A DNA stretch of 47,945 bases from a virus (taxonomy: Duplodnaviria > Caudoviricetes): IMG/VR virus record IMGVR_UViG_3300045580_000402, positions 1-47,945 of that record; one strand, written 5' to 3'. Within the stretch, counting starts at the first letter, position 1, and each line of letters opens with the position of its first letter. Position numbers and translations under genes: made by a program. Below the pieces are notes generated by a model. That model was not told where the DNA came from. It searched no databases and saw nothing but the letters and a program-made list of their open reading frames with translations. Below, piece after piece: positions 1 to 47,945 of the stretch.

Positions 1-6
1 ACGTGG

Positions 7-210
7 TCATGGGGCCACCTGCTGAGTGAGCTCGAGGACGAGCGGGGATACCGTTCCGCCGGTGATCGTCAGGTCAGACGCGCCGCTGGGGCCGGGCGGT
101 CCGTCCGGGCCTTGTGGACCGACACCGCTGACTGTCGCCACGATTCCGTCGCCGACCACCCTCGCGGTGATGCCCTGCACGCCCGAGACATTCGCCTCGA
201 TCTTGCTCAT
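7..210 (-). CDS. Small virion/tail-associated protein with short collagen-like (GPQGPDGPPGPSG) segment
   Basis: ORF trimmed to ATG at 210, overlapping the upstream stop; G-X-Y triplets. Its stop overlaps an ATG at 10 that runs off the window edge. Confidence 0.6.
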   Translation of the reverse strand: MSKIEANVSGVQGITARVVGDGIVATVSGVGPQGPDGPPGPSGASDLTITGGTVSPLVLELTQQVAP

Positions 211-515
211 GGCGTCACCTCGACGTAGCCCACCAGGCCGGTTCTCGTGTCGCCGTTTGGTGCGACCCACGTCTGCGTCCAGCCGTATGTTCCGGCGACG
301 TCGATGGCAGGAAATGCCACGCCAACACGACCAGCCGCCGCATCCACGAACGTCGTCGGGATCGCCGCCAAAGTCGCTCCGTTGACAAGCGAAACCAGGG
401 CGCTTGTCACCGAATACCCGCTGAGGTCAATCGACCAATCGACCTCAGTGCGAAACGTGTCGCCAGCACGGAACGTGAAGTCCTGGCGGCCGGGGCCGCC
501 GTTGATCAGCGGCAT
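207..515 (-). CDS. BppU-like beta-sandwich virion protein
   Basis: MPLINGGPGRQDFTFRAGDTF...IDLSGY..., resembling phage baseplate-upper N-terminal domains; GGAGG SD upstream. Confidence 0.55.
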   Translation of the reverse strand: MPLINGGPGRQDFTFRAGDTFRTEVDWSIDLSGYSVTSALVSLVNGATLAAIPTTFVDAAAGRVGVAFPAIDVAGTYGWTQTWVAPNGDTRTGLVGYVEVTP

Positions 516-516
516 A

Positions 517-804
517 TCAGCCTCCCTTTTCAAGAACGCGTTGGATGTCCCGCTGGCCGGTAGCGATCTCCTCGAGCGTGGCCGCCTGCCGCTCCTGAGT
601 CTCGCCAAGTGATTTCAGGGTCTCCGACGTCGCCTTCACGAATTCGGTATGCGATTCGATCCACGGCACGACAACGGAATCGTGGATGGTGATGGCTGCC
701 AAATGGCCCCACCACATGACCACCGACAGCATGAGGCACGGGAAGCCGAACTCCCTGAGCACGCGGATGCCGACGTCGATCTTGTCGCTCGTCTCTTGCG
801 TCAC
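517..804 (-). CDS. Holin-like membrane protein (1 TM plus coiled coil)
   Basis: GTG start coupled to upstream TGA; FGFPCLMLSVVMWW hydrophobic segment followed by a coiled tail. Confidence 0.45.
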   Translation of the reverse strand: MTQETSDKIDVGIRVLREFGFPCLMLSVVMWWGHLAAITIHDSVVVPWIESHTEFVKATSETLKSLGETQERQAATLEEIATGQRDIQRVLEKGG

Positions 805-1109
805 TGGCCGCTCTCCCTGTTGTTGAGCCAATGGGCCACAACCGCCTGCACGATTGCCGAAATGGCCCACGCGATCAGGAGCGACATGAACGCGAACCCG
901 TCGCGGTCGCGATACCGCGCGCGAACCCGCTGCTCCACGGCACGAGCCAGGCCAGGGCCGGCGACCTTGGCTGCCTGGCATTCGCTCAGGGCCACGCGAA
1001 CGATTGCATCAGACCGCTCGCGGCCCAGCATCGCCCGTCGGACAGGCGTGGAGCCGAGCACCTCCCAGACGTGGTCGCGGGCGTCCCGCAGTGCATCTGT
1101 GCCGCTCAT
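801..1109 (-). CDS. Hypothetical membrane protein (C-terminal TM)
   Basis: ATGA coupling; C-terminal FAFMSLLIAWAISAIVQAVV hydrophobic helix. Confidence 0.6.
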   Translation of the reverse strand: MSGTDALRDARDHVWEVLGSTPVRRAMLGRERSDAIVRVALSECQAAKVAGPGLARAVEQRVRARYRDRDGFAFMSLLIAWAISAIVQAVVAHWLNNRESGQ

Positions 1110-1903
1110 CGCGTCTGGCACCTCCCGTCGGCACACACGGCCCGGGATGGGGCAGGGGCCGCGGCGACGCGGGCACCTTCCAGGAACGCGGCCACTCGCG
1201 TCGAGCAGCTGCCGAACGTCCGGCCGTCCAGGTGGCCAAACAGCACGCCGGCCAGTTCGCCGTCGGCGTTGAACATGGGGCCGCCGCTGTCGCCATTCCG
1301 GGCTGCGGCCCGCATCTCGACGATCTGCCGGTGGGTCACGTCCCGTGGCGACACGTAATCGATCACGGCCCCTGTCTGCTCCAGGTAGACACCCTTCGGC
1401 CCCCAGCCAGCGATCGTGAGCCTGTCGCCGATCTTCGGGGCCTGTGCCGCCAAGGCGACCGGCTCGGCCACCGGCCGGGCGACGACGAGCGCGGCCAAGT
1501 CCCAGACGCGGTCGTGTGCGATCAGCTTGGCTGCGGCTCGCGATCCGTCCGGCCATGCCACGGTGATGCCGTCCCGGGCCTCATCGACCACGTGCCAGTT
1601 CGTGAGCACGGTGGCCGTCGACCCGCTGGCAGCCACGAGCACGCCCGACCCGGAGTGCCGTAGGTTGCCGTTGGCGGACGTCACGCGGGCGACAACCGGC
1701 CGGGGCTGGCCGGCGGCTTCCGCGTCCGACAGCACCACGGGAGGATGCTCGACCACCGACACCTCGCCGGTGCCCTCGCACACCGGGCAGGCGAACCGCA
1801 CCGGGCCGGGGCCGACGACGCGCGAACCGTGGCAGTTATCGCACGTCGCCCCGGCGGCGGCGGCCGTAAACGTGGCGATCAGCATGGCGAGCACGAAACG
1901 CAT
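1106..1903 (-). CDS. Secreted trypsin-like (S1) serine protease with N-terminal DnaJ-type zinc finger
   Basis: Signal peptide; CDNCHGS/CPVCEGTG; catalytic motifs LTNWHVV, DLAAL, GDSGGP. Confidence 0.9.
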   Translation of the reverse strand: MRFVLAMLIATFTAAAAGATCDNCHGSRVVGPGPVRFACPVCEGTGEVSVVEHPPVVLSDAEAAGQPRPVVARVTSANGNLRHSGSGVLVAASGSTATVLTNWHVVDEARDGITVAWPDGSRAAAKLIAHDRVWDLAALVVARPVAEPVALAAQAPKIGDRLTIAGWGPKGVYLEQTGAVIDYVSPRDVTHRQIVEMRAAARNGDSGGPMFNADGELAGVLFGHLDGRTFGSCSTRVAAFLEGARVAAAPAPSRAVCADGRCQTR

Positions 1904-1907
1904 TGCA

Positions 1908-2783
1908 TCACCCGGCGGGCCGGCTCCAGTCGTCAGGCAAGGTCACCGACGCGATGGCGAACGACCCCCGCCATGCGGAGCGTGCGGTCTTCTCAGAGTC
2001 GTACCGCGTGATGTCGTAGCTGTCGGGATACTCGTGCAGTCGCTTGTCAGCGATCCACCGCGCCCATGGGACAGCGTGCCCGCGTCTCCCAACGCTCACG
2101 GCCATTCCGTGCAGCAACAGGCATACGGCCTGCTCGTAGCTCTCCGGGAAAATCACCTCCAACGGCCGGAAGTGTGAAGCCGTCTCGCGCCAGCCCTCAG
2201 GAAACTTCGACAGCGGAACCCACCGGCCATGCGATTGGTTCTCGTTGCCTTCGCCGCTGGTGCCGATGAGCGTGTGCTTGAATCCGTAATCACGCGGCTG
2301 CGTGGTGTCTGGGAGAATTCCGCGGCGGCAGGCCAGCTCGAGGTTTTGCCGAACGTTCGAGCCTCCCCACTTGTCTGGGTTCAGCTCGGCGTAGACGGAG
2401 AGCGGAGACATCCACACGTCCCCGAACTCAGCAGACTCTGGGTAGCGAAACCCCTTCTTCGGTCCGTCGGGGAAGATCACACCGCGGGCACGGTTTCGGG
2501 CAGCCTCGAAGTTTCTCACGAGACTGTGCGACGCGCATTCGTGCGTCGGATGCTGGTTGGTGTAGCGCGACAGGAAATTCATCGCCCACAGGCCGTGCCG
2601 GTCGTTCTCCGCGGCCCGCTCTTCCCATTCGCGCGGCTCGATCCAGAGCGACTCGGGGAACTCGCGGCTTGCTGACCCGCACGCGTCGCGGAGCGCGTCG
2701 GTGGTGTCCTCTGCGGCCAGATGGTCCGGGTAGCCGTCGTGCTGGTCCGGAAAGACGTCGATCAGTTTTGGGTCGATCGTCAT
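1908..2783 (-). CDS. Papain-like (C1-type) cysteine peptidase
   Basis: NQHPTHECASHS aligns with papain NQGxCGSCWAFS (Q...C); GHAV catalytic His; DSY at the NSW position. Confidence 0.7.
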   Translation of the reverse strand: MTIDPKLIDVFPDQHDGYPDHLAAEDTTDALRDACGSASREFPESLWIEPREWEERAAENDRHGLWAMNFLSRYTNQHPTHECASHSLVRNFEAARNRARGVIFPDGPKKGFRYPESAEFGDVWMSPLSVYAELNPDKWGGSNVRQNLELACRRGILPDTTQPRDYGFKHTLIGTSGEGNENQSHGRWVPLSKFPEGWRETASHFRPLEVIFPESYEQAVCLLLHGMAVSVGRRGHAVPWARWIADKRLHEYPDSYDITRYDSEKTARSAWRGSFAIASVTLPDDWSRPAG

Positions 2784-3148
2784 GGCACGGCCCTCACGAT
2801 CGCGTCGGCATCGGTCGGGGCGCGCAAGACCGACAGCACGGTGGAGCCGGAGAGCACCACGAGAGCTGGCATGCCAGCCTTCCTGGCGGCGTCGAGAGCC
2901 TCGCGGTACTGGTCGGGGACGTCGCCGTGGCCGTCGGTGGTGTCGTCCTCCATGAGCGTGGCGACGATCTGCCGCTCCCGGTTCAGCCGGTTGATGCCCA
3001 CGGTCACGCCAGTCGGGATCGCCGACGCGTCCTTTTCGTACACGTAGACCGCCGCTGTGGGGGCGGACACGACACGGCCGCCCACGCCGGCCGGAAGCGA
3101 CAGGCTGAGAAGCAGTAGGCCGGCGGCGATAAGCGCGACGGGCTTCAC
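2780..3148 (-). CDS. Secreted/membrane-anchored hypothetical protein
   Basis: GTG start coupled; signal-peptide-like KPVALIAAGLLLLSLSL. Confidence 0.65.
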   Translation of the reverse strand: MKPVALIAAGLLLLSLSLPAGVGGRVVSAPTAAVYVYEKDASAIPTGVTVGINRLNRERQIVATLMEDDTTDGHGDVPDQYREALDAARKAGMPALVVLSGSTVLSVLRAPTDADAIVRAVP

Positions 3149-3387
3149 GGCTGAGTCTGCTCCGCCGGCTTCAGCAGCTCGTGCGTGAGCTGCTCGCACA
3201 CCTTCACGGCCTCGTGGTGGCCCTTGTCCCGCAGCCGCGCGGCAAGGTCGATCACGAGCCGGAGGTCGTCGACCGGTGCCCGCTCGCTAGGATGGAACCA
3301 CGGACGCATCCGCGAAACGATCAGCCAGACGGCGTAGCAGACGAGCACGACGCCACCGACGGCCTGGACGTACTGGAGGATGGTCAC
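3145..3387 (-). CDS. Small membrane protein (1 TM)
   Basis: GTGA coupling; VQAVGGVVLVCYAVWLIV. Confidence 0.6.
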   Translation of the reverse strand: MTILQYVQAVGGVVLVCYAVWLIVSRMRPWFHPSERAPVDDLRLVIDLAARLRDKGHHEAVKVCEQLTHELLKPAEQTQP

Positions 3388-3659
3388 GCGGCTGGCTCCT
3401 GTGGGAGAGAATCGACGATTGAGAGCACTTCGCGGACGAGGGCCACACCTTGCGGGGTCCGCAGGATGTCGGCAACGCGAGAGGCCAGTCGGTCGTCGAG
3501 CCGGCCGGCAGTCCGCGAGGCGGCCCATTCCAGGGCATCGGCGATGACGTTGGACCGCTCGGCCTCATTGGCCGCGGCGGAGTACCGCCTGGCGTAGCCG
3601 ATGGCCGGCGCCCAGTCGCGTAGTGCGCGGAGTTGGTCGATCACGCCGGCTGGCATCAC
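3384..3659 (-). CDS. Hypothetical protein
   Basis: Coupled on both sides by 4-nt overlaps. Confidence 0.6.
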   Translation of the reverse strand: MMPAGVIDQLRALRDWAPAIGYARRYSAAANEAERSNVIADALEWAASRTAGRLDDRLASRVADILRTPQGVALVREVLSIVDSLPQEPAA

Positions 3660-4030
3660 GCGACCCTCACGAGCGGCAGGACTTGCTCGAGCGACCCAGA
3701 CGCGATGGCGAGCACGAGCACACGGACGGCTGGCCGCGCGATCAGCCAGATCGGGTAGACGGAGACCGGAACCGCGTAATCCGCGACGGCATCGAAGAGG
3801 CTGCCGACGGCCTCCAGCGCGAACGCTTTCTTTTCCGCGCCCGTCATGGATTTCACGCTGTCGAGCGCGGACACGACCAGACGGAGCAACGCGAGCATCA
3901 GGTCGCCGAACTCCACCCACGTGAGTCCGTCGGCAGCAGACGACTTTGCCGTCTCAACGAACGCGTGGACCTTGGAGAGCAATCCGGAATCGAGGCTGGT
4001 CGCAGCCGCCACAGGCGCAGACGAGATCAC
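3656..4030 (-). CDS. Hypothetical helical protein, possibly holin-like
   Basis: Amphipathic/hydrophobic helices; heads the coupled gene run to position 1. Confidence 0.6.
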   Translation of the reverse strand: MISSAPVAAATSLDSGLLSKVHAFVETAKSSAADGLTWVEFGDLMLALLRLVVSALDSVKSMTGAEKKAFALEAVGSLFDAVADYAVPVSVYPIWLIARPAVRVLVLAIASGSLEQVLPLVRVA

Positions 4031-4054
4031 GGCGATTTTCTCCGAGTGCTATGC

Positions 4055-4426
4055 CTATTCGGAGCCTACAGACGCTCCCCCATCTCGTCGCTCGCCGTCG
4101 AGCACCGAGTCTCGGAACACCCGCCCCCCCATCTCGTCGTCGTCGCGGTATTTCTGCGGGGCCTCCGCGCGGCGCCTTGCCAGGTGCTTCTCGCGGAGGG
4201 CTCGCGTGGCCCGGCGAATCTCCTGGGGTGTCGGCGGCACGGGATCCGCGATAGGTGCCGCCCGGGTCCGCGCCGTCCGCGCGACCAGGCCGAGCCGCAT
4301 TCGCAGCTTCCTCACCGAGTCCGTCGAAAGCCCGAGCTCGCCGCAGATGACCGAGACGGCGATGCCGCCTGCCCACATCTCAGCGAATCGGGTCTGGTCC
4401 TGGGGCGATACTGTGATCCTGCGCAC
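4055..4426 (-). CDS. HTH DNA-binding protein (GcrA-like N-terminus)
   Basis: FAEMWAGGIAVSVICGELGLSTDSVRKLRMRLGL. Confidence 0.6.
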   Translation of the reverse strand: MRRITVSPQDQTRFAEMWAGGIAVSVICGELGLSTDSVRKLRMRLGLVARTARTRAAPIADPVPPTPQEIRRATRALREKHLARRRAEAPQKYRDDDEMGGRVFRDSVLDGERRDGGASVGSE

Positions 4427-4703
4427 CCGCGTCCTCCGTGCACGCTGGACAACCGGTCCGCCTGGGCGTTACCCAGGTTTCGGCGTCCATGCCGGGGGAG
4501 TGGGCTGCAGATTCGCAGCCCGGTGTGAGGTCGCACGTGACACAGGGAGCCGTGCATTCGCGGATCAGCTTGCAGCCAACCGTGAGCGCGTCGAGCGCCC
4601 GGTCGTACTTCCCGCACTCGACGAACGCCCGAGCCTCGGTGACGATCGGCGCGAGAGCGGCGAACCCGAGCGACAGGTCTGGATGTAGGCGCGTCGTTTT
4701 CAT
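4380..4703 (-). CDS. Hypothetical Cys-rich protein
   Basis: ATG at 4703; two CxxC pairs; overlaps the next gene by 47 nt, so uncertain. Confidence 0.4.
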   Translation of the reverse strand: MKTTRLHPDLSLGFAALAPIVTEARAFVECGKYDRALDALTVGCKLIRECTAPCVTCDLTPGCESAAHSPGMDAETWVTPRRTGCPACTEDAGAQDHSIAPGPDPIR

Positions 4704-4841
4704 GTTCAGCGGCTGAACGAGAGTGCGTTGATTCACGGGTCTTCCTGCATGGGGGGGGGTGCGAGTTTCCATTGAATCGATCCGTCCCAAAGACGCCATC
4801 CCAATTTTGTGACGCTCGGGATACAGCGAAAAACGCGGCCT

Positions 4842-5150
4842 TTACGGAATCCGTCCGTACATGTCGCTCAGCGCCAGCATCGCGCAGCATCGGTCGCTGC
4901 ATTGGGACGTTCCGTACTTGTCGAGCAGCGCGTAAACCACCCGCCTTGCGACTGGCTCGTCATCGATCTCATTGCCAATCTCGGTCACGAACGAAACACC
5001 GACGAGGGCAAACTCGACCAGCAAGTCGGCGCAGACTTGGGGGAACACTGCGGAGAACGGGCTGCTGTCTCGCATGTACGCGAGCACCTGGTCGCCATGC
5101 GCTATTGCCAGCGTTGCTGGACGCTCGCGCTCGTCACTCATGGAAGTCAC
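4842..5150 (-). CDS. Hypothetical protein
   Basis: ATGA-coupled last gene of the replication operon. Confidence 0.6.
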   Translation of the reverse strand: MTSMSDERERPATLAIAHGDQVLAYMRDSSPFSAVFPQVCADLLVEFALVGVSFVTEIGNEIDDEPVARRVVYALLDKYGTSQCSDRCCAMLALSDMYGRIP

Positions 5151-5998
5151 CCGTCATGATGGCACATGTGAACCGTCGCCTCGTCCACGAGACGTTCGAG
5201 AAGTCGCGTCAGTTCTTCCAGCTCTCGCGGCGCCCGCACCATGTACGAGCGTGCGTAGAAGTCGATCGCTTTCAAGCAGTCGGCTGGATCCGCAGGGAGC
5301 AGCCAGGACTGCGATGGCCGCTGCCTTGAATCGCTCTTTGGGCGAACGGCGACGCGATGAAGTCCGCCGCGTATGGCTGAATCGATGTCACTTTTCGATG
5401 GCTTTGCGGGGAGCGTTGCTGCCACCGCGATCACGCTATCGACCGTGGCCTTGATCTTGCCGGACGCAATCTCCTCCACGACGCCGAGCTTCTCCGCAGA
5501 TGCCCTGAACTTCCCGGCTCGCCTCACGCTCTTCTCGTCGATGCCGTGCTCGCGGGCAAGCTCGCCTGCCCTGCGGCCCTTCCGCGATGGATGCCACCGG
5601 CCGGCTACATCCATGCGGTTGTAGAGATCGCCAAGCATCAGCATGAAAGCATTTCGCGACAGGTTACGGCGCCCGAGTTGGTTTCGCCGCATCCACGCAA
5701 GGGCCTGCTCCTTCGTCCCGAACCGGATTCCCTTGACCGTGTACGGGAGCCCAAGCCGCCAGCAGATTTCCACGCGGTTGTGTCCGTCGAGCAGAATCGG
5801 CGGCAGCCAATCGCCACGATCCCAGACGATCAGCGGATCGCGGGCGCCGCCGTGCGCGACGATGCTTACCTCGAGCTCCTTCCGCTCGTCGGCAGCAAGC
5901 GGCGGGATCAACGACGCAAACTCTTCGTCGATTGTGATCCGGACGTCGGCGGGGATGTCCACCAGCTCGCACTCGGCAACGGTCGCGCATTCACTCAT
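5147..5998 (-). CDS. ParB/Srx-like nuclease domain protein
   Basis: IDEEFASLIPPL...PLIVW...LLDGHNR...NQLGRRNLS. Confidence 0.85.
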   Translation of the reverse strand: MSECATVAECELVDIPADVRITIDEEFASLIPPLAADERKELEVSIVAHGGARDPLIVWDRGDWLPPILLDGHNRVEICWRLGLPYTVKGIRFGTKEQALAWMRRNQLGRRNLSRNAFMLMLGDLYNRMDVAGRWHPSRKGRRAGELAREHGIDEKSVRRAGKFRASAEKLGVVEEIASGKIKATVDSVIAVAATLPAKPSKSDIDSAIRGGLHRVAVRPKSDSRQRPSQSWLLPADPADCLKAIDFYARSYMVRAPRELEELTRLLERLVDEATVHMCHHDG

Positions 5999-6468
5999 GC
6001 CACTGTCTCGCCGACATGAAACATCGCCTCGTGCTCCGTGCGCTCCAGGTCGTGCGCGGTAACGGCGACGGCCAGCGCGGCCCATCGGTGCGACGAGATT
6101 CCGAACAGCGGGCCGGGGCTCTTCTTCGTCCCCACCGGGCCGAACCTGTCGATGAGGGCCTGCCGGATGTTGCCATCCTTGGCCCGCGGCGAACCGCACA
6201 GGTGCAGCTTCACGTCGCGCCGGGGGATCAGCCGCAGCCGTGCGTGCTGAGCAAAGCCGCCGATCGCGAACACGGTCTGGAAGATCGACTGACCGACCGG
6301 CATTCCGAACGATTCGATCCACTCGCAGGCGATGGAACCGTAGTCCCATAGAAATTCACGCATCGTGTCGTTCGTGCGGTCATCCGATGAGACGACTGCC
6401 GATCCGTTCCACACCACAACGGCAGATTCTCGCGGCCCCGGGTCGATGCCCACGACGATGCTCATCAC
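5995..6468 (-). CDS. RuvC-like Holliday junction resolvase
   Basis: VVGIDPG, ACEWIES, KDGNIRQAL, WAALAVA. Confidence 0.8.
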   Translation of the reverse strand: MMSIVVGIDPGPRESAVVVWNGSAVVSSDDRTNDTMREFLWDYGSIACEWIESFGMPVGQSIFQTVFAIGGFAQHARLRLIPRRDVKLHLCGSPRAKDGNIRQALIDRFGPVGTKKSPGPLFGISSHRWAALAVAVTAHDLERTEHEAMFHVGETVA

Positions 6469-6713
6469 TGCACATCCTCGCCTTGGTCCTGTCGCTCATT
6501 CCACGGATTGACGTCTGGCTCCTCGACCGCACCGTTGTTGCGAATGCTCGCCCAGGACCAGTGTTGCGCTCCGCAGACCTGCAGCAAGAACTTAATCTCG
6601 CCTTCTGGCAACTCTGGATGCCCTGTGTCCCGCAGCACCTTCTGCACCTTGTCGGCAATCTCGCGCTTTTGACGAACGCTGAACACTGTTTCCCCTCCGT
6701 TTCTTTCCTTCAC
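6465..6713 (-). CDS. Hypothetical protein
   Basis: Coupled ORF in the operon. Confidence 0.6.
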   Translation of the reverse strand: MKERNGGETVFSVRQKREIADKVQKVLRDTGHPELPEGEIKFLLQVCGAQHWSWASIRNNGAVEEPDVNPWNERQDQGEDVQ

Positions 6714-7300
6714 GCGCTCTCGCGCAACAGCCGCAGCTGCTCCGCGCGCCGCCGCTCGGTGTCTTCTCCGGACTCGACGTCGATGGCATCCGCGAACGCA
6801 CGGTCATCCCCAGGACGAGCGATCGGCTCAGGGCCAGCAATTTGCCGTCGCCTCCCGGCCCTCCACGCCAGACGCGCGGCAGTTACGGCGTCCATGCGAT
6901 CCACGTTGGCCTCGATCTTCGCGAGGATCGCATCGACGTCAGCAGGAGCGGCAGCCTCGATCTCGGCTCCGATCTCGGCCGCCAGTCTCCGGCTCTCGTT
7001 CGCGTCGATCTCCAGCTTTTCGCCAACGCACACCGGCTCGCGTGCCGCGGACGCCTTCTCCGCTGCCCGGCGAGCTGCCGCCAGCGGGCGGTAGGCCGCG
7101 TGCACCCACGCCAGCTGCGGGTAGAGCGTGTCGCGTGACCGCTTCACCTCGCGGATCGCCTCGAAGAGAACGTCCTGGTCGAGGAGCGACAGGTCCGACC
7201 GCCAGAGATCGATTTCCTCGTCGGTCCACTGGCAGTGAGGCCAGAGTCCGTTGATCGCATCGGAGTTCTGCTGCCACGTCCTGGTCGTCGTTCGAGTCAT
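6710..7300 (-). CDS. Putative helicase loader/inhibitor (lambda P or G39P position)
   Basis: Immediately downstream of the initiator; N-terminal helical WxxxL...AIR...YP pattern. Confidence 0.5.
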   Translation of the reverse strand: MTRTTTRTWQQNSDAINGLWPHCQWTDEEIDLWRSDLSLLDQDVLFEAIREVKRSRDTLYPQLAWVHAAYRPLAAARRAAEKASAAREPVCVGEKLEIDANESRRLAAEIGAEIEAAAPADVDAILAKIEANVDRMDAVTAARLAWRAGRRRQIAGPEPIARPGDDRAFADAIDVESGEDTERRRAEQLRLLRESA

Positions 7301-8169
7301 CGCATGTTCCCCCGTTTCTGCGGACGGCCACCGGCTCCGCCACCGGATGCGACCAGCTCACGACGTTGCTCGGGCGGGTCGCGAAACTCCCCGGCGAGGA
7401 TCCGGTCCATGTCGCGGACGAACTGCGTCCACGGGACGGGCCGCGTGAATCGCTGGCAGGCCGGCAGGAGCCCGATCGCCGTCATGGCCGCATCCACCCA
7501 CCCCGGAGACGCCGCAAGGTCTGCAAAGCCGTTTGGCGGCGTGATGGGCGTCCATGGCACGGCACGCTCGGTAGCGTTCCAGGCGTTCACGATCCGCGCC
7601 CACTCGCCGTGAGCCCAGCCCGGGCGTCTCCACTCGTCGGTTTCCGCATCCTCCGGAGGCGTCGGATTCCATCCGCCGCTTCCGGCAGCCGCAGGCTCGC
7701 CGCCAGCGCGCGCGTATTGTTTTCCTTCTTCTTCTATCCCTTCTCTTCTACTCTTATCTACTCGTGAACCCGTGGGTTTACCGGTGGGTTTACCTGTGGG
7801 TTTTTCGGCAGGAGCCGCGGCGGGTTCCTCATGTTGTCCCTTCGGCGGTCGGCCGCCCCTGGAACCGTTCGACCAGGCCGCGAGGAGCGAAGCGTTGTAC
7901 TCCTCCCAGCCGCACACGATCAGCGTCTTCCCTTCGCGACGAACAAAGCCCGAAGCCGCCAACGAGGCCTCCAACTTGTTGGAGTGACCAGGAAAGCGAC
8001 AGAGAGCTTTGAGAGCCTCGGCCGGAAGACTATCGAATGTGGATTTGCGGCGGTTCTGGCAATGAGACCAGAGACGAAGGACGTACACTGGCGCGGCCTC
8101 GTCGTTATCGAGGAGGCCAACGAGCATCCTCGTTTTCCAGTGGTCGCAGAAGTCGGGGTCGACGATCAC
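7297..8169 (-). CDS. Phage replication initiator protein
   Basis: N-terminal DPDFCDHWK...LRLW wHTH-like domain, central iterons and purine-rich linker typical of O-like initiators. Confidence 0.75.
   Translation of the reverse strand: MIVDPDFCDHWKTRMLVGLLDNDEAAPVYVLRLWSHCQNRRKSTFDSLPAEALKALCRFPGHSNKLEASLAASGFVRREGKTLIVCGWEEYNASLLAAWSNGSRGGRPPKGQHEEPAAAPAEKPTGKPTGKPTGSRVDKSRREGIEEEGKQYARAGGEPAAAGSGGWNPTPPEDAETDEWRRPGWAHGEWARIVNAWNATERAVPWTPITPPNGFADLAASPGWVDAAMTAIGLLPACQRFTRPVPWTQFVRDMDRILAGEFRDPPEQRRELVASGGGAGGRPQKRGNMR
7771..7804. repeat. Iterons of the putative replication origin, 3 x GTGGGTTTACC-like with 12-bp period
   Basis: cgtgggtttaccggtgggtttacctgtgggtttt (encodes KPTG x3), next to a pyrimidine-rich tract at about 7718-7762. 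Confidence 0.7.
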
Positions 8170-8627
8170 GTCTCGCTCCTCCTGTACCGCCCCTCAGTCC
8201 GCCCGTTCGCGTTCCGCTCCTTGCCGTCGACGACGACCAGGCCGCGGCGCTCCAGCTCGCACAGCCGCTTTCCGACCTGGTCGCGCCCGAGCCCGCATCT
8301 GCTCGCGATAGCAGTTGCCCCGGCCGGCCCGAGCATCAGCGCCTCGAGGATCTGGGCGTGGTGGTCACCCTCGAAGTCGGCGACTCCGGCCGCGGCCTCG
8401 TGCGACGTCTCGGGGTCGGTACGGCGGGCGAGCCTCCGATGATGCGGTACTCCGGGCACCGACAGGCCAGGCACGGACCCGGCTCCTCGATCGTGGCGTT
8501 GCACCGGTTGCACAGTCGCAGTCCCGGAAGAAACGACAGAGGCAGTTGGTGCGTCGGCATGGCTCGCGAGCCTCCCGAGTGGAGTGTCGGCCCAGAGCGA
8601 TTCGGCGGGGCGGTAGTAGTCGCTCAC
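8166..8627 (-). CDS. Winged-helix DNA-binding protein with an apparent 138-bp in-frame insertion
   Basis: ARRTDPETSHEAA motif plus ILEAL...GKRLCELERRGLV wHTH. Confidence 0.7.
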   Translation of the reverse strand: MSDYYRPAESLWADTPLGRLASHADAPTASVVSSGTATVQPVQRHDRGAGSVPGLSVPGVPHHRRLARRTDPETSHEAAAGVADFEGDHHAQILEALMLGPAGATAIASRCGLGRDQVGKRLCELERRGLVVVDGKERNANGRTEGRYRRSET

Positions 8628-8932
8628 TTCACACCTCCAGTGGCCCTTCTGGCACGCTCAATCGCTCGCCGCCTCTGGCCAGCAGTCCAGCGGCCCTGAA
8701 TCTCACGGCACAGCGTTGCGATCCTCTCTGGGCCTGGATCGCCAAGCTGCGGACAGTCACACAACGGACTTTCAAGGCGAGAGTTGTTGGCGCGTCCCTT
8801 GCTGTAATCCTTGCACCACGGCGAAAGCCCGTCGGCCATTGAATGGAATACGTAGAAATGCGACCGCATCTTGAGCTCACCGCAGTCCTCGCATCGCTTG
8901 CGCGATTCGGCGTGTATGTGGAAGTCGCTCAT
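8624..8932 (-). CDS. Zinc-finger protein
   Basis: KRCEDCGELK...FY...DGLSPWCKD. Confidence 0.6.
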   Translation of the reverse strand: MSDFHIHAESRKRCEDCGELKMRSHFYVFHSMADGLSPWCKDYSKGRANNSRLESPLCDCPQLGDPGPERIATLCREIQGRWTAGQRRRAIERARRATGGVK

Positions 8933-9252
8933 TCGTCGCCCTCCTTCACAAACGCTCCCCCTGGAACCATCCGTCCGCGGCGATCCTTGATCTGGTCGTA
9001 AGCGGATGACAGGCACTCGTGGATCGTTACCTTCTGCATCTTCGCGTAGATGATCAGCGTCACCAGCACGTCGCCGAGTCCGTCGATCACGTCGGAGGGA
9101 CGTTGCTTGATCGTCGCGTCTGCGAGCTCGCCAAGTTCGCTCATGGTTTTCAGCAGTTGGGCCTGCGGTGTTGACTGCTCAATAATTCCGCGGTCGCGTG
9201 CCCATTCCTCAACCAATACGACAAGTTCACGGAGTCTGTAGAAGTCGCTCAT
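8929..9252 (-). CDS. MazG-like nucleotide pyrophosphohydrolase
   Basis: WARDRGI...QLLKTMSELGELA...IDGLGDVLVTL...AYDQIKDRRG. Confidence 0.88.
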   Translation of the reverse strand: MSDFYRLRELVVLVEEWARDRGIIEQSTPQAQLLKTMSELGELADATIKQRPSDVIDGLGDVLVTLIIYAKMQKVTIHECLSSAYDQIKDRRGRMVPGGAFVKEGDE

Positions 9253-9506
9253 TTGCCACCCATCCCTGTGCCAATCGTGCATCCGTATTCCTTCTCCGCC
9301 GCATGTATCACCGCGTCGTAATGCTCGGCCGTGTAGCGGTAGTGACCGTATCTCTTCTCCGGCCGCGGCATGCCGGCCAGCACCTTGCGCGCGTCATTCC
9401 ACGTGAACGGACCGATCGCTCGCAACGCGGACATGATGTCGCTCTGGCGATACCAGTCACGCTGGCTATCTCCGCGCATCCGTGAGAAGCTCGCGAACGC
9501 GTTCAT
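9249..9506 (-). CDS. Hypothetical protein
   Basis: Coupled ORF. Confidence 0.6.
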   Translation of the reverse strand: MNAFASFSRMRGDSQRDWYRQSDIMSALRAIGPFTWNDARKVLAGMPRPEKRYGHYRYTAEHYDAVIHAAEKEYGCTIGTGMGGK

Positions 9507-10288
9507 GCGGTCCTCTCCAGCAGGCCGCTAAGGGCGTCGTATGGCTCGGCCAGCCCAAGCGAATACTTGGCCAGCCGCGCAGCCCACTCCAACGCCTTCC
9601 GCTCCGCGTCGGTGAGCGTGGTCTGCGGCTGGCTGTAGAGCGGGAAGACCTTCTCGCTCGCCGACTTGCGATTCCAGACGGCGTCATCCCTCGAAAATGA
9701 AAGCACGCGTGGCCGACCTTCTGGATCGGCCACTGCCCACGCGACAGGCTCCTGTGTTACGCCGGTGAAGCCGTCAGCCCGTTTAGCGCTACTAGGCTGC
9801 GCGTCTGCCTCTTTCGCCGCCGGCGCGGCGTCATGATCGATACGGCTGCCGTCAAACTGAATCGTCGCCTCAAAGCAGAGCGGCATACCCATTCCGGTAT
9901 GTGCGCCGAAATGATTCAGCAGTCGATGCAACTGCCACTTGCTCCAGCCATCAGCATCCTCTGTCGGAGGCGTGTACGGCAGATAGGTCGTGATCGCATT
10001 GAGGCGCTCATGCTGCTTCTTGAGCAATGCACGGCCGTGATCCGTCAGCCTCACGCGGACGTAGTCGTTCGCGTTGTAGTTGATCCAAATTGAGGCCAAC
10101 GTGTCCGCGTTTCGCGAACCGCGAACATCCGAGTCTTTCTCGGCACTTGCGCCACGCGCGCGGAGCATGGCGTCGGCCTGCGCGTGTGCAATGCGCGCCA
10201 GGCGATCCATGTCCGCTCGCCCTTCCGGCTCAAGATTGCACAGCAGCCCCATCAACGCCGCTGCGGCAAACGTGTCCCTCTCGTTCAT
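9503..10288 (-). CDS. Mosaic hypothetical phage protein
   Basis: RDTFAAAAL...ADAMLRAR domain, NxNxxVRVRLT domain and EPVAW domain. Confidence 0.7.
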   Translation of the reverse strand: MNERDTFAAAALMGLLCNLEPEGRADMDRLARIAHAQADAMLRARGASAEKDSDVRGSRNADTLASIWINYNANDYVRVRLTDHGRALLKKQHERLNAITTYLPYTPPTEDADGWSKWQLHRLLNHFGAHTGMGMPLCFEATIQFDGSRIDHDAAPAAKEADAQPSSAKRADGFTGVTQEPVAWAVADPEGRPRVLSFSRDDAVWNRKSASEKVFPLYSQPQTTLTDAERKALEWAARLAKYSLGLAEPYDALSGLLERTA

Positions 10289-10485
10289 GACTTGCCTCCC
10301 AGCACTCGCGAAATCGACTCGGCGTCCTCATCGCAGACGACGCCTTGCAGCCTGACCAGCTCGTCCCGCATCCGCTCGATGTGGTTCGCCGCATCCGCGA
10401 TGCAGGCCGTGGCGACGCCGTCCTCGCAGTAAATGTCGCGGGACAGGATACGGAGGGCGGCGATGAGTGTGTCTGTGTGCTTCAC
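10285..10485 (-). CDS. Hypothetical protein
   Basis: Coupled ORF. Confidence 0.6.
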   Translation of the reverse strand: MKHTDTLIAALRILSRDIYCEDGVATACIADAANHIERMRDELVRLQGVVCDEDAESISRVLGGKS

Positions 10486-11000
10486 GTAAACACCTTCCCC
10501 TCCAGTTCCGAGATTCGGCGATCAAGCCACTCGATGTCGATCGCCACGCCAATTCCCCACCGGCTCAATCCGTGGCCCTCCCAGCTCCTCAGTCGTTCCT
10601 CCGCATCCGACGCATCGACTACCGGTACGACCTCAAACCGCTTGGCAGGCTCCGCAGACGCCTTTTCCGTGCACCGATCTGGTGCATCGTTTTGCACCGC
10701 CGCGAGCCGCTCTCCGGGAGTCACACCGTGGAGCTGCTCCAGGTGCACGTTCCGTTCGTCAAGTTCGCTGTTGACGTCGCGGAGGATCCCGATGAGCGAG
10801 CGAAACATGCCGTTGGTTTTCCGGAGCGTGATGTTTTCCTGCTCCAGCTTCACGACCAGTTCGCGTGCCTCGTCTCGCTCCGCGGTGGCCTCTGCATGCC
10901 ACCGGGTTTGCCGATCCAAAGCAGCCGTTGCCGTGTTCAGCTCCCGACGTAGCTCGATCGCGTCCTCCAGGCCGAACAGGCTTATGACGTAGCCGATCAC
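10482..11000 (-). CDS. Coiled-coil hypothetical protein
   Basis: GTG start coupled to upstream stop. Confidence 0.6.
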   Translation of the reverse strand: MIGYVISLFGLEDAIELRRELNTATAALDRQTRWHAEATAERDEARELVVKLEQENITLRKTNGMFRSLIGILRDVNSELDERNVHLEQLHGVTPGERLAAVQNDAPDRCTEKASAEPAKRFEVVPVVDASDAEERLRSWEGHGLSRWGIGVAIDIEWLDRRISELEGKVFT

Positions 11001-11272
11001 GCAGCACCCCCTTCCTGCGATCGCTGCAGCCCGGCACGCAGTCGCCCCGCCTGCTCGATGAGCCGCAGGCCGTGAGCCTCGATGACGCGGGCCGCGCTTT
11101 CGGTGGCCTCCTCGGGGGAGCCCCACCAATCCGTGGCCGGCACGATGACGTTGTACGGCAGCCTGACCATCTGGACGCCGTCCACGTCGACGGCCTCGCC
11201 CTCGGTCTTCCAGCATCCGAGCCCTTCACGTGTCAACGTCGCGTCTGCAACTTCTGTCTTGTAGAGCTTCAT
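10997..11272 (-). CDS. Hypothetical protein
   Basis: Coupled ORF. Confidence 0.6.
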   Translation of the reverse strand: MKLYKTEVADATLTREGLGCWKTEGEAVDVDGVQMVRLPYNVIVPATDWWGSPEEATESAARVIEAHGLRLIEQAGRLRAGLQRSQEGGAA

Positions 11273-11853
11273 TCGTCGCCCTCCTCTTCGTCCTGGTCGT
11301 CGTCGTCGAACCGCTCGGGCTCGTCAGAGTCCGAAGCGTCTGATTCCTTCGGGGCGTTGGCGGAAATCCAGTCGAGGAGCATGTCTTCCAGCCTGTCCGC
11401 CGTCGCCCGGCCGATTCCTGGGAGCGACTGCAGCCCGCCGCCGTCAATCCGCAGGTCGTCGAGCTCGCGAACCGTGGCGATCCCTGCTTCCGCGAGGATC
11501 TCGGCCTGCCGCGGGCTGAGCTCCAGCGCCTCATCGACCGGCGTGCCCAGCCAGTCGTCGTTGAGCGGCAGCTGCAGCTGCGGATCTGGGCCGCGCCGGA
11601 TCGCCTCGCGCAGGAGAAGGACGGATGCCTCCCACGCGGCTTTCGACGCCGATGCAGTGTGCTTTTTGTCCCGGTAGTCCGACTCCAGCCGCTCGCACTC
11701 CTTTTCGAGCTGCTGGATCTCCAGATAGTGCCTCCGCTCACGCTCCGCCAGGGTCGGCTCGGCGGCCGCACCCTCGGCATCCGTGTCGGCTGGATCGTTC
11801 GCGGGCTTCTTCGTCGCCTTCTTCGCCTTACTCCGTTCGCGTGTCGCGCTCAT
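11269..11853 (-). CDS. Coiled-coil protein with RNA polymerase alpha-CTD-like HhH domain
   Basis: TPVDEALELSPRQAEILAEAGIATVREL...LQSLPGIGRATADRLEDML. Confidence 0.65.
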   Translation of the reverse strand: MSATRERSKAKKATKKPANDPADTDAEGAAAEPTLAERERRHYLEIQQLEKECERLESDYRDKKHTASASKAAWEASVLLLREAIRRGPDPQLQLPLNDDWLGTPVDEALELSPRQAEILAEAGIATVRELDDLRIDGGGLQSLPGIGRATADRLEDMLLDWISANAPKESDASDSDEPERFDDDDQDEEEGDE

Positions 11854-12016
11854 GCCCCATGCCCTCCGTGTGTGTGACCAACCTCTGTGGACGGCGCGAC
11901 GGCGCCGCCTACCCTCACAATCCCCTTGTTGTCGTCCGCATCCGCAGCATCAAAGGCTCGATGATCCGCTTCGGCGCGAGAGTCATCCGCATGCGGCTGC
12001 TCCTGTAGCTTCCTGC

Positions 12017-13108
12017 TCATCTGGCACCCCCTTCCACGATCTCGCCGTCGGGGGTGGTCATCGACTCCAGCCGGCCGAAGATCGCAGACTTGACCGCATC
12101 CACGTCGCGGTCTCCGAACAGGCCGTCATCGTGGTGCGCGTCCGCCTTGCTGCGGATGGCCTCCAGTTCCTCGACGGTGGACGCTGCCTTGATGGCGGAC
12201 GTCAGGGACTGCATGGCCTCTGCCTTCGGGTCCGCAGGCGACAGCTCCTGAACAGCGACCGGTGAAGCCGCTGGCTTCTTCTTCGCCAACGCAGCCGCGC
12301 GGGCCGCTGCCGCCTTGGCAGCAGGGCCGCTGGCACCATCGCTGATCGCCGGAAATGCCTCGTCGATCGTCGACTCGCCATCCTTGATCGCCGTCCGAAC
12401 GCCCGTCAGCGTGGTGAGGTGGTCGACCGTGAGATCCTCGGCCCCGGCAACCCCAAGCGAGGCCCACACGCGGGCCGGGTCGATGCCGAGCACAGCCACC
12501 CACTTCGCCACCGCGTCCCGCCGCTTTCCGATCGTCGAGGCGTCGCCGATGGCCGCCTGCCGGGCCGCGGCCTCGATTGGCTTGCAGAGGGCCTTTGGCA
12601 CCACCTGAAACGTCGCGTCCCGCCGGGCCTTGCTGATTGCCGCCTTCGCGACGACCGCCCGCATCCGCTCGTCGTAGGGCATGCCGTTCGACTTGACGGT
12701 GCTCTCGACCACCTCGCTCGTGCTGGCGAAGTTCGTCTCCAGGTCGTGCGCGAAGCCACGGGCCTTCACGTAGCGGGGAGTCATCTCCACGATCATCGCC
12801 CCAACCCGGAGGTTGCCGAAGCACGCGCCGACGATCTCGGCCATCCGGACCGACATGCCCTCGGCGTACTTCTGCTGCCCCGTCTTTGGATCCTTGCCGA
12901 CGGGCCGGCTGTAGATGCAGCTCTCGGCCGTCTCCTCGTCGAGCGTCGCCATCTCCAGCGCCCGAGCCTTGAACTTCGCGATACTCCGCGGATACGCGTG
13001 CGCCGTCGCGATCTGCTGGTCGATCTCAGCCTTTGTGATCTGCGCCAGCGCCGCGTTCACGCTCGCCTCGACGCTGACCAATTCGCCCGACAACACTTCC
13101 TCTGCCAT
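12017..13108 (-). CDS. Putative single-strand annealing protein (recombinase partner of YqaJ)
   Basis: Adjacent to the exonuclease; EIDQQIATA..YPRS, CIYSRP, EGMSVRMAE motifs. Confidence 0.65.
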   Translation of the reverse strand: MAEEVLSGELVSVEASVNAALAQITKAEIDQQIATAHAYPRSIAKFKARALEMATLDEETAESCIYSRPVGKDPKTGQQKYAEGMSVRMAEIVGACFGNLRVGAMIVEMTPRYVKARGFAHDLETNFASTSEVVESTVKSNGMPYDERMRAVVAKAAISKARRDATFQVVPKALCKPIEAAARQAAIGDASTIGKRRDAVAKWVAVLGIDPARVWASLGVAGAEDLTVDHLTTLTGVRTAIKDGESTIDEAFPAISDGASGPAAKAAAARAAALAKKKPAASPVAVQELSPADPKAEAMQSLTSAIKAASTVEELEAIRSKADAHHDDGLFGDRDVDAVKSAIFGRLESMTTPDGEIVEGGAR

Positions 13109-13138
13109 GCCTCACCCCCTGTCAGTGTGAAAAACGCC

Positions 13139-14050
13139 TTATTTCAGCCTCAAAACCCTGCTCGTCGATTCACGCCGGAACGCCGACGCAATGTCCGGAT
13201 GCGCGGACTCCAGCGACTTCACGTCGAGCCGCCGGGCGGTCTGCGCCTTGAACGTCGCGAGCACCTGTCCGCGGTGCGTCAACGTGGCGTGCTCGGCGAA
13301 CGCGACCCGAAGCCGATCGTCGAGGAGCGCCGCCCGCTCCTCCAACTCCTTGATCTCGGCCTTGACCGCCTTCAGCTTGGCGACGGTCTCCGCGAGCTCG
13401 TCGTCGGCCTCGACCGACGTGCCGTTGTCGCGAGCCCACAGCAGCAGGGCGTCCGCGGCCGTCGTCGGCACAGGCGGAGTCTCAGTGAGCACGTGTGAGT
13501 GCCAGAACTCCCGCTCGGCCTCGATCAGATCGGCAATGAAACCGTCGTCGCGCTCCACAGCGAAGATGCGGAAGTCCTGGCCACCAATCAGCACCGGAAC
13601 GTACGCGATCTTCGCTCCCGTCACGGCCATGTAGTGGGCGACCTGCGTGTGGTAGTACACCGGGATGTCGGACGATCCGTCCTCGCCCCAGCCGTCGGCA
13701 GTCCGCGCGGTCTTGGCCTCCACAATCGCGAGCTCGTCCTCGATCAGCCCGTCGAGCGACGCCAGCATGAATGGATGCTCATCGCTCGTCTGGATCGGGA
13801 GCCCGCGGCGTACCTCGTAGCCAGTCCGGCGAGTGAACTCGTCCAACACGATCGGCTCCAGCAATGTGCCGAATCGCATCGCATCCGTCTCGGGTCGATC
13901 GTCCGCGAGACCGCGCTTGTCGAGCCACACGTCGACCGCCGTGCGCCATCGGGACAGCCCGAGAATCGCCGCAACGTCGCTTCCGCCGATGCCCTTACGA
14001 CGCTCAGCCAGCCACGCGTCGCGTGTCGTGTTCTGCACCAGACCGTTCAT
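13139..14050 (-). CDS. YqaJ-like viral recombinase exonuclease
   Basis: WLAERRKGIGGSDVAAILG, FMLASLDG, EAKT, YHTQVAHYMAVTG. Confidence 0.95.
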   Translation of the reverse strand: MNGLVQNTTRDAWLAERRKGIGGSDVAAILGLSRWRTAVDVWLDKRGLADDRPETDAMRFGTLLEPIVLDEFTRRTGYEVRRGLPIQTSDEHPFMLASLDGLIEDELAIVEAKTARTADGWGEDGSSDIPVYYHTQVAHYMAVTGAKIAYVPVLIGGQDFRIFAVERDDGFIADLIEAEREFWHSHVLTETPPVPTTAADALLLWARDNGTSVEADDELAETVAKLKAVKAEIKELEERAALLDDRLRVAFAEHATLTHRGQVLATFKAQTARRLDVKSLESAHPDIASAFRRESTSRVLRLK

Positions 14051-14484
14051 GTCGCCGTACTCCGTGTGAACTGTTCGAGACGATCGGCCATTGCGAGGAG
14101 CTGCTGCCCGTGATCGCGGATGTGGTCAATCGCTTCGCCGGACGTCATCCACATGTCGAAGCGAAGCAGGGCACGCGCCAAAATCTCACGCGCGTCGTCC
14201 ATCAGCCGCAGGCGGCCAACGTGCCCGGCTTGCCCGTCTCGCACAGGCTCGTCGCTCCTCGGCGGATCGCCCCTCCTCGACAGGGAATAGCCGGCGTTCA
14301 ACCTCGCCTGCTCCGCGTCGATCCTCCGCTGCACTTCCGCCCGGTTGACGCTGCAATCCGATGGGGCGTCGATACCGATGCGGACCTTGTCGGACCGCAG
14401 CTCCACGACCGCGATCCCGATCGTGACCGGGCGCGACGCACGCACCACGATTTCCTCGTCTTTTTTTCGGCTTAAAACCAGCAT
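14047..14484 (-). CDS. csrA: CsrA/RsmA-like carbon storage regulator with C-terminal extension
   Basis: MLVLSRKKDEEIVV...VVELRSDKVRIGIDAPSDCSVNRAEV. Confidence 0.85.
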   Translation of the reverse strand: MLVLSRKKDEEIVVRASRPVTIGIAVVELRSDKVRIGIDAPSDCSVNRAEVQRRIDAEQARLNAGYSLSRRGDPPRSDEPVRDGQAGHVGRLRLMDDAREILARALLRFDMWMTSGEAIDHIRDHGQQLLAMADRLEQFTRSTAT

Positions 14485-14497
14485 GTTCCGCCCCCGC

Positions 14498-14752
14498 TCA
14501 GCCACCGTGCTTTGCGGGGTTGTCCTCCTGTTGACGCCCATTCGCTCCGTCCGACGCGGCTCCGCCTGCGTCGTGAAGAATCTCTGCGATACCGACGAGC
14601 TCGCCTCCGCGATCCGTCTGCTGCCGCGCGAACAACTCCGCGGCCCCCGCGTCTCGGAAGAACATGGACTGCCGGCACCGCTGTCCTCCGGAGATGCCGA
14701 TCCAGGTCACCCGATGCGTGACGCGAGGGCCGCAGCGAGTCTCTCGCGTTAC
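14498..14752 (-). CDS. Hypothetical protein
   Basis: GTG start overlapping the upstream stop. Confidence 0.5.
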   Translation of the reverse strand, partial: VTRETRCGPRVTHRVTWIGISGGQRCRQSMFFRDAGAAELFARQQTDRGGELVGIAEILHDAGGAASDGANGRQQEDNPAKHGG

Positions 14753-14964
14753 GTTGCCCAATCCCTCGTGCTGGCCCCTTGCACGGCCATCCGCATGATC
14801 CGCCGCATGAACCGCACCTGCTTCCGCCTGGCCATACGGCTCCGCCGCCGCCTCTCCAGCGCCGACAGCCGGCAGTGCTCGTCCGCGATCCGCTCGTGTA
14901 GCGACTCCTCGTCGAGCTGCTCGTCCTGCGACTGCGTGCTGATTCCCGCAATGCGATTTCGCAT
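14749..14964 (-). CDS. Hypothetical basic protein, first gene of the early leftward operon
   Basis: GGAGG SD and ATG at 14964. Confidence 0.55.
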   Translation of the reverse strand: MRNRIAGISTQSQDEQLDEESLHERIADEHCRLSALERRRRSRMARRKQVRFMRRIMRMAVQGASTRDWAT

Positions 14965-15070
14965 GGGTTCCCCTCCGTGATGTGAGGGCCGCCGGCTGCG
15001 TGGGCGTGTGCTTCGGCATCTGGCGGTCCCTCGCCTCGAGCTTCCTTTTCGCGATCGCCGAAGCGTCGCG

Positions 15071-15092
15071 GTGACATCCACGTGGATGTCAC
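15071..15092. promoter_or_regulatory. Perfect 22-bp palindrome, putative operator
   Basis: GTGACATCCACGTGGATGTCAC, just downstream of the leftward -10. Confidence 0.7.
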
Positions 15093-15100
15093 GGGGGCGA

Positions 15101-15129
15101 GTTATGCCGAGTCTGGAAAAACCTGTCAA
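15101..15129 (-). promoter_or_regulatory. Leftward sigma70-like promoter
   Basis: TTGACA-N17-CATAAC on the minus strand. Confidence 0.65.
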
Positions 15130-15135
15130 TAGCGA

Positions 15136-15164
15136 TGTGCCATTTTTGCAAGAACCGCTATAAT
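15136..15164 (+). promoter_or_regulatory. Rightward promoter, back-to-back with the leftward one
   Basis: Perfect TATAAT at 15159-15164 with a weak -35. Confidence 0.5.
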
Positions 15165-15300
15165 TCGGCCGTCGCGTCTGGTTTGTGGCTGCCAGCACTG
15201 GCGGCCGCAGCATCATGAAGGAGCGGATGCGCGGCGATCAACGAACTGGATCCGATGATCCATGACGGTGGTTCGATTCCCGAGTGAAAAGGAGTTCATC

Positions 15301-15626
15301 ATGCGGGTTTTGGCTGTGCTGATTGGGTTTTTCTGCACTGCGTCGTTCGGGCAGGAAGTGGTCTACCTTGGCAGTCCGTGCGCCAACGGCAGGTGCCGCG
15401 TCGTCACTGACACGTCGACCGCGCAGGGCGTGGCCGAGGCGTGCGCACGGAGCGGGCAGCTGCGACACATGGGCGGAAACGTGGGGATGATGGAGGGTAT
15501 CGGCATGGGGAGCACGCCCGCCGCTGCGATTCGAAACTGCTGCTACTTTGCCGGATTCGCATCGTGGACCAGGGCGTGGCCCGTGGTCGCAATGGAATGT
15601 TCTTCGCCTGCATTCGTGGGAGGTGA
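15301..15626 (+). pseudogene. Secreted CAP/SCP-like protein with a 1-nt frameshift near 15550
   Basis: Signal peptide, A...ARSGQLRH...EGIGMG...CCY, then IVDQGVARGRNGMFFAC in another frame whose TGA overlaps the next GTG. Confidence 0.6.
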
Positions 15627-16186
15627 TCGTGCGTACCAAAAAAAGCTGCGTTGATTGCGGGCGAGGTCCGCTATCCGACAGCCGAAGCCTGCGATGTCTT
15701 TCGTGTGCGTGCTTTTTGCGAGACTCTCATCGCGCTCGCATGGACGTACTGGTGAGCGACAAGCATCGAGAGGCGGTTGGTCGCGTGCGCTGGTACTTGA
15801 GGAACGGATACGTTCGAGGGTGGCCATTTGGAAAGAAACGCGAGAGCTGGGCACTTCACAGGTACGTGTGGTTTCTTGAGCACGGGTACGCGCCCACGCT
15901 CATTGACCACATAAACCGGAACAAGCTGGACAACAGGATTGAAAACCTGCGTCCAGCAAACCGGGCTTTGAATGCGAGGAACGTCCACAGGGTGGCGTCC
16001 GACAACATGGCGACTGGCGTGAAATCGTACGAGCATCGTGGACTGAAAAAACCTTTTCAGGCGGTCATTCGTCGGCATGGCCGGGAACGGTCACTTGGAT
16101 ATTTCAGGACGCGGCCTGAGGCATCTGCTGCATACGAAAACGCCAGGCAGATTCTTGACGAGTTCGATTCGTTGTTTGCGTTGTAG
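15623..16186 (+). CDS. HNH endonuclease with AP2-like C-terminal domain
   Basis: LHRYVW...IDHINRNKLDNRIENLR; TGV...FQAVI...LGYFRTRPEASAAY. Confidence 0.9.
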   Translation: MIVRTKKSCVDCGRGPLSDSRSLRCLSCACFLRDSHRARMDVLVSDKHREAVGRVRWYLRNGYVRGWPFGKKRESWALHRYVWFLEHGYAPTLIDHINRNKLDNRIENLRPANRALNARNVHRVASDNMATGVKSYEHRGLKKPFQAVIRRHGRERSLGYFRTRPEASAAYENARQILDEFDSLFAL

Positions 16187-16220
16187 TTGGCTGCACCTCT
16201 CTAAAGAAAGGACGGTGATC

Positions 16221-16469
16221 GTGGTTCGTTTCATTCTGTGTCTTTCGCTGGTGGCATTTCTCGGCCTCGTCGGCGTCGCCTTTGCGGGCGCGTCGCCGGA
16301 AGCCGCAACGGCTGCGGAAAGCTGCCACGGCACCGTGACGTGCCATGGGGCGACCGGGTCGTGTCACGGCCGCACGACGGTGGCTCAGCGTGTCGCAGCC
16401 AGGCAGGCCGCCAGGCAGGACGCACGGACTGCCAAGCGTGCCGCCAAGGCGTCATGCCACGGCGAGTGA
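16221..16469 (+). CDS. Small secreted peptide with four CHG motifs
   Basis: SD AAGGA; signal peptide ending AFA; SCHG, TCHG, SCHG, SCHG. Confidence 0.7.
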   Translation: MVRFILCLSLVAFLGLVGVAFAGASPEAATAAESCHGTVTCHGATGSCHGRTTVAQRVAARQAARQDARTAKRAAKASCHGE

Positions 16470-16551
16470 TCCAGTCTCCTTGCCGGCCACCGGCCCATGC
16501 GGTGGCCGGCGAGGAGCACCGCGACGAAAAGATTGGAATGGGTGCACGCCA

Positions 16552-16902
16552 ATGAACGACCAGGCAACGGCGAGAACTGTCGCGTGGATCGATACAGAGG
16601 CGGCTACATCAAGCTCGCTTTCAGACTTTCTTGACGGCGGACACTCGGTCGTTGCCATCGAGTGGATCGACTCGTTTGGATGCCCCCCAGGCTGGGAGTT
16701 TGAGGACGAAGTTGAGCCCAAGACGACGACCATCAAGACAATCGGGTTTCTGCTCCGCGAAACGGACGACTTTATTTTTGTCGCGCCGCACATCAGCACG
16801 GCCAGTGAGCGGCGTCAAATCGCCGGCCACATGGCCGTGCCGAGGCGGCAGATCATTCGTGCAGCTGTCGTCACTTCTTTTTCTTGTCGGGGCGCTGGCT
16901 AA
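16552..16902 (+). CDS. Hypothetical phage protein (Sm-like fold pattern)
   Basis: VAIEWIDS...GW...TIGFLLRETDDFIFVA...VPRRQI. Confidence 0.7.
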   Translation: MNDQATARTVAWIDTEAATSSSLSDFLDGGHSVVAIEWIDSFGCPPGWEFEDEVEPKTTTIKTIGFLLRETDDFIFVAPHISTASERRQIAGHMAVPRRQIIRAAVVTSFSCRGAG

Positions 16903-17008
16903 GTGCTGATGCTGCCGCAGTCTTTGCCGCCTTCGACGCCTTCGGGTTATTCAGAACCTTCGACGCCGCAGTCCCAGCTTTCTTGGACGTCTGCTCGTTT
17001 TTCCCCAT
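16871..17008 (-). CDS. 45-aa Lys/Ala-rich microprotein (below the ORF-track cutoff)
   Basis: Translated by hand: MGKNEQTSKKAGTAASKVLNNPKASKAAKTAAASALSQRPDKKKK. Confidence 0.7.
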   Translation of the reverse strand: MGKNEQTSKKAGTAASKVLNNPKASKAAKTAAASALSQRPDKKKK

Positions 17009-17149
17009 TGTTGCGATCCTTCACGTAAGAACACACCGACCAGCCGTGAAACCGTTCCACGGCTTTGTATCAGCGAACGACAGGCTGGATTGAGCAGCAT
17101 CGAAGAAAGTCTTCGAGCGGCTGGAATTGGAAGTGTGACTCACCTCTTG

Positions 17150-17216
17150 GGTTTACCTGCGAGGTAAACCGATCTGGCAGAGAAATGGAGCTGCGTGGTT
17201 TACCACAAAGGTAAAG
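17150..17216. promoter_or_regulatory. Two palindromic sites TTTACC-N5-GGTAAA, 47 bp apart
   Basis: GGTTTACCtgcgaGGTAAACC (17150-17170) and GGTTTACCacaaaGGTAAAG (17197-17216). Confidence 0.65.
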
Positions 17217-17225
17217 AAATGAGGT

Positions 17226-18293
17226 TCACCTCTCGATCATGTCTTTGGGAATCTGCAACCGGATGTTCCCAGTGCCGCCGAAGTTGGCCGCCGGAAGCTC
17301 GAGCCGGACGTACTCGGTCGCATCGATCGGCGCCTCGAAAACGAGGATGTCCTCGACTTCTTTCCCCGGGTAGATCGACTCCGTTGATTGCACGCCACCT
17401 ACCACCTCTGTTCCAAAGCCGAAGTTGATGCGCTTCAGCACGTTGTCGAAGTTGTCTTGCAGCGTTGCAGAGTCACGCTCGATCGATATCGGCTTGCCTC
17501 GCCAGGTCAGGTAGTCCGCCTTCTTCGTCTTGCTGGCATTGGTCACCTGCAGATACACGGCCAACAGGTCGTCTTCCGACTCCGTTGATCGCCCGAGGTT
17601 GCTCAGCGGAATTTTCTGGACGGCGACTCGCTTGACGCGGATCCGGATATCACCCTGCTGCACCGCTTCTTTGGCGCTGGCCCACTGCTCCTCTGGCTTT
17701 GGCTGCGGCTGCGGCTGCGGACTGGGGGGTACAGGCGGGTCGGGCTCATTCGCGGCGGCGACACCTGGCTTCTTGCCGACAACGGTCTGGTTTGTCTCCT
17801 GAGCCCTTGCCCGTGACTTTCCTGTTTCTTCAACGGCACGAGTGAATGCAGTGGTGACCACGGCACACACGAGGAGCGAAAGCACCGATACCGCCGTGCC
17901 TGCGATAGGAAACCCGATGCCGAGCCCGGATCGACGAATAGCCGCCACCAACCCAACGCAACCGAGAATCGCCCCGAGGCCGCTCAGCGGCATTCCAAGC
18001 AGGCCCAGAAACGGGATCCAGCAAATCAGGAACGCGATCGACCCCAGCACGAGCGACGCAATCCCGAGGCTGTTCGATGGTCGAGGCGCGGGCCGCATCG
18101 GTGGAGGCGAGGCCGTTGCAGCCGGACGCGGCGACGGCACAGGACGGGGGTCGTCATCCAGCTCGACCGTGCCGCTATCGCGTTGCGGAACCTTGACCGA
18201 CGCCTTGCAGGAAGGGCACCGCCCCGTCCTGCCGGCCGCGTTGTCCGGAACGTTGAGCGCGCGGCCACACCCAGGGCACGAAATCTTGATCAT
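17226..18293 (-). CDS. Zinc-ribbon plus 3-TM membrane protein with periplasmic Ig-like (DUF4352-like) domain; host-type moron
   Basis: MIKISCPGCG...GRCPSC, SNSLGIASLVLG TM block, LQDNFDN...IYPGKEVEDILVFEAP. Confidence 0.8.
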   Translation of the reverse strand: MIKISCPGCGRALNVPDNAAGRTGRCPSCKASVKVPQRDSGTVELDDDPRPVPSPRPAATASPPPMRPAPRPSNSLGIASLVLGSIAFLICWIPFLGLLGMPLSGLGAILGCVGLVAAIRRSGLGIGFPIAGTAVSVLSLLVCAVVTTAFTRAVEETGKSRARAQETNQTVVGKKPGVAAANEPDPPVPPSPQPQPQPKPEEQWASAKEAVQQGDIRIRVKRVAVQKIPLSNLGRSTESEDDLLAVYLQVTNASKTKKADYLTWRGKPISIERDSATLQDNFDNVLKRINFGFGTEVVGGVQSTESIYPGKEVEDILVFEAPIDATEYVRLELPAANFGGTGNIRLQIPKDMIER

Positions 18294-18423
18294 GCTGACA
18301 CCAGGAGGAGATCGCAGTGAGACCCGGCCAGCGGGACAGTCGCGGCCGCTCATGCGTTCCGACAAGTGTACTACCGCGAAAGAGGGATTCCACACCCACC
18401 GCGGCACACCGTCCAGCGTCGCG

Positions 18424-18723
18424 TCACTTTGTGGCACTCCCGCTTCGAGCACGAGTGCGGAGGTTGTCGAGCGAAACCCCAAACGCGTCGGCGAGCAGTT
18501 CTGCTGCATAGAGCGGAACCGTAACCTCGCCGGACATCCAGCGCCCGAACGTGCTTGGCGCGACACCACACACCGCCGCCATCTGGCGGCGCGACATGCC
18601 ACGCGGCCTTGCAAGAGAGAGGACTCGTCGTCCCCAGCCGCATTCCGGCTTTGGGGGCGGTCCGGCGTGTGCGACGAGCAGGGAGTTTCGCGGCGAAGTG
18701 GGCATTCTCCGCCCTCCATTCAC
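18424..18723 (-). CDS. XRE-family HTH regulator (paralog 2)
   Basis: GMSRRQMAAVCGVAPSTFGRWMSGE...LADAFGVSLDNL. Confidence 0.8.
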   Translation of the reverse strand: MNGGRRMPTSPRNSLLVAHAGPPPKPECGWGRRVLSLARPRGMSRRQMAAVCGVAPSTFGRWMSGEVTVPLYAAELLADAFGVSLDNLRTRARSGSATK

Positions 18724-19001
18724 GCGTGGAAGCGCTTGCGTTTCAGTCGACGAGGCGGTGTTGTCCGAAGCTCATCTGTTGGAACTCCAAATAAATCAGC
18801 GAGCATCTCGACAGCCACCGCAGGAACGCACGCTTCCCCAGACATCCATCGTCCAAAAGTACTTGCAGACACCCCAAGCTCGTTGGACATGTCCGCGTAC
18901 GTGAGAGAGAAACGAGAAGCGAATGACAAGACTTTTCGTCCCCAGTAACTAGGGTCCCTAGTCGGCCGTCCTCCAACATTGCGCTCTGCGACCGTGGCCA
19001 T
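18720..19001 (-). CDS. XRE-family HTH regulator (paralog 1)
   Basis: LTYADMSNELGVSASTFGRWMSGE...LADLFGVPTDEL. Confidence 0.8.
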   Translation of the reverse strand: MATVAERNVGGRPTRDPSYWGRKVLSFASRFSLTYADMSNELGVSASTFGRWMSGEACVPAVAVEMLADLFGVPTDELRTTPPRRLKRKRFHA

Positions 19002-19080
19002 ATTCCGTCCTCCATTCACGGATACGACCGTTTCTTTTGACCCTGCGCCCGCGCGAGCGTAGGGTTGAAACGGACCTCGA

Positions 19081-19110
19081 ATGGATTCCCCGGATGTCCG
19101 GAGAATCCAT
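19081..19110. promoter_or_regulatory. Imperfect 30-bp palindrome in the repressor/integrase divergent region
   Basis: ATGGATTCcCCGGAtgTCCGGaGAATCCAT. Confidence 0.5.
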
Positions 19111-19261
19111 TTGAGTTGAATGGAGCGGAGTAATCTCCCCCACACAGGGGAAGACTCCTCTGCCACACGGACGCCTCCACTCTAGTTCGCACGGATGCCA
19201 ATCGCAACCTAGTGTCTTAGTGGGGCCACCCCCCCGCGAGACCAACACGAGGCATCCAACC

Positions 19262-20368
19262 ATGACGCTCACGGACCTGTTTGAGAACGAATACCGTTCG
19301 ATCCGCCACCTATCCCCAAAGGCCATCAGCTGCTATCAGGTGTCGCTCCGGCACATCGACCGGCACATGGCATTGCAGCCTGGCCGGGAGCCTGGGCCGG
19401 CCCGTCTCGACGACCTGAGCGATCTCGCTCTGTCGCGGTTCGTGGCCGAGCGAGAGCGCAATACGTGCAGGGCAACGGCGAAGCGGGATCGGACGCAGAT
19501 CCTCTGCCTCTGGCGCTACGCTTGCCGATGCGGGTATCTGACGCGGTGGCCGAACCCGACACCCCTGCGCGTGCCCGTGCGCGTGCCACGTGCCACACGT
19601 GCCGACGAGCTCGAGCGACTGCTCGCCTACTTCGCCGGCATCAATGGTACGATCGATGGTGTGCCGGCCGGCGTGTGGTGGGGCTCACTCATCACGGCTC
19701 TGTTCCAATGCGGAACGCGCATCGGCGAGACGCTCGCGGTCGAGTGGCCGTGCGTGAACGTGGCTGAGCGGACGATCCTGTTCAAGGCTGAAACCCGCAA
19801 GGGCCAGACCCGCGACATCGTCCGCGACATCACAGACGAGCTGGCCGGAAACCTGGCGTCGCGGGCGCGGCAGAGCGGACGCGTCTGGAAATGGGACCGG
19901 TCGGCAACCCACCTGTGGGCGCACTTCCGCGATCACTGCACGAAGGCGGAGGTGCCGTACCTTGGATTCCACGCGATCCGCAAGGCAGCATGCAGTTATA
20001 CGAAGGCCGCCGGCGGGGACGCGACCAAGCTGGCGGATCACGCCGACGTTGCGACGACGGAGGTGTACATCGATCCCACGATCGCACCGCCCGAAAGCAA
20101 TCTGGCGAGGCTCCCGCTGCTGAGACAGCTGCGGCGTGAATCACTGGAGCCCGTGGAGCCGCCGTCGCGCGAGGAGGATGCCATGCGGGCCGGGCACACT
20201 GTCGGACGCGTGATCGGCCGCGTCGGGCTCCCACGGCCGAGCCGAGAGGAAGCCGACGACCTGGCGAAGGAGCACGGCCACGCCGGAGCGATGGCCCAGT
20301 GGTTCCGGGACGGGCTGACATCCGGATGGTGGGCGGCGACAAGGCATCGCGAGGCAGCCGCCGGGTGA
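19262..20368 (+). CDS. int: Tyrosine integrase
   Basis: Catalytic R (GTRIGE), K (TRKG), HxxR (HAIR), H (ADH) and Y (TEVY). Confidence 0.92.
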   Translation: MTLTDLFENEYRSIRHLSPKAISCYQVSLRHIDRHMALQPGREPGPARLDDLSDLALSRFVAERERNTCRATAKRDRTQILCLWRYACRCGYLTRWPNPTPLRVPVRVPRATRADELERLLAYFAGINGTIDGVPAGVWWGSLITALFQCGTRIGETLAVEWPCVNVAERTILFKAETRKGQTRDIVRDITDELAGNLASRARQSGRVWKWDRSATHLWAHFRDHCTKAEVPYLGFHAIRKAACSYTKAAGGDATKLADHADVATTEVYIDPTIAPPESNLARLPLLRQLRRESLEPVEPPSREEDAMRAGHTVGRVIGRVGLPRPSREEADDLAKEHGHAGAMAQWFRDGLTSGWWAATRHREAAAG

Positions 20369-20439
20369 CGAGCAGCTTTCAGGATTCCAAAGCCATCCAC
20401 TGGCGAGTAGCATGCAGCCGTGCGAAAGGAGGGTGACGC

Positions 20440-20748
20440 ATGGATGTCGAAAAGACGTACACGATCCCCACGAAGCGGATGACATTGCGGCTGCAGCGCC
20501 GGTTTTTTAATGCAACCAATCGGCTCAACTCACGCAAGATTGGCCGGACCCGACGTGGCGGATTGCAGTTGTTTTTTGTAGGGGCGACTCGCCATGACGA
20601 CGCATGGATCGTCAAGTTCCGCCTGCGAAAGGCTCCACCGGGATTGAAGGTGCCATGCCAAACAGGTGTCAAGCGGCTTTGCCTCCACGAGCACGACGAC
20701 ATCGGAAAGCTGCTGAAAGACCTGACCGTGGCCGCAGCGAAGGCGTAG
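20440..20748 (+). CDS. Hypothetical basic protein
   Basis: AGGAGG SD upstream. Confidence 0.55.
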   Translation: MDVEKTYTIPTKRMTLRLQRRFFNATNRLNSRKIGRTRRGGLQLFFVGATRHDDAWIVKFRLRKAPPGLKVPCQTGVKRLCLHEHDDIGKLLKDLTVAAAKA

Positions 20749-20750
20749 TG

Positions 20751-21194
20751 ATGGGCACGCTGAAACAGCGCATCATCGAAGACATGGAATCGACCGAGCA
20801 TGAACTGGCGAGGCAATGGATCCCCGTGAGCGAGCGGCTGCCGGAGCTTGGCGTCGAGGTGTTGGCACACAGCGCGTCTGTAGGCCGCCAGGTCGCGCAC
20901 ACCGTCCCCATCCAGGGCGGGATTGCATGGCACTGGGGGACGAGCGGAGTCCTGGGCATTGACGCTGACCATTGGATGCCGATGCCCGAGCCGCCGCCTG
21001 AGACGCGAGCGGCTCTCTGTGAGCAGTGGGAGCGACTGCACAAGGGGCCGAGGCCCGAGACTGATGTTGTCATCACTGACGACATGCGAGCGTGGCACGA
21101 GGCGGCAAGAGACATGGCCAAAACCAAGCGGCCAGCACAGACGGTTGGCGACTTGCTGTTCAGCGGGAAGGGCAAGCCGCCGGAGGTGAGTTGA
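20751..21194 (+). CDS. DUF551-like protein
   Basis: WIPVSERLPE...VL...HWMPMPEPP. Confidence 0.8.
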   Translation: MGTLKQRIIEDMESTEHELARQWIPVSERLPELGVEVLAHSASVGRQVAHTVPIQGGIAWHWGTSGVLGIDADHWMPMPEPPPETRAALCEQWERLHKGPRPETDVVITDDMRAWHEAARDMAKTKRPAQTVGDLLFSGKGKPPEVS

Positions 21195-21424
21195 TGGGCA
21201 AGGTCACGTTTATGCCTGCAGTCAGCCAGCAGGAGATCCTTGACCACGTTGAGCGGACAGTCGACACGACTGGCTGGGTGCGAAAAGAAGTGGCGCTTCC
21301 AGAGCCGTTCCGTGCAATCGTGACGATCTCTTTCAAGGATTCAGAGCCGCGGACGTTTCACTTGGTATCCAACAACTTTTTCGCGAGCCTGGACGACGTG
21401 CGGATCTACGAAGTGAAGCCATGA
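21194..21424 (+). CDS. Hypothetical protein
   Basis: TGATG coupling and GGAGG SD. Confidence 0.55.
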   Translation: MGKVTFMPAVSQQEILDHVERTVDTTGWVRKEVALPEPFRAIVTISFKDSEPRTFHLVSNNFFASLDDVRIYEVKP

Positions 21425-21777
21425 GCGTTGATGTCCTTCTTTACGTGAGCATTTCCGTCCTCGGGACGCGATGGATGCCGCTCGTACGATGGGCGAAATT
21501 ACCCGCTGTGCCGCGCGTCGGCGATCTGCTGTGCTTGCACAAGAAGTGGAGATTCGGAGAGGGCTGTGTCGTGGACGCAGTCTCATTCCGAGACGACGGA
21601 TTGGTGGTGGTCGAGATCGAAGGCGAGATTCACGACTGCGCCGACACCGATGCCGTCGAGATAGCGGTTCGGTACTACATGGACGATCTTGGATTCGCCG
21701 AGGGCCATCCCGACGACGTTGAGTACGGAGGCTCCGAGATCGTCAGCCACGGCGGGCGGGCACGGTCGGCACCGTAG
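21421..21777 (+). CDS. Hypothetical protein
   Basis: ATGA coupling; LPAVPRVGD motif. Confidence 0.6.
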   Translation: MSVDVLLYVSISVLGTRWMPLVRWAKLPAVPRVGDLLCLHKKWRFGEGCVVDAVSFRDDGLVVVEIEGEIHDCADTDAVEIAVRYYMDDLGFAEGHPDDVEYGGSEIVSHGGRARSAP

Positions 21778-21839
21778 GCCACACGCCGGCCCCTGGAGCG
21801 GCGGTAGAACGATCCACGCGGGCCGGATACGATTTCTTC

Positions 21840-22082
21840 ATGGCTCACCCAGCAGTTCCGAAGGACCCGATCCCGCTGCCTGAGGCCGCGAAGCTCGCGG
21901 ACGTGACGGCTCGGTACATGCGCACGCTCGTGAAGGCTGGGCGCGTCGAGGGCGTACAGATCGGTCGTAACTACATCGTGTCCGAGGCCTCGGCGCGATC
22001 ATTCTGCCGAACAGAGTCCGAGGGCAGACCCAGGGCCAAGGTCGCGAATCGGACGAAGCGTCAGCCACGTCGACGCAAGTAG
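21840..22082 (+). CDS. Excisionase-like HTH_17 DNA-binding protein
   Basis: IPLPEAAKLADVTARYMRTLVKAGRVEGVQIGRNYIV. Confidence 0.8.
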   Translation: MAHPAVPKDPIPLPEAAKLADVTARYMRTLVKAGRVEGVQIGRNYIVSEASARSFCRTESEGRPRAKVANRTKRQPRRRK

Positions 22083-22110
22083 GCAAGCTGCCTGAGACAC
22101 GGCACTGCCC

Positions 22111-22138
22111 TTGCCGAGTATTCCCGCCGGGGTATACT
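22111..22138 (+). promoter_or_regulatory. Putative promoter for the Prim-Pol gene
   Basis: TTGCCG-N16-TATACT. Confidence 0.45.
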
Positions 22139-22180
22139 TTCCGAAAAGCCGGCCGTGCGCGGCTTTCCGGAGTCCAGCCG

Positions 22181-22741
22181 ATGACACCCACCAGCCTGGC
22201 CCTGGCCCGCCACCTTGCCGCGGAGGGCTTTTGCGTGATCCCACTGCTCCGCGGCGGCAAGAAGCCGGCGATTCGCTGGAAGCGATTCCAGTCGCATCGC
22301 CCGACAGACGAGCAGCTCGTGGCCTGGTTCGGAAGCGGCGAGCTCGAGCCGGCGATCGTCACCGGTGCAATCAGCGGCATCACGGTCGTCGACTGCGATA
22401 GCCCTGGGGCGATCGCGGAGTGCGAGGCACGCGGCATCCGCTCGGGCCTCACGCAGCGGACGGCGCGCGGGCTGCACCTCGTCTTCCGGCACGCCGGCGA
22501 ACGGAACACCGTGCGTGTCGACGGCATGGCAGGCGTGGACCGCCGCGGAGAGGGCGGGTTCGTCCGGGCCTACCCAGACGCGATCGCGTGGACGCGGGAG
22601 GCGGTGGCCGCAGCCGGGGTTGCTCCTCCGTCGGCTCGCGACATTGCAGGGCGGCGGACGATCATTCGGCCTGCGACGATGGCTGGCAAGTCGCGATCGG
22701 AATGCTTCTGGCCCCCGATCCGGGCGGGGGTGACACGATGA
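22181..22741 (+). CDS. Bifunctional DNA primase/polymerase N-terminal (Prim-Pol) domain, stand-alone
   Basis: GFCVIPL...KKPAIRWK...IVTGAISGITVVDCD...TARGLHLVF...GFV. Confidence 0.85.
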   Translation: MTPTSLALARHLAAEGFCVIPLLRGGKKPAIRWKRFQSHRPTDEQLVAWFGSGELEPAIVTGAISGITVVDCDSPGAIAECEARGIRSGLTQRTARGLHLVFRHAGERNTVRVDGMAGVDRRGEGGFVRAYPDAIAWTREAVAAAGVAPPSARDIAGRRTIIRPATMAGKSRSECFWPPIRAGVTR

Positions 22742-23061
22742 CCACTGACCAGCAACAGACCAGCTCCGTCACGGACCCGTCGGCGCGGCGCCTCTGGATG
22801 GTCGCCAGCACGCCCACGCCGGAGGACGTGATCGCGGTGCGGTGCTGCGTCGGGGAGTCGTTCCGCGATGGGGACGCCGTGCTGATGTGCGACGGCGTCT
22901 GCCTGTCTGGCAACCTCACCAGCATGGTGGTCGATCTCCTCCAGGTGCCTCGCGTGGATGCGGGCTCCCTGGAGCCGCTCGATGCTCTCGCCGCTCGATT
23001 CGCTGGCCGGCTGGTGGGCCGGGAGGAGGCTCAGTCGCTCCGCGCAGGGGGGTGGTGGTGA
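22738..23061 (+). CDS. Hypothetical protein
   Basis: ATGA coupling with Prim-Pol. Confidence 0.5.
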   Translation: MTTDQQQTSSVTDPSARRLWMVASTPTPEDVIAVRCCVGESFRDGDAVLMCDGVCLSGNLTSMVVDLLQVPRVDAGSLEPLDALAARFAGRLVGREEAQSLRAGGWW

Positions 23062-23217
23062 CGCCCCGGGCCGGCGTTCTGCCGGGCGGCGGGCGGCGAC
23101 TGAGACCACTGATCCTCGCGGAAATGAGGCCGGCTTGCCGGTCGGCCAGGCGGCAGCTACCGTTTCTATGAGGCGTCGCGGCCGGGTTTGGCCACCTCGC
23201 CCATAGGGAGAATGTCG

Positions 23218-23571
23218 ATGAACACGCTCAGGGCAGTCATCTTTTCATCGAAGGACGAGAGCTTTTTCGAGGCTCAGCTGCTGGAGTTGAACATCGCGGT
23301 TTCGGCGACGTCCATGGAATCGCTGTTCAGCGAGATCGAGCACGCCCTGATCATGGAATACCACCTGGCGAATCGGTACGGGAACGTACCCTTCGCTTCA
23401 TTCGTGGGACGCGTGCCCCCCAAGTTCGAGGCCATGTGGCGGTCGGTGGACGATGATTCCGTGCCCGGCCGAGAGCTGGTGATTCCAGAGGAAGTTGCGG
23501 AAGCACTGGCGACCGCGCTCCACACAGGCAATCGGCACGTAGAGATCCGGGCGCATCGGCTGGCCGCATGA
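23218..23571 (+). CDS. HicB-like antitoxin (RNase H-like partial fold)
   Basis: FEAQLLELNIAVSATSMESLFSEIEHAL pattern; GGAG SD. Confidence 0.55.
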   Translation: MNTLRAVIFSSKDESFFEAQLLELNIAVSATSMESLFSEIEHALIMEYHLANRYGNVPFASFVGRVPPKFEAMWRSVDDDSVPGRELVIPEEVAEALATALHTGNRHVEIRAHRLAA

Positions 23572-23855
23572 CCGAGCCGGCGCCCGAGCGGTCATTCAAC
23601 CGCATGACGTGGGGGGAGTTCGTTTCGCTCCTGCGCCCGCACGGCATCGTCGTCGACGTCATGCAGGTCAAGGCGGCACGTGGCATGATCGTGCCCGGCT
23701 ATTACCTCGTGCGGCACAACCCCAAGCCGGCGACAACCTATCCGCTCCCGCTGTCATACAGGGTCGACGGACGGGTGGGGCCGGTCACGATCTACGCGGT
23801 GTGCGGTCACTTCGGAATCGATCCGCACTTCCCCGGCTGGACGTTGGTGATGTGA
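23568..23855 (+). CDS. HicA-like toxin candidate
   Basis: MTWGEFVSLLRPHGI...VGPVTIYAVCGHFGI alpha-beta3-alpha pattern; ATGA-coupled. Confidence 0.45.
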   Translation: MTEPAPERSFNRMTWGEFVSLLRPHGIVVDVMQVKAARGMIVPGYYLVRHNPKPATTYPLPLSYRVDGRVGPVTIYAVCGHFGIDPHFPGWTLVM

Positions 23856-23876
23856 CGCTGGCGAGCCGTGGCTGGT

Positions 23877-24386
23877 TCATCCGGACCGTGCTGGGGCTGC
23901 ATCCACTGGGCACTTGCACCCCGGTCCGCGCAGCGTGCCACGATTGAGCTCGGGCCACAGCTCGTCGGAGTGGATCGCTGCCAGCAGCCCCCACGCGGCA
24001 TGCGGCAGATGCGGCTCCGATCGGTCGCCGGCCAGGTAGCGGTTGATGTGCCGCAATGCGTGGTTCAGGAGATCGTGGACAGGCATCCCTTTTTCCCAAT
24101 TCCAGGCTCCGTACTTCGCGGCTCCCTCGGCGCACGTGCGGGCCACTGCCTCCAGGCCGATGGGCGAAATCAGGTCATACCGCGTCGCCTCGGCGTCGCC
24201 GGATCGGACGGCCCCTGTCGCGAACTCAACGGTCTCACCGGCCTGCGTCTTCATGTGTTTCTTCCTGAGTTCCCTGATCATCCTGAGCGTGTAGGCAGAG
24301 AGCGTCCCGCTACATCCAGTCCAGCAATTCGCCGGCCCGAGGCGGCGGCAGAGCTGCTCGGCGCGGTCCAGTTCTTCGTCCGTCAT
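23877..24386 (-). CDS. dATP/dGTP diphosphohydrolase domain protein (DUF5664-like)
   Basis: FATGAVR...RYDLI...GAAKYGAWNWEKG...ALRH...HLPHAAW. Confidence 0.88.
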   Translation of the reverse strand: MTDEELDRAEQLCRRLGPANCWTGCSGTLSAYTLRMIRELRKKHMKTQAGETVEFATGAVRSGDAEATRYDLISPIGLEAVARTCAEGAAKYGAWNWEKGMPVHDLLNHALRHINRYLAGDRSEPHLPHAAWGLLAAIHSDELWPELNRGTLRGPGCKCPVDAAPARSG

Positions 24387-24706
24387 GCGTCATCCTCCAG
24401 CATGGCGGCCAGCTCGTCTGGGAACTGCCGCAGGACCGCGACGGCCTCCTCCGCGAACTCGGATACTTCCGTCTCGTCGAGCGCCCACCACCGGGAATGG
24501 ATCAACTCGTGCAGCAGCGTTTCCACGAACTCCAGCCCCGTGGCACGGCTGCTGATGCGGATGGACGGTCGCGCTGCCGTAGGGGGATCGCAATCACCCC
24601 AGCACGCGGGAGGACGAAGCGGCGCCGAAGCGTCCAGACGCCATCGGCGTCCTCCGATGTTGATCCGGCGGACGGATGACCGCGGCCTGCGGCGCTTTCG
24701 CGTCAC
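24383..24706 (-). CDS. Small HExxH metallopeptidase-like protein
   Basis: WGDCD...I...ETLLHELIH...E. Confidence 0.75.
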   Translation of the reverse strand: MTRKRRRPRSSVRRINIGGRRWRLDASAPLRPPACWGDCDPPTAARPSIRISSRATGLEFVETLLHELIHSRWWALDETEVSEFAEEAVAVLRQFPDELAAMLEDDA

Positions 24707-25716
24707 GACGACCTCACCTTCCCGCTGGCGATCCGATAGTTGGTGACGTCGAACTGGCCATCGGCGTCAACCTTGACGGTCGCAAACCCGTGGTTCCATT
24801 TGTTGAGCCGGGCGTATTCAGGCCGCAGGTCGCAGAGGCAGCCGGTAGACCAGCAAAACACCTCCGAGCCCCACATGTCCGGCTCGCAGTGACCGCTCGT
24901 GCGGTGGCCGTGACCTTCGAGCACGGTGTGGTGGAGGCGGAGGAACGCGCCGCGGGCCTGATTCACCGGCGCCGAGATGCCTTTTCCCTTCTCGTGGCCG
25001 TGCATGATCGGGAGCTTCCCGGCCATGATCGGCCGTTGGTCCTCGACCAGGGCGATGTCGTGGCGGTCGAGGTGCAGCCACGCCGCCAAGCCCATTTCCT
25101 TCTCGCTGCTGATTTCCGGGGCGTGCTGCCAGAGCCAGTGATTCCACCGCTCTTCGTGGTTGCCGGCCTTGAACACGATCGGGATCGCGGGGAACTCTCC
25201 GCGGAGCCACGCGAGCAGCTGGCGGATCGCGTTCAACTCGCCACGGAAGTCGCGCTTAGACGGATTCTTCGTCCATCGGCTGATGGTGTAGAAGTCGGCG
25301 GTGTCACCGTTCAGGACGAGCGCGTCGACGTGGACGGCCTTCAGGTGATCGACCGACGCCCCGAGAGCGACTTCCGAGTGGTAGGGTACGTGGATGTCGG
25401 AGAGGACACCCACGGTGCCGACGATGCCAAGGTCGTGCGGCTCCCACGATTCCGCTTTGCTGGGGGGCATGGCGTATTGCACGCCGGCCTGCCTCGGGGG
25501 GCGCTTTGCCACAGCCTTCACCTCCTCCCTGGCGAGCTCGCCGCTGACTCCGAACTGGCGCATGATGCGTTTGCGCGCCTGCTCGAGCGTGATTGCCCCG
25601 TTGCACTCTGCCACGAGCCGCCTGGCGAGCGTGCGCGCCGGTGCGTCTGGGTATTCGGCTGCGAGACGGCGGGCAATCTTTGTGATCTCATCGCCGCCGA
25701 GATTTCGTTGTGGCAT
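24703..25716 (-). CDS. Calcineurin-like metallophosphoesterase
   Basis: SDIH, NGD...D, GNHE, HGH, GHGH motifs. Confidence 0.92.
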   Translation of the reverse strand: MPQRNLGGDEITKIARRLAAEYPDAPARTLARRLVAECNGAITLEQARKRIMRQFGVSGELAREEVKAVAKRPPRQAGVQYAMPPSKAESWEPHDLGIVGTVGVLSDIHVPYHSEVALGASVDHLKAVHVDALVLNGDTADFYTISRWTKNPSKRDFRGELNAIRQLLAWLRGEFPAIPIVFKAGNHEERWNHWLWQHAPEISSEKEMGLAAWLHLDRHDIALVEDQRPIMAGKLPIMHGHEKGKGISAPVNQARGAFLRLHHTVLEGHGHRTSGHCEPDMWGSEVFCWSTGCLCDLRPEYARLNKWNHGFATVKVDADGQFDVTNYRIASGKVRSS

Positions 25717-25754
25717 CCTTGACTCCAGTTTCAGAAAACCTGCCCCGCTGCGAA

Positions 25755-26114
25755 TCACACTCCGTAATAGAACTGCCGCACCTTCAACAGCCGCCCGCGG
25801 ATCGCGACCTGGACGCGGTTGCCCACGTCGTTCAGCCACTTCTTCCGGCCCTCGCAGCCGCACCCGCCGGGCTTGCCTTCGGTGCGGGTGAGCTTCTCCA
25901 CCCGCTCCTTCGTGATGCCGATGGCCGTCAGGCCACGCTCGACGAGGTCGCCGACTGCCACCGGCTGCCATGCCTTCCGTGGGTAGGCAGGATGCCGCTC
26001 GTCAATCGTCCACTGGTCGCCGTCCTGCCGGATCACGCACGGCATCACTGAGGCAAGCGAATAGCCCCGCTGCTCACAGATCGCCTCCATGTGCATCCGG
26101 TGGCAGGTAATCAC
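25755..26114 (-). CDS. Hypothetical protein downstream of the tail protein
   Basis: HPAYP, GDLV...GIT, GCGC..RKKWLN. Confidence 0.7.
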   Translation of the reverse strand: MITCHRMHMEAICEQRGYSLASVMPCVIRQDGDQWTIDERHPAYPRKAWQPVAVGDLVERGLTAIGITKERVEKLTRTEGKPGGCGCEGRKKWLNDVGNRVQVAIRGRLLKVRQFYYGV

Positions 26115-28366
26115 GGCAGCACCCTGGAGAAGGTGACTGTGGCGGTTGCTGGCATGTCTGACGGCCCCGAGTCGCTGGTAAATCCAGAAACAGAGCGGAG
26201 AGCTACCGTGCCAGACGGGTAGCCGTCATCATCGACTGGTATTGGCTCGGCGTTTACAAAGTTGAAGCCATTGAACGATCCGGCATTTGCAGGGGCACGC
26301 AACATAAGGATGTCAAAACCCCACACAGCGCGGCACTCGATAAACTTGACGTGCAGGCCGTTCGCAGCACCGCCTCCGTAGTCGAAGCCTCCGCACCTGC
26401 CGGCTATGACGTACTGCAACGACACAAGGCCACACACGGATGGCGGGCTGTTGGCGTTGCTTTCGTCGCATCTTCGATTGCTAGGGTCCACAGGTGGGTT
26501 TCCTGCCGCCGCCTCCCACGTCTGGCCGTCCCACTCAATCGTTGCCTTCACGCCATTTAGGATCGACTGGTAGAAGGTCGCGCACGTCTCAGGCGGATCA
26601 TACTCGCCGCCAGGGATAACGGATGCCGTAGCGCCTACCGGGAGCCCGCTCGTTGGAGCGAACAGCAGCGGCGTTTCGCTGGACCCGAACTGGCTGCAGT
26701 CAGTGACAAGCGTGGTGGCCGCCATGCCAGCATTGGACACAGAAAAGAAGATAGGTTCAGGCCGTGGGGGGTTGTATCCGAGATTGAAGATTCTCATCCT
26801 TAGCACCGGCGGCAACGAAGCACCGCGATACTCCAACACAACAACCTCGCGCTCGACTGTGCAAAACCCGTCTGACTTGCACTGGAAAACGTACTCGCAC
26901 GGAGCGGCTCCACCGGCATTATTTCGCAGAAGCACCAGCGAGCGGCCGTCAAACCGTGCCATACAGTTCGTGATCCACTGGTAGGCAAGGTATCCGGTGC
27001 CAGCCGCCGAGATCGTGAGGCCAGTCAGTTTGCCGAAGTCCTCGCTCCCTGGGTCATCTTCCACGACGCCCACAATGGAGCCACCCGATCCGTCACTCGG
27101 CCACGCCTGAGAGATCGTCGCCGTCACGGTGGCGACATACGGCGGCTCGTTGGCGTCCTCGCGGTAATACTGCCCGCCGCCAGTCACGGTGACGCCGGCC
27201 GGCACGCCATCGTCATCGTAGTACGAGCCGCCGTACCAGATTTCGACCGACTGAATCACACCTGTGTCCTTGTAGAACTCGCCGCCGTAGTCGATGGTGA
27301 TGCCTGTGATCGCACCATCTTCGTCCACCGACGAAACGTAGCCAGAGAAAGGCGCCCACGGGTTCACGGTGCCATCGTCAATGGTGATGAAAACCTGATC
27401 AAACTCTGAGTATCCTGTGCCTGCGTTCGTGATCGTGAACCCAGTCACGGACCAGTACGAAACGCCGTAGTAGTCCGTGTATTCAGTGAGCGTTGGCGTC
27501 ACAGAAGCAGCCGATCCGCTGCCTCCAACGCTTCCGGTAAGGGTCGGAATAGACCGCCCCGTCCTAATGTACGCACTCGCCTCTTCGTTCACTTTCGTGT
27601 TCGCCCCGCCAGCGAACGAGAGCGTGTCTCCATCCGTGTAGCCAGTGCCGCCATTCGTCACCGACACGCTCGCCACGCCCCATGTCGTCGGGCTGCCGAA
27701 GTTCTCGGCGAGCGTGACAGACAGAACGGCACCGCTTCCTGGCGATGCACTGGCCGTCAGCGTTGGCTGCGTGCGTGTCGTGTGAACGATGACGCTGGCA
27801 TCCGTGGCCACCGTGTCGCCCTCGGCAATCGTGACCGTGAGTGCTTCGCCATCGACGTAGCCCGTGCCGTCCTTGACCGACACGCTTGCAATCGACCACG
27901 ACGGGATGCCGCAGGCGTCATTGCTGCTTGTGACTGTCGGCGTGAACGTCGCCCCAGCACCGCTGCCGCCGCTGATTGAGATCGTCGGGGCCACTCGGCC
28001 GAGTTTCGCATACCCGCTGCCGGCGCTTGTGAGCGAGACGGCAGAGATCGGTCCCTTGTCGGTGCCTGGATCGCCGCCCGGCGCAGTCACGCGAGCAGAT
28101 GCACCACCGCCAAAGCAGGACGAGAACGACAGTGAGATAAGGTCAGGCCCTGGCGACTGGTCGGCAAATCCGTCGAAGGTGACCGTGACCGTGTCTGGAA
28201 GCTCGCCGGTCGTGCATTGACTGCACGGCGGCGCACTACAGCAGGCGGAGCAGCTCGCCCCCAGCATGAAGCCCACCGGGTACATCCCGGCCGCGAACAC
28301 GAACAGCCCCCATAGCACGAGCGAGGGCGGATCGGCGGATTGAATCGCGGCGAGCAGCTCGAGCAC
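26111..28366 (-). CDS. Large tail/receptor-binding protein with beta-sandwich repeats
   Basis: Repeated SVSVTxxGxGY units; Cys-rich N- and C-terminal regions; hydrophobic N-terminus. Confidence 0.7.
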   Translation of the reverse strand: MLELLAAIQSADPPSLVLWGLFVFAAGMYPVGFMLGASCSACCSAPPCSQCTTGELPDTVTVTFDGFADQSPGPDLISLSFSSCFGGGASARVTAPGGDPGTDKGPISAVSLTSAGSGYAKLGRVAPTISISGGSGAGATFTPTVTSSNDACGIPSWSIASVSVKDGTGYVDGEALTVTIAEGDTVATDASVIVHTTRTQPTLTASASPGSGAVLSVTLAENFGSPTTWGVASVSVTNGGTGYTDGDTLSFAGGANTKVNEEASAYIRTGRSIPTLTGSVGGSGSAASVTPTLTEYTDYYGVSYWSVTGFTITNAGTGYSEFDQVFITIDDGTVNPWAPFSGYVSSVDEDGAITGITIDYGGEFYKDTGVIQSVEIWYGGSYYDDDGVPAGVTVTGGGQYYREDANEPPYVATVTATISQAWPSDGSGGSIVGVVEDDPGSEDFGKLTGLTISAAGTGYLAYQWITNCMARFDGRSLVLLRNNAGGAAPCEYVFQCKSDGFCTVEREVVVLEYRGASLPPVLRMRIFNLGYNPPRPEPIFFSVSNAGMAATTLVTDCSQFGSSETPLLFAPTSGLPVGATASVIPGGEYDPPETCATFYQSILNGVKATIEWDGQTWEAAAGNPPVDPSNRRCDESNANSPPSVCGLVSLQYVIAGRCGGFDYGGGAANGLHVKFIECRAVWGFDILMLRAPANAGSFNGFNFVNAEPIPVDDDGYPSGTVALRSVSGFTSDSGPSDMPATATVTFSRVLP

Positions 28367-28367
28367 T

Positions 28368-28712
28368 TCAGCACTCCGCAGCTACGAGGAGCCATCGGTC
28401 GCCCACGAACACACAGAGCACTTTCCGCGTGCCGCTGGTGATCGTGATTGTGGCGAAATGATTGGTGGCCTGGAACTGGACGGTCGGGGATAGTGTGGTC
28501 CCGTCGGCCTTGATCTGCGTGACGGTGGCCGTCGAGCCCTTGTTCCATGTCGCAGAGATGGTCCCCAGCCGCGGCTCATCGCCGCCGTCATCGCCGCCCG
28601 TCCGGAAATGAATCGGCGGCATGTCCCGGTTGCCGCGCTCATAGGCGAGCGTGGCGGCCGCGATGCGCTGCGCGGCATCCTCGGTGAACGCGACCTTGCG
28701 AGGTGAGGCCAT
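28368..28712 (-). CDS. Minor tail protein
   Basis: Position after the distal tail gene; C-terminal WLLVAAEC. Confidence 0.65.
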   Translation of the reverse strand: MASPRKVAFTEDAAQRIAAATLAYERGNRDMPPIHFRTGGDDGGDEPRLGTISATWNKGSTATVTQIKADGTTLSPTVQFQATNHFATITITSGTRKVLCVFVGDRWLLVAAEC

Positions 28713-28715
28713 GCG

Positions 28716-29654
28716 TCACGCGGGGGTTGCCGGGATGATGAACGGCGTGCCGAACTTGGCCGAGAACGTCACGACTGGATACAGCGGCGCGCCGGCCCCA
28801 TTGCGGATCACGCTTGGGGCCGCACCGGCAGACTTCTTGGTGCCGTTGGCGTTGAGTGCGACCGGCTGCTTCACAGGCTTTTGGTCATCGCCAAGGATGA
28901 CCTTCTTCTGTCCGCTCACGAGTTCATGGAACCCCACGTCCCACGGCATGCTCTTCCACGTGCCCTGTTCGTAGCGGAACTCCCACACGGTTTCGACGAA
29001 TGTCAACGTCTCGTCCGTGCCACCGCTCGTGGCGCCCGTTCCCTCCATCGCATCGCTGGCAGTTCTGCCGCGGGCAACGTTTTGAATCTCGCGCTTCTTG
29101 GCGCCGCGAAATCCGCACTTCCACGTGTCGGGTGCACCGCCGTCCCACGTGTCGCTGTTGGTCGCGCCAGCGTAGAGGTCAACATCGCCCATCCACGAGT
29201 CGCTCGTGTAGAACTTTGTGAGCGTCCACGTTTTTTCCTCCCGCTCTTTCTGCAAGCCCTCCAGCGGGTCGCCTGCGGCATTGAGGATCATTGCGTTGTC
29301 TCGGTCGCGGAACACCGGGACCGTAGACGTACCGCCGGATCGCTCCCAAAAATCCTCTGGCATGCCGTCGTTTTTGAGCTTCGCCTCCTTCGGCGGTGGG
29401 TAAAAGGCCACGTCCAGCCGCCACACCATGCCGTCCGCGTTGCGGGGGTTGAGCTTGAACTCCATCGCCTTGCAGTCGGCGTTTTCCCAGTGCGCGGAGT
29501 ACCAGCCGCACGGAACCGCCTTGACGATGGTCTGCTTGGGAGTGAGTGGCGAATCGACGCGGATCAACCACGCCTCGTCGAACCGAAGCGGCTCGCCGAC
29601 TTTGCCGCTCATGCCGGTGCCGTCAAGCACCCGTCGCCAGCCAACTACAGCCAT
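28716..29654 (-). CDS. Distal tail/hub protein
   Basis: Directly after the tape measure; NAAGDPL, WDVGF, PVALNANG motifs. Confidence 0.7.
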   Translation of the reverse strand: MAVVGWRRVLDGTGMSGKVGEPLRFDEAWLIRVDSPLTPKQTIVKAVPCGWYSAHWENADCKAMEFKLNPRNADGMVWRLDVAFYPPPKEAKLKNDGMPEDFWERSGGTSTVPVFRDRDNAMILNAAGDPLEGLQKEREEKTWTLTKFYTSDSWMGDVDLYAGATNSDTWDGGAPDTWKCGFRGAKKREIQNVARGRTASDAMEGTGATSGGTDETLTFVETVWEFRYEQGTWKSMPWDVGFHELVSGQKKVILGDDQKPVKQPVALNANGTKKSAGAAPSVIRNGAGAPLYPVVTFSAKFGTPFIIPATPA

Positions 29655-29657
29655 GAG

Positions 29658-32204
29658 TCAGTAGCCCAGTGCAAACGGGTAGGTGTCGTCACCGCCGGAG
29701 GTGTTGTCAGCGATCTGCTCCAACGCGGCGAGCTGCCGGTGCTGCACGTCGCCGCCTTGGCCACGCATCAGCCGAAACATCTCCGACACGCCTTCGCTCG
29801 AGCGGCTGTCGATGCCCTTGAGTGCCTCATTGATGGAGGCAATCTCGACGGTCTTCTCGATCTCGATTGGTTCCTGCTTGGCGGTGTCAACTGCCGCTGC
29901 CGATTGGCGGGCAGCATCGCGGGCGGTTTGGACAGCCGACGTGAACGGCCTCGCGATCGCCTGCCCCGCCTGCTCGGCGTCACCGAACAATGCGGTTCCA
30001 AAACCTTCCTTTGCCGCGGTCAGGTTCTGGTTGATGCCATTTTGCAGTTCGTCGTTGAACCCCTTCGCCGCTGCCACCACCACGTCGAGCGAGGCGGTGT
30101 CGAACCCGAGGTACTGGCCGATCTGCTGGGCAATGGTTGCCAGCGTCTCAAACGACCCCGTAATGCCGAGGATCACCAGCCGGAAGCCAGCCGCCGCGGT
30201 GTTGAACACGCCACTCAGAAACGCGCCCACACGATTCAGCACGTCTCCCACCGCCGACCACTGTGCCCCGATCTGCGAAAAGTATTCAAACGTGCTGCCG
30301 AAGTTGGCGACCAGCCAATCGGCCACGCCGGCAAGGTACTCGGCCCCTGCCAGGATGCCTTCGCCGATCATCGCGCCGATGTTCGCCCCGCCGATGTCGC
30401 CGATGAACGTGTTGAACTGCTCTACCACGCCCGTGATGGCTGGCGACAGGTACGCCGTCACCTGCTGCACGACGCCTTGGATGGCGTTCTGGGCCGTCTC
30501 AAACGACGACACCATCTTCTGCACGTCCTGCCCTTGGGCGTTGGTGAGCGACAGCCCGAGGCGGTCGGCTTCCTCCCTCGCTCGCGCGATGCCCTCGGCC
30601 CCACCGGCAAACAGTGGCAAGAGGTCGGCACCGGAACGGCCGAAGATCTGCGTGGCGGCCGCCGCCCGCTCGGCCTCGGTGGGCAACGCGGCGATGGACT
30701 TGGCGATCTCCTGGAACCGATCCGCCGTGCCCATGCCGTTGAGCTGGGCCGCCGACAGGCCGATCCGGTCGAACGCCGCCGCGGCCGACGCCGATCCGTT
30801 TGCCGCATTGACGAACGCCACGTCGGCCTTGGTCATCGCGTCCTTCATGGACTCCATCGACACGCCGTTCTTCTCGGCGGCGAGCGATAGCCCCGCCATC
30901 TCCCCGTAGGTCACGTTGAGGCGGGCGGCGAGCTTGCTCGTCTGGTCGATGACGCCGGCCTCGGCCGCCCCCATACGGACGAACGACGAGACAGTGTTGG
31001 ACACCGTCGAGGCGATGGAGCCGAAGAGGCGGGCCACGTCGAGGCCGATGAGGATGTTGAGCCGCGACGAGATTCCGGCAAGGCCACTCGACATGTCCGA
31101 TGCCGCGGTGCCCGACTTCCGCATCTCGGCGGCGGCGGCGGACACGGCCCGGCTGAACGTCTCCTGCGAGATGGCCCCCCGGGACAGCAGGTCGCGAAGG
31201 TCCGCCACGCGGGCGGAATACTGCTCCTGGGCAGTCATGTTGCCACGGGTGACTGCCGCGCCACGCTGGTGTGCCGCCGCAAGGTCACTCAGGGCGGCGG
31301 ATGCCGCAGCGGCCGAACCGTCAGCCTCGGCAAGGATTTGATTCTGCCGCTCCACCGCAGCGGCATAGGCCGTCGCGGAAATGGCACCAGCGTTTTGCAG
31401 GACGTCGAGTTCTTCGATGGCGGCAGCGTGCACTTGTGCCGCGGATGCCACGCTGCGTTCGATCTCGGCACCGCGGGCCACCAGCGCCAGCCGCTGCTCC
31501 TCGGCAATGCGAGCGATGTCGGATGCGACGGCCTGCTGGGCAAGAGCCTCTTCGACGCCGGTCGTCGCCGCAATGAATGAGTCGGATGCCGTCACCGAAG
31601 CAGCGAACGCATCGGCGATCCCTGCAACTGGGTTGGCGTCTGCCGCACCGCCGAGGTTTCCGACGACCCCACCCAGACGCGACAGCGCATCCGCCTGGGT
31701 GTCGATAGCCTCCGTCGCCCGCAGATACGTCGCCAAGGCAGCCTCGCGGGCACGGGCCGCCACCTCCTCAGCCAGCCCGCCGTTGCGGACGGCATTGGCA
31801 ACGCGGTCAAGGGTGGCGAAATAGTCCTGCTCGGCGGTCGTGTTCTCCCGCGTGATTGCCGCAGCCTCGGACGCGGCCTGCGCCATTTGCCTGGCCTCGG
31901 CGGTGAGCGCGGACATGCGGGCGGCGAACTGCTCGGCACTGGCCGAGCCGGAGCGGAAGTTGACGACGAGCGCCTCGACCGAGGCCGATATCCCGTCGAA
32001 CGCGGCCCGCGCCGTGCCGGCCACCGGGCCGATCTCGAGAAACCCCTGCTTGCTGATGTTGTTCAGGGCCGCAAGCGACGATCGCAGCGTGGCGGTGTCG
32101 CCGCCCAGGGCCTTGAACGCCTTGCCCGCGGCATCGACGCCGGACGTCAGCCCGCCGACCGATGACAAGAACTTTACGTTGACCACGCCGATCTGGGACA
32201 TCAC
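29658..32204 (-). CDS. Tape measure protein
   Basis: 848 aa, Ala-rich and helical, IFGRSGADLLPL, follows the chaperones. Confidence 0.92.
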   Translation of the reverse strand: MMSQIGVVNVKFLSSVGGLTSGVDAAGKAFKALGGDTATLRSSLAALNNISKQGFLEIGPVAGTARAAFDGISASVEALVVNFRSGSASAEQFAARMSALTAEARQMAQAASEAAAITRENTTAEQDYFATLDRVANAVRNGGLAEEVAARAREAALATYLRATEAIDTQADALSRLGGVVGNLGGAADANPVAGIADAFAASVTASDSFIAATTGVEEALAQQAVASDIARIAEEQRLALVARGAEIERSVASAAQVHAAAIEELDVLQNAGAISATAYAAAVERQNQILAEADGSAAAASAALSDLAAAHQRGAAVTRGNMTAQEQYSARVADLRDLLSRGAISQETFSRAVSAAAAEMRKSGTAASDMSSGLAGISSRLNILIGLDVARLFGSIASTVSNTVSSFVRMGAAEAGVIDQTSKLAARLNVTYGEMAGLSLAAEKNGVSMESMKDAMTKADVAFVNAANGSASAAAAFDRIGLSAAQLNGMGTADRFQEIAKSIAALPTEAERAAAATQIFGRSGADLLPLFAGGAEGIARAREEADRLGLSLTNAQGQDVQKMVSSFETAQNAIQGVVQQVTAYLSPAITGVVEQFNTFIGDIGGANIGAMIGEGILAGAEYLAGVADWLVANFGSTFEYFSQIGAQWSAVGDVLNRVGAFLSGVFNTAAAGFRLVILGITGSFETLATIAQQIGQYLGFDTASLDVVVAAAKGFNDELQNGINQNLTAAKEGFGTALFGDAEQAGQAIARPFTSAVQTARDAARQSAAAVDTAKQEPIEIEKTVEIASINEALKGIDSRSSEGVSEMFRLMRGQGGDVQHRQLAALEQIADNTSGGDDTYPFALGY

Positions 32205-32527
32205 TCACTCCGCATGCGCCGCGAGAACTTTGTCAGCTCCGCGTTGATTTCGTCCTCGGTCATCGGGCGGTTGGGATCGTAGTTGGGCAGGAACTTTTCG
32301 ATGAACGACTCGTCAACGGACTGCCCCAGGGCACGCAGCACGAACAGCGTCTGCACGGCGGTCCTCGTCCAATCGTCTCCAAACGGTTCGACTTGCCAGA
32401 ACGCATACCACGTGAGGATTTGCCGCAAGGACACGCGACGCATCCACCCTTCCACGTCGTCAATGCGATGGTGGGCAGCCAGCCGGTAGATGAATCGCTC
32501 CATCAAGCCGGACTGGCTTCTCAGTTT
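32201..32527 (-). CDS. Tail assembly chaperone, -1 frameshift extension (gpT-like)
   Basis: WYAFWQVEPFG motif; reached via A AAA AAC. Confidence 0.8.
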   Translation of the reverse strand, partial: KLRSQSGLMERFIYRLAAHHRIDDVEGWMRRVSLRQILTWYAFWQVEPFGDDWTRTAVQTLFVLRALGQSVDESFIEKFLPNYDPNRPMTEDEINAELTKFSRRMRSE

Positions 32528-32871
32528 TTTTCGATGTCTCCGATGGTCTGAACGTCCACCTTCAGGACCGTGTCCCAGCACTTCTTGTAGAGCCAGAGCA
32601 CGGGGGCCGGCTGAGCCTTGGCGAGCATCGAGCGCAGCGTTCCGTCGTCGATCGGCTGGCCGTCTTCATTGACGAGGCACGCGGCGACGCACTTGGTGAT
32701 GAACGACGCATCGGGCGTCTTGCCTTCGAACGCCTGGAGCCCCTGGACGAGCTCCACCCACGTGCCGACCGCAGGCGATCCGAGATAGGACGGCTTGCTC
32801 GCTCCTGGGGGCGTGACGGTGATGATGCCCTTGGCGACGTCGCCAAAAACGGTCTGTTCTGTGATTGCCAT
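32521..32871 (-). CDS. Tail assembly chaperone (gpG-like)
   Basis: Ends GAA AAA AAC TGA (IEKN*), upstream of the tape measure. Confidence 0.85.
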   Translation of the reverse strand: MAITEQTVFGDVAKGIITVTPPGASKPSYLGSPAVGTWVELVQGLQAFEGKTPDASFITKCVAACLVNEDGQPIDDGTLRSMLAKAQPAPVLWLYKKCWDTVLKVDVQTIGDIEKN

Positions 32872-33272
32872 TACGAGGTACTCCATCCTGTGCCAGAGAA
32901 CTTGAACTGGGCCGTTCCCACGAGGTATTCGCCGACGCTGCCAGTCACATCAAAGTCTTCGAGGTACGAGTCGATGGACAGCGAGCCGCCATCCCACGCG
33001 ACGCCCAATCCTGCGTTGTGCCCGATGTCGAACGGGGCAAACGGCGGGCAGCCGAACATGCGGATCGTGACGCCACCGGGCGTGATGGACGAGCAGAAAA
33101 ACTGCTTGACCACGCGGGCCTGACTCCCGCTTCCGATGACCGTGGATCCGACATGTGTCCATTCCTCAAAGTTCGCGGTACCGGGCTGGAGCCGCCATGA
33201 GGTAAGCCGTCCAAGAGCGACTCCGCCGAACGACACGACGGACCCTTGCGACGTGGGCGTGTAGCCAGGCAT
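32871..33272 (-). CDS. Tail tube-like protein 3
   Basis: SQGSVVSFGG...SVGEYLVGTAQFKFSG. Confidence 0.65.
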   Translation of the reverse strand: MPGYTPTSQGSVVSFGGVALGRLTSWRLQPGTANFEEWTHVGSTVIGSGSQARVVKQFFCSSITPGGVTIRMFGCPPFAPFDIGHNAGLGVAWDGGSLSIDSYLEDFDVTGSVGEYLVGTAQFKFSGTGWSTS

Positions 33273-33284
33273 CAGCCCCTCCGG

Positions 33285-33662
33285 CTACGCCGAGAAGTCC
33301 GACGTGTAGGAAGCCGACCACCCGCGCAATTCGCCCACGTTGTCGTCGTACTGAGACTCCATGCACTTGCACGTCGCGCCTTCGGCCGTGATCGTGCTGC
33401 CGGACGCCGGCTTCGTGCCGAAGCCCTCGGCCGACACCGTGACCACGGTGCCGGTCGTGCTGCCGCTTGGGCCGTTGTCCGTCAGGCCGTCCTCGTAGGT
33501 GCGGTCGGAGCCGTGCGGAAGTTCAAGCGTTGACGAGTCGAGCTTGGGCGTGGAGTTCGCGTTCCGCGTGACCTTGATCGAAACCTTCTTGGCACCACCG
33601 ACGAGGGACAACCCCTGCGAGGTCAGCCGGTCGGTGACGAGGTTGGTGGGCGTAGTGGGCAC
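33285..33662 (-). CDS. Tail tube-like protein 2
   Basis: LDSSTL...RTYEDGL...VGELRGWSASY. Confidence 0.6.
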   Translation of the reverse strand: MPTTPTNLVTDRLTSQGLSLVGGAKKVSIKVTRNANSTPKLDSSTLELPHGSDRTYEDGLTDNGPSGSTTGTVVTVSAEGFGTKPASGSTITAEGATCKCMESQYDDNVGELRGWSASYTSDFSA

Positions 33663-33677
33663 AGCGCGCTCCTGTCG

Positions 33678-34025
33678 TTACGGCGTGACGGGTGGGTAGT
33701 ACGAGAAGTTGGCGGAAAACGTGGCGTACTTGCCGGCCTCGTACACCTTCTCGTAGTCCTCGCAAATCCAACCCTCTGTGACATTCGACGCGCTGACGGC
33801 GAGCGACGTGCCCGACTTCAAGTTGCCCGACACGCTGCACGTGGCGGTGGCGGTGTTCGCACCGCCGTCCTTGAGCGGCGGCGACGCGTACTTGCGCTCG
33901 CTGTCCGCGAGATCCGTCACCTCCACGTTCTTGGTGGTGCTGGACGTATCGATGTCCTTGAGCGACACCTTCGTCGCGCCGGCAGGGATGCTCGGGCCGC
34001 CGGTGGGGAGCGAACTGAGGGGCAT
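33678..34025 (-). CDS. Tail tube-like protein 1
   Basis: VEVTDL...RKYASPPLKD...AGKYATFSANF. Confidence 0.6.
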   Translation of the reverse strand: MPLSSLPTGGPSIPAGATKVSLKDIDTSSTTKNVEVTDLADSERKYASPPLKDGGANTATATCSVSGNLKSGTSLAVSASNVTEGWICEDYEKVYEAGKYATFSANFSYYPPVTP

Positions 34026-34031
34026 CTGTGG

Positions 34032-34454
34032 TCACTCCTCGTCGAGGATGCGAAACGTCTTCGTCACGGAATACAGGGGCTTGTCCTTGCCGTTCACCGG
34101 TATGCCGGCGTCGTCGGACTCGCCATCGTCGAGCGATACATGCACCCTACAGCCGTACCCGGATGTCGTCGCTCGATCGAGCACCGCAGTGACTGCGCGA
34201 GCCGCGGCCTTCGCGTCCTCGTACGTGCTGGCCCACACGTCGACGGAAATCGACGATTGGCTGGCCGCAGGGGAGAGGTCGAGGGTGTTTTCGTTTTGCG
34301 ATCCCGCGAGCCGGTAGGTCGCGAACGGGAGCACATCCCCGGCCTCGTTTCGGGCAAGCTCCTGCTCGCCAATCACGGGCGTGATGCGGAACCCGAACCA
34401 CGCGGCCGTCCGCGGGTCAGAAATCAGCCGCCAATAGACCCAGGCCTCGATCAC
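34032..34454 (-). CDS. Tail terminator (gp17/DUF3168-like)
   Basis: RITP...LPFATY...ISVDVWASTYEDAKA. Confidence 0.8.
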   Translation of the reverse strand: MIEAWVYWRLISDPRTAAWFGFRITPVIGEQELARNEAGDVLPFATYRLAGSQNENTLDLSPAASQSSISVDVWASTYEDAKAAARAVTAVLDRATTSGYGCRVHVSLDDGESDDAGIPVNGKDKPLYSVTKTFRILDEE

Positions 34455-35047
34455 GGCGTCCCCCCTGAGTCGGAGATCGCATTACTGAGCGCCTGCGCCA
34501 TCTGCGCCTCGAGGATCGAAGCGCACTGCCCACCGACGGCCTGATACGCGCGGAGCATCGGGTGACGAGCCCGCATCGGCTTGGCCCGCCGGGCAATCAT
34601 CGGCCACGCCCCGCGCCAGCCCGGAGGGCGATATCCTGCCTGGCTGACGAGCATCCTCGCGCTGCGCGGACGCCGCTCGCCCGTGCCGAACTCCACCAGG
34701 TGCGAGGCGAAACCCTTCTGCCCCCTCTGGTTGCTCTTGGAGACCGCGCGGCGGTATCCGACGATCCCGAAGACGGTGCCGGACTCGTAGATCGCGACCT
34801 TCTCGCCAACCGAAGCCCGCAGATTCCCTGTCGGCCCCTGCGGCGTGTTGGCCAGCAGCTGGGCCTTCATCGGTCGCATCGCCGCCGACACCGCGCGGCG
34901 GAGGTACTTCCGCCCGAGATTGCCCGGGAGGGCAAACAGCCGGGCGATGGTTTCCTCGGCACCCTCGACCCGGACCGTATTCGAGCGGTCGCCGCGGAAC
35001 CCTTCCTTGCCCGAGAATGTCAGGTTCCCGCTGTTGAGCGGCATCAC
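34451..35047 (-). CDS. HK97 gp10-like tail completion protein
   Basis: TGNLRASV, HLVEFGT, HPMLRAY. Confidence 0.85.
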   Translation of the reverse strand: MMPLNSGNLTFSGKEGFRGDRSNTVRVEGAEETIARLFALPGNLGRKYLRRAVSAAMRPMKAQLLANTPQGPTGNLRASVGEKVAIYESGTVFGIVGYRRAVSKSNQRGQKGFASHLVEFGTGERRPRSARMLVSQAGYRPPGWRGAWPMIARRAKPMRARHPMLRAYQAVGGQCASILEAQMAQALSNAISDSGGTP

Positions 35048-35382
35048 TGCACCTCTTCCGTGCAGGTGATCTGCCACTCTTCGTCCCGCAATCCGCGCGG
35101 CTGGATGCCCTGGATTGCCAACACACGGCCATCGACGCGGAGCCTGTCCGCCGCCCGCACATCGACGTACGAACTGACGACGACCGTGTAGATGACCGTC
35201 GACTGCACGCGGCCTTCCTGCGTCGTCTCGCTCGCGGCCACCGACTTGACGTTGCCCCACACGGGATCGCCAAGCGGTGCCCAGGCATCGGCGGTGCTCT
35301 TCCGCTCGCCGAGCCTCGTCGGCCGGTCGCGGAGCCGCTCGACCTGGACCAGCTTGTTTTTCAGGCCCGTGGGCATTGGCAT
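35044..35382 (-). CDS. Head closure protein (SPP1 gp16-like)
   Basis: GLKNKLVQV...W...VWGNV...DRLRVDGRVLAI...CTE. Confidence 0.85.
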   Translation of the reverse strand: MPMPTGLKNKLVQVERLRDRPTRLGERKSTADAWAPLGDPVWGNVKSVAASETTQEGRVQSTVIYTVVVSSYVDVRAADRLRVDGRVLAIQGIQPRGLRDEEWQITCTEEVQ

Positions 35383-35385
35383 CGG

Positions 35386-35784
35386 TCACCTCCCCAGGCA
35401 GATGACCTTGAACGGCGTGCCGGCGGTGCCGGTGACGACCAGGGCCTCGGCATCCCACCCGGAAACGGAGTTGGTGGCGAATGCGACCTGGCCGCGCGGA
35501 ACCGTCACGGGCAGCGGCCCGCCAGATACCGCCACGTCCGCAGTGCCTTCCTCGTCAACCGTCGCCTCGTTCTGGATGATCACATGGGTGACGGTCGTCA
35601 TCTTGGACGGCACGTCGAGCGTGATCGGGTCCTCGCCGACAACGCCCGATGCGGCGAACACGAGCACGTTCTCGCCGGCTACGATCTCCTCGTAGTTGGC
35701 GGGGTAGGTCGTCATCGACGGGAACGCGCCAGACGACGACTCCTGGATCACGGACGCCAGCGATATCCGGGCTGCCACCGTCAC
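35386..35784 (-). CDS. Hypothetical virion protein
   Basis: GTG coupled; beta-rich; within the head-tail block. Confidence 0.6.
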   Translation of the reverse strand: MTVAARISLASVIQESSSGAFPSMTTYPANYEEIVAGENVLVFAASGVVGEDPITLDVPSKMTTVTHVIIQNEATVDEEGTADVAVSGGPLPVTVPRGQVAFATNSVSGWDAEALVVTGTAGTPFKVICLGR

Positions 35785-36410
35785 GTGTAGGCCTCCGTCG
35801 ATCTGCGGCCGAGCAGCTCGTCGACCATGAATGGCACCTTGGCGAGGGCACCAGTCGCCACCGCCTCGCGGTTCAGGTACCAGTGGGATGCCAGGGCGAG
35901 AATCGCGTTGCGGTACCTCCGCGGAACTGCCGCCCCCGTGGCGCCGAACCCAGCCCACCACGTGACGCGGTAGAGGGAATCAGATGCCCCCGGCGTCGGC
36001 CACGCCGCCGCGCTCCACTTGACAAGGGCTGGCAAGGCGGATGGGTAGACGACGAATTGGCTGGCGTCGATCGCCTGCCAGGAGGTTCCGTTCGCGGAGG
36101 ATTCCATCGTGACGAGCTGACGGCCTTCCGTGGGCGAGCGGGGCGACCGCGGGAGCCGGATCGTCCCACCGGCCTGGTGGGCGTCCATCACCACGGCCAA
36201 CTGCGTGTCGATCATGCAGAGCCCCCGACGCCCCTCGACGTACTCACGTGCGGCCTGCAGGTTGCCCACGAGCAGTCCGTCCTCGACGTCGTGCGTGACC
36301 TTGCAGTGGGCCTTGAGCTCGCCGAGCGACACCGGCTCCACCTCAGGGTGTGTCACTACCTGGAGCGACACGTATCGCCGGGTGGTGCAGCCGAGATACG
36401 AAGAGAGCAC
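35781..36410 (-). CDS. Head-tail connector (HK97 gp6-like)
   Basis: EPVSLGELKAHCKV...AAREYVE...HWYLNREAV. Confidence 0.9.
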   Translation of the reverse strand: MLSSYLGCTTRRYVSLQVVTHPEVEPVSLGELKAHCKVTHDVEDGLLVGNLQAAREYVEGRRGLCMIDTQLAVVMDAHQAGGTIRLPRSPRSPTEGRQLVTMESSANGTSWQAIDASQFVVYPSALPALVKWSAAAWPTPGASDSLYRVTWWAGFGATGAAVPRRYRNAILALASHWYLNREAVATGALAKVPFMVDELLGRRSTEAYT

Positions 36411-36437
36411 GCCGTCACCGCCTTCCTGGGTGCAGTC

Positions 36438-36471
36438 GGCGGGGCGGCGGGGAAATCCCTGCCGCCCCGCC
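36438..36471 (-). terminator. GC-rich hairpin after the capsid gene (no U-tract; terminator or stabiliser)
   Basis: GGCGGGGCGGCAGGGA-TT-TCCCCGCCGCCCCGCC. Confidence 0.6.
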
Positions 36472-36497
36472 CTTGGGCATGACTGTCAGCGTGGATA

Positions 36498-37994
36498 TCA
36501 GCCGCCTGCCGCGGTCGCGATGACCACGATCGGGCCGGCCTTCTCGTCGGTTCCGGTGCCGTGCACCTTGATGTCGAACCGGCTCGTGGCGATGGCGAGC
36601 ACCTCGTCGGTCGCCATGAGCAGCTGGTCGCTCGTCTTGTAGGTCATCTCGCGACGCATTCCGAGGGCCGTGCCCAGACGGAGATCGCCGAGGATGAACT
36701 TCACCTTCCCGGGATCGGTCCCGAGAACGTTGTCCATGACGTTGACGAGCTCCACCGGGATCCCGCCGAACGGCTGCGCGAACCCGTTCGTGATGTCGTT
36801 CCCGGTGTTCCCCTGCTTCTTGAACTTCAGCCGCTGCATCGACGCGGCGTAGACCGCCGGCGAGCAGAACCACCGCAGCGTCGGCGTCCACGCGTACTGC
36901 GGCAGACGAGCCATCGCGAAGATGAAGTCGTCCTCGTCGAAGTCCTCGACGGCATCGGCCGCCGCGTGGTAGAGCCCCTTGCGGGGGTTGCCGTCGTAGG
37001 CTTCGAGCATCGAGGGGATGATGCCCTTGATGCCCTGGTGGTCACCCAGCGGATTGCCGTCGCCGTTGAACCCGCAATCGTCCATGCCTTCGGCGAAGGC
37101 GAGGCCGATCTCGTATACGGTGTCCGAGCCGATCTCGATGATCGAGTCTTCGCTGACCTCGGTCGAGTAGCGGTTATCCACGGCGAACTTCTTGGCCACG
37201 AACTGCACGTCGTCCCACTCGCGTTGGGACTGCGCGGCGGTCTGCAGCTGCTTCATCGGCTTCATCTTGAGGCCCTGCAGCCGCCGAGGATGCCGCTGCT
37301 CGCCAGACTTCATCGGCACCAGCTTCGTGTTCCGGCGGAAGACGCCGTGCTCGTCGATGAACTTGATGACCTCGTCCGACACGATCGTCGGGATCACGGC
37401 CGCGTCGTCGTCCGTGTTCTGCGCCCGCTTGAGCAGGCCGTGCTCCTGGCAGTACTTGCGTGCCCGGGCGTTGCCCGCGAACGACGCCAGCACCGCCTGG
37501 CCGACGTCATAGGCTCGCTTTTCGGCGTCGACGCCGGAACCGAAGCCCTTGATCTCGCCGCGCGTCGGCCGGGCGAACACACGGCCCTCGGCATCGCCAT
37601 CGCCGCTGCGCCGCGAGCGGGCCTGGTAGCCATCGGCACCATGCCCCTCGTCGCTGCCGACGTCCGCATCACCAGCGGCGTCACCGCTGGCATCTCGGCT
37701 GGCCGGCCGGCCTTCGGCACGGGCGGAACGGGCGGACGCGATCGCGTTCTTCCGCATCTCGGCCTGCTCGTTGGCGATCTTGCGATTCCGGAGCACCTGC
37801 TTCCACAGCTTGGAAGCCCGACCCTGGACGTCCTCGATGAGTGCCGAGCGGGCCTCGGCATCATCCGTCGACTCGTCCTCGGGGGCTTCCTCGGCCTCGT
37901 CGATGAGCACCTTGGCCTCGGCGACGAGCTCCGCGATCTGCGCGAGAAGCGCGAGGGTCTTCTTGCTGTCGGTCTGCTGGGGGGCAGTGTCCAT
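36498..37994 (-). CDS. HK97-fold major capsid protein with N-terminal scaffold (delta) domain
   Basis: Coiled N-terminus; IPTIVSDEVI, STEVSEDS, DDCGFNGDG, GIPV, ILGDL, RFDIKV. Confidence 0.92.
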   Translation of the reverse strand: MDTAPQQTDSKKTLALLAQIAELVAEAKVLIDEAEEAPEDESTDDAEARSALIEDVQGRASKLWKQVLRNRKIANEQAEMRKNAIASARSARAEGRPASRDASGDAAGDADVGSDEGHGADGYQARSRRSGDGDAEGRVFARPTRGEIKGFGSGVDAEKRAYDVGQAVLASFAGNARARKYCQEHGLLKRAQNTDDDAAVIPTIVSDEVIKFIDEHGVFRRNTKLVPMKSGEQRHPRRLQGLKMKPMKQLQTAAQSQREWDDVQFVAKKFAVDNRYSTEVSEDSIIEIGSDTVYEIGLAFAEGMDDCGFNGDGNPLGDHQGIKGIIPSMLEAYDGNPRKGLYHAAADAVEDFDEDDFIFAMARLPQYAWTPTLRWFCSPAVYAASMQRLKFKKQGNTGNDITNGFAQPFGGIPVELVNVMDNVLGTDPGKVKFILGDLRLGTALGMRREMTYKTSDQLLMATDEVLAIATSRFDIKVHGTGTDEKAGPIVVIATAAGG

Positions 37995-38103
37995 CCCGAT
38001 GTCGGCGGTAGCGGTGGCGGCCAAGGTATTGTCTCCGCGTGGTGTGTCAGCGAGGCCGTGTGCCTCGTCCCTGTACCGTACGACCGACCCCCGCACTCGT
38101 CGC

Positions 38104-38295
38104 TCAACGAGTGTTGTAATTTCGGCGCTGCGCATCGCAGGCCTTCACCACGCACCGACACAGACCGGCCCCGCACGTGCGGCACTCCAGGTACCGCAGG
38201 CGATATCCGCCGCCGATGCGGCGGCTGCTGCGGATGCGCCTTCGCGCGCCGCACTCGGTGCACTGGCCGGGTGAATTCTCGCGACTACCTGCCAC
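38104..38295 (-). CDS. Zinc-ribbon protein (Ogr/Delta-like)
   Basis: CTECG...IRSSR...RYLECRTCG. Confidence 0.6.
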   Translation of the reverse strand: MAGSRENSPGQCTECGARRRIRSSRRIGGGYRLRYLECRTCGAGLCRCVVKACDAQRRNYNTR

Positions 38296-38956
38296 GAATG
38301 AGCCTCGACAGCTCTGCCTGCTTCTTGCGGAATCGAGACATGTCAGGCCGCTTGCGGACCTCACGTACCTCGCGGTCAAACGATCGCTGGAGGAGCTGGA
38401 GATCGCCTTCGCCGTACGCCGGGAACGTGCACGGGCCGACATCCAGGATCATCTGGGCTCGATAGATCGTCTTCACGCTGCGGCCCTGGGCGTCCTTCGA
38501 CCACGCGTAATCGCCCTTCTGCTTCCCGGGCTTGTAGAGGAACGACGATCCGCGCACGATCCCGGCCTCGATGTTCGTCATCAGATCGCGGGCGTACGTC
38601 GTGTCTTCCAGCGGGTGCTCGTAGTACAGGCCATAGTCGTCCTGCAGGAGCTTGAGCGACGTCGGGTAGGCAGCCAGCGGCATGTCGTCGTTGTGGTTCC
38701 ACAGTGCCTTGCACATGAGCGACCGCTTGCCCTCGTTGGCCTCGTCGACCATCCAAAACGCCCCCGGGGCGATCCGCTCGATATACGGGCCAACGGCCCC
38801 GTCAAGCGTGTCGACGTTGAACGGCACGGCATACGCGCAGAGGTACACCTTCTCGACGCCGTCGATTGATCGCTTCTCCAGCCGGAGGAGCTTCTTGATG
38901 TCCTCTTTCGTGTGCTCGAAATTGAAGAACCGCCGCTGAAATCCGTGGTCGTTCAT
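38285..38956 (-). CDS. HK97-family prohead protease (S78)
   Basis: YAVPFN, ERIAPGAF, ALWNH, GSSF, DVGPCTFPAY. Confidence 0.93.
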   Translation of the reverse strand: MNDHGFQRRFFNFEHTKEDIKKLLRLEKRSIDGVEKVYLCAYAVPFNVDTLDGAVGPYIERIAPGAFWMVDEANEGKRSLMCKALWNHNDDMPLAAYPTSLKLLQDDYGLYYEHPLEDTTYARDLMTNIEAGIVRGSSFLYKPGKQKGDYAWSKDAQGRSVKTIYRAQMILDVGPCTFPAYGEGDLQLLQRSFDREVREVRKRPDMSRFRKKQAELSRLIRGR

Positions 38957-40704
38957 GTGTTTTCCTCCTGGCTGTCGGTCGGCGGCTGGTCGCCATCAGT
39001 CGGCTGTTCCGGTGGCTGCTCCGGTGGCTGCTCCGCTTGCTGGTCGGTCACCGTAGACAGGGCATTCGCTTGCGGAGCATCTTCCGCTCCAGGAGTGGGT
39101 TCCGGCCCGGGCGTCGGCGAGGGAAGGCCCATAGGCGCTGAAACCGCGTCCACGGTCCTGATCTTCACGCCCCCGACCATCGCATCGACCAGCCCGGCAT
39201 CGAGCTGCGGGAACGCAACTGCCAGCACCGCGCGGGCTCCGTCGTGTGTCAGCTTGCCATCGGCCACGTCGTCGATGACCTGCAGCAGCACGCTCACCTG
39301 CGGCGCTTCCGGCTGCGCCCCGGGCACGGCCCCCTCGATGATGCCGACCACTTCCTCGTCAGAAAGCATCGGGTTCTGCACCGCCAGAAGCACTCGGGCC
39401 GCGGCAGGCGAGATACCGCCCGAGGCAAGGCGGTCGAGCACCGGCTCGATGTTTTCGGGCTTCGCTGCCTCGCGCCGTGCCATGCGCTCCAGGGTCGTGT
39501 AATTCTCGGGCACGAGGTGGATGTCGCCGCCAGGGACAGGGTTGCGCCCCTCTCGCGCACGCGACTCGTTGACCGCGTTGATGCCCCACTGCACCCCCTT
39601 GGTCTCGTAGTCCATGCGGGACGCACCGTCACCCCGCTCAAGCTCGTCGAGCTGGAAGCGGACGAAGTGCGTGGACTGGTCGAGAACCAAGCTGCGGGCG
39701 AACGCGTGCTCCAGACGAGTGCACCGCGGGGCGATGCAGTGGTTGCGGAAGTCGATCGCGCCCTGCTCGACAGTGGCGTACTTGAGGTTGCTGAACAGCT
39801 GCACCATGTGCGGGGGCACCCGCATGATCGAGCAGACCCGCCCGGCCTCGAACTCCAGGGCCTCTGTGAACTGCGACTCCTGGTTGGTCGCGGCCCCGAA
39901 TTCCTTGGCCTTCACGCCCCCGTCGAGGATGGCGGTCCGGTGAGCGTTTTCTGGCCCCCGGTGGATGCGCTCCCATGATTCCCGGAGGGCCTCGCACGTG
40001 TCGTCGTCGAGCTCGGCATCGGACTCTAGCACAACGCCGGGCCGGGCTCCGTTGCTGAAAAAACGGCTGGCGTGCCTCTCCATCGCGCGGCACAGCGCGA
40101 TCGTGTCTCGCCCGAGATCGAGCAGGGGCTGCCCCTTGCGCTCCCCGAAACGATTCGTCACCGGCATGAAGTGCATCCAGAACATATCGTCCTGGCCGTA
40201 CGTGCCGGTGCTGCCGTCGTCGTGAATCACCTCGAATGCAAGCTCGCCGTTGCGCATGGGCACGCACCGCACCTGCGTCGGGTGCAGGGGATCGAGCCCG
40301 ACGATCGTTCCGCCCGGACCCTGGATCAGCAGCGAGTAGCACTCGCCCCACAGCTCGAAGTTGACGAGCGTTCGCTCCAGCCACTCAACCTTGGATAGCG
40401 ACGGATGGATCGAGGAGGACAGCAGCGTGTCGAGCCACCCGGGCTCCAAGACGGAGCCGCCGCCGGGAGTTCTGCGATAGTGATGCAGGCCGACGGTTGC
40501 GATCGTCTCCGTGACCACGCGGGCGCAGGAAAAAAATGCGGCCGTCCGCATGGCCGTTCGCTCGCTGACGCGCACGCCGGCGGAGATTGTTCCGCCCGAG
40601 TCCGGATCGCCGTCGTCGAGCCAGCGCATGGTCTCCGGGCTGTACGAACGGCTCACGAGCGAGCGGACACGCGGGGTCGAAATGAGGCGGCCTTGGGAGA
40701 TCAT
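38953..40704 (-). CDS. HK97-family portal protein with C-terminal extension
   Basis: FFSNGARPG, AILDGG, RVPPHMV, NESRAREGRNPVPGGD. Confidence 0.95.
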   Translation of the reverse strand: MISQGRLISTPRVRSLVSRSYSPETMRWLDDGDPDSGGTISAGVRVSERTAMRTAAFFSCARVVTETIATVGLHHYRRTPGGGSVLEPGWLDTLLSSSIHPSLSKVEWLERTLVNFELWGECYSLLIQGPGGTIVGLDPLHPTQVRCVPMRNGELAFEVIHDDGSTGTYGQDDMFWMHFMPVTNRFGERKGQPLLDLGRDTIALCRAMERHASRFFSNGARPGVVLESDAELDDDTCEALRESWERIHRGPENAHRTAILDGGVKAKEFGAATNQESQFTEALEFEAGRVCSIMRVPPHMVQLFSNLKYATVEQGAIDFRNHCIAPRCTRLEHAFARSLVLDQSTHFVRFQLDELERGDGASRMDYETKGVQWGINAVNESRAREGRNPVPGGDIHLVPENYTTLERMARREAAKPENIEPVLDRLASGGISPAAARVLLAVQNPMLSDEEVVGIIEGAVPGAQPEAPQVSVLLQVIDDVADGKLTHDGARAVLAVAFPQLDAGLVDAMVGGVKIRTVDAVSAPMGLPSPTPGPEPTPGAEDAPQANALSTVTDQQAEQPPEQPPEQPTDGDQPPTDSQEENT

Positions 40705-42362
40705 CAGCGGCACCTGGGCTTCGGGCGTGGCTTGGGCTTTTCTTGGCCGCCGTGGATCCATGCTCCAAGGGCCATGCAGAGGGCGAGAATCCCGTCAACG
40801 CGGGCCGGGGACTTCGGCGCGGGCTTGAGCGGACGGATCAATCCGTCGGCACTCGTGCGGATCGCGACGTTGTTCGCCTGCCAGTCGAGTGCCGGTGAGT
40901 TGTGCCGCAGCCGCTTGTTGGCGATGAGCGTCTCGAGCAGGCGGCACGGGGCGTTCATGCCCGCAAACCCCTGCTGGTACCGATTGACCTCGATTCCTCC
41001 AGCGTCAAGCTGGTTCGTGATGTGCGTCGCGTTGTGGGGGTCGATGGCTACCATCCGCAACACGTGCCTCTTGGACATCGCTTCGATGTCGCGCCGAATG
41101 AACTCGTAGTCCGTCACGCCGCCCTGTGTCTTCACGACGTGGCCAGCCTTCACCCATTCTGTGTATGGAGCCCCATCTCGTCGCTCGTGCGCGGCCAGCA
41201 GATCCTCCGCCAGATAGATCCGCGAAACGATGTCGAAGCTTGTTTCTCCCGCGGAATCCAGGTACGGAAAGATCGCGACGACAGCGGTCGTGTCCTCTGA
41301 CCACGCCAAATCGACGCCGACCCAGCACTCGTGACCGTCGAGTGAATGCGGTGGATTACCCCGGCATGCAGCCCACGCGTCCGGCTTGATCCAGCGGGAA
41401 TCCTGCTGCGTCCAGATGTTGAGCCGGTAACGCAAGAACTCGTTGAGCTTCGTCGGCTCGGAATCGGCCTCGCGTGCCTCGGCCGCGAAGTCTTCCTCCG
41501 AAAAGGTGACGCCGAACGACGGATTGGCCTTCCGCCAGGTGTCGGGAGACCGCCAGTCGTCCTCGGGCGTCGCGGCCCGGATGAACGGGAAAAAAGTTGG
41601 GTCAACCTTCCAGTCGGCGAGAACACGTTCGGCATATTTCCGCTGCTCGAAGCAGATCGAGTTGCGGTCCACGCCGGCGGTCGTGATCGCGAGGAGCATG
41701 GGCTGATCCCGCGCGGCGCCGCCGTAGCGAAGGGCCGACCACAGGCGGCGATTCCGCTGGGCGTGCAGCTCGTCGAACAAAAGGCCGTGGATGTTCAGTC
41801 CCTCGGCGAGCCGCGCGTCGGCAGAAATGACGCGGTAGAACGAGCTCGTCGCCTGGTACGTGATCGTCCTGGACGACGGCACCGGCTTCAGGTGAACGCC
41901 GAGCGCGTTGGATAGCGTGATGCACCGCACGGCCTCGTCGAACACGAGCGCCGCCTGTTTCCGGTCCGCGGCCGCCGAGTACACCTGAGCGCCAAACTCG
42001 CCGTCCGCGCAGAGGAGATAGAGCCCGATCCCTGCAAGCAGTGTCGATTTTCCGTGTGCGTCTTGGCCCCCGCAGCGTCACGCCGCGAGGGCCAAGACGC
42101 CGTTTTTTTTGGGCACCTCGATGTAGCCGATGCGGTACCTTCGGAAGCCGTTGTCGACACGCCGCCACCCGAACAGCTCCTCGACGATTTCGACGCGCTG
42201 CCACTCCTGCAGCTCGAACGGCTTGCCGGCCCACTTGCCGATCGAGTGCCGCAGAAACGTCGGAAAGAACTCGCACGCGTGATCCGCTGCGGCCTGGTCG
42301 AAATAGAAGTCGATCCCGCACTCAAGAGCTGCGTCGCGCGACAAACGCTGCAAGTGGGTCAT
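40704..42362 (-). CDS. terL: Terminase large subunit, interrupted in Walker A by a 48-nt hairpin insert carrying an in-frame UGA (42078-42080)
   Basis: N-part ...YIEVPKKNG and C-part KSTLLAG...FDELH...ITTAG...GVDL...RVDG are in the same frame. Confidence 0.93.
42058..42100 (-). other. 20-bp RNA stem with UGA triloop inside terL
   Basis: GCGUCUUGGCCCUCGCGGCG-UGA-CGCUGCGGGGGCCAAGACGC. Confidence 0.9.
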
Positions 42363-42807
42363 TTGGCACCTTGGGGGACGTCTGAATCTCCGACCGGCTC
42401 GCGGGCGTAAACCCAAATTCCCGCTCGACGCGGAGCATCTGCTCGTCGAGCTTCGCGAGCATGGTGGCCGCGGGCGTGATCTGCATGTACCGCACGCGAC
42501 CGGACTCCTCGCGCATCACAAGCACGTCCAGGCCTCGGCGCACCTGGTCGAGATACTTGTGATACCGCTCGTACATCACGCAGTAGCGGGCGACCGTGTC
42601 GATGTCCGCATTGGTCATCAGGCTCATGTCGACGAGCTTCTTGACGACCTCGTGCCACTTTTCGAGCGACACTCCCTGCAGATACGAGGGCGGCTCGATC
42701 GCGTCCGCAGGTGGCTGCGGCTCGCCCTCGTTGAGCGGACGATGCCCGGGGTTTCCCCGCAGAATGCGGAGAGCCGTCGGCTGCGGAGGAGGGCCTCGCC
42801 TACCCAT
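42322..42807 (-). CDS. terS: Terminase small subunit, P27 family
   Basis: RGPPPQPT...GNPG...EFGFTPASRS. Confidence 0.93.
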   Translation of the reverse strand: MGRRGPPPQPTALRILRGNPGHRPLNEGEPQPPADAIEPPSYLQGVSLEKWHEVVKKLVDMSLMTNADIDTVARYCVMYERYHKYLDQVRRGLDVLVMREESGRVRYMQITPAATMLAKLDEQMLRVEREFGFTPASRSEIQTSPKVPNDPLAAFVARRSS

Positions 42808-44029
42808 GCGATTGCACCTGGTCGCCGTCCGCGAGGACGGCCTTCTTACCCGTGAGCGCCTCCCACCGCTTCACCACGACGTCGCAATACGCCGGAGACA
42901 GCTCGATCCCGCGGCACTTTCGCCCGAGCTGCTCGGCCGCGATGAGCGTGGTGCCCGATCCGAGGAATCCATCGAATACAACCCCGTCCAGCGCACTGCT
43001 GTTGCGGAGGAGGTAGGCGATGAGAGCCACGGGCTTCATCGTGGGGTGATCCCCGTTAACAGACGGGCGATCGAACTCGAGTACGGTCGTTTGCGAACGG
43101 TCGGAGTGCCACTCGTGCGCCGCCCCTTCCTTCCAGCCGTATAGGCATGGCTCGTGCTTCCACTGGTAGTCCTGCCGGCCGAGCACCAGGCGGTCCTTCA
43201 CCCAGATGAGGCACTGCCGGACCCGCTCGCCACAGTCGTGGACGGCCCCACGGAAGTTGAGGCCCTCGGAATCGGCATGCCAGATGTAGAAGGCGCCGCC
43301 CGGCTTCAGGGCTGCGAAGGCAGCCTCGAAGGCCGCACGAAGGAACGACCGGAACTCTGCGTTCGGCATGGAGTCGTTCTCGATCGTGAGGGCGTCCTTC
43401 GTGCGGCCGACGTAGGCGACGTTGTAGGGTGGGTCGGTCATCCAGATGTGGGCGAGCTCGCCGGCCATCACCCGCGCAACGTCGCCGGCCTGGGTGGCGT
43501 CACCGCACAGGACGCGGTGCTCTCCGAGCATCCACAGGTCGCCCGGCTTCGTGACAGGATCGGCCGGTGGCTCCGGAACCTCGTCTTCCACGACCGCATC
43601 CTGGCCGCCGGCATCCACGCCCCACTCCGCGGACAGGTCGTCGTACATTCCGCGCAGGGCGTCGTCGTCAGTCGCCACATCACGCAGCAGGGATTCGAGC
43701 GCCTCGGCATTGGCCTCCGCCATCGCGGCCAGGGGGTCGAGGGAGAGCAGCAGCTTGTCGGCCTCCGCCTCGGTGAGATCGAGGACCAGCACGGGCACCT
43801 CAATGTCCGGGGTCGTCTCGGCCCGCAGGTGGCCGTCCACGAGCTGGAGCCGGCCGTCCGGCAGCTCCCGGGCCAGGAGCGCGTCCGCATAGCCGATCTC
43901 AGCCAGGATCCCCCGCAGCGCGGCCGCCTGCTTCTCGGGGTGCGCCCGCCAGTTCCGCGGGTGCGGCACCAGGTCGCTCGCACGCACTCTGGCGAGCCTC
44001 AGGACACGGTTTCGCACGGCGGTGGTCAT
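42800..44029 (-). CDS. ParB-N plus N6/N4 DNA methyltransferase
   Basis: HPRNWRAH, VDGHLR; TDPPYN, HPTMKP, DGFLGSGTT. Confidence 0.95.
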   Translation of the reverse strand: MTTAVRNRVLRLARVRASDLVPHPRNWRAHPEKQAAALRGILAEIGYADALLARELPDGRLQLVDGHLRAETTPDIEVPVLVLDLTEAEADKLLLSLDPLAAMAEANAEALESLLRDVATDDDALRGMYDDLSAEWGVDAGGQDAVVEDEVPEPPADPVTKPGDLWMLGEHRVLCGDATQAGDVARVMAGELAHIWMTDPPYNVAYVGRTKDALTIENDSMPNAEFRSFLRAAFEAAFAALKPGGAFYIWHADSEGLNFRGAVHDCGERVRQCLIWVKDRLVLGRQDYQWKHEPCLYGWKEGAAHEWHSDRSQTTVLEFDRPSVNGDHPTMKPVALIAYLLRNSSALDGVVFDGFLGSGTTLIAAEQLGRKCRGIELSPAYCDVVVKRWEALTGKKAVLADGDQVQSHG

Positions 44030-44925
44030 GTCGAACCCCCCCCTCCGAAAACCTGCGGGCGCCCCTCTGCGGCAAGCGGGTGGTTTGTAATCTGGGGGTC
44101 CTCTGAACATCTGGAGGGGGCCTGGGGGGCATGGGATGTCTCATCCTCCATCCTGTCAGACTTGATCGCGTTGCACCGAGAGCAGGCACACCGCACGTTG
44201 TGCCAGTCGTGATCACCACCCTTGCTCAGTGGTATGGGATGGTGGTCGATCGTTGGAGACCGCGGGTCATCATGGCGATACTCCTCGCTTGTCTGCTGGC
44301 CGCATATGTGGCAGAAGAAGCCGTCCCTCTTGAACACAGCGAGGCGTGTGACTGCCGGATTGAAACGGCCTCCGTAGGTTCGGCACCGACGCCTGTGGTT
44401 TCCAACCAGCCTTCTCGTCCTCCGCCGGCACTCTCTTCTGGCAACGAGAGCAGCATCTTTCTTGCACGCCTCACAGCACGCCCGTGCAACAGGAGCCGCG
44501 TTCAGAACCGTCTCTCCGCACGCGAAACACTGTCGCTCCTTCCGTTCGGCAAACGAACATTCGCGAGAGCAATACGATGCCCTGCGTCCACGCAGCCCAG
44601 ATGTGCTGAAGGACCGTGAGCATCGCTTGCAGAACGCTATGGGAGTTGGTGGCAAATGCCTTCCGTGAAGCCGATCCCACTGATGCATCCAGTTTCCGAT
44701 GCTAGCCGCCAACTCTGCGCCTCCACCGGCCGCATCTCGCTTCTTTTGAGCAGCAATTGCCATGGCTTTCTTGGCATCGAAATAGCACTGCCTGCTGCAA
44801 TAGAGGCACCGCTCGCCGTTGGCCGCTCGCGCTGGAGACGGCTTCTTCCGAGTGAACTCATTCCCACATTGTCGGCATTGGTAGCACGCCTTGGGCGAGC
44901 CAGCCGATGGGCTAAGAGACACCAT
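44026..44925 (-). CDS. HNH endonuclease with multiple zinc fingers
   Basis: CSRQC/CSREC repeats; RDGFFCHICG...TIDHHPIPLSKGG...NVRCACSRCN. Confidence 0.88.
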   Translation of the reverse strand: MVSLSPSAGSPKACYQCRQCGNEFTRKKPSPARAANGERCLYCSRQCYFDAKKAMAIAAQKKRDAAGGGAELAASIGNWMHQWDRLHGRHLPPTPIAFCKRCSRSFSTSGLRGRRASYCSRECSFAERKERQCFACGETVLNAAPVARACCEACKKDAALVARRECRRRTRRLVGNHRRRCRTYGGRFNPAVTRLAVFKRDGFFCHICGQQTSEEYRHDDPRSPTIDHHPIPLSKGGDHDWHNVRCACSRCNAIKSDRMEDETSHAPQAPSRCSEDPQITNHPLAAEGRPQVFGGGGST

Positions 44926-45259
44926 ACCCAGCCCCCTTTCCGTCGCTGTTCTCGCGCACCGTCTTCCTGCTGTGGCACTTCGCACACCGGCAACGTCCAT
45001 TGCTCACGTCGTACCTGCTGCATCCGTTCTCGCAGTAGTCCGTGCCCGGCACGATGGGCGAGTTGTGGTCGGCGTGAGCCTCTCGCTTGTCGGTGCAGAC
45101 GCGGCCGCAATCCACGCACGTCCAGGAGTAGAGCCTGAGGACCGCGAGCCTGAACTCACGATGCCGCCGATCCGTGTACCCGCGGTTGGCCGCGCTGGGT
45201 CGGCTCGGTCGGCGACACTTGCCATGTGACCACGGCACTCGCCTCGGCATCAGTAGCAC
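44912..45259 (-). CDS. Packaging-associated HNH endonuclease (HK97 gp74-like)
   Basis: RGY...FRLAVL...CVDCG...ADH...CAKCHSRKT. Confidence 0.85.
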   Translation of the reverse strand: MLLMPRRVPWSHGKCRRPSRPSAANRGYTDRRHREFRLAVLRLYSWTCVDCGRVCTDKREAHADHNSPIVPGTDYCENGCSRYDVSNGRCRCAKCHSRKTVRENSDGKGAGYGVS

Positions 45260-45280
45260 TCCCTGCTCTGTCGCGGGCCG

Positions 45281-45601
45281 TCAAACGGCATGGGTGCCCT
45301 CGACGCCGCGATGCTCGCGCTCAGCCGTGCGGCCCCTTAGCTCGCCCAGCGCCGCATGCAGGTGCTCGATCGCGACCGCGTTCGCGTGGCAAAAGAACCG
45401 CGACCGCTGGTAGAAGACAAGGCGATCGACTGCGGCTGCGATGATGTCCTCGACGAATGCACCGTTTGGCTCTCGCCGCTCATCGCCGCGGCTGAGCGGT
45501 CCGTTCTGCCAGCCGATGCAGAAGCCCTGACCAAACGTGGTGCCACCGGCTGGGTTACCGTCGTCGTCGACGAAGTGGTTGGCAGTGATCGGCGTTCGCA
45601 T
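45281..45601 (-). CDS. Tad1-like anti-defence nucleotide sponge
   Basis: WQNGP...NGAFVEDII...DRL..YQ...F.C.AN..A..HL..AL..L..R...R..RGVEGT matches the Tad1 pattern. Confidence 0.75.
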   Translation of the reverse strand: MRTPITANHFVDDDGNPAGGTTFGQGFCIGWQNGPLSRGDERREPNGAFVEDIIAAAVDRLVFYQRSRFFCHANAVAIEHLHAALGELRGRTAEREHRGVEGTHAV

Positions 45602-45625
45602 CGCTGTTCGGTGCTCCAGTCGGAA

Positions 45626-45700
45626 TAGCAGCGGCTGGACTCGAACCAGCGGTCTTCGGCTTATGAGGCCGACGAGGACTCCAGGCTCCTCCACGCTGCG
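45626..45700 (-). tRNA. tRNA-Met(CAT), initiator-like, no encoded CCA
   Basis: Cloverleaf CGCAGCG/CGCTGCT, D stem GAGG/CCTC, anticodon arm TCGGC-CTCATAA-GCCGA, T arm GCTGG-TTCGAGT-CCAGC. Confidence 0.92.
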
Positions 45701-45820
45701 GCATGGCTATCACCTTGACCGTACACGCCGGACCGTCACCTCGTCGCTCAGCGTTCCGGCGGATTCCTGGCTCGATGCGTGCCGGCATATGCACGACCTT
45801 TCACTGTGGGTGTAGTGCCG

Positions 45821-46243
45821 TCAGCGGCGAATCGCACCACCCAGCGACGGAGCCACGCCGGGAGCGAGCGTCCCGCCGCCCGACGGGGCTGCGGTGGGCG
45901 AGAGCGTGGGCGAGGACGCAGGGGCGGTAGGCTCTGGCGGATCGGGTGGCAGCAACGCGACGGCATCCGCCCAAGGCAGCACCTCCACCGCAGCGTTCAG
46001 CACCGCCTTATCCGCCGCTTCCCACATAGCGTGGAGCAGCCCGCCGGGTTCGATCTCGGTCAGCACATCCGCCGACAGCATTAGTCGCCCATCAACCAGC
46101 ACTCGCGGCACAGGGCGGCACTTGTTACTCCCATGCAGGCCATGCAACTCCGCGAGCCTGCCCGCGAGTTGCGGCGTGAACACCAGCGCGTACTGGCGTG
46201 CTGATTCGTAGCTGATCGGCAGAGTGAGATCGCCAAGCGTCAT
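45821..46243 (-). CDS. Hypothetical protein, possible tail fibre chaperone
   Basis: ATGA-coupled to the repeat protein; DGRLMLSADVLTE. Confidence 0.65.
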   Translation of the reverse strand: MTLGDLTLPISYESARQYALVFTPQLAGRLAELHGLHGSNKCRPVPRVLVDGRLMLSADVLTEIEPGGLLHAMWEAADKAVLNAAVEVLPWADAVALLPPDPPEPTAPASSPTLSPTAAPSGGGTLAPGVAPSLGGAIRR

Positions 46244-47766
46244 GGGATGGCCGCTCCGATGGCAGTGTAGAGCGTGTCAACTCGCGTCCGAAGCAGCGAG
46301 AGGTCAAGATGCTCGCCAATACTGTAAAACGCAATTCGCGCGTTCGATGGAGTGTCGTTTATCCGATTAAATATCCACAGATTCCCAGCCGCAGGCGTAG
46401 TGGTCGAAGCGGAAATAGTGCCTGATCCTGCGTTGACTCTCCACCCGAACGACGCCGCAAGACTTCGCGAGCATCCAATGAAACCAGTTTCCGTAGTGTA
46501 ATTATTCAGAGAACTACTGGACTGGTTTAAACGGAACCCAAGCTGCGTTGTTGACGCCACAATTTGCGAGTTGCCGACGCCGCTCGCGTTGTTTGTCCCG
46601 ATATACGACGGCCCGCCGCTACTCAACAAAGCGGTGGCGTAAACAGCCATGTGCTTGCTGTCCTGCGGGTCGGCGTTGTTGTTCCGGTTGCTATCCAGAT
46701 ATTTTGTTGATCCATTGCCGATCAGGCCCGTCTTCCGGTTGTAATCGCCGCTAACGAAATTGACGTTCGTCGGTGCCGACCCGACCAGCGGCGTCAACGC
46801 ACCGGATAGCGTGCGAGCGCCCATGAGGATGCAACTGGCCTTGATGGCCGACCAGATGCCATCCGCCTTGCAGCCGGTGATGAAGGCGTTGATTGCATCG
46901 CGGACGCCGGTTTCAAGTATCGCCCCGTCAGCGGCTTCAACTGCGTTGATGTAGGCGTTTACGTCGGCGTCGGCGTAGGTGGGGGCTAGTGCCGCTCCGA
47001 TGGAAGCGTAGAGCGTGTCAACGCGCGTCCGAAGCAGCGAGAGGTCAAGATGCTCGCCAATGCTGTAAAACGCGATTCTGGCAAGGGCTGGAGAAAAACC
47101 AAAACGACCAAGCACCCACAAATTGGCGGAAGCTGGCGCCGCAGAGGTATTCGACAAGGTTCCATTGCCTGCGTTCACTCGCCACCCAAATGAAGCGGAA
47201 AGGTTTCTTGAACACCCAATGAAACCGTTTTCGTTTTGGTAGTTGCTATTGGTGCCACTGGTCGAATTGACTCTTAAGCCAAGCTGATTGGTCAGTGCGG
47301 CAATACTGGAAGTGCCGCCAGCATTGGAGTTGCTCATTCCGAAGTAAGCCACCCCAGAAGCGGTGTCTGAGATTCTCTGGCTTGCATATACCGCCAGATG
47401 CTTGCTGTCCTGCGGGTCGGCGTTGTTGTTCCTGTTGCTATCCAGATATTTTGTTGATCCATCGCCAATCAGGCCCGTTTTGCGGCTGTAGTCGCCCGAG
47501 AGGAATGGCCCGTTATTCGTCGGGGCCACGCCGACCAGCGGCGTCAACGCGCCAGAGAGCGTGCGAGCGCCAATGAGGACGCAGGACGCCTTGATGGCCG
47601 ACCAGATGTTGTCGGTCTTGCAGCCGGTGATGAAGTCGCGGATGGCGTCCTTGACGGCCTGCTCCAACGGCTGCCCGTCAGCGGCTTCGACGGCGGCGAT
47701 GTAGTTCTGAACGTCGGAGTCGCCGCCTGCGGCCCTGGGGCGAAGAAGTCGGGGCGACATCGGCAT
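46240..47766 (-). CDS. Virion fibre/lectin-like protein made of two tandem ~250-aa repeats
   Basis: MPMSPRLLRP leader; duplicated DV..YI.AVEAADG...IKASC...ARIAFYSIGEHLDL units. Confidence 0.75.
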   Translation of the reverse strand: MPMSPRLLRPRAAGGDSDVQNYIAAVEAADGQPLEQAVKDAIRDFITGCKTDNIWSAIKASCVLIGARTLSGALTPLVGVAPTNNGPFLSGDYSRKTGLIGDGSTKYLDSNRNNNADPQDSKHLAVYASQRISDTASGVAYFGMSNSNAGGTSSIAALTNQLGLRVNSTSGTNSNYQNENGFIGCSRNLSASFGWRVNAGNGTLSNTSAAPASANLWVLGRFGFSPALARIAFYSIGEHLDLSLLRTRVDTLYASIGAALAPTYADADVNAYINAVEAADGAILETGVRDAINAFITGCKADGIWSAIKASCILMGARTLSGALTPLVGSAPTNVNFVSGDYNRKTGLIGNGSTKYLDSNRNNNADPQDSKHMAVYATALLSSGGPSYIGTNNASGVGNSQIVASTTQLGFRLNQSSSSLNNYTTETGFIGCSRSLAASFGWRVNAGSGTISASTTTPAAGNLWIFNRINDTPSNARIAFYSIGEHLDLSLLRTRVDTLYTAIGAAIP

Positions 47767-47811
47767 AGTGCGCTACTCGCTGTGACTCTACAGTAAGGGA
47801 TGTGGGGACGG

Positions 47812-47945
47812 TCAGACGACACGCCACCGGCTATCGGTCGCGTCGTAGACCAGGAGCGCCGCGCCGCCGTTCGCGGCCATGACGTAATCCCCTGCCCACG
47901 GCACAACGAGCCGGTTCGCGGCGGCCGAGCTTGTCGATTGGTGTT
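47812..47945 (-). CDS. C-terminus of a tail-fibre-like protein (partial)
   Basis: Translated by hand: ...HQSTSSAAANRLVVPWAGDYVMAANGGAALLVYDATDSRWRVV*. Confidence 0.6.
   Translation of the reverse strand, partial: HQSTSSAAANRLVVPWAGDYVMAANGGAALLVYDATDSRWRVV

Follow-up and report, generated by a model that had tools for sequence, protein, structure and literature searches.

Programmed translational bypassing has been established in T4 gene 60, in the homologues of that gene and in the byps of yeast mitochondria, and it is supported for the terminase of the Streptomyces phage Hau3 (PMC5009743; PMC10732093; bioRxiv 2022.08.31.505936). Bypassing over a hairpin is known from very few natural genes. 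In the gene 60 homologues, take-off and landing codons always match within wobble, and some clades show a one-codon shift (bioRxiv 2022.08.31.505936). The Hau3 terminase has gaps of 7–10 nt that are triggered by the rare codon UUA and have been proposed to be regulatory; its junction peptide was demonstrated by mass spectrometry in E. coli (PMC10732093). The g6/g7 break of Hau3 falls after KGWG and before KDP which, judged from the printed sequences, looks like a break in the Walker A loop. In its available text, bioRxiv 2024.12.09.627546 names only a two-site terminase candidate for bypassing. The byps of Magnusiomyces are mobile mitochondrial inserts of 27–55 nt with relaxed, two-of-three codon matches, and they depend on special mitochondrial ribosomes and on an unused codon in the A site (PMC5009743; bioRxiv 2022.08.31.505936). 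In dnaX and HIV, a long hairpin downstream of purine-rich sequence can move out of the mRNA channel and obstruct the A site; these stem-loops stimulate −1 frameshifting, and the accessible text of the reports mentions no bypass (PMC7282821, PMC8861025). The hairpin cassette described here, which interrupts the large terminase gene (terL) of a phage, is most likely a new form of programmed translational bypassing.

The window, i.e., the whole stretch of DNA that was analysed, is the complete 47,945-base record of a freshwater phage (CheckV, 100% complete). Its tyrosine integrase (19220–20368, plus strand) makes a temperate lifestyle likely. The terS, terL, portal, protease and capsid genes are all encoded on the minus strand, to which the other gene coordinates of the window given below also refer. 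The terS gene (42322–42807, Terminase_4) overlaps the start of terL, of which the window has one copy. The 5' half of terL (42099–42362) extends for 88 codons from the ATG at 42362 to the predicted take-off glycine, ends in IEVPKKNG and matches PHROG terL profiles. The 3' half (40704–42050) comprises 448 codons from the Walker A lysine; it resumes with AAA at 42050, opens with KSTLL, contains ATPase and nuclease domains with intact motifs (Pfam TerL_ATPase and TerL_nuclease) and ends with the stop codon at 40704. The adjoining portal gene (38953–40761, 602 aa) encodes a C-terminal extension of ~200 residues past its Pfam domain. Ahead of the tape measure gene, two overlapping ORFs (32201–32886), the first of which ends GAA AAA AAC TGA at ~32531, have the usual layout of a tail assembly chaperone −1 frameshift, and the heptamer, A_AAA_AAC, is the one that precedes the gap in terL. 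Elsewhere, a CsrA-like protein and possible translational regulator (phrog_9500, 14047–14541) adjoins a RecE-like exonuclease, a tRNA-Met(CAT) gene (45626–45700) overlaps the start of a called ORF, and a 508-aa protein (46240–47945) contains two copies of a ~250-aa domain (phrog_17104; repeats 82–89% alike, spaced ~750 nt apart).

A first-pass annotation had described a 48-nt insert with a 20-bp stem and a 3-nt UGA loop in the Walker A motif of terL, and reading the minus strand confirmed it. The coding gap (42051–42098) consists of hairpin, linker and landing codon. Directly before it, the sequence reads CCC (a proline codon, 42111–42113), a run of eight A residues (AAA AAA AA, 42103–42110) and the predicted take-off codon, GGC (42099–42101), whose last two bases open the stem. 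Across nine genes of the window, AAA is used 10 times and AAG 135 times. The GC-rich RNA hairpin (42058–42100) pairs 42100–42081 with 42077–42058 over 20 bp, including two G-U pairs, and its loop is exactly the in-frame UGA (42078–42080). An unpaired linker (42054–42057) leads to the predicted landing codon, GGA (42051–42053). The first codon of the gap, GTC, is common in this phage. No other uninterrupted local stem in the window is as long on either strand (the next are 17 and 15 bp); the fold has a z score of −5.33, and none of 200 shuffles folded as well. The folding energy is −43.5 kcal/mol for the mRNA strand versus −35.0 kcal/mol for the opposite strand, in which there are two internal mismatches. 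The ACGG direct repeats reported at the ends of the insert are present in this phage; they are not a general rule, the exact repeat being 2–3 nt in 36 of 39 related cassettes. An antisense terminator was considered as the cause of the A8 run and hairpin and was rejected, since the G-U pairs are on the mRNA strand and a terminator scan did not list the site.

An assembly artefact is ruled out by a contig from a separate study and by recurrence of the cassette in many other contigs. The former (X4, depth 4) covers 41752–42102 with zero differences; it ends one base past the take-off codon, leaving the upstream side unbridged. In run X3, a single contig (depth 2.6) represents a near-identical strain with GGT as its landing codon and, just ahead of that, a second in-frame TGA. 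An RNA run (X19) gave no matching sequence. The relatives of this phage in run X3 have 21 changed coding codons, 19 of them silent.

The required product of terL is fixed by two members of the same 90% cluster, P0123 and P0130, which lack the gap. Both are uninterrupted proteins of 536 aa, equal to 88 plus 448, the lengths of the two terL halves. Identities to those halves are 87/88 and 436/448 for P0123 and 85/88 and 437/448 for P0130 (97% in both cases, with differences at 13–14 residues), and P0123 matches the HK97-type structure 6z6d. Each reads PKKNGKST at the join, the motif that removal of the insert had been predicted to restore. Among the 11 cluster members, eight are called as 426-aa proteins that start past the Walker A motif; one of these is this phage and the other seven were seen as protein only. 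The Walker A motif is uninterrupted in 110 of the best 120 homologues, the remaining 10 records being short or late-starting, and in 80 of 80 distant terL loci. Among cultured phages, the best TerL match is ~41% and none matched the hairpin.

Selection was estimated from close pairs, because values over all pairs (dN/dS 0.32–0.48) are inflated by saturation. For carriers of the cassette, dN/dS is 0.076 in the 3' half (57 of 820 pairs) and 0.092 in the 5' half (64 of 946), although the pairs are not independent. The insert-free values are 0.070 and 0.077 (33 of 406 and 38 of 561 pairs, respectively). A ratio of ~0.08 on both halves also holds within carrier-only clades. Nearly every complete 3' half has Walker B, motif III and the nuclease aspartate motif, and the pattern failed to recognise one Walker B variant. 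The claim that both halves look intact is thus borne out by the TerL model matches to each and by these ratios, on which both halves are under purifying selection and the gene works. Purifying selection and the predominance of silent changes mean that the gap must be skipped exactly, and we consider it very likely, from these sequence comparisons, that this happens during expression.

The cassette is not unique to this genome. By our own count across searches, it occurs on 54 distinct IMG/VR contigs, always at the same site in terL, and these represent 40 distinct cassettes, including that of this phage, with gaps of 39–51 nt in all three frames. Thirty-nine, again including this phage's, were analysed together; the 40th (L244) was found later. 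The sequences are related, and counts across cassettes overstate their independence. A pattern of EVPKKNG, any 35–65 bases and KST recovered 87 viral stretches. A hairpin insert is present in 46 of these; the other 41 are chance matches, and the ratio of 46 to 41 gives no prevalence. With patterns for the hairpin only, 35 of 35 and 53 of 55 matches fell at this terL site. The two outside terL (L249 and L284) have weaker stems and are probably chance matches. A search of metagenomes gave the cassette in 15 of 19 matches, some of them the same DNA, and a search of genomes gave three matches with one cassette, in a bacterial bin. An isoleucine variant of the pattern found it in five of six matches, and a variant with GAA for glutamate had no matches. 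Model R1 had no match in 83 other terL loci, and the ESM Atlas gave no host. One terL with one cassette was found in all five long records, three of which are 96–99% complete. A MITE or other scattered palindrome is rejected by the single site per genome, a repeat of only 2–4 nt, and the confinement of the hairpin-pattern matches to terL. None of the outcomes that the first-pass annotation gave as refuting (an artefact, an insert unique to this genome or a scattered MITE) was therefore observed. In a literature search that covered mainly open-access papers, we found no published account of a terL hairpin cassette family.

Gap lengths in the 39 cassettes are 46 nt (4 cassettes), 47 (13), 48 (9), 49 (3), 50 (6) and 51 (4), and the gap in L244 is 39 nt; the suggestion that length modulo 3 would be conserved does not hold. 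The stem is 17–20 bp, GC-rich and fills most of the gap, and pairing begins at gap base 1 in 37 of 39, among Gly-type and Asn-type cassettes alike. Its core comprises 542 Watson-Crick, 76 G-U, 2 A-C and 4 other cells. In the covariation analysis, 98.1% of cells are paired and both sides have changed in 7 of 18 pairs. This exceeds all six slid controls and all 500 shuffles, although the shuffle ignores relatedness. Same-site inserts with compensatory stem changes, the check proposed for the original observation, were therefore found. The sense RNA is the more stable strand in 39 of 39 cassettes, and as DNA the coding strand is the more stable in 35 of 39. Judged by 76 G-U against 2 A-C cells, the stem is selected on the mRNA strand, as had been proposed from its two imperfections in this phage. 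In 34 of 39, the take-off codon's third base is paired to the 3' side, and compensatory changes occur. The landing codon follows the partner of gap base 1 after an interval of 5–8 nt in 38 of 39 (48% A+U in the linker), and the linker is freely variable, each of its last three positions showing all four bases in Gly-type cassettes. L244 has a different geometry: in this shortest cassette (1538–1540 plus the next 39 bases, minus strand), which has GGC at both ends and a TAA loop, the landing codon comes directly after the stem. At Gly-type loci, the A-run is almost invariant (AAA for the first lysine in 41 of 41 and for the second in 39 of 41, versus 6 of 31 and 13 of 31 at insert-free loci), the preceding proline codon varies among loci, and Asn-type cassettes have no A8.

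The ends of the gap follow a simple rule. In 34 of 35 Gly-type cassettes, a GGN codon is repeated at take-off and landing (GG at take-off in 35 of 35 and at landing in 34 of 35). Four cassettes have the hairpin one codon earlier, after AAT; all four pair AAT with AAC, and the next glycine codon varies in all four. These Asn-type cassettes form one clade and amount to approximately one event, in which the linker is as invariant as AAC. The codon pair matches within wobble in 31 of 39 and at two of three bases in 7 of 39 (including GGC/GGA of this phage); one, L002, has a mismatch at base 1. Because L002 (one contig) has TGC at the landing position, it must be the upstream glycine that is decoded. 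The frame downstream is closed inside the gap in 22 of 39 cassettes and directly before the landing codon in two (L015 and L041), so resumption occurs no earlier than the landing codon. The exact repeats of 2–3 nt are too short for realignment of DNA or polymerase but are what re-pairing of a tRNA would lead one to expect. Repeated codons may also, in part, be relics of target duplication. Of the hop routes first put forward, GGC to GGA fits best; AAC to CAC was rejected because, of 35 Gly-type cassettes, 3 have CAC as the triplet ahead of the landing codon and none has AAY. Take-off at the alanine before the loop stop was also rejected: there is no conserved GCN landing codon, and the second stop of the X3 strain would be met.

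Programmed translational bypassing, from GGC to GGA in this phage, is probably the means by which the gap is skipped. Gene 60 has a dedicated nascent-peptide signal; in terL, the upstream peptide is ordinary TerL and is nearly the same in a carrier (L063) and a non-carrier (L049). In this mechanism, the ribosome would be slowed on the A-run, which may cause pausing or aid unthreading. The stem, starting one codon after take-off, would then fold in the A site, where it would take the role of a stop codon by preventing decoding. Peptidyl-tRNA-Gly would leave GGC (42101), pass the hairpin and re-pair at GGA (42053), and translation would resume at the Walker A lysine to give a 536-aa TerL, as in the insert-free alleles. 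A hairpin docked in the A site can keep tRNA out, and docking follows a purine-rich stretch when the hairpin is 11–12 nt from the P-site codon (PMC7282821); in this phage, that spacing is reached when the P site holds the first lysine. Ribosomes pause on successive AAA codons (PMC4363877). Both effects may apply to the terL gap. The hairpin is presumably passed while folded, since GGY triplets occur inside every Gly-type gap (one to five each) and, if the stem opened, a scanning tRNA would land too soon. A mini-Shine-Dalgarno (mini-SD) sequence lies 5–7 nt before landing in 17 of 39 cassettes and is absent in this phage.

A role of the loop stop as trigger is not supported: the gap is free of in-frame stops in 18 of 39 cassettes, and where one is present, it is 7–8 codons past take-off. 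All 13 cassettes with a length divisible by 3 have an in-frame stop in the loop, as do 8 of the other 26. On this distribution the loop stop looks like a guard: it would terminate ribosomes that unwind the stem and so protect against a P-loop with extra residues. The first codon of the gap is GTC in 23, GCC in 9 and another codon in 7 of 39. A stop-independent process, in which a self-contained hairpin of 40–50 nt is passed in its folded form by bacterial ribosomes and needs only a repeated flanking codon, is a more tentative proposal, to which we give a little less than an even chance.

A micro-intron, with the hairpin cut from the mRNA and the ends ligated by host enzymes, is the alternative that survives best, and we consider it unlikely. 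It would explain a stem selected on the RNA strand and an A site with neither a stop nor a rare codon, and imperfect codon matches, such as GGC/TGC in L002, would be harmless to cutting and joining. However, the cassettes share no junction sequence (GG or AA), and a linker of 5–8 nt and the geometry of L244 leave no fixed ruler from the stem. Both codon copies are conserved, whereas cut-and-join needs only two of the four G residues. RtcB and the PF09414 RNA ligase were each found in 0 of 5 phage genomes (this phage and four carriers), and no Rfam 15 family matched above its gathering score (the best reached 25.9 bits against a cut-off of 268). The gap is also far too short for group I or group II introns.

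Skipping by RNA polymerase is less probable again. The coding-strand hairpin would be extruded and the A-rich transcript end would realign downstream, which suits an A8 run that lies directly before the gap and moves with it, and a coding strand that folds better as DNA in most cassettes. Realignment needs base identity at the junction, whereas the exact repeat is 2–3 nt with freedom at the third codon base, and the A8 run is missing from Asn-type cassettes.

We give very little credence to a −1 frameshift at A_AAA_AAY, or readthrough of the stop, yielding a longer P-loop that works. A hairpin after A_AAA_AAC is a classic signal, and the heptamer recurs at the tail-chaperone overlap of this phage; among the 19 cassettes of 47 or 50 nt, 14 keep the −1 frame open through the gap, and some −1 frames end in the Walker A-like PRRQGKST. 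A single shift is nonetheless inapplicable to a 48-nt gap and impossible in 4 of the 26 out-of-frame cassettes. Readthrough of UGA, one of the options first offered, fails because those 26 of 39 gaps are out of frame and because the near-identical X3 strain has its second in-frame TGA. L015 and L053 differ by TGA/CGA before landing, and the homologues with an uninterrupted motif also speak against a longer P-loop.

Deletion of the hairpin from some DNA copies during lytic growth, these copies supplying TerL, is about as improbable. Palindromes are prone to deletion, the phage has a RecE-like exonuclease, and insert-free alleles exist. Contigs from three DNA runs (X1, X3 and X4) contain no joint that skips the gap, although contigs drop rare forms; the repeats are too short, P0123 and P0130 differ at enough residues to be other strains, and revertants should sweep. 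A dead or split terL, in a phage that is defective or borrows TerL from helpers, is the least credible reading and is largely refuted: the integrase and gene callers that give only a 426-aa ORF are in its favor, but that ORF lacks the Walker A GKST, this phage has no start codon between UGA and Lys, and the dN/dS values and silent changes in relatives indicate a working gene.

Bypassing of the cassette remains the preferred reading, and the cassette itself is mobile. Trees of 3' halves (FastTree, 70 rows; a quick IQ-TREE of 28 of those; rows with fewer than 250 codons of the 3' half excluded) intermix carriers and non-carriers, with at least five changes, and a single carrier clade is rejected (p-AU 1.5e-05, 28 rows). 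Cassettes 1 nt apart occur in TerL proteins that are 44–46% identical, and L244, whose TerL is 37% identical to P0123, has a stem that equals that of this phage at 31 of 33 bases. In L063, the 12 nt upstream match distant carriers at 12/12 and insert-free sisters at 8–10/12; the 9 nt downstream match at 8/9 and 4–7/9, respectively, and the wider flanks resemble the sisters. These comparisons show that the cassette moves horizontally with a short tract, apparently co-converted, of ~12 nt upstream (including the A-run) and 9 nt downstream. L104 suggests replacement of one cassette by another: its cassette is of the Gly type, with GGG at take-off and GGT at landing, yet on the tree it is nested among Asn-type genes. 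In L172 (4001–6218), the terL match is ~700 bases longer than in relatives, perhaps owing to an intein or intron.

A free-standing 324-aa HNH endonuclease (44026–45000; Pfam HNH, phrog_1271) is a candidate mobiliser of the cassette, though the link is weak. Of 25 carriers with 1.5 kb or more of upstream DNA, 3 (this phage, L136 and L159) have a large HNH gene there, as does 1 of 16 non-carriers (L050), in a survey that reached only 1.5–3 kb upstream. A search that had no positive control did not find it in any of five long carrier records. Between the HNH genes and terS is an N6/N4 DNA methylase (42800–44110), with a similar gene in L026 only among the carrier loci examined. By analogy with MobA, homing of the cassette is plausible. 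The cassette is likely a tolerated selfish insert, possibly one conferring immunity to a homing endonuclease.

These features can be set against the described systems. Like T4 gene 60 (50 nt) and its MobA-linked homologues, the terL cassette is a gap of ~50 nt in an essential phage gene with paired glycine codons; as in gene 60, the take-off codon lies in the stem's 5' side, a one-codon shift occurs and the element is horizontally mobile. Unlike gene 60, the host gene is terL and not a topoisomerase, and no sequence link was apparent. The terL cassettes also lack a stop or rare codon after take-off, have a 17–20-bp GC-rich stem that fills most of the gap, contain glycine triplets in their gaps, have a mini-SD in only some cases and have a 3' part that is not AU-rich. 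Eight of the 39 codon pairs fall outside wobble, and there is no constant endonuclease partner. Hau3 shares coding gaps in a sole terL; the cassette differs in its gaps of 39–51 nt and long hairpin and in showing no UUA or rare codon and no sign of regulation. The byps resemble it in size, mobility and relaxed matching, but they occupy many sites and genes, whereas terL has one cassette per record at one site and is translated by bacterial ribosomes. The dnaX and HIV stem-loops offer a precedent for a hairpin in the A site. MITEs and REP-like palindromes are short, palindromic, non-coding mobile inserts with a tiny flanking repeat; the terL cassette, by contrast, is present once per genome at one site in an essential gene, with a strand-asymmetric stem.

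A switch that doses or gates packaging, as first suggested, is unsupported: nothing points to regulation, and insert-free alleles that are 97% identical exist. In cassette-bearing genomes, gene callers truncate terL, a standard phage marker. The 40 natural variants keep the paired codons and drop the A-site stop, and so provide a test of whether the hairpin alone launches take-off; they also test whether ribosomes pass a hairpin in its folded state. Ready-made controls exist in the three frames, the presence or absence of the loop stop, the Gly and Asn types and the 97% identical alleles with and without the insert. If the stop-independent proposal is correct, the cassette would act as a "translational intron", able to move among terminase genes as little as 37–46% identical without harm, and it would represent a portable means of hiding sequence inside a reading frame.
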